Counted from the stretch's first letter, positions 1-64,000 are shown. The stretch: 64,000 nt of DNA from Acidimicrobiia bacterium (GCA_040878325.1 JBBDMM010000016.1:62001-126000); one strand, 5' to 3'. Notes: a model not told the origin generated them from the sequence alone. Made by a program: numbers and translations.

Positions 1-683
1 ACCCCACGGCTTCCGGGTCCCGCGACCTCGAGAGCAGAAGTCGGCGGCTCGTCTTCCCAGAGGTCGGCGTACGCCTCGTCATTGCACAGGAGTGCATCGT
101 GGTCGCGGCACGCTTCCAGCAGTTCCTCCAGGTCGGCGCGCGAGGTGACCGCGCCGGTGGGGTTGTGGGGACTGCATGACCACACCATCCGAATGCGGCC
201 CCAGGCGGCTGCAGGCACGTCGGCGGCGCGGAGCACGAAGTCACCCGCCAGCCGCACCGCGATCGCCTCGGCGCCGGCGAACCGCAGCCCGCGCTCGTGA
301 ATCGGGTACCCCGGCGTACAGAACACCCCGGCGTCGCCGGCGGCGCGATCGACGAAGGCGAACGGTGTGGTGAAGATCGCCTCCTTCGCCCCCGAGGTCG
401 GCACAACCTGGGTATCCGGATCGACTTCGATCCCAAAGCGTCTCCCCACCCAACCGGCGATCGATTCGCGCAGCGAACGCAAGCCGGAAACGGTCGGGTA
501 CTGGGACACCTCGGGAATAGCGGCGGCGGCGGCATCCCGGATGAACTCGGGGGTCGGCTCGCGGGGATCGCCGAGCGAGAAGTCGATGAGCCGCTCGCCG
601 GCATCTCGCATCCGCCGCGCCGTCTCCTGGATCTCGGCGATTGGATACGCGCCCAATTCGGCGAGCACCGGGTTGGTTCGCAT
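1..683 (-). CDS. PLP-dependent class I/II aminotransferase (DapC-like), runs off the window edge
   Basis: Manual minus-strand translation from ATG 683: MRTNPVLAELGAYP...IDFSLGDPREPTP...SGAKEAI...SPHNPTGAV...NDEAYAD, typical class I/II aminotransferase motifs. Not in the ORF track because it has no stop in the window. Confidence 0.85.
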   Translation of the reverse strand, partial: MRTNPVLAELGAYPIAEIQETARRMRDAGERLIDFSLGDPREPTPEFIRDAAAAAIPEVSQYPTVSGLRSLRESIAGWVGRRFGIEVDPDTQVVPTSGAKEAIFTTPFAFVDRAAGDAGVFCTPGYPIHERGLRFAGAEAIAVRLAGDFVLRAADVPAAAWGRIRMVWSCSPHNPTGAVTSRADLEELLEACRDHDALLCNDEAYADLWEDEPPTSALEVAGPGSRG

Positions 684-736
684 GGCACCCAACGGTAGTG
701 CCGGGATGCTCCACCACAGATTTACCATCGTTGCCC

Positions 737-1141
737 GTGAACCATCGCCGCTTTCGCATCACGATCCTGCTGCTCACTCTGGCGCTGGCCGGGGTCGTCG
801 GGCTGACCGTCGTCCTCGCCCCCGACGGCCAGGAGCCGGATCTACCCGGCGCACTCGAGGCGGTGTTCCCCTTGCCGGGGGACGCTGTGGTCCGCCAGAC
901 GGCGATCCAGATCGACCTGCCCATCGGTTACACGGTCGAGATCGAGGTCGATGGCATCTGGATCCCGCCCCATGAGATCGGTCTCACCGCGGCCACCGGC
1001 GAGTATCGATGGCAGCCCAGCACCGAGAGCGTCCTGCCGTTCTGGGAACCCGGCGATCACACGGTCACCATCCGATGGAACCGCGTCTCCGGCGGCCGGC
1101 CTGACCCAGGCGAGTTCACCTGGACCTTCCGGGTGTTCTGA
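737..1141 (+). CDS. Hypothetical membrane-anchored/secreted protein, beta-rich domain
   Basis: GTG 737 in frame of ORF 641..1141; hydrophobic N-terminal helix (ITILLLTLALAGVVGLTVVLA) followed by a beta-rich domain ending FTWTFRVF. Confidence 0.6.
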   Translation: MNHRRFRITILLLTLALAGVVGLTVVLAPDGQEPDLPGALEAVFPLPGDAVVRQTAIQIDLPIGYTVEIEVDGIWIPPHEIGLTAATGEYRWQPSTESVLPFWEPGDHTVTIRWNRVSGGRPDPGEFTWTFRVF

Positions 1142-1162
1142 GCCCGGATCAGGTATCCGTCA

Positions 1163-1834
1163 TCACCCACCGCCAGAGGACAGGCCCCGGACCGGCCGAC
1201 CGGCCTCGCGCGGCGTCTGGTAGAGCCACTCCTCAAGACGCGCTCGCGCCGTCGGCCACTCTTCGTCGATCATGGCGTACCAGGCGGTGTCGCGGTTACG
1301 CCCCTTGACGATCATGTGGTTGCGGAACACCCCTTCGAACGCGAAGCCGAGCCGCAGGGCCGCCTTCCTCGAGGGCTCGTTGAGCGCGTCGCACTTCCAC
1401 TCCACCCGGCGGCAACCCAGATGGTCGAACGATTCGCGCAACAACAGGTAGGCGACCTCGGTGTTGACGGTGGTGCGCTGCGCACTCGGGGAGTACCAGA
1501 TGTGGCCGATCTCGACCCGACGGTTGGCGCGATCGCGGTTCATCAACGCGGCCATGCCCACCGGGTCCCCCTCGACTTCGGCCGTCCACCACCGCGGGTC
1601 CTCCGATCCGACCGTCGAGGCGATCCACTCGCTCATCGCTCGCTCATGGGTCCACGGACCGTATGCCATATAGGTCCACACGGCTGCGTGGGTGCGATGA
1701 GTGGCGGGAAACAGCATGGCCGCATCGTCGGGGTCGGGAGGGCGCAAGGTGACGCCGCCGCCTTCGATCACCGGCGGGGGCTCGCCAACCGGTTCGGCCG
1801 CCCGGACCTCACCGCCGACCGGAGGGCCGCTCAA
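1163..1834 (-). CDS. GNAT N-acetyltransferase, RimJ/RimL type
   Basis: C-terminal part of ORF 1163..2680: RVEIGHIWYS...RRVEWKCDALNEPSRKAALRLGFAFEGVFRNH. TTG 1834 overlaps the upstream stop. Confidence 0.9.
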   Translation of the reverse strand: MSGPPVGGEVRAAEPVGEPPPVIEGGGVTLRPPDPDDAAMLFPATHRTHAAVWTYMAYGPWTHERAMSEWIASTVGSEDPRWWTAEVEGDPVGMAALMNRDRANRRVEIGHIWYSPSAQRTTVNTEVAYLLLRESFDHLGCRRVEWKCDALNEPSRKAALRLGFAFEGVFRNHMIVKGRNRDTAWYAMIDEEWPTARARLEEWLYQTPREAGRPVRGLSSGGG

Positions 1835-2706
1835 CGTTCGACCACCCCTACCAGCCGGCCGGAGTCGTCGACCACAGGCATCGGCCACACGGTCGCATTG
1901 ACGCGGTCGAGGAGGTCGACCGGGTCGTCCGGGGCGACGAACCGCGACTCTCGCGTCACGGACCCGACGGTGGCCCTCGGGTCGGCCGATTCGAGGTCGA
2001 CGCGGCTCACGACACCCACCAATACGCCATCGACCGCCACCGGAGCCGAATCGTGGGTCAGCAACCGGAGCGCGTCCGAGACGAGCATCCGGGAGCCGAA
2101 GGTGTCGGGCTCGATCATCTGGTGGAACACCCGTCGCGGCGCACTGCGAACCACGATTGCGCCGCCGGGCGCTCCCACGACCAACTTCCGCCCCGCCCCG
2201 AAGAACTGCCGCTGCAGCCAGGAGCCGCCGGCGGCCCCCACCACCAGGAGCGTTCCTTCCTCGAAAGTGCTCACGAGGGCTCGGGCGCTGTCGGCCCGGA
2301 CCACCTTCGACGGCAGGTCGGGCACGAGCACCGCGATCTCGGCCAGTACCGCATCCACCGAGTCGTCGTTCGCGGGGTCGGGCGAGGCCGACAGCAGTGA
2401 TCCCTCCACCCCCAGGACCTCGGAGAGTCGCGCGGCGACGAAGGCGGCGAGAGTCGAGTGGGGGCCTGCGCCGATCGCCGCCGTCACCGATCGCACGGAC
2501 CGACGGCGAACCTCGTGGGGCACCACCGTGCCGATCAGATCGAACGAACTGAGCTTGCGGGCCACGAGCAGGTCGGCCCGGGTGGCGATGCACGTCTGCT
2601 TGAGGTCGCCTTCCACCGAATGGGGCTCGCCTGCGGCGAGTAGCTCCGCGAGTTCGGCGCAGCCCGCCCCGCGGGTCCAAACCACCGACCAGAGTCCACC
2701 GTTCAT
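1831..2706 (-). CDS. Usp-like plus CBS-domain protein
   Basis: AIGAGPHS/LLVVGA Usp-like segment and C-terminal CBS-like motifs (PVAVDGVLVGVVSRVDL, PVVDDSGRLVGVV). Confidence 0.6.
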   Translation of the reverse strand: MNGGLWSVVWTRGAGCAELAELLAAGEPHSVEGDLKQTCIATRADLLVARKLSSFDLIGTVVPHEVRRRSVRSVTAAIGAGPHSTLAAFVAARLSEVLGVEGSLLSASPDPANDDSVDAVLAEIAVLVPDLPSKVVRADSARALVSTFEEGTLLVVGAAGGSWLQRQFFGAGRKLVVGAPGGAIVVRSAPRRVFHQMIEPDTFGSRMLVSDALRLLTHDSAPVAVDGVLVGVVSRVDLESADPRATVGSVTRESRFVAPDDPVDLLDRVNATVWPMPVVDDSGRLVGVVER

Positions 2707-2829
2707 CGCACTGCGGCCTGGGCCATCCGACGCACTTCTCTCCCCCTACGAGCGACCTGCCACCCGACGGTCACGGGGCCGAAACCCGGGCGCGACGGTA
2801 CACGATGCGTATCAAAAATCCCCGGGATC

Positions 2830-5908
<3,079 letters not shown>

Positions 5909-5912
<4 letters not shown>

Positions 5913-7045
5913 CGCAGGCCCTCGACGGCCGCGATCACCGCGTCCGCGGCGGCGTCACCGTCCTCCGGCCGGGTGGTCCAGCCGAAGGTGAACCGAACCG
6001 ACGCCCTCGCCTCTGACTCGCTCATGCCCATCGCGGCAAGCACGTGTGACACCTCGATTGCGCCGCTGTGACACGCCGATCCCGCCGCGGCCGCCACCCC
6101 CGCCGAGTCGAGGCGGATGAGCAGGGTCTCCGCGTCGACACCTTCGACTCGAAAGTGACTGTGCTGCACCAACCGGTCGACGCCCGCCGCAGTGATGACC
6201 GCCCCGGGAACCTCGGTAGTGAGTCGCCGCTCGAACCGACGCCGCGCCTCGTCGACATCCTGCGAGAAGCGGTCGCGATCCTTGGACGCCGCCTCGAGGG
6301 CGGCTGCCATCCCGACGATGCCGGCCACATCGTGAGTGCCCGATCGCCGACCGAGCTCATGGCCGCCGCCGTGAATTACGGGCTCGAGATCGATCCCCGG
6401 GCGAAGAACCAGGGCTCCCACCCCCTTGGGGCCACCAACTTTGTGCGACGACACCGTGAGCATGTCGGCCCCCAAACCCGCGAGATCCACGTCACGAGAC
6501 ACGAATGTCTGAACTGCATCGGTGTGAACCAGCACCCCCGGCGAAGCCTGCCGTGCCGCCGCGGCCACCTCGGCTACCGGCTGCACGACGCCGGTTTCGT
6601 TGTTGGCCGCCATCACCGAGACCACCCGGGTTGCGCCGTCGATCGCCTCGACGACATCTCCGGGCGACACCCGGCCTGCTCGGTCCACCGCGACGAAGGC
6701 GACCGGGCATCCGAGGCGGCCGAGAAAGCGGGCGGTCTCGATCACGGCCGCGTGTTCGATGGCCGTGGTGACGATGCCGCCCCGTGCACCGCCGGCGAGG
6801 GCAGGCCCGGCCAGGCCGAGGTTGTCCGACTCGGTTCCCCCGCCCGTGAACACCACATCGAGCGGATGAGCCGCGCCGAGCAGCCCGGCAATCCGCTCGC
6901 GAGCGTCCTCGAGCAGGTCCTTGGCTCGCCGGCTCACCGAGTGGATGCCCGACGGATTGCCGAACTCGCGGTCGAGCAGCGGCGCCATGGCCTCGCGGGC
7001 CTCAGGACGCACCGGAGTGGTGGCGGCATGGTCGAGATAGAGCAT
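5909..7045 (-). CDS. iscS: Cysteine desulfurase (IscS/NifS family)
   Basis: YLDHAATT, HTDAVQ, SSHKVGGPKG (PLP Lys), GSAC catalytic Cys; directly upstream of mnmA. The ORF-track extension to 7243 is repeat-derived. Confidence 0.93.
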
Positions 7046-7065
7046 TTCCAGGGAGAGAGTAGGAG

Positions 7066-7270
7066 CCAGTCTCCAGTCTCCAGTCTCCAGCCTCCAGTCA
7101 GAAGGCTCCAGCTCCGGCTCCAGTCTCCAGTCGGAAGGCTCCGGCTCCGGCTCCAGCTCCGGCCAGAAGGTGGCCCTCCGCCTTCCGCCTTCCGCCATCG
7201 GCAAGAGAAGGAAGAGGGGCCTCCCGCCACCCGCCACCCGCAAGACCGGTCATTGCGTATCGCTTATCGC
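7066..7270. repeat. Compound short tandem repeat tract (CCAGTCT, GGCTCC, CCGCCTT, CCGCCAC units)
   Basis: CCAGTCT x3 plus variants at 7066-7100; hexamer RGCTCC runs; CCGCCTT-CCGCCTT-CCGCCAT at 7178-7198. Confidence 0.85.
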
Positions 7271-7343
7271 GGGCCGGGCGCAGCCCGGCCCTATTGCCGG
7301 AGGCCGGCGAAGCCGGCCGACCGTCGCGGGTAGGGGGGGGGGG

Positions 7344-7353
7344 NNNNNNNNNN
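7344..7353. other. Assembly gap (10 N) after a poly-G run
   Basis: Literal N run in the sequence. Confidence 1.
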
Positions 7354-7387
7354 GGCTCGCGAAGCGAGCCCCCCTACGCTTCCACCA

Positions 7388-8347
7388 ATGGTCACCAAGC
7401 GGGGACGGATGTGGTTGACCCGGGGGGCGACGATCGCCCTGGTGGTCATCGTGATCGGCTTGTTCGCCGCCAGCTGGTACTACTCGGGCGAGATCGCCCG
7501 TCAGGTTTTCGCCCTCGACCAGTCCGAGCCGGATGCCGGGATCGCCGATCGCATGGCGTTCTCGACACCGGAGGCGCGCGGAGTCGAGTACTCACCGGTG
7601 ATGATCGAAGGCCCGCTCGGGCCGCTGGCTGCATGGGCGACGGCCGGCGATTCTGGTACCTGGGTGGTGTTCGTCCACGGCAGAGGTACCGATCGGCGTG
7701 AGGCGTTGCGGGCGCTTCCGACCGCGACCGCCCTGGGATTGCCGACGCTCACCATCACTTATCGCAACGATGCCGCTGCGCCGCCCAGCAGCAGTGGCCG
7801 CCACGGCTACGGCCGCAACGAATGGTCCGACCTCCACGCCGCCGTGGAGTTTGCGCGCGACGAGGGAGCCAGGCGAGTCGTGCTCGTGGGGTACGGGTCA
7901 GGGGGCTCGATCATCTCGGTGTTCATGCGCGAGTCATCGCTGGCGACTGCGATCTCCGGTCTGGTGCTCGACGCTCCGGTGCTCGATGTCGCGATGGTCG
8001 TCGACCGCCTCGCGGCGGACGACCGGGCACCGCGTCTCCTCGTCGGCTGGGCGCGCGCGGTCGCCACGTTCCGGTTCGGCATCGACTGGGGTGCCCTCGA
8101 CCAACTCGAGTTCGCTCAGGACATCACAGTCCCGGTGCTCGTGTTCCATGGCGTGGACGATGAGGAAGCGCCCATCGAAGCGAGCCGGCAGTTCGCCGAG
8201 GTCCTGGGGGACCTGGCCCGCCTGGTCGAGGTGCCCGGCGCCGGCCACGGTGAGGCGTGGAATGTGGACCCAGAGGCTTATGAAGGCACGCTGAGTCGAT
8301 TCCTCGAGCAAGTGTCACAGGCGACCGGCGCCGACGACGCGCCATGA
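7388..8347 (+). CDS. Membrane-anchored alpha/beta hydrolase
   Basis: N-terminal TM helix, FVHG, GYGSGG at the nucleophile elbow, FHGVDD, GAGH. Confidence 0.85.
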   Translation: MVTKRGRMWLTRGATIALVVIVIGLFAASWYYSGEIARQVFALDQSEPDAGIADRMAFSTPEARGVEYSPVMIEGPLGPLAAWATAGDSGTWVVFVHGRGTDRREALRALPTATALGLPTLTITYRNDAAAPPSSSGRHGYGRNEWSDLHAAVEFARDEGARRVVLVGYGSGGSIISVFMRESSLATAISGLVLDAPVLDVAMVVDRLAADDRAPRLLVGWARAVATFRFGIDWGALDQLEFAQDITVPVLVFHGVDDEEAPIEASRQFAEVLGDLARLVEVPGAGHGEAWNVDPEAYEGTLSRFLEQVSQATGADDAP

Positions 8348-8781
8348 GACCGATCCGCGTGGCCGTGGAGGTACCCCTCCCGCCGGAGACGGTATGGGCG
8401 GAACTGGAGCGCCTCGAAGACCATCCTCGGTGGATGGCCGATGCAATCGCCGTCGAGTTCGAGGACGAGCGCCGTCGCGGCGTCGGAACCCGCATTCGGG
8501 TCGCCACCAGGATCGGACCGCTGCGCACCACCGATGTGATGGAGTTCACCGAGTGGGATAGCCCGGTGGCGATGGGCGTCACTCACCAGGGACTCTTCAA
8601 GGGGACCGGCCGGTTCAGCCTCGAACCCATCGACCGGGGCACCCGATTCACCTGGACCGAGACCGTCCGGTTTCCCTGGTTCCTCGGTGGGCCGATCGGA
8701 GCATGGGCCGCCCGACCCGTCCTGACACGGGTCTGGAGAGGCAATCTCCGCAGGCTGCAGTCCCGGCTCACCGACCCTTGA
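8344..8781 (+). CDS. SRPBCC (START-like) family protein
   Basis: PPETVWAEL...PRWM, GVGTR, C-terminal helix NLRRL; ATGA overlap with the upstream gene. Confidence 0.85.
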   Translation: MRPIRVAVEVPLPPETVWAELERLEDHPRWMADAIAVEFEDERRRGVGTRIRVATRIGPLRTTDVMEFTEWDSPVAMGVTHQGLFKGTGRFSLEPIDRGTRFTWTETVRFPWFLGGPIGAWAARPVLTRVWRGNLRRLQSRLTDP

Positions 8782-9538
8782 AAGTCGGAGGCCGCTTTTC
8801 GAGAAAGGCTGCCACCCCCTCCCGTGCATCCTCGGTCTCGAACGCCTTGCGGAAGCCGGCTGCCTCGATAGCGAGACCGTCGCCGAGGCGCATCGAGAAC
8901 CCGTCGTCGATCACGTCCTTCGCGATCGCCATCGCCACCGTGGCTCCTGCCGCCAACTCGTCGGCCAGCGCCCGCGCCGCGGCGTCGAGCTCCTCTTCCG
9001 GCACCACTCGATCGGCCAGTCCCCACGCCAGGGCGGTGGGGGCATCGATCATCCGCCCGGTCAACACCAGGTCTTTGGCCCGGCCGACCCCCACCAGGCG
9101 GGTGAGGCGCTGGGTGCCGCCGGCGCCGGGGATCACCCCGAGCTTGATCTCCGGCTGTCCAACCCTCGCGCCCTCGGACAGCACGCGAAGGTCGCACGCC
9201 ATCGCCAACTCGAGACCGCCACCCAGGGCGAACCCGCGGACTGCAGCGATCACTGGCTTGGGAAGCGCGGCGAGGGTGTTGAGGGCCTGCCCCAGTTCGA
9301 CACCGAGACTCGCTCCACTACCGCCTGAGTCCATCGCCGCCTTGAACTCGGCGATGTCGGCCCCTGCGGCGAAGTGGGGGGAACCGGTGACGACCACCGC
9401 CCGCACGGCCCCCGCGGATGATCGATCGATTGCCGCCTCCAGATCGGCGACCAATTGCCCTGACAGAGCATTCACCGGAGGACGGTCGAGGGTGATGACC
9501 GCGACTGCGCCGTCCGCCTGGTAGCGAACCAATGACAT
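8768..9538 (-). CDS. Enoyl-CoA hydratase/isomerase
   Basis: LDRPPVNAL, FAAGADI, ALGGGLELAMACD, PEIKLGVIPGAGGTQRL. Confidence 0.95.
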   Translation of the reverse strand: MSLVRYQADGAVAVITLDRPPVNALSGQLVADLEAAIDRSSAGAVRAVVVTGSPHFAAGADIAEFKAAMDSGGSGASLGVELGQALNTLAALPKPVIAAVRGFALGGGLELAMACDLRVLSEGARVGQPEIKLGVIPGAGGTQRLTRLVGVGRAKDLVLTGRMIDAPTALAWGLADRVVPEEELDAAARALADELAAGATVAMAIAKDVIDDGFSMRLGDGLAIEAAGFRKAFETEDAREGVAAFLEKRPPTFKGR

Positions 9539-9618
9539 CTGCTTCTCCCGATCGGGTGCGGTGATTGTGACCGCTGCAAGGTCGGATGTCAGATGTCCGC
9601 CCGGTCCCGAGCCGATGC

Positions 9619-10557
9619 TCAGGCGCCATCCGCCAGTCTCCGGGCGGCGGTCCAAGGATCGAGATCACCCGCCACCACAGCACTCGTCACCTCGCCCCCC
9701 TTCGCGGCGAGGTCGATAGCCCGGTCCCTGAGGAACTCCACTAGAGCCGTCTCGAGTTCGACGCGACGGCGGCGGCCCCGGTCGGCATCAAGGCCCTCCG
9801 ACCCGAGATGCTCGCGGTGGGCGGCGACGGCCGCCCACACCTGGTCGACACCCGCGCCGGTCGTGCCCACGGTCTGGATGATCGGTGGATCCCACCCCGT
9901 CGCCTCGCCGAGCGCCAGCATCGCCCGCAACTCGGAGGCCGCGTCCTGCGCCCCGGGCCGATCTGCCTTGTTCACGACGAACACGTCGCCGATCTCGAGG
10001 ATCCCTGCCTTGGCCGCCTGGATGCCGTCACCCCATCCCGAGGTGACCACCACGATCACGGTGTCCGCCGCGGCGGCGATCTCGACCTCGTCCTGGCCGA
10101 CGCCGACGGTCTCGACGACCACCCAGGGAAATTGCGCGACCTCCAATGCGAGCAGTGCTTTGGGGGCGGCAGCCGACAAGCCGCCGAGGTGCCCTCGAGT
10201 GGCCATCGATCGGATGTAGACCCCCTGATCGAGGATGTGGTCCTGCATCCGAACCCGATCGCCGAGGACAGCTCCACCCGAGAAAGGACTGGTGGGGTCG
10301 ACTGCCAATACGGCGATCTCGTCTCCTCCCGCCCGGGCCAGGCGGATCAGACCATCCGTGAGGGTGGATTTCCCCGACCCCGGGGCTCCGGTGATCCCGA
10401 TCCGATGCGACGGCATTGCCGCCGCGAACGCGATCGGGAGAATCGCGTCGTAGCCCGCCCGCCGATCCTCCAGAATCGAGATCAGGCGGGCCAGGGCCCG
10501 ACGATCCCCAGCCGCGACGGCGTCGACGAGCGCGGCCGGGGTCGGAAGAGCGGGCAC
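9619..10557 (-). CDS. meaB: Methylmalonyl-CoA mutase-associated GTPase MeaB/ArgK
   Basis: GITGAPGSGKST, AVDPTSPFSGGAVLGDRVRM, ETVGVGQ, NKAD. Confidence 0.95.
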   Translation of the reverse strand: MPALPTPAALVDAVAAGDRRALARLISILEDRRAGYDAILPIAFAAAMPSHRIGITGAPGSGKSTLTDGLIRLARAGGDEIAVLAVDPTSPFSGGAVLGDRVRMQDHILDQGVYIRSMATRGHLGGLSAAAPKALLALEVAQFPWVVVETVGVGQDEVEIAAAADTVIVVVTSGWGDGIQAAKAGILEIGDVFVVNKADRPGAQDAASELRAMLALGEATGWDPPIIQTVGTTGAGVDQVWAAVAAHREHLGSEGLDADRGRRRRVELETALVEFLRDRAIDLAAKGGEVTSAVVAGDLDPWTAARRLADGA

Positions 10558-10749
10558 GGGGGGAGAGTACCGCCCCGGCCCCGGCCCCAGCCTCAGCCCC
10601 GGCCAGACGGAGCGGCCATCCGCCTTCCGCCCTCCGCAGGAAGAAGCCAGGCCTTTCGTCGCGGACTGTGGGCTATGGACTGGGGGCTCTACGCATTACC
10701 CTCGCTCTCCGTGGGAATGTTCATTCCCGCTTTCCGTTGAAGTGAAGGC

Positions 10750-11016
10750 ATGACTGAAGACACCACCGCAGTTGTAGAAGAGACCTCGGGGAAGGTCGAT
10801 CTCGACGCGCTCCAAGAGACGCTCGAGTACATCCGTCCCGCCCTCCAGGCGGACGGCGGTGACCTGATCCTCCTCGGTGTGGACGGCGGCACCGTCAACC
10901 TTCAGATGGTCGGCGCCTGCGGCGGTTGCCCGATGTCCACGATGACCCTCACCGCCGGCATCGAGCGGATCCTCCGCGACCGAGTGCCGGGAGTGATGGA
11001 AGTCATCGCGATTTAG
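10750..11016 (+). CDS. NifU C-terminal/Nfu Fe-S carrier protein
   Basis: IRPALQADGGD and GACGGCP motifs. Confidence 0.93.
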   Translation: MTEDTTAVVEETSGKVDLDALQETLEYIRPALQADGGDLILLGVDGGTVNLQMVGACGGCPMSTMTLTAGIERILRDRVPGVMEVIAI

Positions 11017-11132
11017 CGTCGGGCTTCGCCCGCCGCTCACCCAGCCCCAGCCCGGCCCAGCAAGAGGGTTCGGCCGCGCTCTGGCTGGAGCCGTAGCCGT
11101 AGCCCGATCGATCTGGCTATCGGCTACGCCTC

Positions 11133-12389
11133 TCAGCCGACCTCTCTGACTATCTTCGCGCCAAGCGATCTGAGGTTCCCGGCGAAGTCGGAGTATCCAC
11201 GGTCGATGTGATGGGCGTCGGTGACCGTCGTGTAGCCCTCGGCGCGGAGACCGGCGAGCACCAGCGCGGCGCCTGCCCGAATGTCGCACGCGTCCACCGG
11301 GCATCCTGACAGCGCGGCGACCCCACGGGCGATCACGTGCTGACCTTCGAGTTGGATGTCCGCCCCCATCCGGTTGAGCTCACCGACGTAACGGAACCGC
11401 GCCGCGTAGATGTTCTCGGTGATCACCGAGGTGCCGCCGGCCAGCGACAGCAGCGCAACCATCTGCGGATGCATGTCGGTGTGGAAGCCGGGGTACGGCA
11501 GGGTGACGAAATCGACCGGTTTCGGTCGTTCAGGCCCGCGCAGGGTGACGAAGTCCTTGCCGAGTTCGTACTCACAACCCGCGGCGCCCAACTTGCGCAA
11601 CTCCATTCGCAGATGATCGGGCACACAAGCCGTCACGGTGACCTCCCCACCCGTGATCGCACCGGCGATCAAGTAGGTGCCGGCTTCGAGCCGGTCAGGC
11701 ACGGCACGGTGCTCGGCCGGGTCGAGCGAGCCGACGCCTTCGATCTCGATGGTCGAGGTGCCTGCCCCCCGGATGCGGGCACCCATCTTCGCCAGGAACT
11801 CGGCGAGGTCCTGGATCTCGGGCTCACGGGCGGCATTACCGATCGTCGTCGTACCCCGGGCCATCACCCCGGCCAGCAACACGTTCTCGGTGGCTCCGAC
11901 GCTCGGAAACTCGAGGTAGACCTCCGCGCCGTGAAGACCATCTGGTGCGGTCGCGTGCAGGACCCCATGCACCAGCTCGAAGGATGCACCCATGGCTTCG
12001 AGTCCATCGAGATGCATGTCGATGGGTCGCGAGCCGAAGTCGTCACCGCCAGGTAGGGCCACCCGGGCCTCTCCGCATCGGGCGAGAAGCGCGCCGAGCA
12101 CCAGAATCGATGCCCGCATCCGCCGCACCAGGTCGATCGGCGCCTCGGGGTTGAGCAGTTCGGGAACGTCGACGAAGACCGTCGAGCCCTCGAACCGGGT
12201 GGATGCCCCGATGTGCTGGACGACATCGCACATCAGCCGAACATCGAGGATGGCGGGGACGTTGTCGATGCGGTGGCTGCCCGGTGCCAGCAAGGTGGCG
12301 ACCAGGTGCTTGAGAACCGCGTTCTTGGCGCCGAGCACCTCCACGGAACCCTCGAGGCGAGCGCCCCCGGCAACGACGAGTTGATCCAC
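11133..12389 (-). CDS. murA: UDP-N-acetylglucosamine enolpyruvyl transferase
   Basis: GAKNA, MRASILVLG, LPGGDDFGSRP, SVGATEN, DIRAGAAL, HIDRGY. Confidence 0.97.
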   Translation of the reverse strand: MDQLVVAGGARLEGSVEVLGAKNAVLKHLVATLLAPGSHRIDNVPAILDVRLMCDVVQHIGASTRFEGSTVFVDVPELLNPEAPIDLVRRMRASILVLGALLARCGEARVALPGGDDFGSRPIDMHLDGLEAMGASFELVHGVLHATAPDGLHGAEVYLEFPSVGATENVLLAGVMARGTTTIGNAAREPEIQDLAEFLAKMGARIRGAGTSTIEIEGVGSLDPAEHRAVPDRLEAGTYLIAGAITGGEVTVTACVPDHLRMELRKLGAAGCEYELGKDFVTLRGPERPKPVDFVTLPYPGFHTDMHPQMVALLSLAGGTSVITENIYAARFRYVGELNRMGADIQLEGQHVIARGVAALSGCPVDACDIRAGAALVLAGLRAEGYTTVTDAHHIDRGYSDFAGNLRSLGAKIVREVG

Positions 12390-12454
12390 GGCGGCGATTC
12401 TACGGAGGGCGCGAAGTTGGGCGTCGGCGGACGCCCTGTCACTAGCCTGCCGCC

Positions 12455-12925
12455 ATGCGCATCGCCATCGCCGCCGACCACGCCGGGTACGAACTGAAGG
12501 AGCACCTGGCGCGACTGGTCGCCGACGCGGGCCACGCAGTCACCGATCTCGGCACCCATTCGCCCGACCCCGTCGACTACCCCGACTACGCCGCGGCCGT
12601 GGGTCGGGCCGTGGTGTCGGGTCGGGTAGACCGCGGCATCGTGGTGTGCGGATCGGGTGCGGGGGCAGCCATCGTGGCGAACAAGATCCCCGGCATTCGG
12701 GCCGCCGTCGCCCACGACACCTACACCGCTCACCAGAGCGTCGAGCACGACGACGTGAACGTGCTCGCCCTCGGCAGCCGCGTGGTCGGCGAGAGCCTCG
12801 CCGAGGAGCTGGTCAAAGCGTTCCTCGAATCGCGCTTCAGCGGCGCCGAACGCCATGTACGAAGGGTGGCGAAGATCACCGCCCTCGAAGATCAAGAGTC
12901 AAGAATCAAGAGCCAAGACTCTTGA
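12455..12925 (+). CDS. rpiB: Ribose-5-phosphate isomerase B (canonical copy)
   Basis: ADHAG, DYPD, CGSGAG with catalytic Cys, ANKIPGIRAA, RHVRRV. Confidence 0.93.
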   Translation: MRIAIAADHAGYELKEHLARLVADAGHAVTDLGTHSPDPVDYPDYAAAVGRAVVSGRVDRGIVVCGSGAGAAIVANKIPGIRAAVAHDTYTAHQSVEHDDVNVLALGSRVVGESLAEELVKAFLESRFSGAERHVRRVAKITALEDQESRIKSQDS

Positions 12926-12943
12926 CTCTTGACTCTTGGCTCC
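12892..12943. repeat. Inverted heptamer array (TCAAGAR)n / (CTCTTGR)n
   Basis: tcaagag tcaagaa tcaagag ccaaga followed by ctcttga ctcttga ctcttgg; overlaps the rpiB stop. Confidence 0.9.
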
Positions 12944-12960
12944 CTTGATACCCTCCCCCC

Positions 12961-15440
<2,480 letters not shown>

Positions 15441-15444
<4 letters not shown>

Positions 15445-15896
15445 TCTTCGTCCTGCGTCACGCCCATGCGGGGAGCGCCGCCAACTGGCATGGCCCCGAC
15501 AACGAGCGCCCGCTGAGCGACCGTGGCCAATTGCAGGCCAAGCGGATCGCCGAGGCACTGTTCGCCGACGGGGCCACCACGGTCTTCTCGAGCCCTTACC
15601 TGCGGTGCGTGCAGACGGTGAGTCCGCTGGCGTCGATGCTCGGTATCGACGTCGTGGAATCGGACGATCTGGTCGAGGGCGCCGGCGGAACCGGAGCCGC
15701 TCGTCTGGTCGCGACCGCCGCCGATGGCACCGTTATCTGCAGCCACGGCGACGTCCTGCACGCCCTGATGGGCCTTCTCGTCGCCGGAGGGGCGCCCCTG
15801 GGCGCTTCGCTGCAGTTCGAAAAGGGGGCGGTGCTCCGCCTCGAACGTGACGGAGGTCGGATCGTCTCGGCGCGCTACGAGCCGCCTGAGCGCTGA
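15441..15896 (+). CDS. Histidine phosphatase (SixA/PGM family)
   Basis: ATG 15441 overlaps the ppk1 stop; LRHA, RPLS, SSPYLRCVQT, CSHGD. Confidence 0.9.
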
Positions 15897-16537
15897 TCCA
15901 CGGCTTTGGCGAGCCAGGCGACGACGATCCCGGCGACGTGATCGAGCATCTGCTCGGCTGAGATCCCCGACTTCTTCGGAACGCTGTAGGAGTGGTCCGC
16001 GTCGGGAACCACGACCATCGAGGCGGTTCCAAGGCGGGCGATGATCGGGGCCAGAGCAGCAGGCGGGCCGAGCCGGTCCCGCTCGCCCTGCACGAACAAC
16101 ATCGGCGTGGTGATTTGGTCGAGGTGAGAAGTCTCCCGGGGCACGGTCTTACCGATGGGCATCAGCGGGTAGCCCAGGAAGAAGCGCGCGGCCGCCGGCG
16201 GTTCAACGAGGTGCGACGCCATCCGCCCACCCATCGACTTGCCGCCGAGCACCAGCCGGTCGGCCTCGGCGGCCACCGCGACGGCGACGGCCTGATGACA
16301 CTCGAGCAGGATCTCCATCCGATCTGGAGCGCGCCGTCCTGCCGCTTTGTAGGGATAGTCGAAGGTCGTCACGGTCAATCCCGCGGCAAGGCGCTGCCTC
16401 ATCCCCGCCATGAAGGCGTGCGCCTGGCCGGCGCCCGCGCCATGGGCAAGCACCACCGCGGTCGAGCCCACACCTTCTGTGACGAGAGGAATGGTGCGCC
16501 CTGGCGACCACTCCAGATCCCAATGGCGTGTCACCAC
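15875..16537 (-). CDS. Small alpha/beta hydrolase
   Basis: LAHGAGAG, GGKSMGGR, LGYPL, QGERD, ADHS. Confidence 0.88.
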   Translation of the reverse strand: MVTRHWDLEWSPGRTIPLVTEGVGSTAVVLAHGAGAGQAHAFMAGMRQRLAAGLTVTTFDYPYKAAGRRAPDRMEILLECHQAVAVAVAAEADRLVLGGKSMGGRMASHLVEPPAAARFFLGYPLMPIGKTVPRETSHLDQITTPMLFVQGERDRLGPPAALAPIIARLGTASMVVVPDADHSYSVPKKSGISAEQMLDHVAGIVVAWLAKAVDQRSGGS

Positions 16538-18219
16538 GCCGAGTCCTCAGAAGCGGGCGAAGGGCCACCCGTCCGCAGCGACCACTTGAGCACCTTGCCG
16601 GACGGGTTACGCGGAAGCGGGGTACGCCTGAGTTCCCAGGCTTCGGGCACCTTGAATGACGCAATCTGTCCAATGAGATGCCGGGCCAACTCGTCGCCCG
16701 TCACGTCGTTGCGCACCACCACGACCGCCTTCACCCGCTCACCGAGGTCGTCATCGGGCACCCCGATCACCGCGGCCTCCACAACCGCCGGATGGGTCTC
16801 GAGCGCCCGTTCCACTTCCACCGAGTAGACGTTCTCCCCGCCGCGGATCACGACATCCTTCAATCGGTCGGTGACGTAGAGGAAGCCGTCCTCATCGAGG
16901 CGCCCGATGTCACCGGTGCGGAAGAACCCATCTTGGAACGCCGCGGCATCGGCGTCCGGGCGATTCCAGTAGCGAGGCATGACGTTCGCCCCCCGAATCG
17001 CGATCTCACCGGTCTTCCCCACCGGTACCAATCCACCGAACGCGTCGATGATCCTGATCTCAGCCGTTGGGGCAGGGATCCCCACCGAGTCGGGATGGCT
17101 CAGGTAGTCGGCCCCGATGTTGAGGGCGGAAATCGCCGTCGTCTCGGTCAACCCATAGCCCTGGATCAGCCGATCCTTCAGATTCGGGAAGGCCGCGGCG
17201 ATCCGGTCGATCAAACCCGGGGCGGCCGGCGCACCCCCGAATGAGATTCGGCTGACGCGTGAGAAATCGCGCCGCTTCCACACTTCGCTGTCCAGAATCC
17301 GCGTGACGATCGTGGGCACTCCCCCAAACCTGGTGACCCCTTCCCGTTCGATCACCAGACCGGCCATCTCGGGATCGAACCGTCCCGGCGGAAGGAACAC
17401 CATCGCGTGACCCCCGGCCACGAATGGCACCATCAATGCCAGGGTCGCGGTCGCATGGAACAACGGGATGACCGTGAGATCCACCTGGCGCCCCGACCCC
17501 ACCGCCTCATCACTCGCGATTCGGGCAGCAGCCGTCATCGCGACCGAGTTGAGAAAACCCGACCCGATGTTGCGGTGAGTCAGCGGGGCCCCCTTCGGAC
17601 GGCCGGTGGTCCCCGACGTGTAGAACAACACCGCGGCTTCGTCCTCGCCCCGGCGGTCCACACCCGGAAGCGGGTCGGGTGACTCGGCCAACGCGTCAGC
17701 AAGCTGCACCACGCCGTGAGGCAGCGGATGGCCCCAGGCGACGGTCCGCTCCGCCGGGTGCCCAGCGTCGATGGTCGATCGAGCGCGAGCGGCATCGGCG
17801 AGAACGACCGATATCCCGGCATCCTCGAGGGCGAATGCCAGCTCCGCCGCAGTCCACCAGGCGTTGAGGGGAACCACTACCGCGTCCAGGGCCGCGGCTG
17901 CCCAGAACCCGACCACCCAGTCGACGTGGTTTGCGCCCAGAATCGCCACTCGATCGCCGGCCTCCACCTGATACCGCGCCCGTAGGCCGGCCGCCAGCCG
18001 GCGCGCACGAGCGAACGTCTCGCGATAGGAGAGGCGCCGGTCTCCCTGGACGAGAAACTCGGCATCGCCGTGCTTCTCACCCATGGCGATGAACTCGGTG
18101 AGGTGGCGAGGCCTGGAGGCGAAGGTGCGCACCGGGAACCCGTGCACGTCTTCGACCACGATCTCGTAGTCGCCGCCCGACGCGGTCAGTTCTTCGAGCA
18201 CTGCCTTGATCGCTGACAC
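16531..18219 (-). CDS. Acyl-CoA synthetase (class I adenylate-forming, FadD-like)
   Basis: YTSGTTGRPKG, GYGLTET, FRTGD, RGGENVY, RNPSGK. Confidence 0.95.
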   Translation of the reverse strand: MSAIKAVLEELTASGGDYEIVVEDVHGFPVRTFASRPRHLTEFIAMGEKHGDAEFLVQGDRRLSYRETFARARRLAAGLRARYQVEAGDRVAILGANHVDWVVGFWAAAALDAVVVPLNAWWTAAELAFALEDAGISVVLADAARARSTIDAGHPAERTVAWGHPLPHGVVQLADALAESPDPLPGVDRRGEDEAAVLFYTSGTTGRPKGAPLTHRNIGSGFLNSVAMTAAARIASDEAVGSGRQVDLTVIPLFHATATLALMVPFVAGGHAMVFLPPGRFDPEMAGLVIEREGVTRFGGVPTIVTRILDSEVWKRRDFSRVSRISFGGAPAAPGLIDRIAAAFPNLKDRLIQGYGLTETTAISALNIGADYLSHPDSVGIPAPTAEIRIIDAFGGLVPVGKTGEIAIRGANVMPRYWNRPDADAAAFQDGFFRTGDIGRLDEDGFLYVTDRLKDVVIRGGENVYSVEVERALETHPAVVEAAVIGVPDDDLGERVKAVVVVRNDVTGDELARHLIGQIASFKVPEAWELRRTPLPRNPSGKVLKWSLRTGGPSPASEDSAW

Positions 18220-18287
18220 GGGTGCGAGAGTATCCCGGCAGCCCGCGGCGGTGACGACGCGCCAGCCCCGTACCATTCCCTCCACTC

Positions 18288-18983
18288 ATGCGAATCCGGG
18301 TATTCAACAGCGCCGAGGCCCTCGCCGACGCCGCCGCCGACGAGGTGGAGGCGTGGCTCCGCATCGTTGCCGATCCCCGAACCATTGGTCTCGCCGGTGG
18401 CAATACGCCCCGCCGCACCTATGAGCTACTGGCCACCCGCCGCCTCGGATGGTCGGACATCGACGGATGGCTCACCGACGAGCGCCATGTCCCCCGCAAC
18501 CACGAGGACAGCAACGCCGGAATGATCCGCCGTGCCCTGTTCGATCAGGTGCCGGCAACGCTCCATGAAATTCCCTGGGACGAGGCGCCCGATGCCGCCG
18601 CCAGCTACGAGTCAACCCTGCGACAGGTCCTGCCAGCGGGACCGAATGGGCGTCCCCAGCCCGGCCTGGTGCTGCTCGGAGTCGGCGACGACGGCCACAC
18701 CGCTTCGCTGTTCCCGGGGTCCCCCGTGCTCGAGGAGGTGGAACGTGACTTCGTCGCCATCGAGGTTCCCGGCCGGGGCTGGCGGTTCACTGCGACGATC
18801 CCGATGCTGGCGCGGGCACGGCGGACCTTGTTCCTCGTATCGGGGGCCGCGAAGGCGGACATCGTCGCCGAGATCCTCGAAGGCACGAGCGACCTTCCCG
18901 CCGCCCGGGTTTCCCAGGCGAGCCGCGACGCAATGTGGCTGCTGGATGCCGCCGCAGCCTCGCGGCTCCACGACTACTCCTGA
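18288..18983 (+). CDS. pgl: 6-phosphogluconolactonase
   Basis: LAGGNTP, DERHVP, SN, LLGVGDDGHTASLFP. Confidence 0.9.
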   Translation: MRIRVFNSAEALADAAADEVEAWLRIVADPRTIGLAGGNTPRRTYELLATRRLGWSDIDGWLTDERHVPRNHEDSNAGMIRRALFDQVPATLHEIPWDEAPDAAASYESTLRQVLPAGPNGRPQPGLVLLGVGDDGHTASLFPGSPVLEEVERDFVAIEVPGRGWRFTATIPMLARARRTLFLVSGAAKADIVAEILEGTSDLPAARVSQASRDAMWLLDAAAASRLHDYS

Positions 18984-18991
18984 CGCCGGCT

Positions 18992-19381
18992 CTACTCCGC
19001 CAAGCCAAGCAGTCCGATCAGGTAGCGGGACACCGCGCTGTCCGGATCGAGATCGGCACGGCGGAAGGCCTCCGCTTGCAGGGCCCCGAGTTCGCACTCC
19101 AACGCCACTGCCCGCGCGTCGAGGGCATCGCCTTGCTGGTGGAGGGCGACCAGGGGCTCGGGCCATGTCTCCGGATCGGCCACCGTCGCGGCGGGAGTGT
19201 CGTCGAGCACTTCGATCAAGATCTCGAACCAGCCCGCCATGTCTTCGGCCAGCCGGTCGCAGGTGTCATCGACAATCGTGGTCGTCGTAGTCGGACCCGG
19301 CGGTGCGGTAGTGGGTGGCGCGACGGTCCCCGAGTCGCAAGCAGCGACGAGGACGACAAGCAGAAGAGCAGCACGCTTCAC
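18992..19381 (-). CDS. Hypothetical lipoprotein
   Basis: Lipobox LVAAC, Thr/Pro linker, helical domain with two further Cys. Confidence 0.7.
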   Translation of the reverse strand: MKRAALLLVVLVAACDSGTVAPPTTAPPGPTTTTTIVDDTCDRLAEDMAGWFEILIEVLDDTPAATVADPETWPEPLVALHQQGDALDARAVALECELGALQAEAFRRADLDPDSAVSRYLIGLLGLAE

Positions 19382-19404
19382 GATCAGAGCGTAGGAAGGA
19401 AATT

Positions 19405-19577
19405 GGCGTCTCCCCCCGGCCTCCGGGGGAGTACCCCGAAGGGGGGAGGGGGCAGCTGACCCTGCGAGCAGGACTGGAGCCGGGTCTTAAGAAGTCGTGA
19501 GACCGCACGCTGTCTCCGCTGCCCCCTCCGCCTCGCTTCGCTCGGCACCTCCCCCGCCGACGGCAGGGGAGGACGCC
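19405..19577. repeat. REP-like paired inverted-repeat element downstream of the BMC operon
   Basis: GGCGTCTCCCC (19405) pairs with GGGGAGGACGCC (19566-19577); GGAGGGGGCAGC (19445-19456) pairs perfectly with GCTGCCCCCTCC (19518-19529); contains CCTCGCTTCGCTCGG. Confidence 0.8.
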
Positions 19578-19590
19578 CGGCGGGCGGCTG

Positions 19591-19878
19591 TCAGACCTCG
19601 ACCGACTCCCCATCCACCTGCAACTCATCGACTATTCCGACGATCACCGAACGGATCGGCGCGGTGGTGTTACCGACCACTTGCCGCGCCGAGTTTCCTT
19701 CATCCACGATGAGCACCATCTCCCCGGCGCCGGCCCCGACGGTGTCGACGCAGATCAGGTATCCCCCGGTGTCGGCCCCACCGGCGTCGAGCAAGTCACA
19801 GATCAGCAGGCGGCGGTTGTCGAAGATCGGGTGGTTGATCGTCGAGACGACATTCCCCGCGACCCTTCCGAGCTTCAC
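19591..19878 (-). CDS. BMC vertex protein BMC-P (EutN/CcmL family)
   Basis: GRVAGNVVST...DTVGAGAGEMVL...IVGIVD. Confidence 0.95.
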   Translation of the reverse strand: MKLGRVAGNVVSTINHPIFDNRRLLICDLLDAGGADTGGYLICVDTVGAGAGEMVLIVDEGNSARQVVGNTTAPIRSVIVGIVDELQVDGESVEV

Positions 19879-20147
19879 GAGGACCGCTCCACGTGGTCGA
19901 CGATGCCCACGATGGCGTGGTCCACGGGCACGAACTGCACCGGCATCGCCAACGCCGCCTCGCGGCTGCTCACGATGTAGACCAGCTCGCCAGGGCCGGC
20001 CATCGCCACCGCGTCGGCGGCGACCACCGGCTGGCCATCGGGCTCCTGCTCCCGGTCGAGCGGTTGAACGAGCAGGAACCGAACGCCGTCGAGCCCCTCG
20101 TACTTGACGGTCGCCACGACCGTGCCGATCACCTCAGCGAGCTGCAT
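19875..20147 (-). CDS. BMC vertex protein BMC-P (EutN/CcmL family)
   Basis: MQLAEVIGTVVATVK...AAD...AGPGELV...PVDHAIVGIVD. Confidence 0.95.
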   Translation of the reverse strand: MQLAEVIGTVVATVKYEGLDGVRFLLVQPLDREQEPDGQPVVAADAVAMAGPGELVYIVSSREAALAMPVQFVPVDHAIVGIVDHVERSS

Positions 20148-20727
20148 CATCCCTCCCCAGGCGATCACTGAAGTGCCGCCCTGCCAAGAGGTTGTTCCCC
20201 ATCTCACTGTGGAGCTGAGGAATCACCAACGCCGCGACCAGTGACTCCGCCGCGATCCGTCCGGCCCCCGCCGCCACTGCGGCCTCGACGTCGGAGAGGG
20301 CACCACAGAAAAGGGAGTAGGCCTTGCCGCCCAGCCCGTCGGCGAGGTGAAGCTCCATCAAGAAGACGCCGGCGCCCTTGACGGCGGCGTCGGATGCCTC
20401 GATGGTCGCGGCAACGGTTCGTGTCTCGATCACGCCGAGGGACTCGCCCGACCCCGGGACCCGGACGCCTCGCACCGCTTCGATGACGGCGGGGTGAACG
20501 TCGGTGAGCAGTACCTCGTCCAGCAGCGACGCCGGGGAGGATGCCCTGCCGGCAGCCATCGCCTCCTCGACGTCGGCGACCTCGCCGGTCACGAGGACGA
20601 GGTAGTTGCCCGGATGCACCGTGCCCGCAACGAGTTCGGCCACCGCACCGCGTTTGACCATGGCGTCGCCGGCTCGGATACCTGCTGCCACCGATCCGAA
20701 TTCGAGAAGCCCGATTGCCGGGTTCAC
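20134..20727 (-). CDS. BMC-T shell protein, PduT-like tandem domain
   Basis: AIGLLEFGSVAAGIRAGDAMVK...TVHPGNY...SLGVIET...ASDAAVK...GLGGK; two BMC domains. Confidence 0.92.
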   Translation of the reverse strand: MNPAIGLLEFGSVAAGIRAGDAMVKRGAVAELVAGTVHPGNYLVLVTGEVADVEEAMAAGRASSPASLLDEVLLTDVHPAVIEAVRGVRVPGSGESLGVIETRTVAATIEASDAAVKGAGVFLMELHLADGLGGKAYSLFCGALSDVEAAVAAGAGRIAAESLVAALVIPQLHSEMGNNLLAGRHFSDRLGRDDAAR

Positions 20728-20729
20728 GG

Positions 20730-22181
20730 TCAGACGATCCTCAGGGCGCCGACCACCGAGATCCGACGCTCCCGGGTGAAGGTGATCGGACGGGTCATGC
20801 CGTCACCGCTCGGGCTGGCGATCGAGAACGAGGTGAACCCCTCACCGCCCTGACCGAGCCCGGCATAGTTGGGCCCGTTGGCGATGAAGATCGACACATT
20901 GATCGAACGCGCCATCCGGGTGATCGTCGACACATTGGTCGAGTGGATCGAGGCGGTATGGCGGAAGCGGTGCTCTGAGGCGATCGCCAGCTCGATGGCG
21001 GCACCTACGTCGGGCACCCGGGTAACGGGCAGGACGGGCATCATCTGCTCGGTCCAAACGAGGCTGTGCTCGTTGGGGACCTCTGCGACCAGCAACCGCG
21101 GGTCCCCGTCGACATCGACCCCGGCCGCAGCAGCGATGTCGCGGGCGTTCTTCCCGATCCACGACCGGTTGATCACCCCCGGCTTCCCGGCGGGGCCCAT
21201 CGTCTCGAAGATCACCCGCTCCACCTTGCGGAGTTCATGTTCCTTGAGCACGTACGCGCCTTGGCGTCCCATCGCCCGCACCAGGTCGTCGGCGATGGCC
21301 CGCACCGCGATGACCGTCTTCTCGTCAGTGCAGATGACGTTGTTGTCGAAAGATGCCCCGGCGACGATGTCGCGGGCGGCCTTCTCGATGTCGGCGGTCT
21401 CATCGACCACGGCAGGTGGATTGCCCGGTCCGGCGGTGATCGCCCGCTTGTCCGTTTTCAGGGCCTCACGAACCACCGCCGGCCCTCCGGTGACAAGCAG
21501 CACCCGGACCTGGGGATGCTGCATCAGCGCCTGGGCGCTCTCGATGGTCGGCTCGGGGATGGCCGTGACCAGGTTGCTCGGACCCCCGGCGGCGAGGATC
21601 GCCCGGTTTATGAGGCGGATGTTCTCGGCGGACACCCGCTTTGCGTTGGGATGGACGTTGAAGACGACGCCGTTGCCGCCGCTGAGTACTGCAATCGTGT
21701 TGTTGATGATCGTCGAGGTGGGATTGGTGGTGGGAGTGACCGCCCCGATGAGTCCGAAGGGGGCGTGCTCGGTGACCATCATGCCGCTTGATCCAGTCTC
21801 GATCAGCGGTGCGAGATCCTCCGGACCGGGGGTGCGGGTCGCCACCAGGATGTTCTTGCGGATCTTGTCCTCGACCCTGCCCAGACCGGTCTCGGCGTGA
21901 GCCGCCTCGGCGAGATACTCGGCCTTCTCCACCATCGACTTGCGGATCGACGCGATGACGGCCTCGTGCAGATCCGTGCCGGCGGCGGCATACGTTCGCT
22001 GAGCGGCCTCGGCGGCATTCACCGCCTCGTCGATCGTGCCGAAGATGCCCTCACCGAGGGCCGCGTCCGGGATCGCCGCGGGAATCCGGGGGTTGGTCGG
22101 TAGCCGATCCGGCGTGCCGCCGAGACGCTCGCGCACCCGGGCGATGACCGCCTGGACCTCTTGCTCGCTGAACTTTGTCAC
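20730..22181 (-). CDS. CoA-acylating aldehyde dehydrogenase (EutE/PduP family) with N-terminal encapsulation peptide
   Basis: [34 protein letters not shown] (catalytic Cys), GLGQGGEG; N-terminal [16 protein letters not shown] followed by a Pro-rich linker. Confidence 0.95.
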
Positions 22182-22465
22182 TTGGTGAACTTCACTTCGC
22201 CGCCGACCTCCCAGGTGTCGACGATCGCCATCACCACGGCATCGCAGGGCCGGTCCCTGGTCGCCTCGGTCTGCCGGGCGGAGGATCCGGTGGCGAACAT
22301 GACGACCTCACCGACACCCGCGCCCACCGCGTCCGCCGCGATCACGTACCCGCCGGAGTCGTCACCTTCGACGTCGACTTGTTTGATCACGAGGAATTTG
22401 AGCCCCTCCATCGTGGGCTCTTTCTCGCTGGCGACGAGTGTCCCCGCGACGCGGCCGAGTAGCAC
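22178..22465 (-). CDS. BMC vertex protein BMC-P (EutN/CcmL family)
   Basis: [12 protein letters not shown]...[11 protein letters not shown]...GSSAR...DAVVMAIVD. Confidence 0.96.
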
Positions 22466-22483
22466 GAGGTGCTCCCCGCCTTT

Positions 22484-22786
22484 CTAGGAAGACTCCGCCG
22501 CGGCCTCGTCGGCCCGGCCGAGCGGGAGGATCATGTCGATGTTGACGTGGGGGCGGGCGATGACGTGAGTGGAAACCACTTCGCCGACCTTCTCCGCACC
22601 ACGAACCCCGGCATCGATCGCCGCCTTGACGGCGGCAACGTCCCCGCGCACGACGGCAGTCACGTAGCCGCCGCCGGTCTTCTCGTACGACACGAGTTCG
22701 ACCTTGGCGGCCTTCACCATCGCGTCCGCCGCCTCGACCATCGCGGCAAAACCGCGGGTCTCGATCATTCCGAGTGCTTCAGCCAT
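22484..22786 (-). CDS. BMC-H hexameric shell protein
   Basis: ALGMIETRG...[11 protein letters not shown]...[10 protein letters not shown]...[10 protein letters not shown]...HVIARPH; ATG 22786. Confidence 0.97.
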
Positions 22787-22820
22787 GGGCTTTCGCTGTT
22801 CCTTTCTTTCCTTGAACCGA

Positions 22821-23447
22821 TCAAGTGGCTTCGCGGCCCTCGAGGCCCTCGAGCGCCCCGACCGCCGCGCGCCACCCGACATCGATGTCGCTCTCCTCGC
22901 CCCCGAGATAGACGCGCCCTAGCGATCCGAACGACCGCACCTCGAGCACGTTGATGTTCGCCGCCTTCTCTGCCTCGTTGGCGGCCAACGGGGCATAGGA
23001 GGCAGGTTCCATCTCGAGCACATAGAGCGTCTGACCAGGGATGAGCATCTGGCCGTGCCTCATCCTGTTGATCAACTGCGCCTGGTGATCGTCGACCCGG
23101 CGGATGATCTGGCTCGAGGCAATACGGGGTTTGATCCGGTCACTCTCCGATGCCCCAATGTCCTCGAGGATCGCCGCTCCCGCCGCCCGCACCTCGGCCT
23201 GCGACGGTGAATGGATCTCGAGAAGGCCGAAAAATCGCTCGACGATCTGCATCCCGGGCTTCACCTGCGTCGACTTCAGGGCGACGTCGGTAACCCGGTT
23301 GATCTCGATGCCCGGAGAGATCTCGATGTAGAGAGAAGCGTCCCCCGCCAGCGGGAGAAAGCCCTGGGCCACCGTGCCCAGGAACGCCGCGTACTGGGGC
23401 TGCAGGCTGTCCAGGAACGAATAGCCCCGGAGGTCAATACCGCTCAC
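22821..23447 (-). CDS. BMC-Tdp stacked/gated trimeric shell protein (CcmP/CsoS1D-like)
   Basis: [13 protein letters not shown]...[17 protein letters not shown]...[11 protein letters not shown]...[10 protein letters not shown]...GRVYLGG. Confidence 0.93.
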
Positions 23448-24291
23448 TCGTTGTCCCTCCCGTCACGATCTGAACTCCTGCCGATGCACCGATCCTCGTC
23501 GCTCCGGCAGCAATCATCTGCCGGACGTCGTCGGCGTTGCGGATTCCGCCCGACGCCTTGACCCCGACCTTGGGGCCTACTGCCTCCCTCATCAACGCCA
23601 CGTCGTACACCGTGGCGCCACCGCCCCCGAAACCGGTCGAGGTCTTCACGAAGTCTGCCTTGGCTTTCACGGCCAATCGCGATCCGATCACCTTCTCTTC
23701 GTCGGTGAGCATGGCAGTTTCGAGTATCACCTTGCACACCGCTCCGGCCTCGCGGCAGGCCTCGGCCACCCCGGCGACGTCGCGCTCGACGAGAGAGTGG
23801 TCTTGCGACTTGAGCGCACCCACGTTGATGACCATATCGATTTCACGGGCGCCGTCGCGGATCGCCCGGCGGGCCTCCATGGCCTTGATCTCCGGCATAG
23901 ATGCCCCGAACGGGAAGCCCACCACGGCACACGCCACCACATCGGAGCCCTTGAGATTGTCGGCGACCCGTTTGACCCAGTACGGATTGACGCAGACGGA
24001 AGCGAACCCATACTCCCGCGCCTCGGTGCACATGCGGTCGATCTCGGCGGTGGTGGCATCGGGGCGGAGAAGCGTGTGGTCGATGAATCCCGCCAGGTCG
24101 GTTGGCACGTCGGCCCCGAGTCCGTTGAACGACACCCGGGTGGCACCGGCAGCCAGCACCGACCGCACTTTGTCGGCAGAGTGGGCGACGCAGTCACCGA
24201 CACAGGCAAGGCAGTCATCCCAGGACTCGCCGGCCACCGCGGCCAGCACTTCCCGCGTGATCGCCTCGATCAGCTCGTCGCGCTCGCTCAT
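23434..24291 (-). CDS. deoC: Deoxyribose-phosphate aldolase with N-terminal encapsulation peptide and Cys-containing extension
   Basis: [34 protein letters not shown] (Schiff-base Lys), KASGGIR, RIGAS; ATG 24291 overlaps the upstream stop. Confidence 0.95.
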
Positions 24292-24881
24292 ACCGCCTCC
24301 CCCATGCGCCGGCGGGCATCGAGGGCCTCGATCATCGCCACCCGGCGAGCATGGCGCCCCTCGCCCCAGGGCGTGGCGAGCCACTCCTCGACGATCTGCC
24401 ACGCCAGCGTCTCCCCGATCAGCCCGGCGCCGAGCGTGAGCACATTGGCGTGATTGTGTTCCCGGCTGTTGCGCGCCGAGGACAGGTCGTAACAGAGCGC
24501 CGCCCTCACCCCCGCCACCTTGTTGGCGACCATCGCCGACCCGATGCCGGCCCCGTCGATCACGATGCCGGCAACGCATTCCCCGGAAGCCACTTTTTCG
24601 GCGACCGCCAACGCAAAGTCGGGATAGTCGACCGCCTCGGACGAATCCGTGCCGCAGTCGACCACCTCGCGGCCGGTTTCGCGCAACCGGAACCCGATCC
24701 GCTCTTTGAGGCGGAAGCCCCCGTGGTCGGCCCCGATGGCGATCTTGCCGGCGACCGATACGCCCGCGCCACTCTCTGCCGAGGGCGCGGCAGCGGGCTG
24801 GTTGGAGGAGGCGACCGAATCGACGACGCGCGTCACGAGAGCGCGCACGTCCTCTTCGCTTGGAAGTTGGCGGCCGGGCAC
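24288..24881 (-). CDS. BMC-associated RpiB/LacAB-family sugar-phosphate isomerase with N-terminal encapsulation peptide
   Basis: [39 protein letters not shown]; leader [16 protein letters not shown] plus Ala/Pro/Ser linker. Confidence 0.92.
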
Positions 24882-24928
24882 ATTCGATTATCCCACGCCG
24901 CCGCGGGGGAAGCGGGATGAGGGGCAGG

Positions 24929-24989
24929 AGTCAAGAATCAAGAATCAAGAATCTTTCTGGCTCTTGGCTCTTGACTCTCGATTCTCTTG
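24929..24989. repeat. Inverted heptamer array (TCAAGAA)3 / (CTCTTGR)n
   Basis: tcaagaa x3, then ctcttgg ctcttga ctctcga, in the divergent intergenic region. Confidence 0.9.
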
Positions 24990-25003
24990 CGTAACCTCTC
25001 GGC

Positions 25004-25636
25004 ATGTCCGACCCTGCCTTCACCTGGGATCGACGGCCGGGCCCGAGCGAGCAGAAGCGGAAGACCCGCCACGAGGTGCCGGCCGAGCCGGCGCCGCCGC
25101 TCGGCGGCCGGATCACGCTCAAGGAGGCCGAGCACCGGTTCGGAGTTTCGGTGGGCACGCTGCGCTCGTGGGCCCGCGATGGGGCGGTCGACGCGGTCAA
25201 GGCCGACGGGCCGAACGGCCGCCAATGGATGATCACCGCCGAGTCGGTGGCCCATCGGATTTCTCATCGTGCGGGAAGCCCCCCGCCCGCTCCTCGAGAG
25301 GGGGCCACCGGCCCGACGGCCGACGGGACGGCGATGCTGGTACCCCGCGACGCCTGGGACCGCCTGATGGACCAATTGGGGAACATCCACGAAGCAGGCC
25401 TGATGCTGTCCGAGGCACGCGAACGGGCCGCCCGCGCCGAAACCGAAGCCGAGTTCCTCCGCGAACGTCTCGGCGAGATCCGCACCGAACGCGACGAGCT
25501 CAGGGCGGCGACCAGGACCAGGGAGATACCCCAGCCGACGGTGACGCCGGCCCCTCGAACGGCTCCGGCGGCCCCAACCCGGAGGCCCACCGCGTGGGAC
25601 ATGGCCAAGCGCTGGTGGCGCGGCGGTCAAGGCTGA
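25004..25636 (+). CDS. MerR/excisionase-type HTH plus coiled-coil protein
   Basis: ITLKEAEHRFGVSVGTLRSWARDG HTH; EARERAARAETEAEFLRERLGEIRTERDEL coiled coil; C-terminal WDMAKRWWRG. Confidence 0.8.
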   Translation: MSDPAFTWDRRPGPSEQKRKTRHEVPAEPAPPLGGRITLKEAEHRFGVSVGTLRSWARDGAVDAVKADGPNGRQWMITAESVAHRISHRAGSPPPAPREGATGPTADGTAMLVPRDAWDRLMDQLGNIHEAGLMLSEARERAARAETEAEFLRERLGEIRTERDELRAATRTREIPQPTVTPAPRTAPAAPTRRPTAWDMAKRWWRGGQG

Positions 25637-25643
25637 CAAGAGA

Positions 25644-25679
25644 TCTTGACTCTTGACTCTTGACTCTCGAATCTTGACT
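25644..25679. repeat. Heptamer array (TCTTGAC)n
   Basis: tcttgac x3, tctcgaa, tcttgac just after the HTH gene stop. Confidence 0.9.
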
Positions 25680-25708
25680 GTTTTCCCCGCCACTACCGTC
25701 ATCACCGC

Positions 25709-26620
25709 ATGGACCGCCCTCCGATCATCTCCGTCACGGACCTGCGGTTCGCCTACGGCAACATCGTCGCCATCGACGGAGTAAGCCTCGAGATCCCCCC
25801 CGGCCGTATCGGTTTGGTGGGCGCCAACGGCGCCGGCAAGACAACCCTGCTCAAGATCCTGCTTGGGGTACTGCCGGCGGCTTCCGGCCAGGTCGCAGTG
25901 CTCGGGCACGACGTCGCCACCCGGCAGCTCGATGTCCGCGCCCGGGTCGGGTGGATGCCGGAGGGAAACTGCATGCCTCCCGACCAGACTGCCGCCGACT
26001 TCCTCGGGTACGCCGCCGAACTGGGTGGGCTGCCGGTACGAGCGGCGCGGCAGCGCGCTAGCGACGTGCTCGGCCTGGTCGGCCTCCACGAGGAGCGCTT
26101 CCGTTTCATCGGCGAGTTCTCCACCGGCATGAAACAACGCGCCAAGTTGGCCCAGGCGATCGTCCACGACCCGCAGCTGGTCCTCCTCGACGAGCCCACT
26201 GCCGGCCTCGACCCCGAAGGACGGGAGGAGATGCTCGATCTCGTCACCCGGCTGGAGGACTTCGGGATCAATGCGGTCATCTCCTCGCATGTGTTGACCG
26301 ACATTGAACGGACTTGCGAGTGGGTCATCATGCTCGACGGCGGCAAGGTGCTGCGATCCGGGCCGCTGACCGATTTGTCGACCACCGATGAAGTCGAATT
26401 GGAGGTCATCGGCGACAGCGCCGCAGTGGTTGCCGTTGCCCAGCGGTTGGGGGCGACGGTCGAGCTGGTGGGCTCGGTGCTCCACCTGACTGCCACCGAT
26501 CGGGACGCCTTCGAGATCGCCAGAGATGCCCTGGCGGAAGTCGGGGCCCCGCTGCGAAGGCTCGCCGCCAAACGGACCACCCTCGAGGACGTATTCATGG
26601 GGGAGGGTTCGAATGGCTGA
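25709..26620 (+). CDS. ABC transporter ATP-binding protein
   Basis: GANGAGKT, FSTGMKQR, LLDEPT, SSH. Confidence 0.95.
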   Translation: MDRPPIISVTDLRFAYGNIVAIDGVSLEIPPGRIGLVGANGAGKTTLLKILLGVLPAASGQVAVLGHDVATRQLDVRARVGWMPEGNCMPPDQTAADFLGYAAELGGLPVRAARQRASDVLGLVGLHEERFRFIGEFSTGMKQRAKLAQAIVHDPQLVLLDEPTAGLDPEGREEMLDLVTRLEDFGINAVISSHVLTDIERTCEWVIMLDGGKVLRSGPLTDLSTTDEVELEVIGDSAAVVAVAQRLGATVELVGSVLHLTATDRDAFEIARDALAEVGAPLRRLAAKRTTLEDVFMGEGSNG

Positions 26621-27476
26621 AGGCGTCGTATTCGATCTGGGATGGCGGCCGCATGACGGACCGCGCCTGGGGCGAGCCGGAGCACGCCGCGCCATCTACC
26701 GCGACGGGCTGCGTCGCGTGCTCGGGCTCCGCCGTCGGGCACGCCGCAAAGTGTTCCCCATCGCGATGCTCAGCATCGCGATACTCCCATCGCTCTTCTT
26801 CGTAGCCCTCAGCGTCATCGCAGGCGAATTCGACGCCAGCGCAACCTTCTTCGGCCATAGCGAGTACTTCGACCTCACCGGAGCGTTGGTGCTCATCTTC
26901 ACCGCGCTCGCCGCCAGCGAACTGCTGATTCCCGACCGCGTCAACGGAACGCTGTCGGTGTACGCGTCCCGACCACTGACGACCGCCGACTACGTGTCGA
27001 TGCGGGCAGCGTCGCTGGCGACAGTCGTATTCGGTTTCCTGTGGCTGCCACATGTCGTGCTGTTTCTCGGCCGCGCCTGGGTGGAGGGGTTCGGCTCCTA
27101 CGTCACCGAGAACTTCGAGGTGCTCGGGCAGACCGCGCTGGCATCGGCCGTCTACTTCCTCGCGTTTGCCCCACTCGGATTCCTGGTGGCAGCGTTCTCG
27201 AAGCGCTCATCGCTCGCGGCCGGAGTGTTTCTGGGAGTCGTCACCATCTCCAGTGCTGCCACTCGCGGGTTGATCGAGGCCGGTATCGACTTCATGGGGC
27301 TCTTCGCCTTCCAGCACCACCCTGGCTACGTGAAGGATTGGATCATGGGTTCGGACACCCACCAGTGGATTCCCGAAGATGCCGGCTTCGATCCGGCCGT
27401 GTCGTTGTTGGTGGTCGTAGTAGTGGCGGCGTTGTCGAGCATCGCCGTGCCGGCGCGCCAGAAGCGGGCGGGATGA
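26613..27476 (+). CDS. ABC transporter permease
   Basis: About six TM helices, LIPDRVNGTLSVYASRP motif; ATG 26613. Confidence 0.88.
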   Translation: MAEGVVFDLGWRPHDGPRLGRAGARRAIYRDGLRRVLGLRRRARRKVFPIAMLSIAILPSLFFVALSVIAGEFDASATFFGHSEYFDLTGALVLIFTALAASELLIPDRVNGTLSVYASRPLTTADYVSMRAASLATVVFGFLWLPHVVLFLGRAWVEGFGSYVTENFEVLGQTALASAVYFLAFAPLGFLVAAFSKRSSLAAGVFLGVVTISSAATRGLIEAGIDFMGLFAFQHHPGYVKDWIMGSDTHQWIPEDAGFDPAVSLLVVVVVAALSSIAVPARQKRAG

Positions 27477-28411
27477 CGACTTCACCTGCCACGGTTGAGG
27501 ACGCCACGGTCGAAGTGAACGACGTGTCGAAGTGGTTCGGCCAGAAGGTGGCGGTGTCAGACGTCACCTGCTCGTTCGGACCCGGCCTCACCGGCCTCCT
27601 CGGACCCAACGGCGCCGGAAAGACGACCTTGCTCCGATTGATCTGCGGCCTGCTCGCCCCGTCCGACGGTGCCGTCTCGATCCTCGGGTCCAACCCACGG
27701 CGCGACCACAAGGTCTACGGGCGAATGGCGCTGGTCCCCGAGGAAGACGCGGTGTACGGCCAACTCACTGCCCGGGCATTCGTGACCTACGCCGCCGACC
27801 TGGCAGGAGCACCACGGGAGGGGGTCGAACGGGCGATCGAAGCAGTGGATCTCGGTTCTGCCGCCGACCGCCCCATTGCCGGGTTCAGCAAAGGCATGCG
27901 TCAACGGGCGAAGGTCGCCGCGGCACTGGTCACCGACCCGCAGGTGCTGATCCTGGACGAACCTCTGAATGGCACCGACCCGGTGCAGCGCGCCCACCTC
28001 ATCGAGACCTTCAAGCGCCTCGCCGCCGGCGGCAAGACGGTGATCGTGTCGTCGCACGTCCTCGCCGAGGTGGAGCGGATGGCAGACCGGGTCATCGCCA
28101 TCGTCGACGGACGCCTGGCTGCCGCCGGTGGAGTGCACGCCATCAGGGAAGCAATGGCCGACACCCCTTATCGAATTCGCATCGACGTCGATGACCCCCG
28201 CGGCGTCGCCGCCAGCCTGATGGCGTCGGAGAGCATCACCTCGGTGACGATCTCAGGCAACGCTCTCCGGATCGAGACGTCCAATCTTCCGGACCTCGGC
28301 CTCCGCGTTCCAAGGATCACCAAAGACCTGGGGGTTCGGCTGACGGCGTTCGAGCCGGAGGATGAGTCCCTCGAGAGCGTGTTTCGCTACCTCGTCCGGA
28401 GACGCAAGTGA
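27473..28411 (+). CDS. ABC transporter ATP-binding protein
   Basis: GPNGAGKT, FSKGMRQR, ILDEP, SSH; ATG 27473. Confidence 0.95.
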   Translation: MTTSPATVEDATVEVNDVSKWFGQKVAVSDVTCSFGPGLTGLLGPNGAGKTTLLRLICGLLAPSDGAVSILGSNPRRDHKVYGRMALVPEEDAVYGQLTARAFVTYAADLAGAPREGVERAIEAVDLGSAADRPIAGFSKGMRQRAKVAAALVTDPQVLILDEPLNGTDPVQRAHLIETFKRLAAGGKTVIVSSHVLAEVERMADRVIAIVDGRLAAAGGVHAIREAMADTPYRIRIDVDDPRGVAASLMASESITSVTISGNALRIETSNLPDLGLRVPRITKDLGVRLTAFEPEDESLESVFRYLVRRRK

Positions 28412-29169
28412 GAGCGTTCCTGTCGATGGTTCGGGTCACCCTGCGTCAAGTGATCGGCGGGCGGCGGTGGATCATCCTCGGACTGGTTGCCCTGCTCTCC
28501 GCCATCGTGATGTGGCTCTCGTCTGCCAACCTCAACGAGGCGAACTCGATCGGCCGGTATCACGACGCCCCCCTCGTGATCCTCTTCATCATCGTCCTGC
28601 CCCTTGTCGCCCTGGTGCTCGGCTCCAGCGCCCTGGGTGACGAGCGGCGCGACGGCACCCTGTCGTTCCTGCTGCTGCGGCCGATTCCGCGATGGTCCAT
28701 CGTCGCGGCGAAGTTCACCGCGTCGTGGCTGGCCGCCACCGCGATCTCCAGCGTCGCCGGGATCCTCGCCAGCGCCGCATTGGCCGCCCGTGCGGGAACC
28801 TGGGTGACACTCGTGCCAACTGTGGTCGGAGTCGCCGTCAGTGCGGCCTGCTACACGGCGGTCTTCCTGGTGTTGGGGCACATCACGTCGCGGGCCGTGC
28901 TCGTCGGCCTCGTGTATCTATTCGTCTGGGAGTCCGGAATCAGCTTTGCGGCGCCGGCACTCGCCAACGTGTCGCTGTTCCGCATCGGCCTCACCGCCTA
29001 CGTGGGGCTGGTGCCCGCGGGAACGCCCGGGGTGGCCCCGCTCGACGAAGTCCTCGGACTGCTCGTCCCCGGAGCCGGGGGTGCAGTGGCCAAGGCTGTC
29101 GGAATCTCGATCGTCTGCATCACCATGGGGGCAGTGCTCCTCAAACGGATGGACGCCACGGGCGAGTGA
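28408..29169 (+). CDS. ABC transporter permease
   Basis: Multiple TM helices, DERRDGTLSFLLLRP motif. Confidence 0.9.
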   Translation: MRAFLSMVRVTLRQVIGGRRWIILGLVALLSAIVMWLSSANLNEANSIGRYHDAPLVILFIIVLPLVALVLGSSALGDERRDGTLSFLLLRPIPRWSIVAAKFTASWLAATAISSVAGILASAALAARAGTWVTLVPTVVGVAVSAACYTAVFLVLGHITSRAVLVGLVYLFVWESGISFAAPALANVSLFRIGLTAYVGLVPAGTPGVAPLDEVLGLLVPGAGGAVAKAVGISIVCITMGAVLLKRMDATGE

Positions 29170-29206
29170 ACTCCCGGGGCGCCCCACCCGGGCTAGCGTC
29201 ACCGAC

Positions 29207-30820
29207 ATGACCGTCGACGGGCCGGCGCCCCGCGGGCTCTACCGGCGCATGGGGATCGCCGCCGCGATCGTCGCTGGCGGCGTCCTCCTCTCCCGGATCC
29301 TCGGCCTGGTGCGACAGGTCATCTTCGCCTGGCTCCTCGGGGCGGGGGCAACCGGTGACGAGTACTTCGTCGCCTTCATCATCCCCGACCTCCTCAACTA
29401 CCTACTGGCCGGGGCATACATGGCGATCACCCTGATCCCCCTGTTGTCGAGACGGTTCGCCGCGGGCGACGAGGACGACGCCCGCCACGCGTTCTGGGCA
29501 ATCGCCCGGCCCCTGACTCTGGCGATCGGGGGGCTGGTGCTGATCGCCATGCCATTCGTGGAGCCGGTGCTGCGGGCCATCGAACCAGGCTTCACCGAGG
29601 CTCAGGTGGCCGAGGCTGCCCGGCTCACTCGCATCGTCTTGCCAGCGCAGGTGTTCTTCATCCTCGGCCAACTGTTCACCGCGTGGCAGTTCGCCCGAGA
29701 GAAGTTCGTGATACCGACCCTCGGTCCGATCGTCTACAACCTCGGGATCATCGCGGGGGGCCTCCTCGGCGCGCTTGGCCAGGAGGATCCGGGAGCGGAT
29801 GGATTCGCCTGGGGAGCCCTCGGCGGAGCGTTCTTCGGGATCTTCGTACTCCAATGGTGGGGGGCTCACCGTCAGGGCTTGCGGCTCCCCTCGGGCCGAC
29901 TCGGCAGGCACCCGGCGGTGCGGCGCTACTTCGCGCTGGCGATTCCCCTCATGCTCGGCCAGTCCCTCGTCGTGCTCGACGAGCAGCTGGGACGAGCGTT
30001 CGGATCGCTCACCGCCAACGGTGGCATCTCCTGGCTCACCTTCGGTCGGCAGACGATGCTGGTACCGGTGGGGGTGATCGCCCAGGCGGCCGGCGTCGCC
30101 GCCTACCCGTTCCTCGCCCGTCTCGCGGCGGAAGGGAAGCATCGGGAGCTGGCCGCAGCCGTCGGGCGAGCGGTGCGCTTCGTGATCGTGCTCAGCCTTG
30201 CCGCGGCAGCCGGCCTGATGGCGATGTCGATCCCGCTGGTGCGTGCACTGTACGAGCGTGGCTCCTTCGAGCCGGCCGACACCCTCGCCACTGCTGCAAC
30301 CGTGGTCGTGTTCGCTATCGGGGTCCCGATGTGGGGTATCCAACAGATCCTCGCACGCGGCTTCTATGCCCGGGAAGAGATGTGGGCTCCGGTGGTGATC
30401 GGCACCGCGGCAACCGTGGCGGCAGTACCGATCTACTGGGCTCTGAACGACTCGATGGGCATCGAGGGACTCGCCCTCGCGTCGAGCCTGGCGATCACCC
30501 TCTACACGATCGGGCTCGCCATCGTCTGGTATCGACGGACCGGCACCCGTGAGTTGTGGCCAGTGGTGAAGACCCTTGCCGGCAACCTCCCGCTGGCCGC
30601 CGCCGGCGGCGGGGCTGCATGGCTGGTCGCACGCTGGGTGCTCGACACCCTCGGGATGGACGGCTTCTTCAACAACGCCGTCGCAGTGGCCATCGGGGGG
30701 GTGGTACTGCTGGCCATAGCGCTATTGCCCCGGCCGGTGCGTCGCGACCTCGTCGGTCGGCCTGCAGCCCGCCTCCAACCCCCGACCAGCACCGAAGAAG
30801 GACCCCTGTCCGATCTCTGA
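29207..30820 (+). CDS. murJ: Lipid II flipase MurJ/MviN
   Basis: LSRILGLVRQ, AFIIPD, LYERGSF, RGFYA; many TM helices. Confidence 0.9.
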   Translation: MTVDGPAPRGLYRRMGIAAAIVAGGVLLSRILGLVRQVIFAWLLGAGATGDEYFVAFIIPDLLNYLLAGAYMAITLIPLLSRRFAAGDEDDARHAFWAIARPLTLAIGGLVLIAMPFVEPVLRAIEPGFTEAQVAEAARLTRIVLPAQVFFILGQLFTAWQFAREKFVIPTLGPIVYNLGIIAGGLLGALGQEDPGADGFAWGALGGAFFGIFVLQWWGAHRQGLRLPSGRLGRHPAVRRYFALAIPLMLGQSLVVLDEQLGRAFGSLTANGGISWLTFGRQTMLVPVGVIAQAAGVAAYPFLARLAAEGKHRELAAAVGRAVRFVIVLSLAAAAGLMAMSIPLVRALYERGSFEPADTLATAATVVVFAIGVPMWGIQQILARGFYAREEMWAPVVIGTAATVAAVPIYWALNDSMGIEGLALASSLAITLYTIGLAIVWYRRTGTRELWPVVKTLAGNLPLAAAGGGAAWLVARWVLDTLGMDGFFNNAVAVAIGGVVLLAIALLPRPVRRDLVGRPAARLQPPTSTEEGPLSDL

Positions 30821-30993
30821 GGGGTCCGGCCGAACGAAGAAGGAGCGGCTCCAGAGCGCCGCTCCCCTTCAGGGTTGCACGAGCCTTCGTGCGGCTAGCC
30901 GGGCGAATATACCGCTTCCCGCTTCCCGCTGCCGGCTCCCCGCTAGCCCGAGTCCTGCGGATGGCGGAAGGCGGAAGGCCCAAAGGCCGGCCG

Positions 30994-31380
30994 CTACTTC
31001 TTCGACTCGGCGAAGATCTCGGCGATCTCGGCGATCAGGGCCAGCAGCTCGTCGCCGACTGCGGGGTCCATCGACTTCTTGGCGTCGCCCGCCTTCTTGG
31101 TGGCCCTCCAGAACAGATCGTGGAGCTGGGGGAACTGTTCCACATGGGGGGGCTTGAAGTAGTCGGTCCACAGCACCCAAAGATGGTGCTTGACCAGTTC
31201 GGCGTGCTTCTCCTTGATGATCACGCAGCGCTGGCGGAAGACCTCATCGTCGGAGTCCTGATACTTCTGGGCGATTGCCTTCACCGACTCGGCCTCGATC
31301 CGGGCCTGGGCCGGGTCGTACACCCCACACATCAGATCGCAGTGGGCATGGGCGATGCGCTTCGGCTTCAGCAACGACAT
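30994..31380 (-). CDS. sodN: Nickel superoxide dismutase precursor
   Basis: Ni-hook HCDLMCGVYDP after a 12-aa leader; LWTDYFKPPH. Confidence 0.97.
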   Translation of the reverse strand: MSLLKPKRIAHAHCDLMCGVYDPAQARIEAESVKAIAQKYQDSDDEVFRQRCVIIKEKHAELVKHHLWVLWTDYFKPPHVEQFPQLHDLFWRATKKAGDAKKSMDPAVGDELLALIAEIAEIFAESKK

Positions 31381-31450
31381 CCTTGCTCGTCTCCTGTTTC
31401 TCGCGAAACCTCACCCTACACTCGCCCCGGCGCGCTACAGAAGGCCCCGC

Positions 31451-31822
31451 GTGTCCTCAATCCTTCGAGCGGCCGGCGCCACCGTGCTCGCCACAGTGAG
31501 CCTGCGGCTCACCCGGTTCGAGATCGCCGAAGAGTCGATGACCCCTGCGCTGATGCCCGGCGACTGGGTGTTCGCGGTCAAGCGACCGCGGAGAATCCGG
31601 GTGGGAGACGTCGTGGTCTTCGAGATGCGGCCGGGGTTCGAGGTGGTCAAACGGGTGGCGAATCCTCCGCCGGGCTCTGCCGGGTTGTGGCTCCTCGGCG
31701 ACGACCCGGATGCGGGCAGCGTCGACAGCAGGTCGCTGGGGGCCATCCCCCACGACCGGGTGATCGCCCGACTGCTCCTCCGCTACCACCCCCGGCCACT
31801 GGCCGCCGTGGGCCGGCCGTAG
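31451..31822 (+). CDS. sodX: NiSOD maturation protease (S26 family)
   Basis: SMTPAL (Ser), VVKRV (Lys), GDD..SVDSR; divergent from sodN. Confidence 0.85.
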   Translation: MSSILRAAGATVLATVSLRLTRFEIAEESMTPALMPGDWVFAVKRPRRIRVGDVVVFEMRPGFEVVKRVANPPPGSAGLWLLGDDPDAGSVDSRSLGAIPHDRVIARLLLRYHPRPLAAVGRP

Positions 31823-31896
31823 CCGCGGCGTGAATGCCGCCCCTCGCCCGGCGGCCGGCCTCGCAAGCCCGGATGGTCACTACTGTGCCCGACGCG

Positions 31897-33009
31897 ATGA
31901 CCCGACTCTCCAAGTTCTCGATGCTCCTGATGACCTTCGCCCTGGTGGCTACGGCGTGCGGGGGCGATGCCGCCCCGGCAACCACCACCACGACAACGGC
32001 GCCCACCACGACGGTCGCACCGACGACCACTGCCCCCACGACCACCACCTCCACCGCCCCGACCACCACGACCGCAGGGCCTGAGACCACCGTCACCACG
32101 TTCCCCGTCGGCTTCGCTTCGCCTCTCAACGGGCTCCCGGCGGACGACACCCTCAGGCTCGACCGAAGCGTCATAGCGGTCAAGGTCGACAATCACCCCG
32201 GAGCCATCCCGCAGTCCGGCCTCCTGGATGCCGACGCAATGATCGAGACACTGGTCGAGGGCGGGTTCACCCGTTTCATCGCCCTATTCCACGACAACGA
32301 GACCGAGTTGCTCGGTCCGATCCGTTCGTTGCGGCCTACCGACTCGACCCTCGTCCTGCCGACCGGTGCACCGCTCTTCATGTCAGGCGGCCAGGCCTGG
32401 GTCCAGGCCCTCACGGCGTCCCGCGGGGTGCGGCTGCTGGGCGAGAGCGCCGGGATGTTCCGCAGGTCGCTGCACGCGGCGCCCCACAACCTGTATGGCA
32501 ACACCGAGACGCTGCGGGCGCGGGCGGATGCGCGGGGTTACACGGACAATCCGGTGCAGCACATCTTCGCCATCGACCACTGGGCCTATCCCGAGGCGAC
32601 GGCCACCGAGATCCGCCTCTCGTGGTCGGGCACAACCAATGTGATCTGGACATACGACGCCGAGACGCGGACCTACCTCCGCACCATGAACAACCTCGTG
32701 CACAACGTGCAGGACGAGGATCGGAACTTGACTCAGATCGCCGTCGATGTCCTGGTGATCCTCGAGAGCCGCCTCCACACCGCCTCCCCCACCGGGGAGG
32801 GACAATCGGTTCCCGCCCTCGACACGTTGGGGAGCGGCGACGCGTGGGTGTTCGCCCGCGGACGGATGTGGCAGGGGACCTGGGAGCGGGACAACATGTC
32901 TGATCCTTTCACGCTGGTCTCGGCCGACGGGACCACCGCGGTCGTACCCGCCGGGCTCTCCTGGACCTCGGTGTTCCCGGCCGGCCGGTCGATCAACACC
33001 TCGGGATGA
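31897..33009 (+). CDS. DUF3048-like lipoprotein
   Basis: Lipobox ATAC, Thr-rich linker, VKVDN, PQSGL..AD, VEGGFTR, GPIRSLR, APHNLY. Confidence 0.85.
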   Translation: MTRLSKFSMLLMTFALVATACGGDAAPATTTTTTAPTTTVAPTTTAPTTTTSTAPTTTTAGPETTVTTFPVGFASPLNGLPADDTLRLDRSVIAVKVDNHPGAIPQSGLLDADAMIETLVEGGFTRFIALFHDNETELLGPIRSLRPTDSTLVLPTGAPLFMSGGQAWVQALTASRGVRLLGESAGMFRRSLHAAPHNLYGNTETLRARADARGYTDNPVQHIFAIDHWAYPEATATEIRLSWSGTTNVIWTYDAETRTYLRTMNNLVHNVQDEDRNLTQIAVDVLVILESRLHTASPTGEGQSVPALDTLGSGDAWVFARGRMWQGTWERDNMSDPFTLVSADGTTAVVPAGLSWTSVFPAGRSINTSG

Positions 33010-34385
33010 TCGAGTCGATCGCCCGGGCCGTCAGAGCCCAGGAGCGCTCGGCAAGAGAGATAGCCGCTGGGGCCCTAGCAGCGGCCGCCGCGACCGAGGC
33101 ACTCAACGCATTCACCTCGATCGACGCAGAAGCGGCCCTCGCCCGGGCAGCCACGATCGATGCGACCGTTGCCGCCGGCGGCGACCCCGGTCCACTCGCC
33201 GGCGTCCCCGTGGCACTCAAGGACATCATCGATCACGCCGGCCGGACGACGACGTGCGGGTCATCGTTCTACAGAGAGGTCCCCAAGCGGTCCGCTCCCG
33301 TCGTCGACCGGCTGGAGGCGGCCGGGGCGGTCGTCATCGGGCGAACGGGGCTCCACGAGTTCGCTTACGGCTTCTCGTCGGAAAACGACTGGTGGGGGCC
33401 GGTCCGCAACCCGTGGAATCTGAACACCTCCCCCGGCGGCTCATCCGGGGGCTCCGCGGCGGCGGTCGCCGCGGGTGTGGTCCCGTTGGGCATCGGCACC
33501 GACACCGGAGGATCGGTCCGGGTGCCGGCGGCCATGTGCGGCATCATCGGGCTGAAGGTGACTCATGGGCGAGTCCCGCTCACCGGCGTGTTCCCGTTGG
33601 CACCGTCGCTCGACACCGTAGGTCCACTGACTCGTTCTGTCGGCGACGCGGCGATCGCCTATGCGGTGATGGCGGGTTACCACTCCGAGGATCCCTGGTC
33701 GGCGAATCAACCGGTGGAGATCACCGACCGTCCTGCCGACCTCCGCGGCCTCCGGGTGGGGATCCCCCTGCCCTGGACCGAGCGCCCTCTCGAGACCGAA
33801 ATCGCAGCTGCCTACGCCGCGACACTTGCGGGCCTCGAGTCGGCCGGTGCGGAGATCAGCGAGATCCGCGACCCCATCTTCGACCCGGAGCAACTCCCCC
33901 GGGCCACCTATGCGGAGATCGCCACGGTTCATCGTGAGTGGTTCACGGAGGACCCCGAGCGCTACGGCCTCGAAACTCGGGACCGCCTCGAGCGAGAAAT
34001 GCTCCACTCGGCAGAAGACATCGCCCGGGGGCGGGAGTGGCAGGCGGCACTACGGCAGGCTGCAGAGCGCGCCTTCAGCCACGTCCAGGTGCTGGTCACC
34101 CCGACCACCGCCGCCAGATCGAAAATCATCGGCAGCGCGACGGTAGATGGAGGTGCCGACCCCGAGCCGTACCGAACCGCGCTCTCATGGTTCAGCACAT
34201 TCGCCAATCAGATCGGCATCCCCGCGCTGTCACTGCCCGCCGCCGGCGGAGGTGCCCCGCCCCCGTCGATCCAGCTGATCGCGCCCTGGTGGCAAGAGGC
34301 CAATTTGCTCGCCATCGGGTGGGCCATGACCGACGCGGGAATCACCAGCCCGGCACGAGTTCCCACGGAACAACCAGCGACGTAA
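33006..34385 (+). CDS. Amidase-signature family enzyme
   Basis: VALKD, PGGSSGGS, GTDTGGSVRVPA. Confidence 0.92.
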   Translation: MIESIARAVRAQERSAREIAAGALAAAAATEALNAFTSIDAEAALARAATIDATVAAGGDPGPLAGVPVALKDIIDHAGRTTTCGSSFYREVPKRSAPVVDRLEAAGAVVIGRTGLHEFAYGFSSENDWWGPVRNPWNLNTSPGGSSGGSAAAVAAGVVPLGIGTDTGGSVRVPAAMCGIIGLKVTHGRVPLTGVFPLAPSLDTVGPLTRSVGDAAIAYAVMAGYHSEDPWSANQPVEITDRPADLRGLRVGIPLPWTERPLETEIAAAYAATLAGLESAGAEISEIRDPIFDPEQLPRATYAEIATVHREWFTEDPERYGLETRDRLEREMLHSAEDIARGREWQAALRQAAERAFSHVQVLVTPTTAARSKIIGSATVDGGADPEPYRTALSWFSTFANQIGIPALSLPAAGGGAPPPSIQLIAPWWQEANLLAIGWAMTDAGITSPARVPTEQPAT

Positions 34386-34390
34386 GCGAC

Positions 34391-34480
34391 TCGCTGTGGG
34401 AATAGGCTCGCCCCGGGATCAGGTCTCGGCTTGTGGCTAGCCGAGACCTGATGAAGCCGGCGAACCTATTCCCTCAGCGA
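34391..34480. terminator. Long imperfect hairpin between the amidase gene and korA
   Basis: 14-bp perfect inner stem ATCAGGTCTCGGCT/AGCCGAGACCTGAT with outer arms GGGAATAGG/CCTATTCCC and TCGCTG/CAGCGA. No U-tract, so the function is uncertain. Confidence 0.5.
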
Positions 34481-34603
34481 CTTACAATGAACGAAGTCGC
34501 GATTCCGGAGGAACGATCATCTACGACCCGGTGAGGTCGACCATGCTGGCTTGCCCCCTCGCCGCTCCTCCATTTCCGTCGCACGTTCAGGAGTGATCCA
34601 ATC

Positions 34604-36472
34604 GTGTCCGAAAAGTCCACCATCGACCCCACCGACAACCAGGTAGAGACCGTCCATACGGCGGCGATCAGGTTCGCCGGCGACTCGGGTGACGGAATGC
34701 AGGTGGTGGGGGCACGGTTCACGGACGCCTCCGCCATCTTCGGCAACGATCTCAGCACCTTCCCCAACTTCCCCGCCGAGATTCGCGCCCCTGCCGGCAC
34801 CCTGCCGGGCGTCTCCTCCTTCCAGGTGCACATCGCCGACCGCGACATCCTCACCCCGGGTGACCAACCCGATGTGCTGGTGGTCATGAACCCCGCGGCG
34901 CTCAAGGCGAACCTGTCCGACCTGGCTCCGGCCGGCACGATCGTCGCCAACTCGGACGCCTTCATCGATCGCAATCTCGAAAAGGCCGGGTACGACACCA
35001 ACCCCCTCGAGGACGGCTCACTCGACGCCTACCGGTTGCTCTCCGTGCCGATGGAGGAACTGACCAAGACCGCGGTGGAGAAGTCGGGCCTCAAGGGTCG
35101 CGGCGTCCTGCGGTCGAAGAACTTCTTCGCACTCGGGTTGATGGCATGGATGTTCAACCGCCCGCTCGATCCGACCCTCGAGTGGATCGACAAGAAGTTC
35201 GGCCGCGACGAAGAGGTCAGAGCCGCCAACGAGATGGCCTTCCGGGCGGGATATCACCTCGGCGAAACCACCGAGATGTTTCGCCACACCTACGCGGTAC
35301 AGCCCGCCAAGCTTCCGGCGGGCACATATACGAACGTGACCGGCAACCAGGCGTTGGCCTGGGGCATCATCGCCGCCGGTCAGGCAGCCCGCCTCCCTGT
35401 GATGTACGCCTCGTACCCGATCACCCCGGCATCCGACATCCTCCACGAACTCGCCAGGCATCGGAACTTCGGCGTCCGCACCCTCCAGGCAGAGGACGAG
35501 ATCGCCGCGGTCGGAGCGGCGCTCGGGGCGTCATTCGGTGGCCACCTCGGGGTCACCGGGACCAGCGGCCCCGGCGTCGCCTTGAAGAGCGAGACGATCA
35601 GCCTCGGGGTGATGATGGAGCTGCCGTTGCTCGTCATCGACGTTCAGCGCGGGGGGCCTTCGACCGGTCTCCCCACCAAGACCGAACAGGCCGACCTCCT
35701 GATGGCGATGCATGGTCGGCACGGTGAGGCGCCCCTGCCCATCGTGGCGATCGCATCCCCGTCGGACGCCTTCGAGACGACCATCGAAGCCGTCCGGCTC
35801 GCCCTGAAGTACATGACCCCCGTCATGCTGATGTCCGACGGTTACATCGGGACCAGCGCGGAGCCGTGGCGGCTGCCCGACCTGGAGCAGCTCCCCGACA
35901 TTTCGGTCAGGTTCGCCACTGAGACCAATGCCAACGGTGAGTTCCTGCCCTACCTGCGCGACGAGAAGACACTGGCACGGCCGTGGGCGGTGCCAGGCAC
36001 CGCCGGCCTCGAGCACCGCATCGGGGGACTGGAGAAGGAAGACGGCACCGGCAACGTCTCCTACAACCCGGCCAACCACGAAAAGATGACGATGCTGCGC
36101 GAGCAGAAGATCGCCCGCATCGCCGATGACATCCCTGAGATCGTGGTCGACAGCGACGAGGGAGCCGACGTGCTGGTCATCGGGTGGGGCTCGTGTTACG
36201 GGGCGATCCTCGCCGGAGTGCGGCGGGTGCGGGGCCGGGGAATGAAGGTCGCCCGCGTGCATCTTCGCTACCTGAACCCGTTCCCCAAGAACCTCGGAGA
36301 GATCGTGAGTGGGTACCGCAAGGTCCTCGTACCCGAACTGAACCGCGGACATCTGTGGCGGATGCTGCGAGCGGACTTCCTGGTCGACGCCATCCGATAC
36401 AGCAAGGTGCAGGGACAGCCGTTCAAGGCCTCCGAGATAGAAGCGAAGCTGATGGAGACGATCGAGTCATGA
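34604..36472 (+). CDS. korA: 2-oxoacid:ferredoxin oxidoreductase alpha subunit
   Basis: FAGDSGDGMQ, YPITPAS, QAEDEIA, TSGPG, QRGGPSTGLPTK. Confidence 0.95.
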   Translation: MSEKSTIDPTDNQVETVHTAAIRFAGDSGDGMQVVGARFTDASAIFGNDLSTFPNFPAEIRAPAGTLPGVSSFQVHIADRDILTPGDQPDVLVVMNPAALKANLSDLAPAGTIVANSDAFIDRNLEKAGYDTNPLEDGSLDAYRLLSVPMEELTKTAVEKSGLKGRGVLRSKNFFALGLMAWMFNRPLDPTLEWIDKKFGRDEEVRAANEMAFRAGYHLGETTEMFRHTYAVQPAKLPAGTYTNVTGNQALAWGIIAAGQAARLPVMYASYPITPASDILHELARHRNFGVRTLQAEDEIAAVGAALGASFGGHLGVTGTSGPGVALKSETISLGVMMELPLLVIDVQRGGPSTGLPTKTEQADLLMAMHGRHGEAPLPIVAIASPSDAFETTIEAVRLALKYMTPVMLMSDGYIGTSAEPWRLPDLEQLPDISVRFATETNANGEFLPYLRDEKTLARPWAVPGTAGLEHRIGGLEKEDGTGNVSYNPANHEKMTMLREQKIARIADDIPEIVVDSDEGADVLVIGWGSCYGAILAGVRRVRGRGMKVARVHLRYLNPFPKNLGEIVSGYRKVLVPELNRGHLWRMLRADFLVDAIRYSKVQGQPFKASEIEAKLMETIES

Positions 36473-37491
36473 CAGACACCACCGCCACCGAACACAGCCG
36501 TCAGGACTGGCAGAGCGACCAGGAGGTCCGCTGGTGCCCGGGGTGCGGCGACTACACGATCCTCGCCGCGGTACAGAATTTCATGGCCGACCTCGACGTG
36601 AAGCGTGAGGAGGTCGTCTTCGTTTCCGGCATCGGCTGCGCCTCCCGGTTCCCCTATTACATGAACACCTATGGAATGCACAGCATCCACGGACGGGCTC
36701 CCGCGATCGCCAGCGGCCTCGCGGTCGCCCGCCCGGACCTGTCCGTGTGGGTCGTCACGGGCGACGGCGACGCCCTATCGATCGGCGGCAATCACCTGAT
36801 CCATACCCTCCGCCGCAACATCAACATCAAGATCCTGCTGTTCAACAACCAGATCTACGGTCTCACCAAGGGCCAGTACTCCCCGACCAGCGAGCAGGGG
36901 AAGAAGACCACTTCCAGTCCGTGGGGATCCATCGACTTCCCCTTCAACCCGGTGAGCCTGGCGCTCGGTGCCGAAGCAACATTCGTCGCCCGCACGGTCG
37001 ACATGGACCGGGCACACACCCAGGACATGCTCCAGCAGGCATACGAGCACAAGGGCTCGGCCTTCGTCGAGATCTACCAGAACTGCAATGTGTTCAACGA
37101 CAAGGCATTCATCAAGCTGACCGGGCGTGACGAGCGGGAGATCAACCGCATCGATCTGGAGCACGGCAAGCCGGTCGTCTTCGGCCCCGATGACCAGTGG
37201 GGCGTAGTGATGGAGGGGGGCACCGCCCGGGTCGTCGACGTCTCGGCAGTCGGCATCGACAAGATCCATGTCCACGATGCAACTGCGGACAGCCCGGCAG
37301 CCGCCTTTGCCCTCAGCCGCCTCAATCACAATCCCGTCGGCCCGACCCCGGTCGGGGTGTTCCGCCGGCGCCCTCGCACGACCTACGAGACCACGTTGCA
37401 GCAGCAGATCCACGACTCCCAGGCGTCCCGCGGTCCCGGCGACCTGGCAAGACTCATTGCCTCCACCGGAACCTGGGACGTGAAGGGGTAG
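36469..37491 (+). CDS. korB: 2-oxoacid:ferredoxin oxidoreductase beta subunit
   Basis: WCPGCGD, SGIGC, HGRA, TGDGD...NN TPP motif. Confidence 0.95.
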   Translation: MTDTTATEHSRQDWQSDQEVRWCPGCGDYTILAAVQNFMADLDVKREEVVFVSGIGCASRFPYYMNTYGMHSIHGRAPAIASGLAVARPDLSVWVVTGDGDALSIGGNHLIHTLRRNINIKILLFNNQIYGLTKGQYSPTSEQGKKTTSSPWGSIDFPFNPVSLALGAEATFVARTVDMDRAHTQDMLQQAYEHKGSAFVEIYQNCNVFNDKAFIKLTGRDEREINRIDLEHGKPVVFGPDDQWGVVMEGGTARVVDVSAVGIDKIHVHDATADSPAAAFALSRLNHNPVGPTPVGVFRRRPRTTYETTLQQQIHDSQASRGPGDLARLIASTGTWDVKG

Positions 37492-37545
37492 GCGGCAGGC
37501 GGCAGGGAGCCGGAGAGGCACCGCCTTTGATGCCAAAATCCTCGC

Positions 37546-38076
37546 GTGAACCTGATCCGCGTCGAGTTCCGCAAGTGGGACGACAGTCTTCACTGGCACT
37601 TCGATGTCGTCCGGCTCGGTGAGGACATCCACGGGCTGTGGCTCGGAGGCCCCGACGACACCCCGGTGAAGCGGGGAGCCGAGCCACCGATCATCTCACC
37701 CGCCTTTGCTCTGCTGATCCCCCCACGCCAATGGTGGATGGCGACATTCAACTCCGGAGGCGCCGCCTCCCCCTTCGGATACATCGCCTACGTCGACATC
37801 TGCACACCGGCCGTTTGGGAGGGTTCGACGGTCACCGCGGTGGACCTCGACCTCGATGTGGCCATGAGACCCGATGGGAGTGTGGAGATCCTCGATGAGG
37901 ACGAATTCATCGAACATCGGTCGGCGATGGCCTATCCGGAGCATGTGGTCGATCAGGCTCGGACGGCCGCCGCCTCGGTTCATCGGGTGATGGAGTCGGG
38001 GGGCGAACCGTTCGCCGCCATCGGCGCCGGATGGCTCGAAAGGGCGCACGCCCTCCCCGCCCCTGCCGCCGGCTAG
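37546..38076 (+). CDS. DUF402 family protein
   Basis: KWD..LHW, YVDICTP, DLDLDV, LDEDEF. Confidence 0.85.
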   Translation: MNLIRVEFRKWDDSLHWHFDVVRLGEDIHGLWLGGPDDTPVKRGAEPPIISPAFALLIPPRQWWMATFNSGGAASPFGYIAYVDICTPAVWEGSTVTAVDLDLDVAMRPDGSVEILDEDEFIEHRSAMAYPEHVVDQARTAAASVHRVMESGGEPFAAIGAGWLERAHALPAPAAG

Positions 38077-38807
38077 TCGCCCAGCGCCGCCTGGGCTTCG
38101 CCGAGCGTGAACCGGCCCTCGGTGATCTCGCGGCCGACGATCACGCCACCGAGTCGCCTTCCCGACTCCTCGAGTGCCGCCAGCGCCTCGAGGTCGTCCA
38201 TGTCCCTCGCCCCTCCGGCGGCCATCACCGGCTCGTCGGCGAGGTAGAGCGCCCGGCGAAGGATCGCGTAGTTCGACGGAGTGACCAGCGCATCGCGGCC
38301 TGCCTCACCGACGAGAAAGGCGGCGACCCCGGCGGACGAGAGGTCGAGCAACGCCTGTTCGAGGAACACGCCGCTGTCGACGAGCCACCCGCGTATAGCG
38401 ATCTCTTCGTTCGGGCGAACATCGAGGCTCACCACGATCCTCCCGGCGTGCTCCCGGCACAGCTCCCACACCATGACCTGGTCCTCGATCGCGGCGGTGC
38501 CGAGAACCACCCGGAAAGCCCCGAAGCCCAATATCCGCTCCACCTCACCTGCAGAGCGGATGCCACCGGCCACCTGGACCGGAACGTCGAGGGCGGAGAT
38601 GATTTCCCGGATGACGGGACGGTTGTCGTAATCCCCGAATGCGGCCGCATCGAGGTCGACCACGTGGATTCCATCAGCCCCCTGCGCCACCCAGCTGCGC
38701 GCCCGAGCCACCGGGTCGGCATCGAGTGATATCGCCTGGCGGACGTCACCCGTGGGCAGCCGCACAGCCCGCCCGTCGAGAAGATTGATCCGGGCGTAGA
38801 GGTCCAT
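38073..38807 (-). CDS. HisA/PriA-like TIM-barrel protein, divergent
   Basis: DGRAVRL, HVVDLDAA, QVAGGIRS, VLGTAA, SLD, RGW, AAGG; Asn at position 8. Confidence 0.8.
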   Translation of the reverse strand: MDLYARINLLDGRAVRLPTGDVRQAISLDADPVARARSWVAQGADGIHVVDLDAAAFGDYDNRPVIREIISALDVPVQVAGGIRSAGEVERILGFGAFRVVLGTAAIEDQVMVWELCREHAGRIVVSLDVRPNEEIAIRGWLVDSGVFLEQALLDLSSAGVAAFLVGEAGRDALVTPSNYAILRRALYLADEPVMAAGGARDMDDLEALAALEESGRRLGGVIVGREITEGRFTLGEAQAALGD

Positions 38808-38837
38808 ATGGGAAGGCTACCCGCTGCCCGCTACCCG

Positions 38838-39665
38838 CTACCCCTGCTGGCTGGTCCTCCACCACACCGCCGCCACCTCACGCTCGGGTGGGCCGAGAAC
38901 CAGCCAGCCGTCGTCGAGTCGGTGGATATCGGGTTCGAGGAGCGCCGCCGCCTCGAGTGACCTCGCCGGAGGCACGAGCAGCCGGCGACGATAGAACTCG
39001 AGCAACTCCTGCGTATCGGCGAAGCGGAAGGCCGGTGAAGTCGTCCACCATTCGACTTCGGGGACCACCCCCACCACCTCCTCGACCACCCGGACGAAGT
39101 CGTCGACCGTGGGGCGAGTCGGCCGGTCGATGTCATGAAGCGCCCGGTAGTAGCACTTGAGGCCCGACCACGGGTGACGCGGGGTCATCTCGACGATCAC
39201 GGCGCGCCGCGCCGCCCGATTCATCGCCTCGAGGAACGGGCCGATAGCGGGCACGTCGTAGACGACGTGCCCGGAGAGGCAAAGGTCGTGCACCCCGGCG
39301 TTCCCGGCGACCTGCGGCCATGGCCCGACTATCCGGGTGACATCGAGGCCTACCCGCCGCGCCGCGTCGCCCAACGCACGCGCCATGCCTTCATCGCGCT
39401 CGACCGCGGTGACCCGGTAGCCGCGCTCCGCCAGCGGGATGGCCAAGCGGCCGGCGCCGGCCCCGACGTCGAGGATGCTCCCTCCCTCGACCACCAGGCC
39501 GGCGGCCATGGCCACCACGGGCGATTCCGAGTCCAGGCCGATCATCCGCTCGTAGAGGTGCGCCGACCACGAGAACGGGGAGTCGTCGACGCCGTCCAGA
39601 AGCCGCTCGGGGAGCGCCCACGAGTCGAGTGCCCGGCGCCAGGCCTCCCGCGCTTCAATACGCAT
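38838..39665 (-). CDS. Class I SAM-dependent methyltransferase
   Basis: ILDVGAGAG motif I, VTAVE. Confidence 0.88.
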   Translation of the reverse strand: MRIEAREAWRRALDSWALPERLLDGVDDSPFSWSAHLYERMIGLDSESPVVAMAAGLVVEGGSILDVGAGAGRLAIPLAERGYRVTAVERDEGMARALGDAARRVGLDVTRIVGPWPQVAGNAGVHDLCLSGHVVYDVPAIGPFLEAMNRAARRAVIVEMTPRHPWSGLKCYYRALHDIDRPTRPTVDDFVRVVEEVVGVVPEVEWWTTSPAFRFADTQELLEFYRRRLLVPPARSLEAAALLEPDIHRLDDGWLVLGPPEREVAAVWWRTSQQG

Positions 39666-39791
39666 CAGCTGATGGTATGTCGACGCGCCGGGGGTCGCCT
39701 CAGCGAGTGACCGCTTCGAACAACCAGATACCGAACCAGATGCCGCCGGCGACCGCGGCCGACTGAGCGACGATCCAACCCCACGTGCCCG

Positions 39792-40463
39792 TCACGACCC
39801 ACCCGCAATCGCGCGACGCTTCGCCGCCCTGTATTCCGAATCGTCCAGCGCGCCACTCCGGTGCAATGTATCGAGTCGTTCAAGAACAGATGCGAGATCT
39901 TCGGCCCCGTCACTGTCAGCGGGCGTCCACGACACCCTCTGGGGGATGCCCGCCACCGGCCGCAGCCGCAGTGGGATCCGTGAGGCCGCCCGCGTCATCC
40001 CCTGCCGACGCACTACACCGACCCATAGCCAGAGCGGGATGCCGCCCATGAGCATGAACAGCACTCCGCACACCAGCCATCCCCACGCGAGGCCGTCACC
40101 AAAGGGTGGACGGATGCCATATTCGAGAAAGTTCCATCCGAGGGAGATGAAGAGGGCGGGCCAGAGAAGGCCCGCGAAGCTCGGGACCCGGTGGCGGATC
40201 GAGAGACCGATATAGACGAATGCGAGGATCATCCCGCCCCAGATGCCGCCCATCAAGAGGCCGGGCACTCCGCGGGGACAGGGGCGGATCGGCACGAACG
40301 GCCCGCCCGACGCACAGGCGCCGCCGATCTCCATGACGCTCCGCATCGAGAGGAAGACGAGAGTCAGCGCAGCCGCCACTCCGGCGAGAACGAGGAGCAC
40401 TCCGAGGCGGGCCGGCAGCGAGGGGCCACTGGCGCGCTCATGAGTCGCGGCGGAATCAGCCAT
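39792..40463 (-). CDS. Membrane protein with C-terminal SHOCT domain
   Basis: About four TM helices and LERLDTLHRSGALDDSEYRAAKRR. Confidence 0.8.
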   Translation of the reverse strand: MADSAATHERASGPSLPARLGVLLVLAGVAAALTLVFLSMRSVMEIGGACASGGPFVPIRPCPRGVPGLLMGGIWGGMILAFVYIGLSIRHRVPSFAGLLWPALFISLGWNFLEYGIRPPFGDGLAWGWLVCGVLFMLMGGIPLWLWVGVVRRQGMTRAASRIPLRLRPVAGIPQRVSWTPADSDGAEDLASVLERLDTLHRSGALDDSEYRAAKRRAIAGGS

Positions 40464-41304
40464 TGGCCGGGAGCCCCACGAGAAGATCCGGGTCGGCGGG
40501 GTCGCCGGGAACCGTGGAAAATGCGCGGACGAATACCTCTTCGGCGAGAAACTCACTCATCCGCCCCTCGGGCAGCGTGCGGATCCAGGAGTCCGCCGCG
40601 AACTGGCTGTCGTGGCAGAGCAGGGCGTCCTGCTTGAGGTGAAGCCATGCCGAGACGTCGCGCCGGGTCGTGATGTGCTCCGGGAGTGTTCCGGAACTGG
40701 GTTCCTCCGGCTCGCCGTCGGCACCCAGGTCGGTCGACATCTCACGCCGGATGCGCCGCATCCGCTCACGCGACCAGGTCGCCCAGTAGAGGCGAGGGGC
40801 CTGCCAGGGCTCCTCGCCCGGAAGAAGGGGATATCGACCGATGTCGGCGGACGCAAAGAACGCCGCGGTGCCGACACGATGTACCTGGATGTGGTCCGGG
40901 TGGCCGTACCCCCCGAAGGGGTCGTAGGCGGTCACGACTTGCGGGCGCCGGGCCCGAATGACCCTGACCAAACGGCCGACGGCCTCGGAGAAATCGGCGC
41001 CCCAAAAAGAGTCGGCGTGGGCATTTTCCTCGGTGCCCATCATCCCCGAGTCCCGGTAGCCGAGGAACTCGATGTCCTCTACCCCGAGCACCCGGCATGC
41101 GGCGCGTTCCTCAGCCTCTCTGATATCGCCCAGCACAGGACGGACCTCATCCGCGTCGTCCCGGTTGTGGATCTCGCCGGCCTCCCCCCGGGTCGCCGTC
41201 ACCACGGTGACCGGCACGCCACGCGATATATATTCGGCCAGGGTGCCGCCCATCGAGATCGACTCGTCGTCGGGGTGGGCGTGAAAGGCGAGCAGACCGG
41301 ACAT
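40456..41304 (-). CDS. PIG-L family deacetylase (Mca/MshB-like)
   Basis: HAHPDDE, TRGEAGE, YRDSGM, GGYGHPDH, HDSQ. Confidence 0.9.
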   Translation of the reverse strand: MSGLLAFHAHPDDESISMGGTLAEYISRGVPVTVVTATRGEAGEIHNRDDADEVRPVLGDIREAEERAACRVLGVEDIEFLGYRDSGMMGTEENAHADSFWGADFSEAVGRLVRVIRARRPQVVTAYDPFGGYGHPDHIQVHRVGTAAFFASADIGRYPLLPGEEPWQAPRLYWATWSRERMRRIRREMSTDLGADGEPEEPSSGTLPEHITTRRDVSAWLHLKQDALLCHDSQFAADSWIRTLPEGRMSEFLAEEVFVRAFSTVPGDPADPDLLVGLPANG

Positions 41305-41384
41305 GGCGAAGGAGGGTACAGCCCGTGGAAGGTCGCGAAGCGCTGACTCGGCGACATTAGATTCCGGGGCGATCGGGGGTCCCA

Positions 41385-42476
41385 TTGCGCGTTGCCACCT
41401 TCGTCGCCACGACGGCGCTGCTCGGCGCCTGTGGGCAGGCGGCGGCAGAGCCGGCATCGACCACGCTCGCCCCGAGCACCACTTCGTCCACGCCGACGAC
41501 GCTCGCGCCACCGACCACCGTCACCACGCCCGCGACCACCACCACCACCACCATTGGGGTCACGGTGCCATCACCTCCGGAGCGGGGGCGGCTGGTGATC
41601 CACGCCGTGGGGGACGTCAACTTCGATCCGGGCCACAACGCCATCTTCGGGCACACCGGATATGAATCGCCGTGGGCCGGACTACGCGGGATCTTCCAGC
41701 GCGACCACCTGACGATCGTCAACCTCGAATGCAGCCCGTCAACGCTCGGGAGCCCGATCGAGAAGGAGTGGCAGTTCCGCTGCCCCCTCGCCGCATTGGC
41801 TCCGATGCGGGCTGCCGGAGTGGACGTGGCGAGCCTCGCCAACAACCACGCCGGTGACATGGGGAGGGCGGCGCTCGTCGACGGTCGGGAGAACCTGTCG
41901 GCCTACGGCATCCACCCGGTGGGGGCGGGGAGCGATCTGGTCGAGGCGAACCTCCCTGCCATCTTCGAGATCGAAGGGTGGCGGGTGGCGGTGGTCGGGT
42001 TCTCAGGCATCTCCGGGGGAGGAGCCTGGTTCGCCGGCCCCGGCCGCCCCGGCGTCGCCCCGGCCACCGCCGACAATGTCACCGCGGCGATCGCCGCCGC
42101 GGCCGCCCAGGCGGATGTGGTGATCGTCACGGTCCACTGGGGGGTCGAGCTCACCGCGCAACCCACTTCGGGCGACCGGATGCGCGCCCAGGCGATGATC
42201 GACGCCGGGGCGGATGCCATCGTCGGCCACCACCCCCACCGGCTCCAGCCCCTCGAAGTCGTCGATGGGGTCCCCGTGTTCTGGAGCATGGGAAACTTCG
42301 TGTGGCCCAGTCTCGGCCCGATCATCGCCACCACCGGAGTGGCCGAGATCGTGATCGAACCCGACGGCTCGGTGGTGGGCCGCCTGATTCCGGCGTACAT
42401 CGTCACCCACGGGCATCCGGAGCTGCGGGGCTCGCCCGACCCCAGCCTCCTCCCCGACCGGTCTGCCGTGGAATGA
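41385..42476 (+). CDS. CapA-family metallophosphoesterase lipoprotein
   Basis: Lipobox LGAC, Thr linker, VGDV, NLE, LANNH, HWG, GHHPH, SMGNF. Confidence 0.9.
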   Translation: MRVATFVATTALLGACGQAAAEPASTTLAPSTTSSTPTTLAPPTTVTTPATTTTTTIGVTVPSPPERGRLVIHAVGDVNFDPGHNAIFGHTGYESPWAGLRGIFQRDHLTIVNLECSPSTLGSPIEKEWQFRCPLAALAPMRAAGVDVASLANNHAGDMGRAALVDGRENLSAYGIHPVGAGSDLVEANLPAIFEIEGWRVAVVGFSGISGGGAWFAGPGRPGVAPATADNVTAAIAAAAAQADVVIVTVHWGVELTAQPTSGDRMRAQAMIDAGADAIVGHHPHRLQPLEVVDGVPVFWSMGNFVWPSLGPIIATTGVAEIVIEPDGSVVGRLIPAYIVTHGHPELRGSPDPSLLPDRSAVE

Positions 42477-42670
42477 CCCATCCAGAGATCCCCAGCAGAG
42501 TCCAATGACCCTGGGTTGAGACTCGCCTAAGTTTTTGACTGTGCCAGGCTGACCGGCGTCGGCATAGATCGCGTCTGTAACCGCACTTTCGGTTTTCGCG
42601 ATCTTGGGTTAGCGTTGCGGACTCTTTTCGACACAAGTCGAAGTCGACACCGGCCGAAGACGGGAACGAC

Positions 42671-43804
42671 ATGCGACCGAACAGATCGACCCGACTGGGA
42701 GTGGTGGGCCTTCTGGCGGCAATGGGAATGACCTTGCTCGCCCCCGTGGCCGGTGCCAACCACGAGACTCCACGCAACGGGCCCAGCCACGACTACGGCG
42801 ACATGGTCGACTACAACCTCACCTTCCCGGTCGCCGGCACCAACCGCTACGGCGACACGTTCTTTGCCCGCCGCGGAACCGGGATCCACCACGCCGCCGA
42901 CATCATGGCCGCCAAGATGGTCCCGGTGCTCGCCGCTCACGACGGCACCGTTGTCCGGGTCAACGGCTCCAGCTACGCCAGCTACAAGGGCCGGTGCTGC
43001 ACACTGGCGATCCGCCACACCGATGGTTGGGAAACCGTCTACATCCACCTCAACAACGACACCCCCGGCACCGACGACGGCCAGGGTTGGGGGATCGCCC
43101 CGGGCATCGAGCTGGGAACCCGGGTCGCCGCCGGCCAGATCGTCGGGTATGTCGGCGACAGCGGCAACGCCGAGGGCACCTCGCCTCACCTCCACTTCGA
43201 GCTCTACGACAACCATGGCACCGCGGTGAACCCCTACCAGGCCCTAAGGGGCGGCGAAGGCAAGGCACCATCCAATTGCGCTCCGCCCGAGTCCGGGTCG
43301 CTCGATGCCCTGTTCGCCCGCAAGGAGTTCCTCCGCCGCGGCGACGAGGGGCAGGCGGTACGCCAGCTGCAGCGGTTCCTCGCCGCCGCCGGCTACAACC
43401 CCGGATCGGCCGATGGCGTCCTGGGCCCGCTCACCGAAAGCAGTCTGAAGGCGTTCCAGAGAAGCCGCGGAATCACCCCTGATGGAGTCGTCGGCCCACA
43501 GACCCGTAGAGCGGTCGAGACGGTGTCGGAGATGCTGGGATCGCTGCCGGCGCTCGACCCAGGCGGCCGGATCATCCGACCCGGGTACCGCGGTCAGGAC
43601 GTCAAGTACCTCCAGGAACTGCTCTCGATCGCAGGCTTAGAGCCGGGCCCCACCGACGGTGTGTTCGGACCGAAGACCCAGGAGGCGCTCGCCGAGTTCC
43701 AGAAGGAATACGGGGGCCTCACCGTCGACGGCAAGCTCGGGCCGAGCACCCGCAGAGCCCTGGCCGACTACCTCGGTGTCCAGGCCCTGTCGGCGTGCGG
43801 CTGA
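42671..43804 (+). CDS. Secreted M23 peptidase with peptidoglycan-binding repeats
   Basis: HHAAD, YIHL, HLHFE zinc motifs; DGVLGPLT/DGVVGPQT/DGVFGPKT/DGKLGPST PG_binding_1-like repeats. Confidence 0.92.
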   Translation: MRPNRSTRLGVVGLLAAMGMTLLAPVAGANHETPRNGPSHDYGDMVDYNLTFPVAGTNRYGDTFFARRGTGIHHAADIMAAKMVPVLAAHDGTVVRVNGSSYASYKGRCCTLAIRHTDGWETVYIHLNNDTPGTDDGQGWGIAPGIELGTRVAAGQIVGYVGDSGNAEGTSPHLHFELYDNHGTAVNPYQALRGGEGKAPSNCAPPESGSLDALFARKEFLRRGDEGQAVRQLQRFLAAAGYNPGSADGVLGPLTESSLKAFQRSRGITPDGVVGPQTRRAVETVSEMLGSLPALDPGGRIIRPGYRGQDVKYLQELLSIAGLEPGPTDGVFGPKTQEALAEFQKEYGGLTVDGKLGPSTRRALADYLGVQALSACG

Positions 43805-43873
43805 GGAGTCCTCGCTTCGCTCGGCCGCGATTGGCGATTGGCGATTCGAAAGACGGATTGAGGGCTAGCGAAG

Positions 43874-44356
43874 GTGTCTGATATCTCTCGCGTTGCGCAT
43901 TGCGCATCGCGCATTGCTCTCGGTCTAACGCTTCTTGTCCTGAGCGCTTGTGGGTCGCCGGCTTCCGCTGAGGACTATTTGAACGATCTGTCGGGAATCA
44001 CCGTGCAGATGACCCGCGCCTCCTTCGAGGCGCTGCCCCCGGGGGCGGCACCCACCCACGAACAGGTCGTTGAGGTGGTCGACGCCCGACGGACGGCGCT
44101 GGCCGCGATCGCGGCACTCGCTCCCCCTGACGAACTCGAACCCGAGCACCTCGTGCTGATCGCCGCGCTAAAGGAATTGGTCGCAGCAGGAGAAGCCTTT
44201 CTCGCAGAAACGGCCGGGTTGACGCCCGAGTCGTTTAGCGAGGCCCTGCTTGCCTCCAATGGGATCGATGCGCTGGCCGAGCGGGTCACCAGTGCCTGTG
44301 ACGCAGTCAGGCGACAGGCAGAAGGCCTCGGGTACATCGTCTCCCTGGCCTGCTGA
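43874..44356 (+). CDS. Hypothetical lipoprotein
   Basis: Lipobox LSAC and a helical domain; the N-terminus overlaps a heptamer array. Confidence 0.65.
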   Translation: MSDISRVAHCASRIALGLTLLVLSACGSPASAEDYLNDLSGITVQMTRASFEALPPGAAPTHEQVVEVVDARRTALAAIAALAPPDELEPEHLVLIAALKELVAAGEAFLAETAGLTPESFSEALLASNGIDALAERVTSACDAVRRQAEGLGYIVSLAC

Positions 44357-44381
44357 CTCCGCGGGCTATCGTCCCGACTCC

Positions 44382-44810
44382 GTGCCCGATACGTTCACCC
44401 ACACCGCCCTGGTCGCCGCGCCCAAAGCCGCGGTCTGGGCCGCCCTGCAACGGGCCGAGACCTGGAAGAACATCGGGCCGATCGAGGAGGTGTGGGACGC
44501 CACCCATGCCGAGGACGGCTCGCTCGAGGGCTATCGATGGTCGGCCCGCGCCGCCGGACGTACCTGGAAGGGCGTGGCGACCACCCTCGAGTCGGTCCGC
44601 GAGCACCGGATGCAACTGGCCCTCGAATCTCCCGAGATCCACGGAGGGATCACCGTCGATATCGGCGCCGGGGAGATCACGGTCTCCATGGACGCCGAGC
44701 CAAGAGGCCCGCTAGCGACGATCTTCTGGGGGACGGTGCGAAGAGCTCTCCAGTCCGGCCTACCCGCCCAGGTAGAGGCGTTCGCGAGCGGATTAGCGAT
44801 TAGCGATTAG
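44382..44810 (+). CDS. SRPBCC/CoxG-like protein
   Basis: APKAAVWAALQRAETW pattern; GTG 44382. Confidence 0.7.
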   Translation: MPDTFTHTALVAAPKAAVWAALQRAETWKNIGPIEEVWDATHAEDGSLEGYRWSARAAGRTWKGVATTLESVREHRMQLALESPEIHGGITVDIGAGEITVSMDAEPRGPLATIFWGTVRRALQSGLPAQVEAFASGLAISD

Positions 44811-44891
44811 ACCGAGCGAAGCGAGGTCCTTCTTGCCAATCGCCAATTGCCAATTGCGGGCCGAGCGAAGCGAGGCCCCTCCGCGAGGCCC

Positions 44892-45320
44892 CTACACAAC
44901 AATCTTGCGGTCGGCTTCGCGGAGCCGGGCGGCGAGACCCTTCAGCATCTTCTGGGCGACTCCGGGGAAGTCGGAGAGGATTCCCGTGAAGTCCTGGTGA
45001 CGCATCACGAGGAGCGTGCTGTCCCTGACCAGCTCCACGGTCGCCGACCGCGGACCCTCGTCGAGCAACGACATCTCGCCGAAGAAGTCTCCGGTACCGA
45101 GAGAGGCGATCTTCTTGCCGTTGCGGCGCACGAGGGCGGCGCCGTCCGCGAGGAGGTAGAAGGCATCGCCCGGCTGGCCCTCCTCGGCAATGACCGAACC
45201 GGCCGGCAGCGAGACCTCCTCGGCAACCCGGGCTACCCGGGTCATCTCTTTGGGGCTGAGGCCATGGAACAAGGGCACCACCTCGAGCAGCCCTAGTTGC
45301 TTCTTCTTGTCCACCTTCAC
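44892..45320 (-). CDS. Stand-alone cyclic nucleotide-binding domain protein
   Basis: VPLF, EGQPGDAFY, GDFFGEMSLL..PRSATV; no HTH. Confidence 0.92.
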   Translation of the reverse strand: MKVDKKKQLGLLEVVPLFHGLSPKEMTRVARVAEEVSLPAGSVIAEEGQPGDAFYLLADGAALVRRNGKKIASLGTGDFFGEMSLLDEGPRSATVELVRDSTLLVMRHQDFTGILSDFPGVAQKMLKGLAARLREADRKIVV

Positions 45321-45432
45321 CTCCGGCGGAAGATGCTAACGCCGGCCCCAGCCCCGGCCCCGGCTCCTGCCAGAAGGGCGCCCCCAGCCATTCCGCAAGC
45401 AGGAGCAGAAGGGGAACCGGAACCCGAAGGGC

Positions 45433-45753
45433 TTAGGTTTCCGATTCCGCCAGGGCTTGGGCGAGCTTGCCGGCCTGGGCGCGATCACCTTCGGCGATCT
45501 CGGCCCGGTCGGTGAGCAGGGTCACCTCGTTCCGGAACACCTGGAGAAACCCGCCGTGAATCGCCAGGGTGATCCTCCGCCCGTCGGCGGCCTGAATCTC
45601 CGACGACCCGGTGGCGAGGGCGGCCATCATCGGTTCGTGGTCGGCGAGGATGCCGATCTCCCCCTCCGTAGTGCGGGTGATGAGCATCGTGGCCTCCCCC
45701 GACCACACAATGGATTCGGGGGAGACCACATCGAGGCGGAAACTCTTCGCCAT
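45433..45753 (-). CDS. atpC: ATP synthase epsilon
   Basis: VVSPE, GEIGILADHEP, HGGF; last gene of the operon. Confidence 0.95.
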   Translation of the reverse strand: MAKSFRLDVVSPESIVWSGEATMLITRTTEGEIGILADHEPMMAALATGSSEIQAADGRRITLAIHGGFLQVFRNEVTLLTDRAEIAEGDRAQAGKLAQALAESET

Positions 45754-45775
45754 TTAGACCGACCTCCGGTCGGTC

Positions 45776-45889
45776 GCCGCCAGCCGCCAGCCGCCAGCCG
45801 CCAGCAAGCCATGAGCGGCCTGCCTACCGCGAGCAGCAGGTCTTCCTGTTCTTGCTGGCTGGAGGCTGGAGGCTGGAGGCTGGAGGCTG
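45776..45889. repeat. Inverted heptamer arrays (GCCGCCA)4 / (GGCTGGA)n between atpD and atpC
   Basis: The two arms are complementary with one mismatch per heptad and are closed by CAGCAAG/CTTGCTG. Confidence 0.88.
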
Positions 45890-45896
45890 CGAAGCT

Positions 45897-47423
<1,527 letters not shown>

Positions 47424-48302
47424 CTATCCACGGGTCATTGCCTCCGCGCCGCCGACGATCTCCGAGATCTCGGTAGTGATCTCGGCCTGCCGTGCCTGGT
47501 TGGCCTCCCGGCTCAGAAGCCGGGTCAACTCCTCGCCGTTCTCGGTAGCCGCCTTCATCGCCCGGCGCCGTGCGGCGTGCTCCGATGCGGACGCGTCGAG
47601 CAAGTACCCGAAGACCGACGCCTCTACATAGCGGGGAAGCAGCCGGTCGAGGATCGCTTCGGCCGACGGCTCGTACTCGTACCCGATCGGCACCGCCGAG
47701 TCGTCCAACCGCTCCGGCGGTTCGATCGGCAACAGCCGCCTGGTGCTCGCCCGTTGGGTCAGAGCCGAGACGTAGAGGGTGGTGAATACCTCGACCGAGT
47801 CGACCTTCAGCTCGGCATATTCGTTCATGATCACATTGGCGATGGCGCGGGCATCGCCGTAGCCCGGAGTATCGGTGACCCCCAAAAAGGCTCGCTCGAT
47901 CTGGTAGCCCCGGTAGCGAAAGTACGACTGCGCCTTCTTGCCGACGACGAAGAGCCGCGGATCGGCCCCCGCCCGCTTGAGTTCGATGAGGCGGGCTTCG
48001 GCCATCCTCAACACGTTCGAGTTGTAAGCCCCCGCCAGGCCGCGGTCGCTGGTCAACACGAGCGCCCCCGCCGATCGCACCGGCCGGGCCTCGAGGAGGG
48101 GGTGGCGAGCGCCACCAGAGGCGGCGGCGACGTTGCGGATGACCTCCTCCATCTTGCGGTTGTACGGCTGCGCGGCCGCGACTCGCTGCTGCGCCTTGGC
48201 GATTCGCGAAGCGGCGATGAGCTCCATGGCGCGCGTGATCTTCATCGTCGATTCGACGCTCTTGATCCGCCGTTGGATGTGCCGAAGCTCAGCGCTCGCC
48301 AT
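47424..48302 (-). CDS. atpG: ATP synthase gamma
   Basis: KITRAMELIA, SDRGLAG, RQAEITTEISEI. Confidence 0.98.
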   Translation of the reverse strand: MASAELRHIQRRIKSVESTMKITRAMELIAASRIAKAQQRVAAAQPYNRKMEEVIRNVAAASGGARHPLLEARPVRSAGALVLTSDRGLAGAYNSNVLRMAEARLIELKRAGADPRLFVVGKKAQSYFRYRGYQIERAFLGVTDTPGYGDARAIANVIMNEYAELKVDSVEVFTTLYVSALTQRASTRRLLPIEPPERLDDSAVPIGYEYEPSAEAILDRLLPRYVEASVFGYLLDASASEHAARRRAMKAATENGEELTRLLSREANQARQAEITTEISEIVGGAEAMTRG

Positions 48303-48308
48303 GGAACC

Positions 48309-49823
48309 TCACCCGCCGAGGAACGACTCGACGTACCCCTCGATCGCCTGCTTGAGCCCGTCGCCCTCGGGCAGCTTCCCGGACGATGCGATCGAGTCCA
48401 GCATCGCCGTGTGCCGGGTGCGCATGTGCTCGATGAGCCCAGTTTCGAACCGGGGGACATCCTCGGGCGGTATCCGATCCATCAGCCCGTTGCTCACTGC
48501 GTAGATGACGAGTACCTGATCCTCGACCGCCACCGGCCGGAACTGGGGCTGCTTGAGGACTTCGACGACGCGGCGGCCTCTGGCGAGCTGGGCCTGCGAG
48601 GCTGAGTCGAGCTCCGAGCCGAACTCGGCAAAAGCCTCCAACTCGCGAAACTGCGCCAAATTGATGCGCAGCTGCCCGGCGACGCTCTTCATCGCCTTGA
48701 TCTGCGCGTTGCCACCCACCCGCGACACCGAGATACCGGCGTTGATCGCCGGGCGGACTCCGGAATAGAAGAGGTCGGTCTCGAGGTAGATCTGGCCATC
48801 GGTGATCGAGATCACATTCGTCGGGATGTAGGCCGACACGTCGTTCGCCTTGGTTTCGACGATCGGGAGTCCGGTCATCGACCCGCCCCCCAATTCGTCG
48901 GAGAGCTTGGCGCAACGCTCGAGGAGCCTGCTGTGGAGGTAGAACACGTCGCCGGGGTAGGCCTCACGACCCGGAGGCCGACGGAGAAGCAACGAGATCT
49001 CCCGATAGGCCACTGCCTGCTTCGACAGGTCGTCGAAAATCACCAGGGAGTGCTCTCCCTTGTACATGTAGTACTGGCCGATGGCCGAGCCGGAGTAGGG
49101 GGCATACATCTGCAGAGCGGGTGCGACCGAAGCCGGCGCGTTGACAACCACCGTGTACGCCATCGCCCCGTGCCGCTCGAGGACCTCGACGACTTCGGCA
49201 ACGGTCGAGGCCTTTTGGCCGATGGCCACATAGACACACTTCACGCCCGAGTCCTTCTGACTCAGGATGGTGTCGACCACCACCGCGGTCTTGCCGGTGC
49301 CGCGGTCGCCGATGATCAACTGCCGCTGACCCCGACCGATCGGCGTCATCGCGTCGATCGCCTTGATTCCAGTCTGGAGCGGCTCGTGGACCGGCTGGCG
49401 CTCGACAACCGATGGGGCCTGTACTTCGAGGAAGCGGCGCTCGGTGGTGTGGATCGGCCCCTTACCGTCGATCGGGTTGCCGAGGGGGTCAATCACTCGC
49501 CCGAGCAGAGCGTCGCCCACCGGGACCGAGAGCACCCGGCCGGTCTGGCTGACGGGATCGCCTTCTTGGACGTGTGAAGCCTCTCCCATGAGCACGGCGC
49601 CGATCGAGTCCTCGTCGAGGTTCAGCGCCACTCCGAGAAGACCGCCGGGGAACTCCAGCAGCTCACTCGACATGGCGTTGGGAAGCCCTTCGACACGGGC
49701 GACGCCGTCGCCGATCGAAGTCACATACCCGACAGTGGCCGCCTCGAGCGACGGCTCCCAACCGTCGAGGTTCCGCCGAAGCGCCTCGGCGATCTCGTGG
49801 GCATTGATGGTCAGTTCGGCCAT
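48309..49823 (-). CDS. atpA: ATP synthase alpha
   Basis: [31 protein letters not shown]. Confidence 0.99.
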
Positions 49824-49833
49824 TACGGTCTCC

Positions 49834-50373
49834 TCAGCGCCTGATCAGCGTTTCGCGAATCTCTTCCAGCCGGTGGCTGACCGTGCCGTCGATGACGACG
49901 TCACCCACCCGTGCAACCACGCCGCCGATCACCGACGGATCGACGACGGTCTTGACCTCCACGTCCCTGCCGGTCGCCTTGCTGAGCGACACGGCCAGAC
50001 GGGCGATCGTCTTCTTATCCAACTCGCCGGCGGAACGCACCTCGGCGATCACCTTGTTGCGCCCCGCGGCGGCACGCTCGGCGAGGCGATCGGCGATCGC
50101 TGGCAGGTCGCCGCCACGCCCCAGCCCGACCACGAAGTTGACGAGATTCATCGCCAGGGGCGACGTCTTCTCCCCGAGCAGGTCGTCGATGACGGCCTTC
50201 TTGCGATCGACGGGCAGGCGAGGATCCGTCAACGCGGCACGAAGCTCGTTCGATGACTCGAAGGCACGGGCGATCCGGAAAAGCTCGTCGCCGATGCGCT
50301 CGAGTTCGCCCTCGGCCTTGGCCAGTTCGAGAATGGCGGCGGCGTAGCCGTCGATGCGGTCGTCGGCAGCCAT
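49834..50373 (-). CDS. atpH: ATP synthase delta
   Basis: [21 protein letters not shown]; operon position. Confidence 0.96.
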
Positions 50374-50939
50374 CAGGCCTTCAGCTCTTCCAGTTCGGCG
50401 ATGTATCGATCCACCAGCTTCTTCTGCACGGACGCGTCGACCGAGTCCGACACGACACGGCGGGCGAGGTCGAGCGACAGCGAGGCCACTTCATCGCGAA
50501 TCGACGCCGCGGCGCGCTCGCGCTCGGATGCAGCCGACTCCCTGGCCTTGCGAACGATCAACTGCGCCTCGGTCTCGGCCTTGCCGACCATGTCGGTCCG
50601 CAAGGCGTCGGCGGACTTCCTCGCCTCTTCGACGATCTTGTTGGCTTCGTCACGGGCCATGGCCAGTTGTTGCTTGTAGTCGGCGAGCAGGCTCTCGGCC
50701 TCGTGCTTGGTGTTCTCGGCGGCGGTGAGCTGGCCGATGATGGCCGCCTGTCGCGCTTCGAGCCGTTTGTCGACCATGGGCAGCACCCATTTCCACACGA
50801 ACACGAAGATGATCCCGAAGGCGATCAGGCCCGCGATCAACTCAGAGCTCGCCGGGAGCAGCAGGTCGATGCCGCTGGGCTCGTCGTGTTCTTCGGCGAC
50901 CTCGCCGAAGAACCGCATCGCTGCAGTGAGTTGCAACAC
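50373..50939 (-). CDS. atpF: ATP synthase b
   Basis: Single TM helix followed by a long charged coiled coil; operon position. Confidence 0.95.
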   Translation of the reverse strand: MLQLTAAMRFFGEVAEEHDEPSGIDLLLPASSELIAGLIAFGIIFVFVWKWVLPMVDKRLEARQAAIIGQLTAAENTKHEAESLLADYKQQLAMARDEANKIVEEARKSADALRTDMVGKAETEAQLIVRKARESAASERERAAASIRDEVASLSLDLARRVVSDSVDASVQKKLVDRYIAELEELKA

Positions 50940-50952
50940 GTTTACACCCTCC

Positions 50953-51180
<228 letters not shown>

Positions 51181-52212
51181 TCAGTGCTCCGGATGCACCG
51201 ATGTCTGGATGTACACCGCCGACAAGAGCGTGAAGATATATGCCTGAAGCACGATCACCACGAACTCGAAGGCGAAGATCCCCAGCCCGAAGATGAGCCA
51301 GGGGGCTCCGATCACGGGCCTGAAGTCGTACTGGGCGCCATAGACCACGAAGGCAACGAGGGCGACCAGCGCCATGTACATGGCGAGCCGCTTCTTTCGC
51401 TTCGTCAGCAGGAAGACGGTTCCCGCGACCGCGAGGCCCACTACCGCCAGCGATGCCATGGCGATTGTCTCGTTGGGGTCGCCGCCCGTGTGCGTGATGA
51501 ACAGATAGCCGCTCCCCAACAGCAGAGTCAACATGAGGTGGCCGGCGACGAGGTTGGCGAACAGCCGGACCGCCAGGGTGATCGGCCTCAAGAGGAATGT
51601 CGAGACGAACTCGATGAGGCCGACGAGCCAGCGGAGGCCAACAGGAACGCTCTTGGGCCAGATGATGGCCCCTACGTACGAGAACCCATTCTTGGCGAAG
51701 CCGACGAACATGAAGATGACCCAGGTGAACACCGCCAGCATCAGAGGAAGCGCCATCCGCGAGGTGATGGGGAAGTTGATGAGCGGCACTAGTTCGAAGA
51801 TGTTGCCGACCAGCACGAATAGGAAGACCGCCAGCAGGTATGGGGCGTACTTGCCGCCGTCGGGGCCGATCGTCCCCTTGGCGACATCGTCGCGTACGAA
51901 GGACACCAGCGACTCCATCACGACGCCGAACTTCCCGGGGACGATCTTCGGAGTGCGAAATGCGAAGTAGAGGGCGGCGACGACTGCTGCGGTGCCGAGG
52001 AAGATCAGGAAGACCGTCCGGGTGAAGTCGAACGGCCCGATCGAGAACAACGCCTCTTTGAACTCGAACAACTCGACGACGTTCGTCGGGGCGCAGATGA
52101 TTTCGGCGGCAGTGTCGCAATGGTGGCTCTCGGGAATCGAGGTCGAATAGATCGCAACCCCGACGGCGAACGCCGCCAGAGCAAGCATGATGATCCGGCC
52201 GCGCCAGGTCAT
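51181..52212 (-). CDS. atpB: ATP synthase a (extended)
   Basis: RPITLAVRLFANLVAGH, LQAYIFTLLSAVYI. Confidence 0.96.
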   Translation of the reverse strand: MTWRGRIIMLALAAFAVGVAIYSTSIPESHHCDTAAEIICAPTNVVELFEFKEALFSIGPFDFTRTVFLIFLGTAAVVAALYFAFRTPKIVPGKFGVVMESLVSFVRDDVAKGTIGPDGGKYAPYLLAVFLFVLVGNIFELVPLINFPITSRMALPLMLAVFTWVIFMFVGFAKNGFSYVGAIIWPKSVPVGLRWLVGLIEFVSTFLLRPITLAVRLFANLVAGHLMLTLLLGSGYLFITHTGGDPNETIAMASLAVVGLAVAGTVFLLTKRKKRLAMYMALVALVAFVVYGAQYDFRPVIGAPWLIFGLGIFAFEFVVIVLQAYIFTLLSAVYIQTSVHPEH

Positions 52213-52243
52213 CGGTTCTCCGCATTCACGAGTCTGCCGTACC

Positions 52244-52645
52244 TCAAGCCGTCAACTCCAGGTCCTTCTCTTTGCCGCGGGCGACCGCGACCGCCTCCAG
52301 TACCAGCAACACCAGGTATGCGGCCACCGCGGCCACCCCGAATGCGAGCCGATCGATGTCGAACTGCCGCGCAACCACCATCATCACCACCGTGATCAGC
52401 AGAAGTCGCAGCACGAAGCCGAACAGCGCGGCCGCATGATAGAGACCGAGCGAGATCCGTGCCGCCGCCGAAAGAACGAGGCCCGACAACAGGAAGTTGA
52501 CCACCACGATGGTCACCCCGATCGCGGCGGCAACCGCACCGTCGCTCCCGCGGACCGCCCACATGGCAAGCACGGCCGCGGGGCCCACGACCACTGCCCG
52601 CCGCACCGTATGGCGCGCCAGGACCGCCTCGACGTCACTGGTCAC
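52244..52645 (-). CDS. ATP synthase protein I-like membrane protein
   Basis: Four TM helices directly upstream of atpB; GTG 52645. Confidence 0.75.
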   Translation of the reverse strand: MTSDVEAVLARHTVRRAVVVGPAAVLAMWAVRGSDGAVAAAIGVTIVVVNFLLSGLVLSAAARISLGLYHAAALFGFVLRLLLITVVMMVVARQFDIDRLAFGVAAVAAYLVLLVLEAVAVARGKEKDLELTA

Positions 52646-52841
52646 GGTTGGCAATCGTCCACATCCTCCCAAAACCGACGATCGAACCGGCGATGATCCC
52701 GATCACCACCAGCACCGGATAGGTGTCGAAGAGGCGGTCGGCGATGGCACCCAAGAGGAGGCCCGCCATGATCGACCCGAAGAACGCCATCGAGTCGTTG
52801 GCGCTGCGGGCGGTGAGGCCCCGATCTTCCAGCCGGCTCAT
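52635..52841 (-). CDS. AtpZ/AtpI-family small membrane protein
   Basis: G..AD..FDTYP two-helix pattern; first gene of the atp operon. Confidence 0.8.
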   Translation of the reverse strand: MSRLEDRGLTARSANDSMAFFGSIMAGLLLGAIADRLFDTYPVLVVIGIIAGSIVGFGRMWTIANRDQ

Positions 52842-52908
52842 GTCCCCCTCGACCGCTTGTGAATTCCTTCACAATCTACCGCGCGGCCGGCACCCCCGCA
52901 ACCGGTTA

Positions 52909-54177
52909 TCACACGTGCCCCGGAAATTCTGCCGGATAGGCAGGGAATTCTGCTGCGAGCGCGGCGACCCGGGACCGTACCTTCGAGATCGCCGCCTTGT
53001 CGTCACGGCCATGGAGGGCAGCGGCGAGGAGTCGCCCGACTTCGGCCACCTCGTCTTCCTTCATCCCGCAGGTGGTGGCGGCGGGGAGCCCGATCCGCAG
53101 CCCCGACGCCCGGTAGGGCGGCCGGGGGTCGAAGGGGATCGTGTTGAAGTTCAGGGTGATGCCCGCCTTGTAGACCGCACGGGCAGCGTCCTTGCCGGTC
53201 AGGTCCTCGTCCACCGAACGGAGGTCGATGAGGAACAGGTGGTTGTCCGTGCCCCCGGACACCACCCGCACCCCCTCCCCCGCCACGGCCTCGGCCATGG
53301 CCGCCGCATTGGCGACGATCTGACGCGCATAGGTCCGGTAGTCCTCGCCGGCGGCCTCGTAAAAGCACACCGCCTTGGCGGCGATGTGGTTGTTGATGGG
53401 ACCGCCCTGAGCGTTCGGAAAGACTCCCTTGTCGATCGCTGCCGCGTGATCGGAAATCGAGAGGATCAACCCCCCGCGCGGCCCCCGCATCGCCTTGTGG
53501 GTGGTGGCGGTGACGACGTGGGCGTAAGGCACCGGGCTCGGATGGGCGCCTCCGGCGATCAAACCGATGATATGGGCGGCGTCGACCATCAGGATCGCCC
53601 CTACCTCGTCGGCGATCTCGCGGAATGCCCGCCAATCGAGAAACCGCGAGTACGCCGAATATCCGGCGACGATCAGCTTGGGGCGCTCCCGCCGCGCCAC
53701 GGCGCGCACCTCGTCCATGTCGACGGTCTCCGACTGCGGGTCGACCCCGTAGGCGGCGAAGTCGAACAGGATCCCCGAGAAGTTCACCGGCGAGCCGTGG
53801 GTGAGGTGCCCGCCCTGATCGAGGCGCATCCCCAGGATCTTGTCCCCGGGCTCCAGCAGGCCGTAGTAGACCGCCATGTTCGCCTGGGCGCCGCTGTGCG
53901 CCTGGACGTTGGCGTGCTCGGCCCCGAACAGCCCCTTGGCTCGCTCGATCGCCAGAGATTCCATCTCGTCGACGACCTCACAGCCCTCGTAGTAGCGCTT
54001 CCCGGGATAGCCCTCCGAGTACTTGTTCGTGAAGACCGACCCGGATGCCTGCATGACGGCCCGGGACACGAAGTTCTCCGAGGCGATCAGTTGGATGTGG
54101 GTGCGCTGCCGTTCGGCGTCCTTCTGGATCAACGCTTCCATCTCTGGATCGACTTCGTGGAGCGGGGAGCCGAACAT
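52909..54177 (-). CDS. glyA: Serine hydroxymethyltransferase
   Basis: LIASEN, NKYSEGYPGKRYY, GGHLTHG, TTHKAMRGPRGG. Confidence 0.97.
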   Translation of the reverse strand: MFGSPLHEVDPEMEALIQKDAERQRTHIQLIASENFVSRAVMQASGSVFTNKYSEGYPGKRYYEGCEVVDEMESLAIERAKGLFGAEHANVQAHSGAQANMAVYYGLLEPGDKILGMRLDQGGHLTHGSPVNFSGILFDFAAYGVDPQSETVDMDEVRAVARRERPKLIVAGYSAYSRFLDWRAFREIADEVGAILMVDAAHIIGLIAGGAHPSPVPYAHVVTATTHKAMRGPRGGLILSISDHAAAIDKGVFPNAQGGPINNHIAAKAVCFYEAAGEDYRTYARQIVANAAAMAEAVAGEGVRVVSGGTDNHLFLIDLRSVDEDLTGKDAARAVYKAGITLNFNTIPFDPRPPYRASGLRIGLPAATTCGMKEDEVAEVGRLLAAALHGRDDKAAISKVRSRVAALAAEFPAYPAEFPGHV

Positions 54178-54332
54178 CGGAGTCCTGGTGTTGGGGCTCC
54201 GAGGGTAGTGGGTCACCCGCATCGCCCGTCCCCGGCCGGCGCCGGCGGGGGGCGGGGCCGGCGGTCGACCTGCTGCCGGCAGGCTGGTGGCTCGCAAACT
54301 ATCGTCCGGTGCGCACCCCATAGCGAAGGAGG

Positions 54333-54755
54333 ATGGAAATGGGAACCTTCGACGGGTTCTTCGAGACTTTCGGGAATCTCGACTGGCTCGCCATCATCGT
54401 GGCCGTCGTGGTCGTGGGCGTGACTGTGGGCACGATCTTCTACGGCCCGACGCCGATCGGCAAGAAGTGGGCCACGGCGGCCGGGGTTCCCTTCAGCATG
54501 AAGGTCGACAAGCGCTATCTGCCGGGATTCCTCCTGGCCCTGCTCATCCAGATCGGCGTCGCCTACCTGGGTGCCCTCGACGACATCGAGCACTCGCTGG
54601 TGACCGCGCTCGTCGTGACGCTGTTCGTCGTCGTGCCCGTGAGGTACGGGGACGTCATATGGGCGAAGGGATCGAAGACCACGGCCCTGATCGACACCAC
54701 ATACATCTTCGGCGCCTTCGCAGTGGGCGGCTACGTCCAGGGACTGTTCGCCTGA
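54333..54755 (+). CDS. DUF1761-like membrane protein
   Basis: LDWLAIIVA...FYGP..GKKW pattern; four TM helices. Confidence 0.7.
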   Translation: MEMGTFDGFFETFGNLDWLAIIVAVVVVGVTVGTIFYGPTPIGKKWATAAGVPFSMKVDKRYLPGFLLALLIQIGVAYLGALDDIEHSLVTALVVTLFVVVPVRYGDVIWAKGSKTTALIDTTYIFGAFAVGGYVQGLFA

Positions 54756-54831
54756 CCGGTGAGGTCTTGATGTGCTGGCCCGCGCGGGCCAGCACATCCG
54801 CGTCACGGCCGGGAGCTGGCGGTCGATCCGC

Positions 54832-55473
54832 TTAGCCCGGCCTCCCGGGGACCTGTCGCCTCGCTTCTCGCTCGGTGATCATGTCGGTGATGCCGCTGGC
54901 GGTGTAGGCGAACAGGGGGGCGATCGTCGCCGATCCGTCGACCGAGAGCAGACCGAAGAGGAACGTGGCCAGGAGGAAGAACCCGACGGTCCCGATCCGC
55001 CGCCAGACCGAGTGGACTCCGGGATCGACCCGGAGCGCCAGCGCGCCGGCGACCCCGAAACAGAGCACGACCGCGCTGCCGGGGTCGCTGGTCAACACCG
55101 AGAACAGCACGAAGCTCCCGATTGCAGCCGGAGCTAGCACCAGGCCCGTCTTGATCGGCGTAGGCGCCCGGGACACGCGGCCGAGCACCACCAGCGATAG
55201 CGGAGCAATGATCAGCGCGGTCGCCACCCCGGCCCAGGCGTTACGGCTGTCGCCGTCCTCGAACGCGAATGCCGCCCCGATCGCCGAGAAGTACGCGAAG
55301 AGAAGGAGCACCGTCGCCCATGCGATCGCCGGCCACCGGCGCGGCCGGGCGTTGGGGTCACGGAACCGCTCGGCGCGGGCCACGATGCGTTCGGACTTGT
55401 CGCGGGTGTATCGGGCGATGTAGGCCTCGCGTTCGGCTTTCGGAGGCCGACGCGAACCCTTCTGGCGGCTCAT
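54832..55473 (-). CDS. Hypothetical membrane protein
   Basis: ATG 55473 overlaps the tsaC stop; basic N-terminus followed by several TM helices. Confidence 0.7.
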   Translation of the reverse strand: MSRQKGSRRPPKAEREAYIARYTRDKSERIVARAERFRDPNARPRRWPAIAWATVLLLFAYFSAIGAAFAFEDGDSRNAWAGVATALIIAPLSLVVLGRVSRAPTPIKTGLVLAPAAIGSFVLFSVLTSDPGSAVVLCFGVAGALALRVDPGVHSVWRRIGTVGFFLLATFLFGLLSVDGSATIAPLFAYTASGITDMITEREARRQVPGRPG

Positions 55474-56045
55474 TTCGGGTTCAACCGTATCGGCCCCTGG
55501 CGGAGTACGACGGGGTCGGGCCCCGACAGGTCGACCACCGTCGAGGCCTCTCCCAGCCGGGCGACTCCTTCGAGGTACACCGCCACGCCGTATCCGAGAG
55601 CGAACCTCGCCTCGTCGGCTGTGCGTGCCGGGGGCTCCCCGCTCCGATTGGCGCTCGTCACCGCAAGCGGACCCGCCGCCTTGAGCAGCTCGAGGGCGAC
55701 AGGGTGGTCGGGCACTCTGATCGCGACGGTCCCGCGGTCGTCGCCGATCCACGCCGGAGCATCCGGTGATTTCGGCACCACGACCGTGAGAGCGCCCGGC
55801 CAGTGACCCACCGCGTCGACCGCTCCCAAACCGCTGAGATCGGCGATCCCGGCGAACGCGTCGGCGTCAGCCCCGAGCACCGGTATCGGCGTTGCGGCAT
55901 CCCGCTGCTTGACCTCGTAGAGGCGCGCTACCGCCTCGCGGTTGAAGGGATCCGCCCCGACCCCGTAGACCGTATCGGTCGGCACCCCGACCAGAAGCCC
56001 CCGCTGAAGCGCATCGAGTGCATCGGCGATCGCGTCTCGTGTCAC
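55470..56045 (-). CDS. tsaC: L-threonylcarbamoyladenylate synthase (TsaC/YrdC)
   Basis: PTDTVYG, KQR, WPGALT, RVPDHP, TSANRSG. Confidence 0.93.
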   Translation of the reverse strand: MTRDAIADALDALQRGLLVGVPTDTVYGVGADPFNREAVARLYEVKQRDAATPIPVLGADADAFAGIADLSGLGAVDAVGHWPGALTVVVPKSPDAPAWIGDDRGTVAIRVPDHPVALELLKAAGPLAVTSANRSGEPPARTADEARFALGYGVAVYLEGVARLGEASTVVDLSGPDPVVLRQGPIRLNPK

Positions 56046-56083
56046 TTGGCCCCCGAAGCCGCATCGAGCGAGGCGGAGGAGGA

Positions 56084-56157
56084 GCGCAAAGCGCGATGCG
56101 CTATGCGCTGACGGGCCAAGCTCGTATCGGGTAGCGCACTGCGCATTGCGCATCGCG
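56084..56157. repeat. Inverted heptamer array (GCGC-core units)
   Basis: gcgcaaa gcgcgat gcgctat gcgct ... agcgcac tgcgcat tgcgcat cgcg. Confidence 0.8.
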
Positions 56158-56162
56158 GGGTT

Positions 56163-56954
56163 TCACCCACAGCAGCTGGCTCCTTTGCGGGCGACCAGGA
56201 TTCGATCGCGGCCGGCGAGGTCCTGGCGAATCTCTCGGTCGAACGCCGAGAAGAGTTGCATTGCCTCTTCGGACTGCCCGTCGCCGATCTCGCACAGGAC
56301 CCACCCACCGATTCCGACCGCCCAAAGGGCATCGTCGGCAATGCGGGCGAGGATCTCGGTTCCGCGGGGACCGGAGAACAAGGCCTGGTGCGGTTCGTGA
56401 TCGCGGATTTCTGCGGGGAGGTGGTCGCCCGATGCCACGTAGGGCGGATTGGACACCACCAAATCGATCCGGCCGTGCAGTTCGTCCGGTAGGGGCTCGA
56501 AGAGGTCGCCATGCAGAAAGGTGACCTCGAGACCGGTGATCGCGGCGTTCTCCTTGGCGAGCGACAACGCGCCCTCACTGATGTCGGTGGCGAAGACCCT
56601 CGCCTCCGGAAACGCATGCTTCAACGCCAGCGCCAGGCACCCTGACCCGGTCCCCAGGTCGGCGATCACCGTCCCGGGGCCAGCCCGGCCGAGCGAGCGC
56701 ACCGCCTCCTCCCACAACCGCTCGGTCTCGGGGCGGGGGATCAAGGCCCGCGGGTCGATCTTCAGGGTGAGCGGCCCGAAGTCGACCGTCCCCTCCAGGT
56801 ACTGGAGAGGCTCGCCCGCCTCACGACGGGCGATCAGGCGGTCCAATCGTCGGGCCTCATCGACGGTCAAGCCGGAGTCGACGGCAAGCGCCGACGCGGA
56901 TCGGCCGCTGACCGCAGCCCAAAGGCGGGCGAGCTCGTGCGCAGGCAGGGTCAT
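56163..56954 (-). CDS. prmC: Release factor glutamine methyltransferase
   Basis: GEPLQY, LIPRPETE, DLGTGSG, SNPPY, DLAGRDR. Confidence 0.95.
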   Translation of the reverse strand: MTLPAHELARLWAAVSGRSASALAVDSGLTVDEARRLDRLIARREAGEPLQYLEGTVDFGPLTLKIDPRALIPRPETERLWEEAVRSLGRAGPGTVIADLGTGSGCLALALKHAFPEARVFATDISEGALSLAKENAAITGLEVTFLHGDLFEPLPDELHGRIDLVVSNPPYVASGDHLPAEIRDHEPHQALFSGPRGTEILARIADDALWAVGIGGWVLCEIGDGQSEEAMQLFSAFDREIRQDLAGRDRILVARKGASCCG

Positions 56955-57008
56955 AAACAAAGGGTATCCCGCTGACCGCTGCCGCTGCCAGCTGCCCGCC
57001 ATCACTTC

Positions 57009-57057
57009 GCGCATTGCGCATTGCGCATTGCGCATTGCGCATTGCGCCTTGCGCATC
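57009..57057. repeat. (GCGCATT)5 plus two variant units
   Basis: Counted directly: five perfect units, then GCGCCTT and GCGCATC. Confidence 0.95.
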
Positions 57058-57072
57058 GCCTATCTTCACCGG

Positions 57073-58974
57073 ATGCCCTCTCTCCCCTACGGCTCCTGGC
57101 CTTCGCCGATCTCGGCCGACGCGGCCACCCGGAGCGGTATCCGTTTTACGGACGCCATCAGGGTCGACGGCGCCGATCTCTATTGGGTCGAGAGCCGGCC
57201 ACACGAGGGCGGCCGGTCGGCGTTGGTGCGCCGCGACGGCGCAGGCACGATCGCCGACTTCGGGCCCGCCGACTTCGACGCCCGGAGCCGTGTCCACGAA
57301 TACGGCGGGGCGGCCTACATCCCCTTTGGGGGTGTGGTGTATGCCGCCCGGTTCGACGATCAGCGTTGGTATCGCCTCGAGGAAGATCGCGCCGACGCCA
57401 TCACTCCCCCAGAGGAGCCCGGACCACGATTCGCCGATCTCACTGTGGGGGCCGGATGGGCGATCGGGGTTCAGGAGCGGCATTCGCCGGAAGGGGAGCC
57501 GGAGAATTCGCTTGCCCGGATCGACCTCGGGGGGGGTGCGCCCGCGGTCGTGGCCTCCGGCCACGACTTCTTCGCGACTCCGCGGCTCTCGCCCGATCAA
57601 CGGCGCATTGCCTGGCTCACGTGGGATCACCCGAACATGCCCTGGGATGGCACCGACTTGTGGGTCGCGGACATCGATGCCACCGGACTCGAAATCGGAG
57701 CACCAACTCATGTCGCCGGCGGGTCGGCCGAGTCGGTCCTGCAGCCCGAGTGGGGACCGGACGGTGCGCTGTACTTCGCTTCGGACCGCACCGGGTGGTG
57801 GAACCTCTATAGGTTCGACTCGACGGTCACGCCGGTGTTGATCGACGAGGCCGAGTACAGCCAGGAAATGTGGAATCTCGGTCTACGACGCTTTGCCTTC
57901 CTCGGCGACGGACGACTCGTGGTCGCCAAGGAGGCGGTGGACGGGGACCGGTTGGTGGTCGTCGAGCCACAGCCGCGGGAGCTCGACTTGCCGTTTCAGT
58001 CCTTGGGCACGTCGATCGCGACGCGAGGCTCTTCGGTCTTCGCGGTTGCGGCGGCATTCGATCGCCCCACATCGGTGGTGAGAATCGATGTGGACACGGG
58101 TGAAGTCGAGGTGATCCGAAGCCCCGACGGCCAGCCGATCGACCCTGGATTCACGAGTATCCCCGAGCAGATCGTCTTCGACACCCCCGACGGCCCGGCC
58201 CATGCCCTCTGCTATCCACCACAGCATCCGAGCCACACCGGTCCGGAGGATGCGGCGCCACCGGCGATCGTGAACATCCACGGCGGGCCGACTTCACGTC
58301 TCTCGATGGGGCTCGACCCCGAGCGTCTCTTCTGGACCAGCAGGGGTTTCGCCATCATCGACGTCGACCACGGAGGGTCGACGGGCCACGGAAGGGCGTA
58401 CCGCGAGCGGCTCCGTGGCCAATGGGGTGTCGTCGACGTCCGCGACTGCGCCCTGGCGGCGGCCGAGTGCGCCCGAAGGGGTCTTGCCGACGCCTCGCGC
58501 CTGGTGATTCGCGGTGGGAGCGCTGGCGGGTTCACCGTCCTGGCAGCGCTCGCTCATCGGCACGAGTTCGCCGGAGGTGCGGCCAGATACGCCGTCACTG
58601 ATCTGGAGACGCTCGCCGCCGACACCCACAAGTTCGAATCGCGCTACCTCGACACCCTCGTCGGACCGTACCCGGCCACCCGCGACCGGTACATCGAGCG
58701 CTCCCCTGTCACCCATTGCGACAGAATCACCGCCCCGGTACTGCTGCTCCAGGGCTCCGAGGACAAGGTGGTGCCACCCTCCCAGGCCCATGCGATGCGT
58801 GATCGGTTGCTCGCCAACGGCGTACACGTCGAATACATCGAGTTTACCGGCGAGGCCCACGGCTTCCGAGGGGCTTCGGCCCGCATCGGTGCGCTCGAGG
58901 CGGAATTGGCGTTCTTTGGCCGGGTGCTCGGCTTCGACCCCCACGACCGAACAGACGACGGCGGCTCCGTATGA
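57073..58974 (+). CDS. S9 prolyl oligopeptidase/acyl-peptide hydrolase family
   Basis: PYGSWPSPI, HGGP, GGSAGG, EDKVV, GEAHGF. Confidence 0.95.
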   Translation: MPSLPYGSWPSPISADAATRSGIRFTDAIRVDGADLYWVESRPHEGGRSALVRRDGAGTIADFGPADFDARSRVHEYGGAAYIPFGGVVYAARFDDQRWYRLEEDRADAITPPEEPGPRFADLTVGAGWAIGVQERHSPEGEPENSLARIDLGGGAPAVVASGHDFFATPRLSPDQRRIAWLTWDHPNMPWDGTDLWVADIDATGLEIGAPTHVAGGSAESVLQPEWGPDGALYFASDRTGWWNLYRFDSTVTPVLIDEAEYSQEMWNLGLRRFAFLGDGRLVVAKEAVDGDRLVVVEPQPRELDLPFQSLGTSIATRGSSVFAVAAAFDRPTSVVRIDVDTGEVEVIRSPDGQPIDPGFTSIPEQIVFDTPDGPAHALCYPPQHPSHTGPEDAAPPAIVNIHGGPTSRLSMGLDPERLFWTSRGFAIIDVDHGGSTGHGRAYRERLRGQWGVVDVRDCALAAAECARRGLADASRLVIRGGSAGGFTVLAALAHRHEFAGGAARYAVTDLETLAADTHKFESRYLDTLVGPYPATRDRYIERSPVTHCDRITAPVLLLQGSEDKVVPPSQAHAMRDRLLANGVHVEYIEFTGEAHGFRGASARIGALEAELAFFGRVLGFDPHDRTDDGGSV

Positions 58975-59029
58975 CCCGGGTCCACGATCGAAATGCCGAC
59001 AACCGGTGAGGGCGTAGAGTCCCGTGCCT

Positions 59030-61918
59030 ATGCGGCGCACCCTTGCCTTGCTCCTCACCATCGCTGCCGTGAGCGGGGCCTGCGGCGGCACTGCGACGGA
59101 CGGCTCCAGCACCACCGCCGGGCCAGGGACCACCACCGCACCGACGATCCCTCCGCCGGACGGCGAGTTTCCCGGCGACGAGGAACTCCTCGCCCTCGAC
59201 GATGAGGTCCGCCGGGGCGTCCTTGGCAACGGCCTCACCTATTACATCCGTGAGAACACCGCGCCAGGTGCGCGAGCCCAACTGAGGCTTGCGGTCAAGG
59301 CCGGGTCGGTGCAGGAGACGGCAGACCAGCGGGGAGTCGCCCACTACCTCGAACACATGATGTTCAACGGAACCGAGCGCTATCCGGCCAACGAACTGAT
59401 TCGCGTGTTGCAGCGTTTCGGCTCGGAATTCGGGGCCGATATCAACGCGTACACCAGCTATGAGGAGACGGTCTATTTCCTCGATCTCCCCACCGACGAT
59501 CCGGCGACGATCGAGGCGGGGTTCGATGTCCTCTTCGAGTGGGCCTCCGCCGCGACGCTCGACCCAGGCGAGGTGGATCTAGAGCGCGGTGTTCTCCTCG
59601 AGGAGTGGCGCATCCGCGACCAGGGGTTCTGGGGCCGTTACTTCGTGGGCGTCACCGAACGCCTTCTCGCCGGCACCCTTTACGCCGAGCGCAATCCGCT
59701 AGCGGGACCGGCACTCCTCGACACGACGACAGTCGAAGGCCTTCGTGATTTCTACGACCGGTGGTACCGGCCCGACAACATGGCGATCATCGCGGTCGGT
59801 GATTTCGACGCGGACGACATCCAGGTGCTTATCGAGGACCGGTTCGGCGACCTGGTGCCACGAGGCGGCCTCGATCCCGTGCCCATCGTTCCGACCGAGG
59901 CATTCACCGAGCCTGCCTTCTTGATAATGGCCGATCCCGAGTCGCCAGAGACATTCGTGGAACTCAACTACCCGGTGCCCGTGGCCGGGGATCCGAGCAC
60001 CGTCGGGTCCGTGCGCCGCGAGGTGGCCTCCCAACTCGCCTTCGACATCCTCGCAACGAGGCTCCATGAGGACACCTTGGGCACCGTCACCCCATTTTTC
60101 GACCCTTCCTTCGCTGCCAACCCGCTGGTGCGGACCCAGGCGAGCCCTGGAGTGGCGGCATACACCAACCCCGCCGACCTGGGCGCGACGACGGAGTGGC
60201 TGCTGATCGAGGTGGAGCGGGCTCGTGCCCTCGGTTTCACCGAGGACGAGGTCTCCCGGGCCGTCGAGCGCTACCGGGCGCTCGTCGAAGCCGAGTACGA
60301 CCAGCGCGATTCCACCCAGGACCGCCAGCATGCCGCGGCCTACACCGAGCACTTCCTTGGCAACCATCCCGCGCCGACGGCGGAGGCGTGGCGAGACATC
60401 CAACTGCGCATCCTCGACGAGATGACGGTCGACCAGGTCTGGACCGCGTACGCCGGCACCGTGGAGAGCACGCACCCGCTCGTCATCCTCGCCGGACCCG
60501 AGTCCGCGGCACACCTCTTCCCCAGTGAGGCGGAGCTCCTCGCCTTGATCGAACAAGTGGCCTCCACCCCCGCCCTCCCCCGTGCAGACGAGGTGATCGA
60601 GGTAGGGCCGCTGATGGCTCGACCGGAGCCCGCCGAGACAACTTCGCGCGGCACTTTCTCCGATACCGGCCTGCCGATGATCGTGCTCGAGAACGGTGCG
60701 ACGGTCGTGCTCTTTCCGACGACGATCCATGCCGGCCACCTCACGCTGCTGGCCAGCAGCCCGGGCGGATGGGCCGCCCTGGCAGAGAGCGCGGTCGCCG
60801 AGGCAAAGCTGATCGACTCGATAATCGGGGTGAGCGGCATCGCCGACCTCGACGCCGTCGCCCTCGAACGGCATCTCGAGGGCGAGACCGTCTCGCTCGT
60901 GCCCTACGTGTCCGAGGTGGAGGAAGGCTTCTTTGGTGAGGCGGCCACCAAGGATCTCGAAACCCTGATGCAGTTGCTGCACCTCCAGATGAGTGCTCCC
61001 CGGTTCGATCCGATCGCGATCGACATCGTGCAGAAGCGGTGGGCACCGATCGTGAGCGACCCATACGCGGTGCCCGATCGGGCCGTGGCGGTGGCACTGG
61101 CGGAGATTCGATTCCCCGGTGATCAGCGGTTCGGACACCTGGTGAGCCCCGAAGAGCTCGCCGCGCTCGATCTCGAGGAGGTGCGCGCGGCGTTCGCCGA
61201 CCGCTTCGGCAACGCGGGGGACTTCGTCTTTGCCCTGGTCGGTGACTTCCAGGTGCCCGAGGCAGAAGACCTGGTCAGGCGCTACATCGGCACCCTGCCC
61301 GCGGCCCCGGGCCGCGAGGACCAGACGAACGTGCGCCCTGCGTCCCCAGCCGGGGTCGTCGAGGAAGTGGTCGAGGCCGGCACCGGAGTGAGAGGCGGGA
61401 TCGTCTACCTGTTCAGCACACCGCTGACACTCGATCCGGATGTGAGAGTGGCTGCCGCCATCCTCGAAGCGATCATCCAGGACCGCCTCACCACCAAGAT
61501 CCGTGAGGAACTCTCGGCCTCCTACTCGCCGTCCGTCCGGATCGCCGTCGTCGAGGATCCGGAAGACCTGGTCGACATCATCATCAGAGTCGACGGCGAT
61601 CCCGAGAACCTCGGGCTCGTCGCGGAGGCAGTGCTCGAGACCCTGACCGATCTCGCAGTCGAAGGACCAACCGACGAGGAGTTCACGGTGGGCAGGGAAC
61701 AGGTGCTGCGCAACTACGAGCTGATCAACAACGCCTCATTGGCGCAAGCCATCATCTTCTCGGCCTTCAACCCCGGCGAGTTCTACAGCGAGATCATCGG
61801 CCGGATCGATCGGGTCGCGGCCATGGAGATCGATGCAGTCCGCACGCTGGCCGGCCAACTGATCACGCTCGACGACTACATCGAACTGCGGCTGGTGCCC
61901 GTGGGATTTACCGGCTGA
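59030..61918 (+). CDS. M16 (insulinase/PqqL-like) zinc peptidase lipoprotein
   Basis: Lipobox SGAC, inverted zinc motif HYLEH, NAYTS, WYRPDN; two-module architecture. Confidence 0.93.
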   Translation: MRRTLALLLTIAAVSGACGGTATDGSSTTAGPGTTTAPTIPPPDGEFPGDEELLALDDEVRRGVLGNGLTYYIRENTAPGARAQLRLAVKAGSVQETADQRGVAHYLEHMMFNGTERYPANELIRVLQRFGSEFGADINAYTSYEETVYFLDLPTDDPATIEAGFDVLFEWASAATLDPGEVDLERGVLLEEWRIRDQGFWGRYFVGVTERLLAGTLYAERNPLAGPALLDTTTVEGLRDFYDRWYRPDNMAIIAVGDFDADDIQVLIEDRFGDLVPRGGLDPVPIVPTEAFTEPAFLIMADPESPETFVELNYPVPVAGDPSTVGSVRREVASQLAFDILATRLHEDTLGTVTPFFDPSFAANPLVRTQASPGVAAYTNPADLGATTEWLLIEVERARALGFTEDEVSRAVERYRALVEAEYDQRDSTQDRQHAAAYTEHFLGNHPAPTAEAWRDIQLRILDEMTVDQVWTAYAGTVESTHPLVILAGPESAAHLFPSEAELLALIEQVASTPALPRADEVIEVGPLMARPEPAETTSRGTFSDTGLPMIVLENGATVVLFPTTIHAGHLTLLASSPGGWAALAESAVAEAKLIDSIIGVSGIADLDAVALERHLEGETVSLVPYVSEVEEGFFGEAATKDLETLMQLLHLQMSAPRFDPIAIDIVQKRWAPIVSDPYAVPDRAVAVALAEIRFPGDQRFGHLVSPEELAALDLEEVRAAFADRFGNAGDFVFALVGDFQVPEAEDLVRRYIGTLPAAPGREDQTNVRPASPAGVVEEVVEAGTGVRGGIVYLFSTPLTLDPDVRVAAAILEAIIQDRLTTKIREELSASYSPSVRIAVVEDPEDLVDIIIRVDGDPENLGLVAEAVLETLTDLAVEGPTDEEFTVGREQVLRNYELINNASLAQAIIFSAFNPGEFYSEIIGRIDRVAAMEIDAVRTLAGQLITLDDYIELRLVPVGFTG

Positions 61919-61948
61919 CGCCGGCAAATCCCAGCCACCAGCCACCAG

Positions 61949-63025
61949 CTAACCCGCGGATAGCCTGCGCGCCTCCTCATCCAGGACGAGGGCGTCGATG
62001 AAGTCGTCGAGGTCGCCTTCGAGGACCTCGGGGAGCCGCTTGATGCTCAACCCGATTCGGTGGTCGGTAACCCGGTTGTCCTTGTAGTTGTAGGTGCGGA
62101 TCTTCTCCGAGCGGTCACCCGACCCCACCTGGCCTTTGCGATCCGCCGCCAACTCGGCGTGCTGCCGATCCAACTCGATCTGATAGAGGCGCGCTCGGAG
62201 CACCCTGAGCGCCTTGGCCTTGTTCTGCAGCTGGGATTTCTCGTCCTGGCAGATGACCACCAGCCCGGTGGGCTTGTGGGTGATCCGCACCGCCGAGTCC
62301 GTGGTGTTCACCGACTGGCCCCCGGGCCCGGATGATCGGAACACATCGATCTGCAGGTCGTTCTCGTCCACATGGATCTCGACGTCCGCCACTTCCGGCA
62401 GCACTGCCACGGTCGCCACCGAGGTGTGGACCCGTCCCTGCGACTCGGTCTTGGGAACCCGCTGTACCCGGTGGGGGCCGGCCTCGTACTTGAACCGTGA
62501 GAACGCCCCCCGGCCCTTGACCGCGAAGGTGATCTCCTTGAAACCACCGGATTCCGAAAGTGACGTGTTGAGGGGCTCGATCGACCAGCCATGCTGCTCG
62601 GCGTAACGCTGATACATCCGGAACAGGTCGGCGGCAAACAGGGCAGCCTCATCGCCCCCGACGGCTGCCCTGATCTCGACGATCACATCCTTCTCGTCGT
62701 TGGGGTCCTTGGGGACGAGCATCACCCGCAACCGCCGGGCCAGACGCTCTGCGGTCTCCGCCCGCTCCTCGGCCATCTCTTTCAACTCCGCCGATACACC
62801 CTGATCGGATTCCTCCCTGGAAAGCTCGAGGGCCTCGGACGCCTCGGAGTCAGCTGCCCGGTACTGGTGATACACCTCGATCAGGCCCTTCAACTCGGAG
62901 TGCCTGCGGGCCACCTCGGTGTAGCGACTTTGATCGCCGAGAATCTCGGGATCGGTCAGCTGTTCGATGGTCTCCCCGTAGGCGACCTCGACCTCGGTCA
63001 TCCGATCGACGAGAGGCTGGTCCAT
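61949..63025 (-). CDS. prfA: Peptide chain release factor 1
   Basis: GGQ motif, PKT anticodon-mimic motif, RSEKIRTYN. Confidence 0.98.
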
Positions 63026-63963
63026 CAGGAGGACATTACGAAGCCGAGGGCACCCGGTGCGATCGGACCGCGGGCCTCGACTTCATCACGCTCCTCGGGA
63101 TCGAGGGCGGCGAGGAGCGAAGCCACCGCCACCTCCACCTGATCGTCCGAGGGTTCGGACGTGGTGAGACGCTGCAACCAGATGCCAGGCTTGGAAACGA
63201 ACGACAGCCACTTGCTATCGGCCGCCGCCTTGAGGATCTCGTACGAGACCCCGGCGATCACCGGAATGAGAAAGATGCGGCTCGCCACCAGCCAGATCAG
63301 GGCCGGCCGGCCAATGGCGGTGAACACCAAGATCGCCACCATGATCACGATCAGCAGGAAGTTGGTGCCGCAACGAGGGTGGCGGGGGCTGTGCTTCTGG
63401 ATCTGCTCGACGGCAAGGGCTTCGCCCGCCTCGTAGGAGTGAATCGTCTTGTGCTCTGCGCCGTGGAACTCGAACACGCGCTTGATGTCTTTGCTGCGGC
63501 CGATCAGCCAGATGTAGCCGATGAACATACCGAACCGAACGAGCCCGTCGACCACATTGAAGAGGACGTCGGAGTCGCTCCCCGCAAGTCTCTCGACCCC
63601 ACGGGCAGCGAACAGGGGCAGCAGCATGAACAGCCCCACGAAGAGAACGAGGGCAAAGACCATCGCTAGGGCAATCGAGCCACTGGTCAGCTCCTTGCCG
63701 TCCTCTTCGACCCCCGCCTTGCGCGCCGACCACGACAGGGCCCGGAACCCCAGGGTCAGCGACTCGGCGAGAACGAGCACCCCACGAATGAGGGGGACTT
63801 TGGCCCACGACGAGCGCATCGAGAGGCGCGGCAAGCGGTTGCGCCGCGCCTCGATGATGCCGTCAGGCCTGCGGACCGCGACCGACCAGGCATTGGGGGC
63901 GCGCATCATCACGCCTTCGATGACGGCTTGCCCCCCGACCGTGGCGCCCGGAGGGCGGCTCAC
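63025..63963 (-). CDS. DUF1385 family membrane protein
   Basis: [26 protein letters not shown]; usual position upstream of prfA. Confidence 0.92.
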
Positions 63964-64000
63964 CTAGGCGTCCGAGTCGGCGGCGTCGGACCCGTCGGCA

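Follow-up and report, generated by a model that had tools for sequence, protein, structure and literature searches.

Bacterial microcompartment (BMC) loci of the sugar-phosphate-utilisation (SPU) class are defined by a DeoC-type pfam01791 aldolase, an RpiB-type pfam02502 protein and an aldehyde dehydrogenase (AldDH) encoded beside shell genes (Sutter 2021, PMC8217296), and the published SPU model leads from deoxyribose-5-phosphate to acetyl-CoA (PMC8217296; PMC11585597 sections 6-7). The SPU3 type contains only AldDH and pfam02502 followed by pfam01791 as enzymes, with N-terminal EPs (targeting helices) (Sutter 2021, PMC8217296 supplementary file 4). Its shell comprises one standard BMC-H, a BMC-P triplet, a CcmP-like BMC-Tdp, and a BMC-Ts without PduS and without the pore Cys (PMC8217296 supplementary file 4). 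Seven Actinobacteria are among the listed carriers of SPU3, one of them 'Acidimicrobiia bacterium EX267_' (Dwyer 2024, PMC11585597 supplementary file 4 / dataset S1). Characterisation of SPU enzymes is so far limited to the SPU6 locus of Chloroflexi bacterium GWB2_54_36, for which Dwyer 2024 (PMC11585597) assayed deoxyribose-5-phosphate aldolase (DERA) and demonstrated a complex of DERA with the RpiB-like protein (RPI). That DERA homologue acts on deoxyribose-5-phosphate, the RPI partner shows very little isomerase activity on ribose-5-phosphate, and the function of the RpiB-like protein is left open there (PMC11585597). The Haliangium ochraceum (HO) BMC, grouped with 40 similar loci in Sutter 2021, has a main locus (type I) of shell proteins and AldDH only, with at most a pfam00596 aldolase and with neither pfam01791 nor pfam02502. 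A link between HO and SPU loci is already stated in that study (PMC8217296).

The DNA analysed here is a stretch of 64,000 nucleotides from an Acidimicrobiia bacterium (the window), which contains nine tightly packed minus-strand genes at positions 19591-24881. ORF calling together with Pfam and NCBIfam searches recovered all nine genes of the original prediction in the order that it gave, and all nine reading frames are intact. The features are as follows.

24288-24881, minus strand: RpiB-like protein, 197 aa (PF02502, 176.9 bits, residues 47-184)
23434-24291, minus strand: DERA/DeoC, 285 aa (TIGR00126 equivalog, 271.4 bits against a cut-off of 117.3)
22821-23447, minus strand: BMC-Tdp, double-stacking pseudohexamer type, CcmP-like, 208 aa (two BMC domains; NF053796 CcmP)
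22484-22786, minus strand: BMC-H hexamer protein, 100 aa (PF00936, 103.8 bits)
22178-22465, minus strand: BMC-P pentamer protein 1 (P1), 95 aa (PF03319, 94.5 bits)
20730-22181, minus strand: CoA-acylating AldDH, 483 aa (NF011927, 600.3 bits against a cut-off of 403)
20134-20727, minus strand: BMC-Ts, tandem-BMC trimer protein with a PduT-like fold (PF00936 over two stretches)
19875-20150, minus strand: BMC-P pentamer protein 2 (P2), 90-91 aa, start at 20147 or 20150 (PF03319, 90.3 bits)
19591-19878, minus strand: BMC-P pentamer protein 3 (P3), 95 aa (PF03319, 87.1 bits)
25004-25636, plus strand: divergent HTH_17-like gene, 210 aa, start uncertain (PF12728, 26.8 bits against a cut-off of 27)

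Three starts were corrected by reading the sequence: DERA begins at 24291 instead of the longest-ORF start, BMC-H at 22786, and P2 at 20147 or 20150. Neighbouring genes overlap by 4 nt at RPI/DERA (ATGA), by 14 nt at DERA/Tdp and by 14-17 nt at Ts/P2, and GTGA overlaps join P1 to AldDH and P2 to P3. Gaps of 34, 18 and 2 nt separate Tdp/H, H/P1 and AldDH/Ts, respectively. The 2.21-Mb genome (98.9% complete) has no shell genes outside this operon.

Compared with the published description, this intact operon matches the known SPU3 type in every feature tested here and most probably belongs to it. PF01791/TIGR00126, PF02502 and PF00171/NF011927 proteins are encoded contiguously with PF00936 and PF03319 genes, which confirms the predicted SPU class. 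The only enzymes are AldDH, pfam02502 and pfam01791, in that pfam order; a PTAC gene (PF06130) and an RnfC_N/PduS-type protein (PF13375) have no match in the whole genome, and no alcohol dehydrogenase gene lies within the operon. AldDH and the pfam01791 protein bear conserved, predicted EP-like N-terminal helices, judged from sequence and, for the pfam01791 protein, an AlphaFold2 (AF2) model. The shell genes are one BMC-H with KAAK and ARPH motifs, three distinct BMC-P paralogues, a BMC-Tdp whose best solved match is CcmP, and a BMC-Ts with His at the pore column. Among the features tested, nothing that defines SPU3 differs here. The minor deviations are ARPH, one residue off the published PRPH; separate RPI and DERA genes, where 12-20 published SPU3 loci have a fusion of the two; and the divergent HTH_17-like gene, which accompanies the operon in the window's order and is lineage-specific. 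The same nine-gene order was found in 25 of the 80 loci fetched with BMC-H, under at least 11 phylum labels that match the published SPU3 phyla. The original prediction had presented the combination as novel and unusual; this claim does not stand, since the locus fits SPU3 in the features tested (PMC8217296 supplementary file 4) and SPU3 is a described subtype already listed for an Acidimicrobiia bacterium (PMC11585597 supplementary file 4), the outcome that the prediction itself had named as removing its novelty.

The SPU6 locus shares a DERA with a helix-plus-linker N-terminal extension and conserved catalytic residues, an RpiB-like partner that has an N-terminal EP and an Asp where RpiB has its catalytic Cys, and the BMC-P triplet and Tdp. 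It differs in its BMC-H clade, Tdp clade and GntR-type regulator, and no BMC-Ts is listed for its representative operon (PMC11585597). Its AldDH carries a C-terminal EP (Dwyer 2024, section 7, PMC11585597), whereas the extension is N-terminal in the window, where the alignments to PDB and NCBIfam entries reach residues 482 and 483 of 483, respectively. Membership of SPU6 was rejected on this difference.

The shell proteins were compared with solved structures, including the HO shell chains 5djb, 5v74, 5v76 and 5dih. For BMC-Tdp, the highest-scoring PDB entry is CcmP (4ht5, 282.6 bits), aligned over the full length; the next two are chains of the Haliangium shell (5v76, 253 bits; HO-5816 in 5v74, 232 bits). 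Against NF053796 CcmP, BMC-Tdp scores 333.2 bits, just below the cut-off of 340. BMC-H, the single one in the genome, has a GGG pore and KAAK/ARPH edge motifs and contains the peptide that the original prediction had quoted; 74 of 92 aligned residues (about 80%) are identical to HO-5815. P1 best matches the EutN/CcmL-type pentamer chain of 5v74 (118 bits, 58/95 identical, about 61%). The three BMC-P proteins are distinct paralogues with a mutual identity of 34-40% (P1/P2, 32/89; P3/P1, 38/94; P3/P2, 30/89). BMC-Ts aligns over residues 1-184, end to end, with PduT (3vcd, 128.8 bits), its best PDB match, and reaches only 86 bits with the Haliangium BMC-T chain 5dih. CcmP of the beta-carboxysome and PduT of the Pdu system are thus the nearest solved homologues of Tdp and Ts, and the locus has no carboxysome or Pdu context. 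The pore Cys of PduT ligates a 4Fe-4S cluster. In the window this position is His, so the predicted 'PduT-like' character of BMC-Ts holds for the fold and not for the pore cysteine. Among 42 rows from DERA-containing loci, the column contains His (27), Gln (12), Ser (2) or Asn (1) and never Cys, whereas HO-type rows have Ser, Cys or Thr.

These similarities raise the question of whether an HO-type BMC was gained from myxobacteria and then joined to sugar-phosphate enzymes as a new hybrid. The BMC-H and P1 matches and the Tdp-H-P-AldDH-Ts core order, which recurs in eight myxobacterial-type loci, are as the original prediction described for Haliangium-type loci and fit such an origin. The HO BMC and the myxobacterial MAG loci indeed share this core order, and the HO BMC also shares three BMC-P paralogues, a single BMC-H and an AldDH with an N-terminal EP. 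However, the likeness is common to loci of many phyla and does not mark a special 'Haliangium-type' shell: identity to BMC-H of the 80 kept loci is 67-89%, and BMC-H of Chloroflexota, Acidobacteriota and other Acidimicrobiia is as similar as that of HO or more so (up to 89%). Tdp and Ts are closest to CcmP and PduT, not to Haliangium 5dih. In the type I main locus of HO as described in Sutter 2021 (PMC8217296), no DERA or RpiB-like gene is present, and two extra BMC-P genes lie apart from it, in a satellite locus that also encodes a class II aldolase. Because DERA and RpiB-like genes head the operon of the window, HO-type membership was rejected.

The AldDH tree (66 rows) also contradicts the hybrid origin. 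The window's AldDH lies in a clade of its own family (SH-aLRT 100), within an Actinomycetota clade (98) and a 50-row clade (99), made up of 47 rows from DERA loci and three on short contigs. Of the eight myxobacterial rows that lack DERA and have a complete AldDH, seven group in a separate 16-row clade. Myxobacterial MAG loci represent the HO type in this tree, which contains no H. ochraceum, SPU5 or SPU7 reference sequences. On these rows, a grouping of the window's AldDH with HO, SPU5 and SPU7 was also considered and rejected, as this AldDH lies among the SPU3-like rows and not with the HO-type ones (support 99). The whole nine-gene order moreover recurs in at least 11 phyla, the locus is syntenic in the relatives described below, and SPU3 in Actinobacteria is already published (PMC11585597 supplementary file 4). 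A hybrid origin is therefore already contradicted, and we regard it as very improbable.

All three cargo proteins, DERA, the RpiB-like protein and AldDH, have predicted amphipathic N-terminal helices. DERA has a 64-residue extension, with a putative targeting helix (residues 3-21) and a variable linker containing Cys and His; in the AF2 model, the helix is followed by a stretch (residues 21-60) with pLDDT below 50 and a barrel above 90. The closest solved relatives in a PDB search are DERAs, which align from residue 65. In the RpiB-like protein, an amphipathic helix (about residues 8-24; of 183 windows, the N-terminal one scores highest for helical hydrophobic moment) precedes a Pro/Ala-rich linker, and in AldDH a helix at about residues 5-20 precedes a Pro-rich linker. 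The DERA extension has no counterpart in the non-BMC homologues compared, the PDB DERAs and the DeoC of shell-less relatives: six relatives without a shell, one of which (G039) is an unpublished genome, encode only a short DeoC that aligns from residue 56-96 at 39-50% identity. A DERA match including the extension occurs in 31 of 41 relatives, plus two split at contig ends. The sequences suggest that the helices target the cargo to the shell.

The operon DERA is the sole DeoC match in the genome, and all 34 aligned sequences share its catalytic residues D152, K216 and K245. AldDH best matches 5jfl and 4c3s, and its active-site Cys column is conserved. The RpiB-like protein has Asp109 at the position of the RpiB catalytic Cys, in a DGAGIGS motif invariant in 25 of 25 aligned orthologues, Asp109 included; the housekeeping RpiB (12455-12925) has Cys there (VVCGSG). 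The Asp109-for-Cys replacement agrees with section 8 of Dwyer 2024 (PMC11585597). By analogy with the SPU6 proteins in vitro (Dwyer 2024), the RpiB-like protein may act mainly as a partner or scaffold of DERA.

We estimate a probability of about 85% that the operon is of the SPU3 type and that its shell encloses DERA and a CoA-acylating AldDH that convert deoxyribose-5-phosphate, a substrate assigned from family membership, to glyceraldehyde-3-phosphate and, via acetaldehyde, to acetyl-CoA. One BMC-H, the CcmP-like BMC-Tdp, BMC-Ts and three BMC-P would form the shell around DERA and AldDH. DERA would split DNA-derived deoxyribose-5-phosphate into glyceraldehyde-3-phosphate and acetaldehyde, and AldDH would trap the acetaldehyde as acetyl-CoA. 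In a compartment that lacks PTAC, PduS and alcohol dehydrogenase, the large gated pore of Tdp would let NAD(H), CoA and acetyl-CoA pass, and this transit would be the sole explanation of cofactor recycling. The chemistry in the original prediction is the same and corresponds to the published SPU model (PMC8217296; PMC11585597), and its view of the class as little characterised is dated, since work of 2024 has partly characterised SPU enzymes (Dwyer 2024, PMC11585597). Deoxyribose-5-phosphate would be supplied by thymidine and purine nucleoside phosphorylases, followed by a phosphomutase or a ribokinase-like kinase. The genome encodes a thymidine phosphorylase (NF004490, 559 bits), a purine nucleoside phosphorylase (NF006054, 352 bits), a candidate 568-aa phosphohexomutase-family protein and a ribokinase-like PfkB. 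A canonical phosphopentomutase (TIGR01696, deoB) was not found in the 98.9%-complete genome, which leaves the route incomplete by standard markers.

The missing deoB is compatible with another substrate: the RpiB-like protein could be a true isomerase, with Asp as the base, that feeds or drains the aldolase with a different sugar phosphate, deoxyribose-5-phosphate not being the physiological substrate. Its score against the rpiB equivalog TIGR01120 (149.6 bits) exceeds the cut-off of 138.65, the remaining conserved columns are kept, and Dwyer 2024 (PMC11585597) leaves its function open. We consider this unlikely, because the aldolase clearly belongs to the DeoC equivalog family, its catalytic Asp and Lys columns are invariant, and the SPU6 homologue works on deoxyribose-5-phosphate with an RPI partner nearly inactive on ribose-5-phosphate (PMC11585597). 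A natural deletion also argues against it. In a sister genome (G023), the shell, RPI-like, AldDH and HTH genes are deleted at the syntenic site and a DERA without the EP helix is retained; in the same genus, a decayed copy of the free DERA lies beside an intact operon. That free DERA alone replaces the operon in G023 and has decayed in its genus suggests that DERA chemistry is the function kept.

All 17 relatives fetched keep the operon, together with its flanks, in synteny, and the operon's proteins are 55-100% identical across them. Of 301 genomes of the class, 60 encode BMC-H, and 59 of these 60 belong to the order of the window, where inheritance of the operon is vertical. DERA and AldDH catalyse reactions that are reversible in principle, so the operon could run synthetically, with acetyl-CoA reduced to acetaldehyde and condensed with glyceraldehyde-3-phosphate, or it could be a silent relic. 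The nine intact frames, the conservation across the 17 relatives and the translationally coupled junctions make either extremely improbable, and the established route to deoxyribose is ribonucleotide reduction, not DERA. The HTH_17-like gene is adjacent and divergent in the same 17 relatives; it is present in 33 of 41 relatives and in none of the six without a shell. Adjacency and co-occurrence, observed among kin that are not independent, make it a candidate lineage-specific regulator of the SPU3 operon. As the locus type is already catalogued as SPU3 and is kept throughout the order, the operon is a well preserved but ordinary example of its type.

The nine genes between 19591 and 24881 are contiguous on the minus strand, and the tight spacing and gene order of the original prediction were confirmed by ORF calls, Pfam and NCBIfam searches and reading of the junctions. 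The junctions are ATGA or GTGA overlaps or gaps of no more than 34 nt; the true starts read from them are included in the list.

Genes of the operon at 19591–24881, in operon order
Minus strand: RpiB-like protein (RPI), PF02502
Minus strand, start 24291: DeoC (DERA), TIGR00126 equivalog, 271 bits against a cut-off of 117
Minus strand: BMC-Tdp, two-domain BMC protein, CcmP model at 333 bits against a cut-off of 340
Minus strand, start 22786: BMC-H, Pfam and NCBIfam
Minus strand: first BMC-P, EutN/CcmL
Minus strand: EutE/PduP-type acylating AldDH, NF011927, 600 bits against a cut-off of 403
Minus strand: BMC-Ts, tandem-BMC PduT-like protein, Pfam and NCBIfam
Minus strand, start 20147 or 20150: second BMC-P, EutN/CcmL
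Minus strand: third BMC-P, EutN/CcmL

The shell genes of the operon are the only ones in the genome (2.21 Mb, 98.9% complete). An Rfam search over 18900–25800 (E up to 0.1) gave no match, and a scan of 18900–25100 returned one promoter-like and three terminator-like sites, which is not above shuffled sequence.

The operon is genuine, complete and well conserved, and it adds one more member to a known type, SPU3. Seven subtypes of the sugar-phosphate-utilising (SPU) class were defined by Sutter et al. (2021; PMC8217296). In the available parts of that paper, the SPU3 enzymes are AldDH and pfam02502 followed by pfam01791, with N-terminal encapsulation peptides (supplementary file 4), the shell consists of one standard BMC-H, a BMC-P triplet, a CcmP-like Tdp and a BMC-Ts without PduS and without a pore cysteine, and Actinobacteria are among the phyla named. 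Every testable feature of this description is present in the operon, which provisionally assigns it to SPU3 on a feature-by-feature comparison. The enzyme set and enzyme order agree, and neither PTAC nor RnfC_N/PduS has a match anywhere in the genome. N-terminal extensions with amphipathic helices are found on DERA and AldDH and also on the RpiB-like protein; the AF2 model of DERA has a helix at residues 3–21, then a linker of low confidence and a barrel modelled with confidence. A single BMC-H carries KAAK and ARPH motifs, the three BMC-P paralogues share 34–40% identity with one another, the BMC-Tdp is CcmP-like and the BMC-Ts lacks the pore Cys.

The AldDH tree has 66 rows (IQ-TREE quick search, LG+G4, SH-aLRT) from loci whose AldDH match covers at least 85% of the query and is free of stops. 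The window lies inside a 12-row clade of its own family (SH-aLRT 100), nested in a 29-row clade of own-order genomes, named Acidimicrobiia or Actinomycetota bins and three Chloroflexota (98), which is nested in a 50-row clade with 47 rows from DERA-containing loci (99). Seven of the eight DERA-less myxobacterial rows fall in another, 16-row clade. The window locus is therefore not of the Haliangium ochraceum (HO) type, because it includes DERA and the RpiB-like gene; its AldDH is also apart from most of the DERA-less myxobacterial rows. The predicted actinobacterial origin is supported by the same tree, in which the named bins nested among own-order genomes are labelled Acidimicrobiia. The AldDH rows of the three Chloroflexota bins (L025, L046 and L047) are nested in the Actinomycetota clade (98). 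The remaining operon proteins of these bins show 57–87% identity to those of the window, which suggests whole-cassette transfer between the two phyla.

The claim of a Haliangium-type shell holds in part. The best match of BMC-H is the H. ochraceum shell protein HO-5815 (74/92 residues identical), that of the first BMC-P is the pentamer chain of the Haliangium shell entry 5v74 (58/95 residues), and the core gene order is shared. However, the tandem BMC-T (Ts) matches PduT and not the Haliangium BMC-T chain 5dih, and the cassette is widespread. BMC-Tdp matches CcmP best, followed by two Haliangium-shell Tdp chains (5v76 and HO-5816). BMC-Ts has His at the position of the PduT pore residue; the idea that this His replaces the Cys of PduT as a metal ligand is weakened by the alternation of His and Gln (27 vs 12 of 42 rows).

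More than 563 relatives, one genome per species, were found in a BMC-H scan, and 80 were kept for comparison. Among these 80, the BMC-H proteins of Chloroflexota, Acidobacteriota and other Acidimicrobiia are 82–89% identical to that of the window, as close as or closer than Haliangium. When all nine proteins were searched by tblastn, the order RPI-DERA-Tdp-H-P-AldDH-Ts-P-P was identical in 25 of the 80 loci, and about 11 more show it interrupted by contig ends. The identical-order loci are labelled Actinomycetota, Chloroflexota, Acidobacteriota, Verrucomicrobiota, Lentisphaerota, Marinimicrobia, Krumholzibacteriota, Gammaproteobacteria, Myxococcota, Gemmatimonadota and, for one bin, 'Methanosarcinales'. 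Tdp-H-P-AldDH-Ts alone, the HO pattern, occurs in 8 of the 80, mostly myxobacterial; the H. ochraceum order itself is presumed from molecule names in the PDB and from the loci of myxobacterial MAGs. The core order is indeed shared, but this reflects how widespread the cassette is rather than anything peculiar to this genome. The contig binned as 'Methanosarcinales archaeon' (L078; JAIWHF010000058.1) has the full nine-gene SPU3 order, and its AldDH clusters with those of Chloroflexota and Gemmatimonadota (support 100); the contig is most likely bacterial and wrongly binned.

The type, its actinobacterial distribution, the likeness to the Haliangium shell and the proposed chemistry are all already in print. 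The consulted text of Sutter et al. (2021) describes a BMC-P triplet and similar BMC-Tdp types as common to HO and SPU loci, finds CcmP-like Tdp proteins in HO, MIC3, SPU2 and SPU3, places the HO AldDH beside SPU5 and SPU7, and suggests that HO too may handle nucleic-acid sugars. Dwyer et al. (2024; PMC11585597), in the sections available, curated 206 SPU loci; the dataset lists SPU3 in seven Actinobacteria, including 'Acidimicrobiia bacterium EX267_', and its SPU3 phyla are those of the identical-order loci found here. The novelty that had been proposed is thus lost, since descriptions of the subtype already include this lineage. In the freely accessible literature searched, we found no account of BMCs as an order-wide trait of Acidimicrobiia; two papers that mention both Acidimicrobiia and microcompartments do no more than cite a study of Verrucomicrobia.

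BMC-H is matched in 35 of 41 relatives, one match being spurious (G023), and DERA with the N-terminal extension in 31 of 41, with two more split across contig ends. One relative, G003, has no extended DERA; there the contig ends 619 nt from BMC-H. In the six relatives that lack BMC-H (five without the unpublished G039), DeoC is present only in a short form, aligned from residue 56–96 at 39–50% identity. All 17 relatives with fetched loci have the nine genes in order and the same flanks, sodN-murJ-ABC transporter-HTH on one side and lipoprotein-pgl-hydrolase-ppk-rpiB-murA on the other. The DERA genes of loci L144 (G030:C68) and L084 each contain an in-frame stop, which could mark a pseudogene or an error of sequencing. 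Across 301 evenly sampled genomes of the class, BMC-H is found in 60 (E up to 1e-25), in 55 of them at 76% identity or more, and 59 of the 60 belong to the order of the window. By group within the order, the counts are 9/10 (f1), 19/21 (f2), 7/7 (f12), 3/3 (f6), 3/3 (f7), 2/2 (f11) and 15/39 (f4). The operon is old and vertically inherited in this order and is not a recent import.

A natural loss of the shell is found in G023, a 92% complete genome of the same family, which has no PF00936 or PF03319 match and no counterpart of the divergent HTH_17-like gene beside the operon (25004–25636, plus strand). Its syntenic site is gap-free (L152; G023:C13:19500-38500) and reads ppk-pgl-lipoprotein-[DERA]-ABC transporter, with no shell, RpiB-like, AldDH or HTH gene left there. 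The remaining DERA (approximately 9102–9938 of L152, minus strand) is 60% identical to that of the window from residue 23 on, without the targeting helix and the Cys motif. Its congener G014 retains the full operon and, directly after the last BMC-P, carries a 40-residue C-terminal fragment of a DERA (L139:7299-7418, minus strand), which is identical at 33/40 residues to the G023 DERA and at 29/38 to its own operon DERA. These sequences may reflect a reciprocal loss of free and encapsulated DERA, a tentative reading because the fragment is short. If true, the encapsulated and free enzymes are interchangeable solutions. The deletion also tentatively links the shell with the helix and with the HTH and RpiB-like genes; if so, the role of the RpiB-like protein lies in the organelle rather than in metabolism. 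We put at about 0.45, slightly short of even odds, the overall reading that the SPU3 organelle is a core, vertical and syntenic trait of one Acidimicrobiia order, with the only DERA of the cell, a lineage-specific divergent HTH regulator and a natural reciprocal-loss pair.

The catalytic Asp and two Lys columns of DERA, which we take from Dwyer et al. (2024) and the known motifs to be E. coli D102, K167 and K201, are kept in 34/34 orthologues. AldDH can be aligned along its length to acylating dehydrogenases associated with BMCs, and its Cys column is conserved. The three N-terminal helices would target the cargo. The RpiB-like protein has Asp109 in 25/25 orthologues; the available text of Dwyer et al. 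(2024) reports that Asp replaces the catalytic Cys in all SPU RPIs, that an SPU6 DERA acts on deoxyribose-5-P, and that this aldolase and its RpiB-like partner associate in a complex. A housekeeping RpiB (12455–12925, plus strand; 156 aa), 12 kb from its BMC paralogue and 47% identical to it, has no extension, retains the catalytic Cys and is syntenic in relatives. The BMC copy may be a partner of DERA rather than a pathway enzyme; a prediction of their complex scored 0.07 against a mark of 0.32, which speaks neither for binding nor against it. Acetyl-CoA, CoA and NAD(H) would cross through the Tdp pore, because the operon encodes no recycling enzyme, a passage that PMC11585597, as far as its available text goes, hypothesizes for PTAC-less subtypes.

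No DeoC other than the BMC DERA was found in the genome. Thymidine phosphorylase and purine nucleoside phosphorylase genes are adjacent (C18:68809-70928), and canonical deoB/phosphopentomutase (TIGR01696) has no match in the genome. An unassigned 568-aa phosphohexomutase-family protein (C18:135423-137129) is a candidate phosphopentomutase substitute, and a ribokinase-like PfkB (278.8 bits, below the cut-off of 299.65) is also a candidate supply enzyme.

Between the targeting helix and the barrel, DERA has a Cys/His cluster, C-x2-C-x3-C-x2-H (24117–24221, residues ~24–58). A conserved Fe-S or Zn site is unsupported as a general feature: the linker has 0 to 4 Cys across orthologues, often C-x2-C-x3-C-x3-C in Chloroflexota and some Actinomycetota, the first Cys is Tyr in six family members, and the AF2 confidence is below 50. 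The passages of PMC11585597 on 'cysteine', 'Fe-S' or 'zinc' do not mention the cluster.

Palindromic arrays of 7-nt units, (RYCAAGA)n followed by (TCTTGRY)n, are intergenic at 24928–24985, 25644–25680 and 12891–12940. A role for those flanking the HTH gene as its operators is rejected, as 102 such arrays, several at contig ends, were counted across the contigs of the genome with a simple regular expression, and the arrays, present at the same spot in the same-genus G001, are absent from the loci of 16 of 17 relatives, including the same-genus G002. They resemble dispersed hairpin repeats of REP/MITE type that vary between strains or species. A polyphosphate kinase 1 with a fused C-terminal NUDIX domain is encoded at 12961–15444 (plus strand, 827 aa; PF00293 over 701–819).

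The locus opens no new question. For BMC research its value is modest: a compact, single-locus SPU3 operon of nine genes without satellite genes, suited to heterologous expression; a candidate regulator in the HTH gene; and a shell-loss relative that supports a service of the RpiB-like protein and the N-terminal helices to the organelle. The main value is annotation, in that a complete and probably functional SPU3 metabolosome is predicted for this organism, which points to the use of DNA-derived deoxyribose, a trait nearly universal in the family, in genomes of only ~2–3 Mb.
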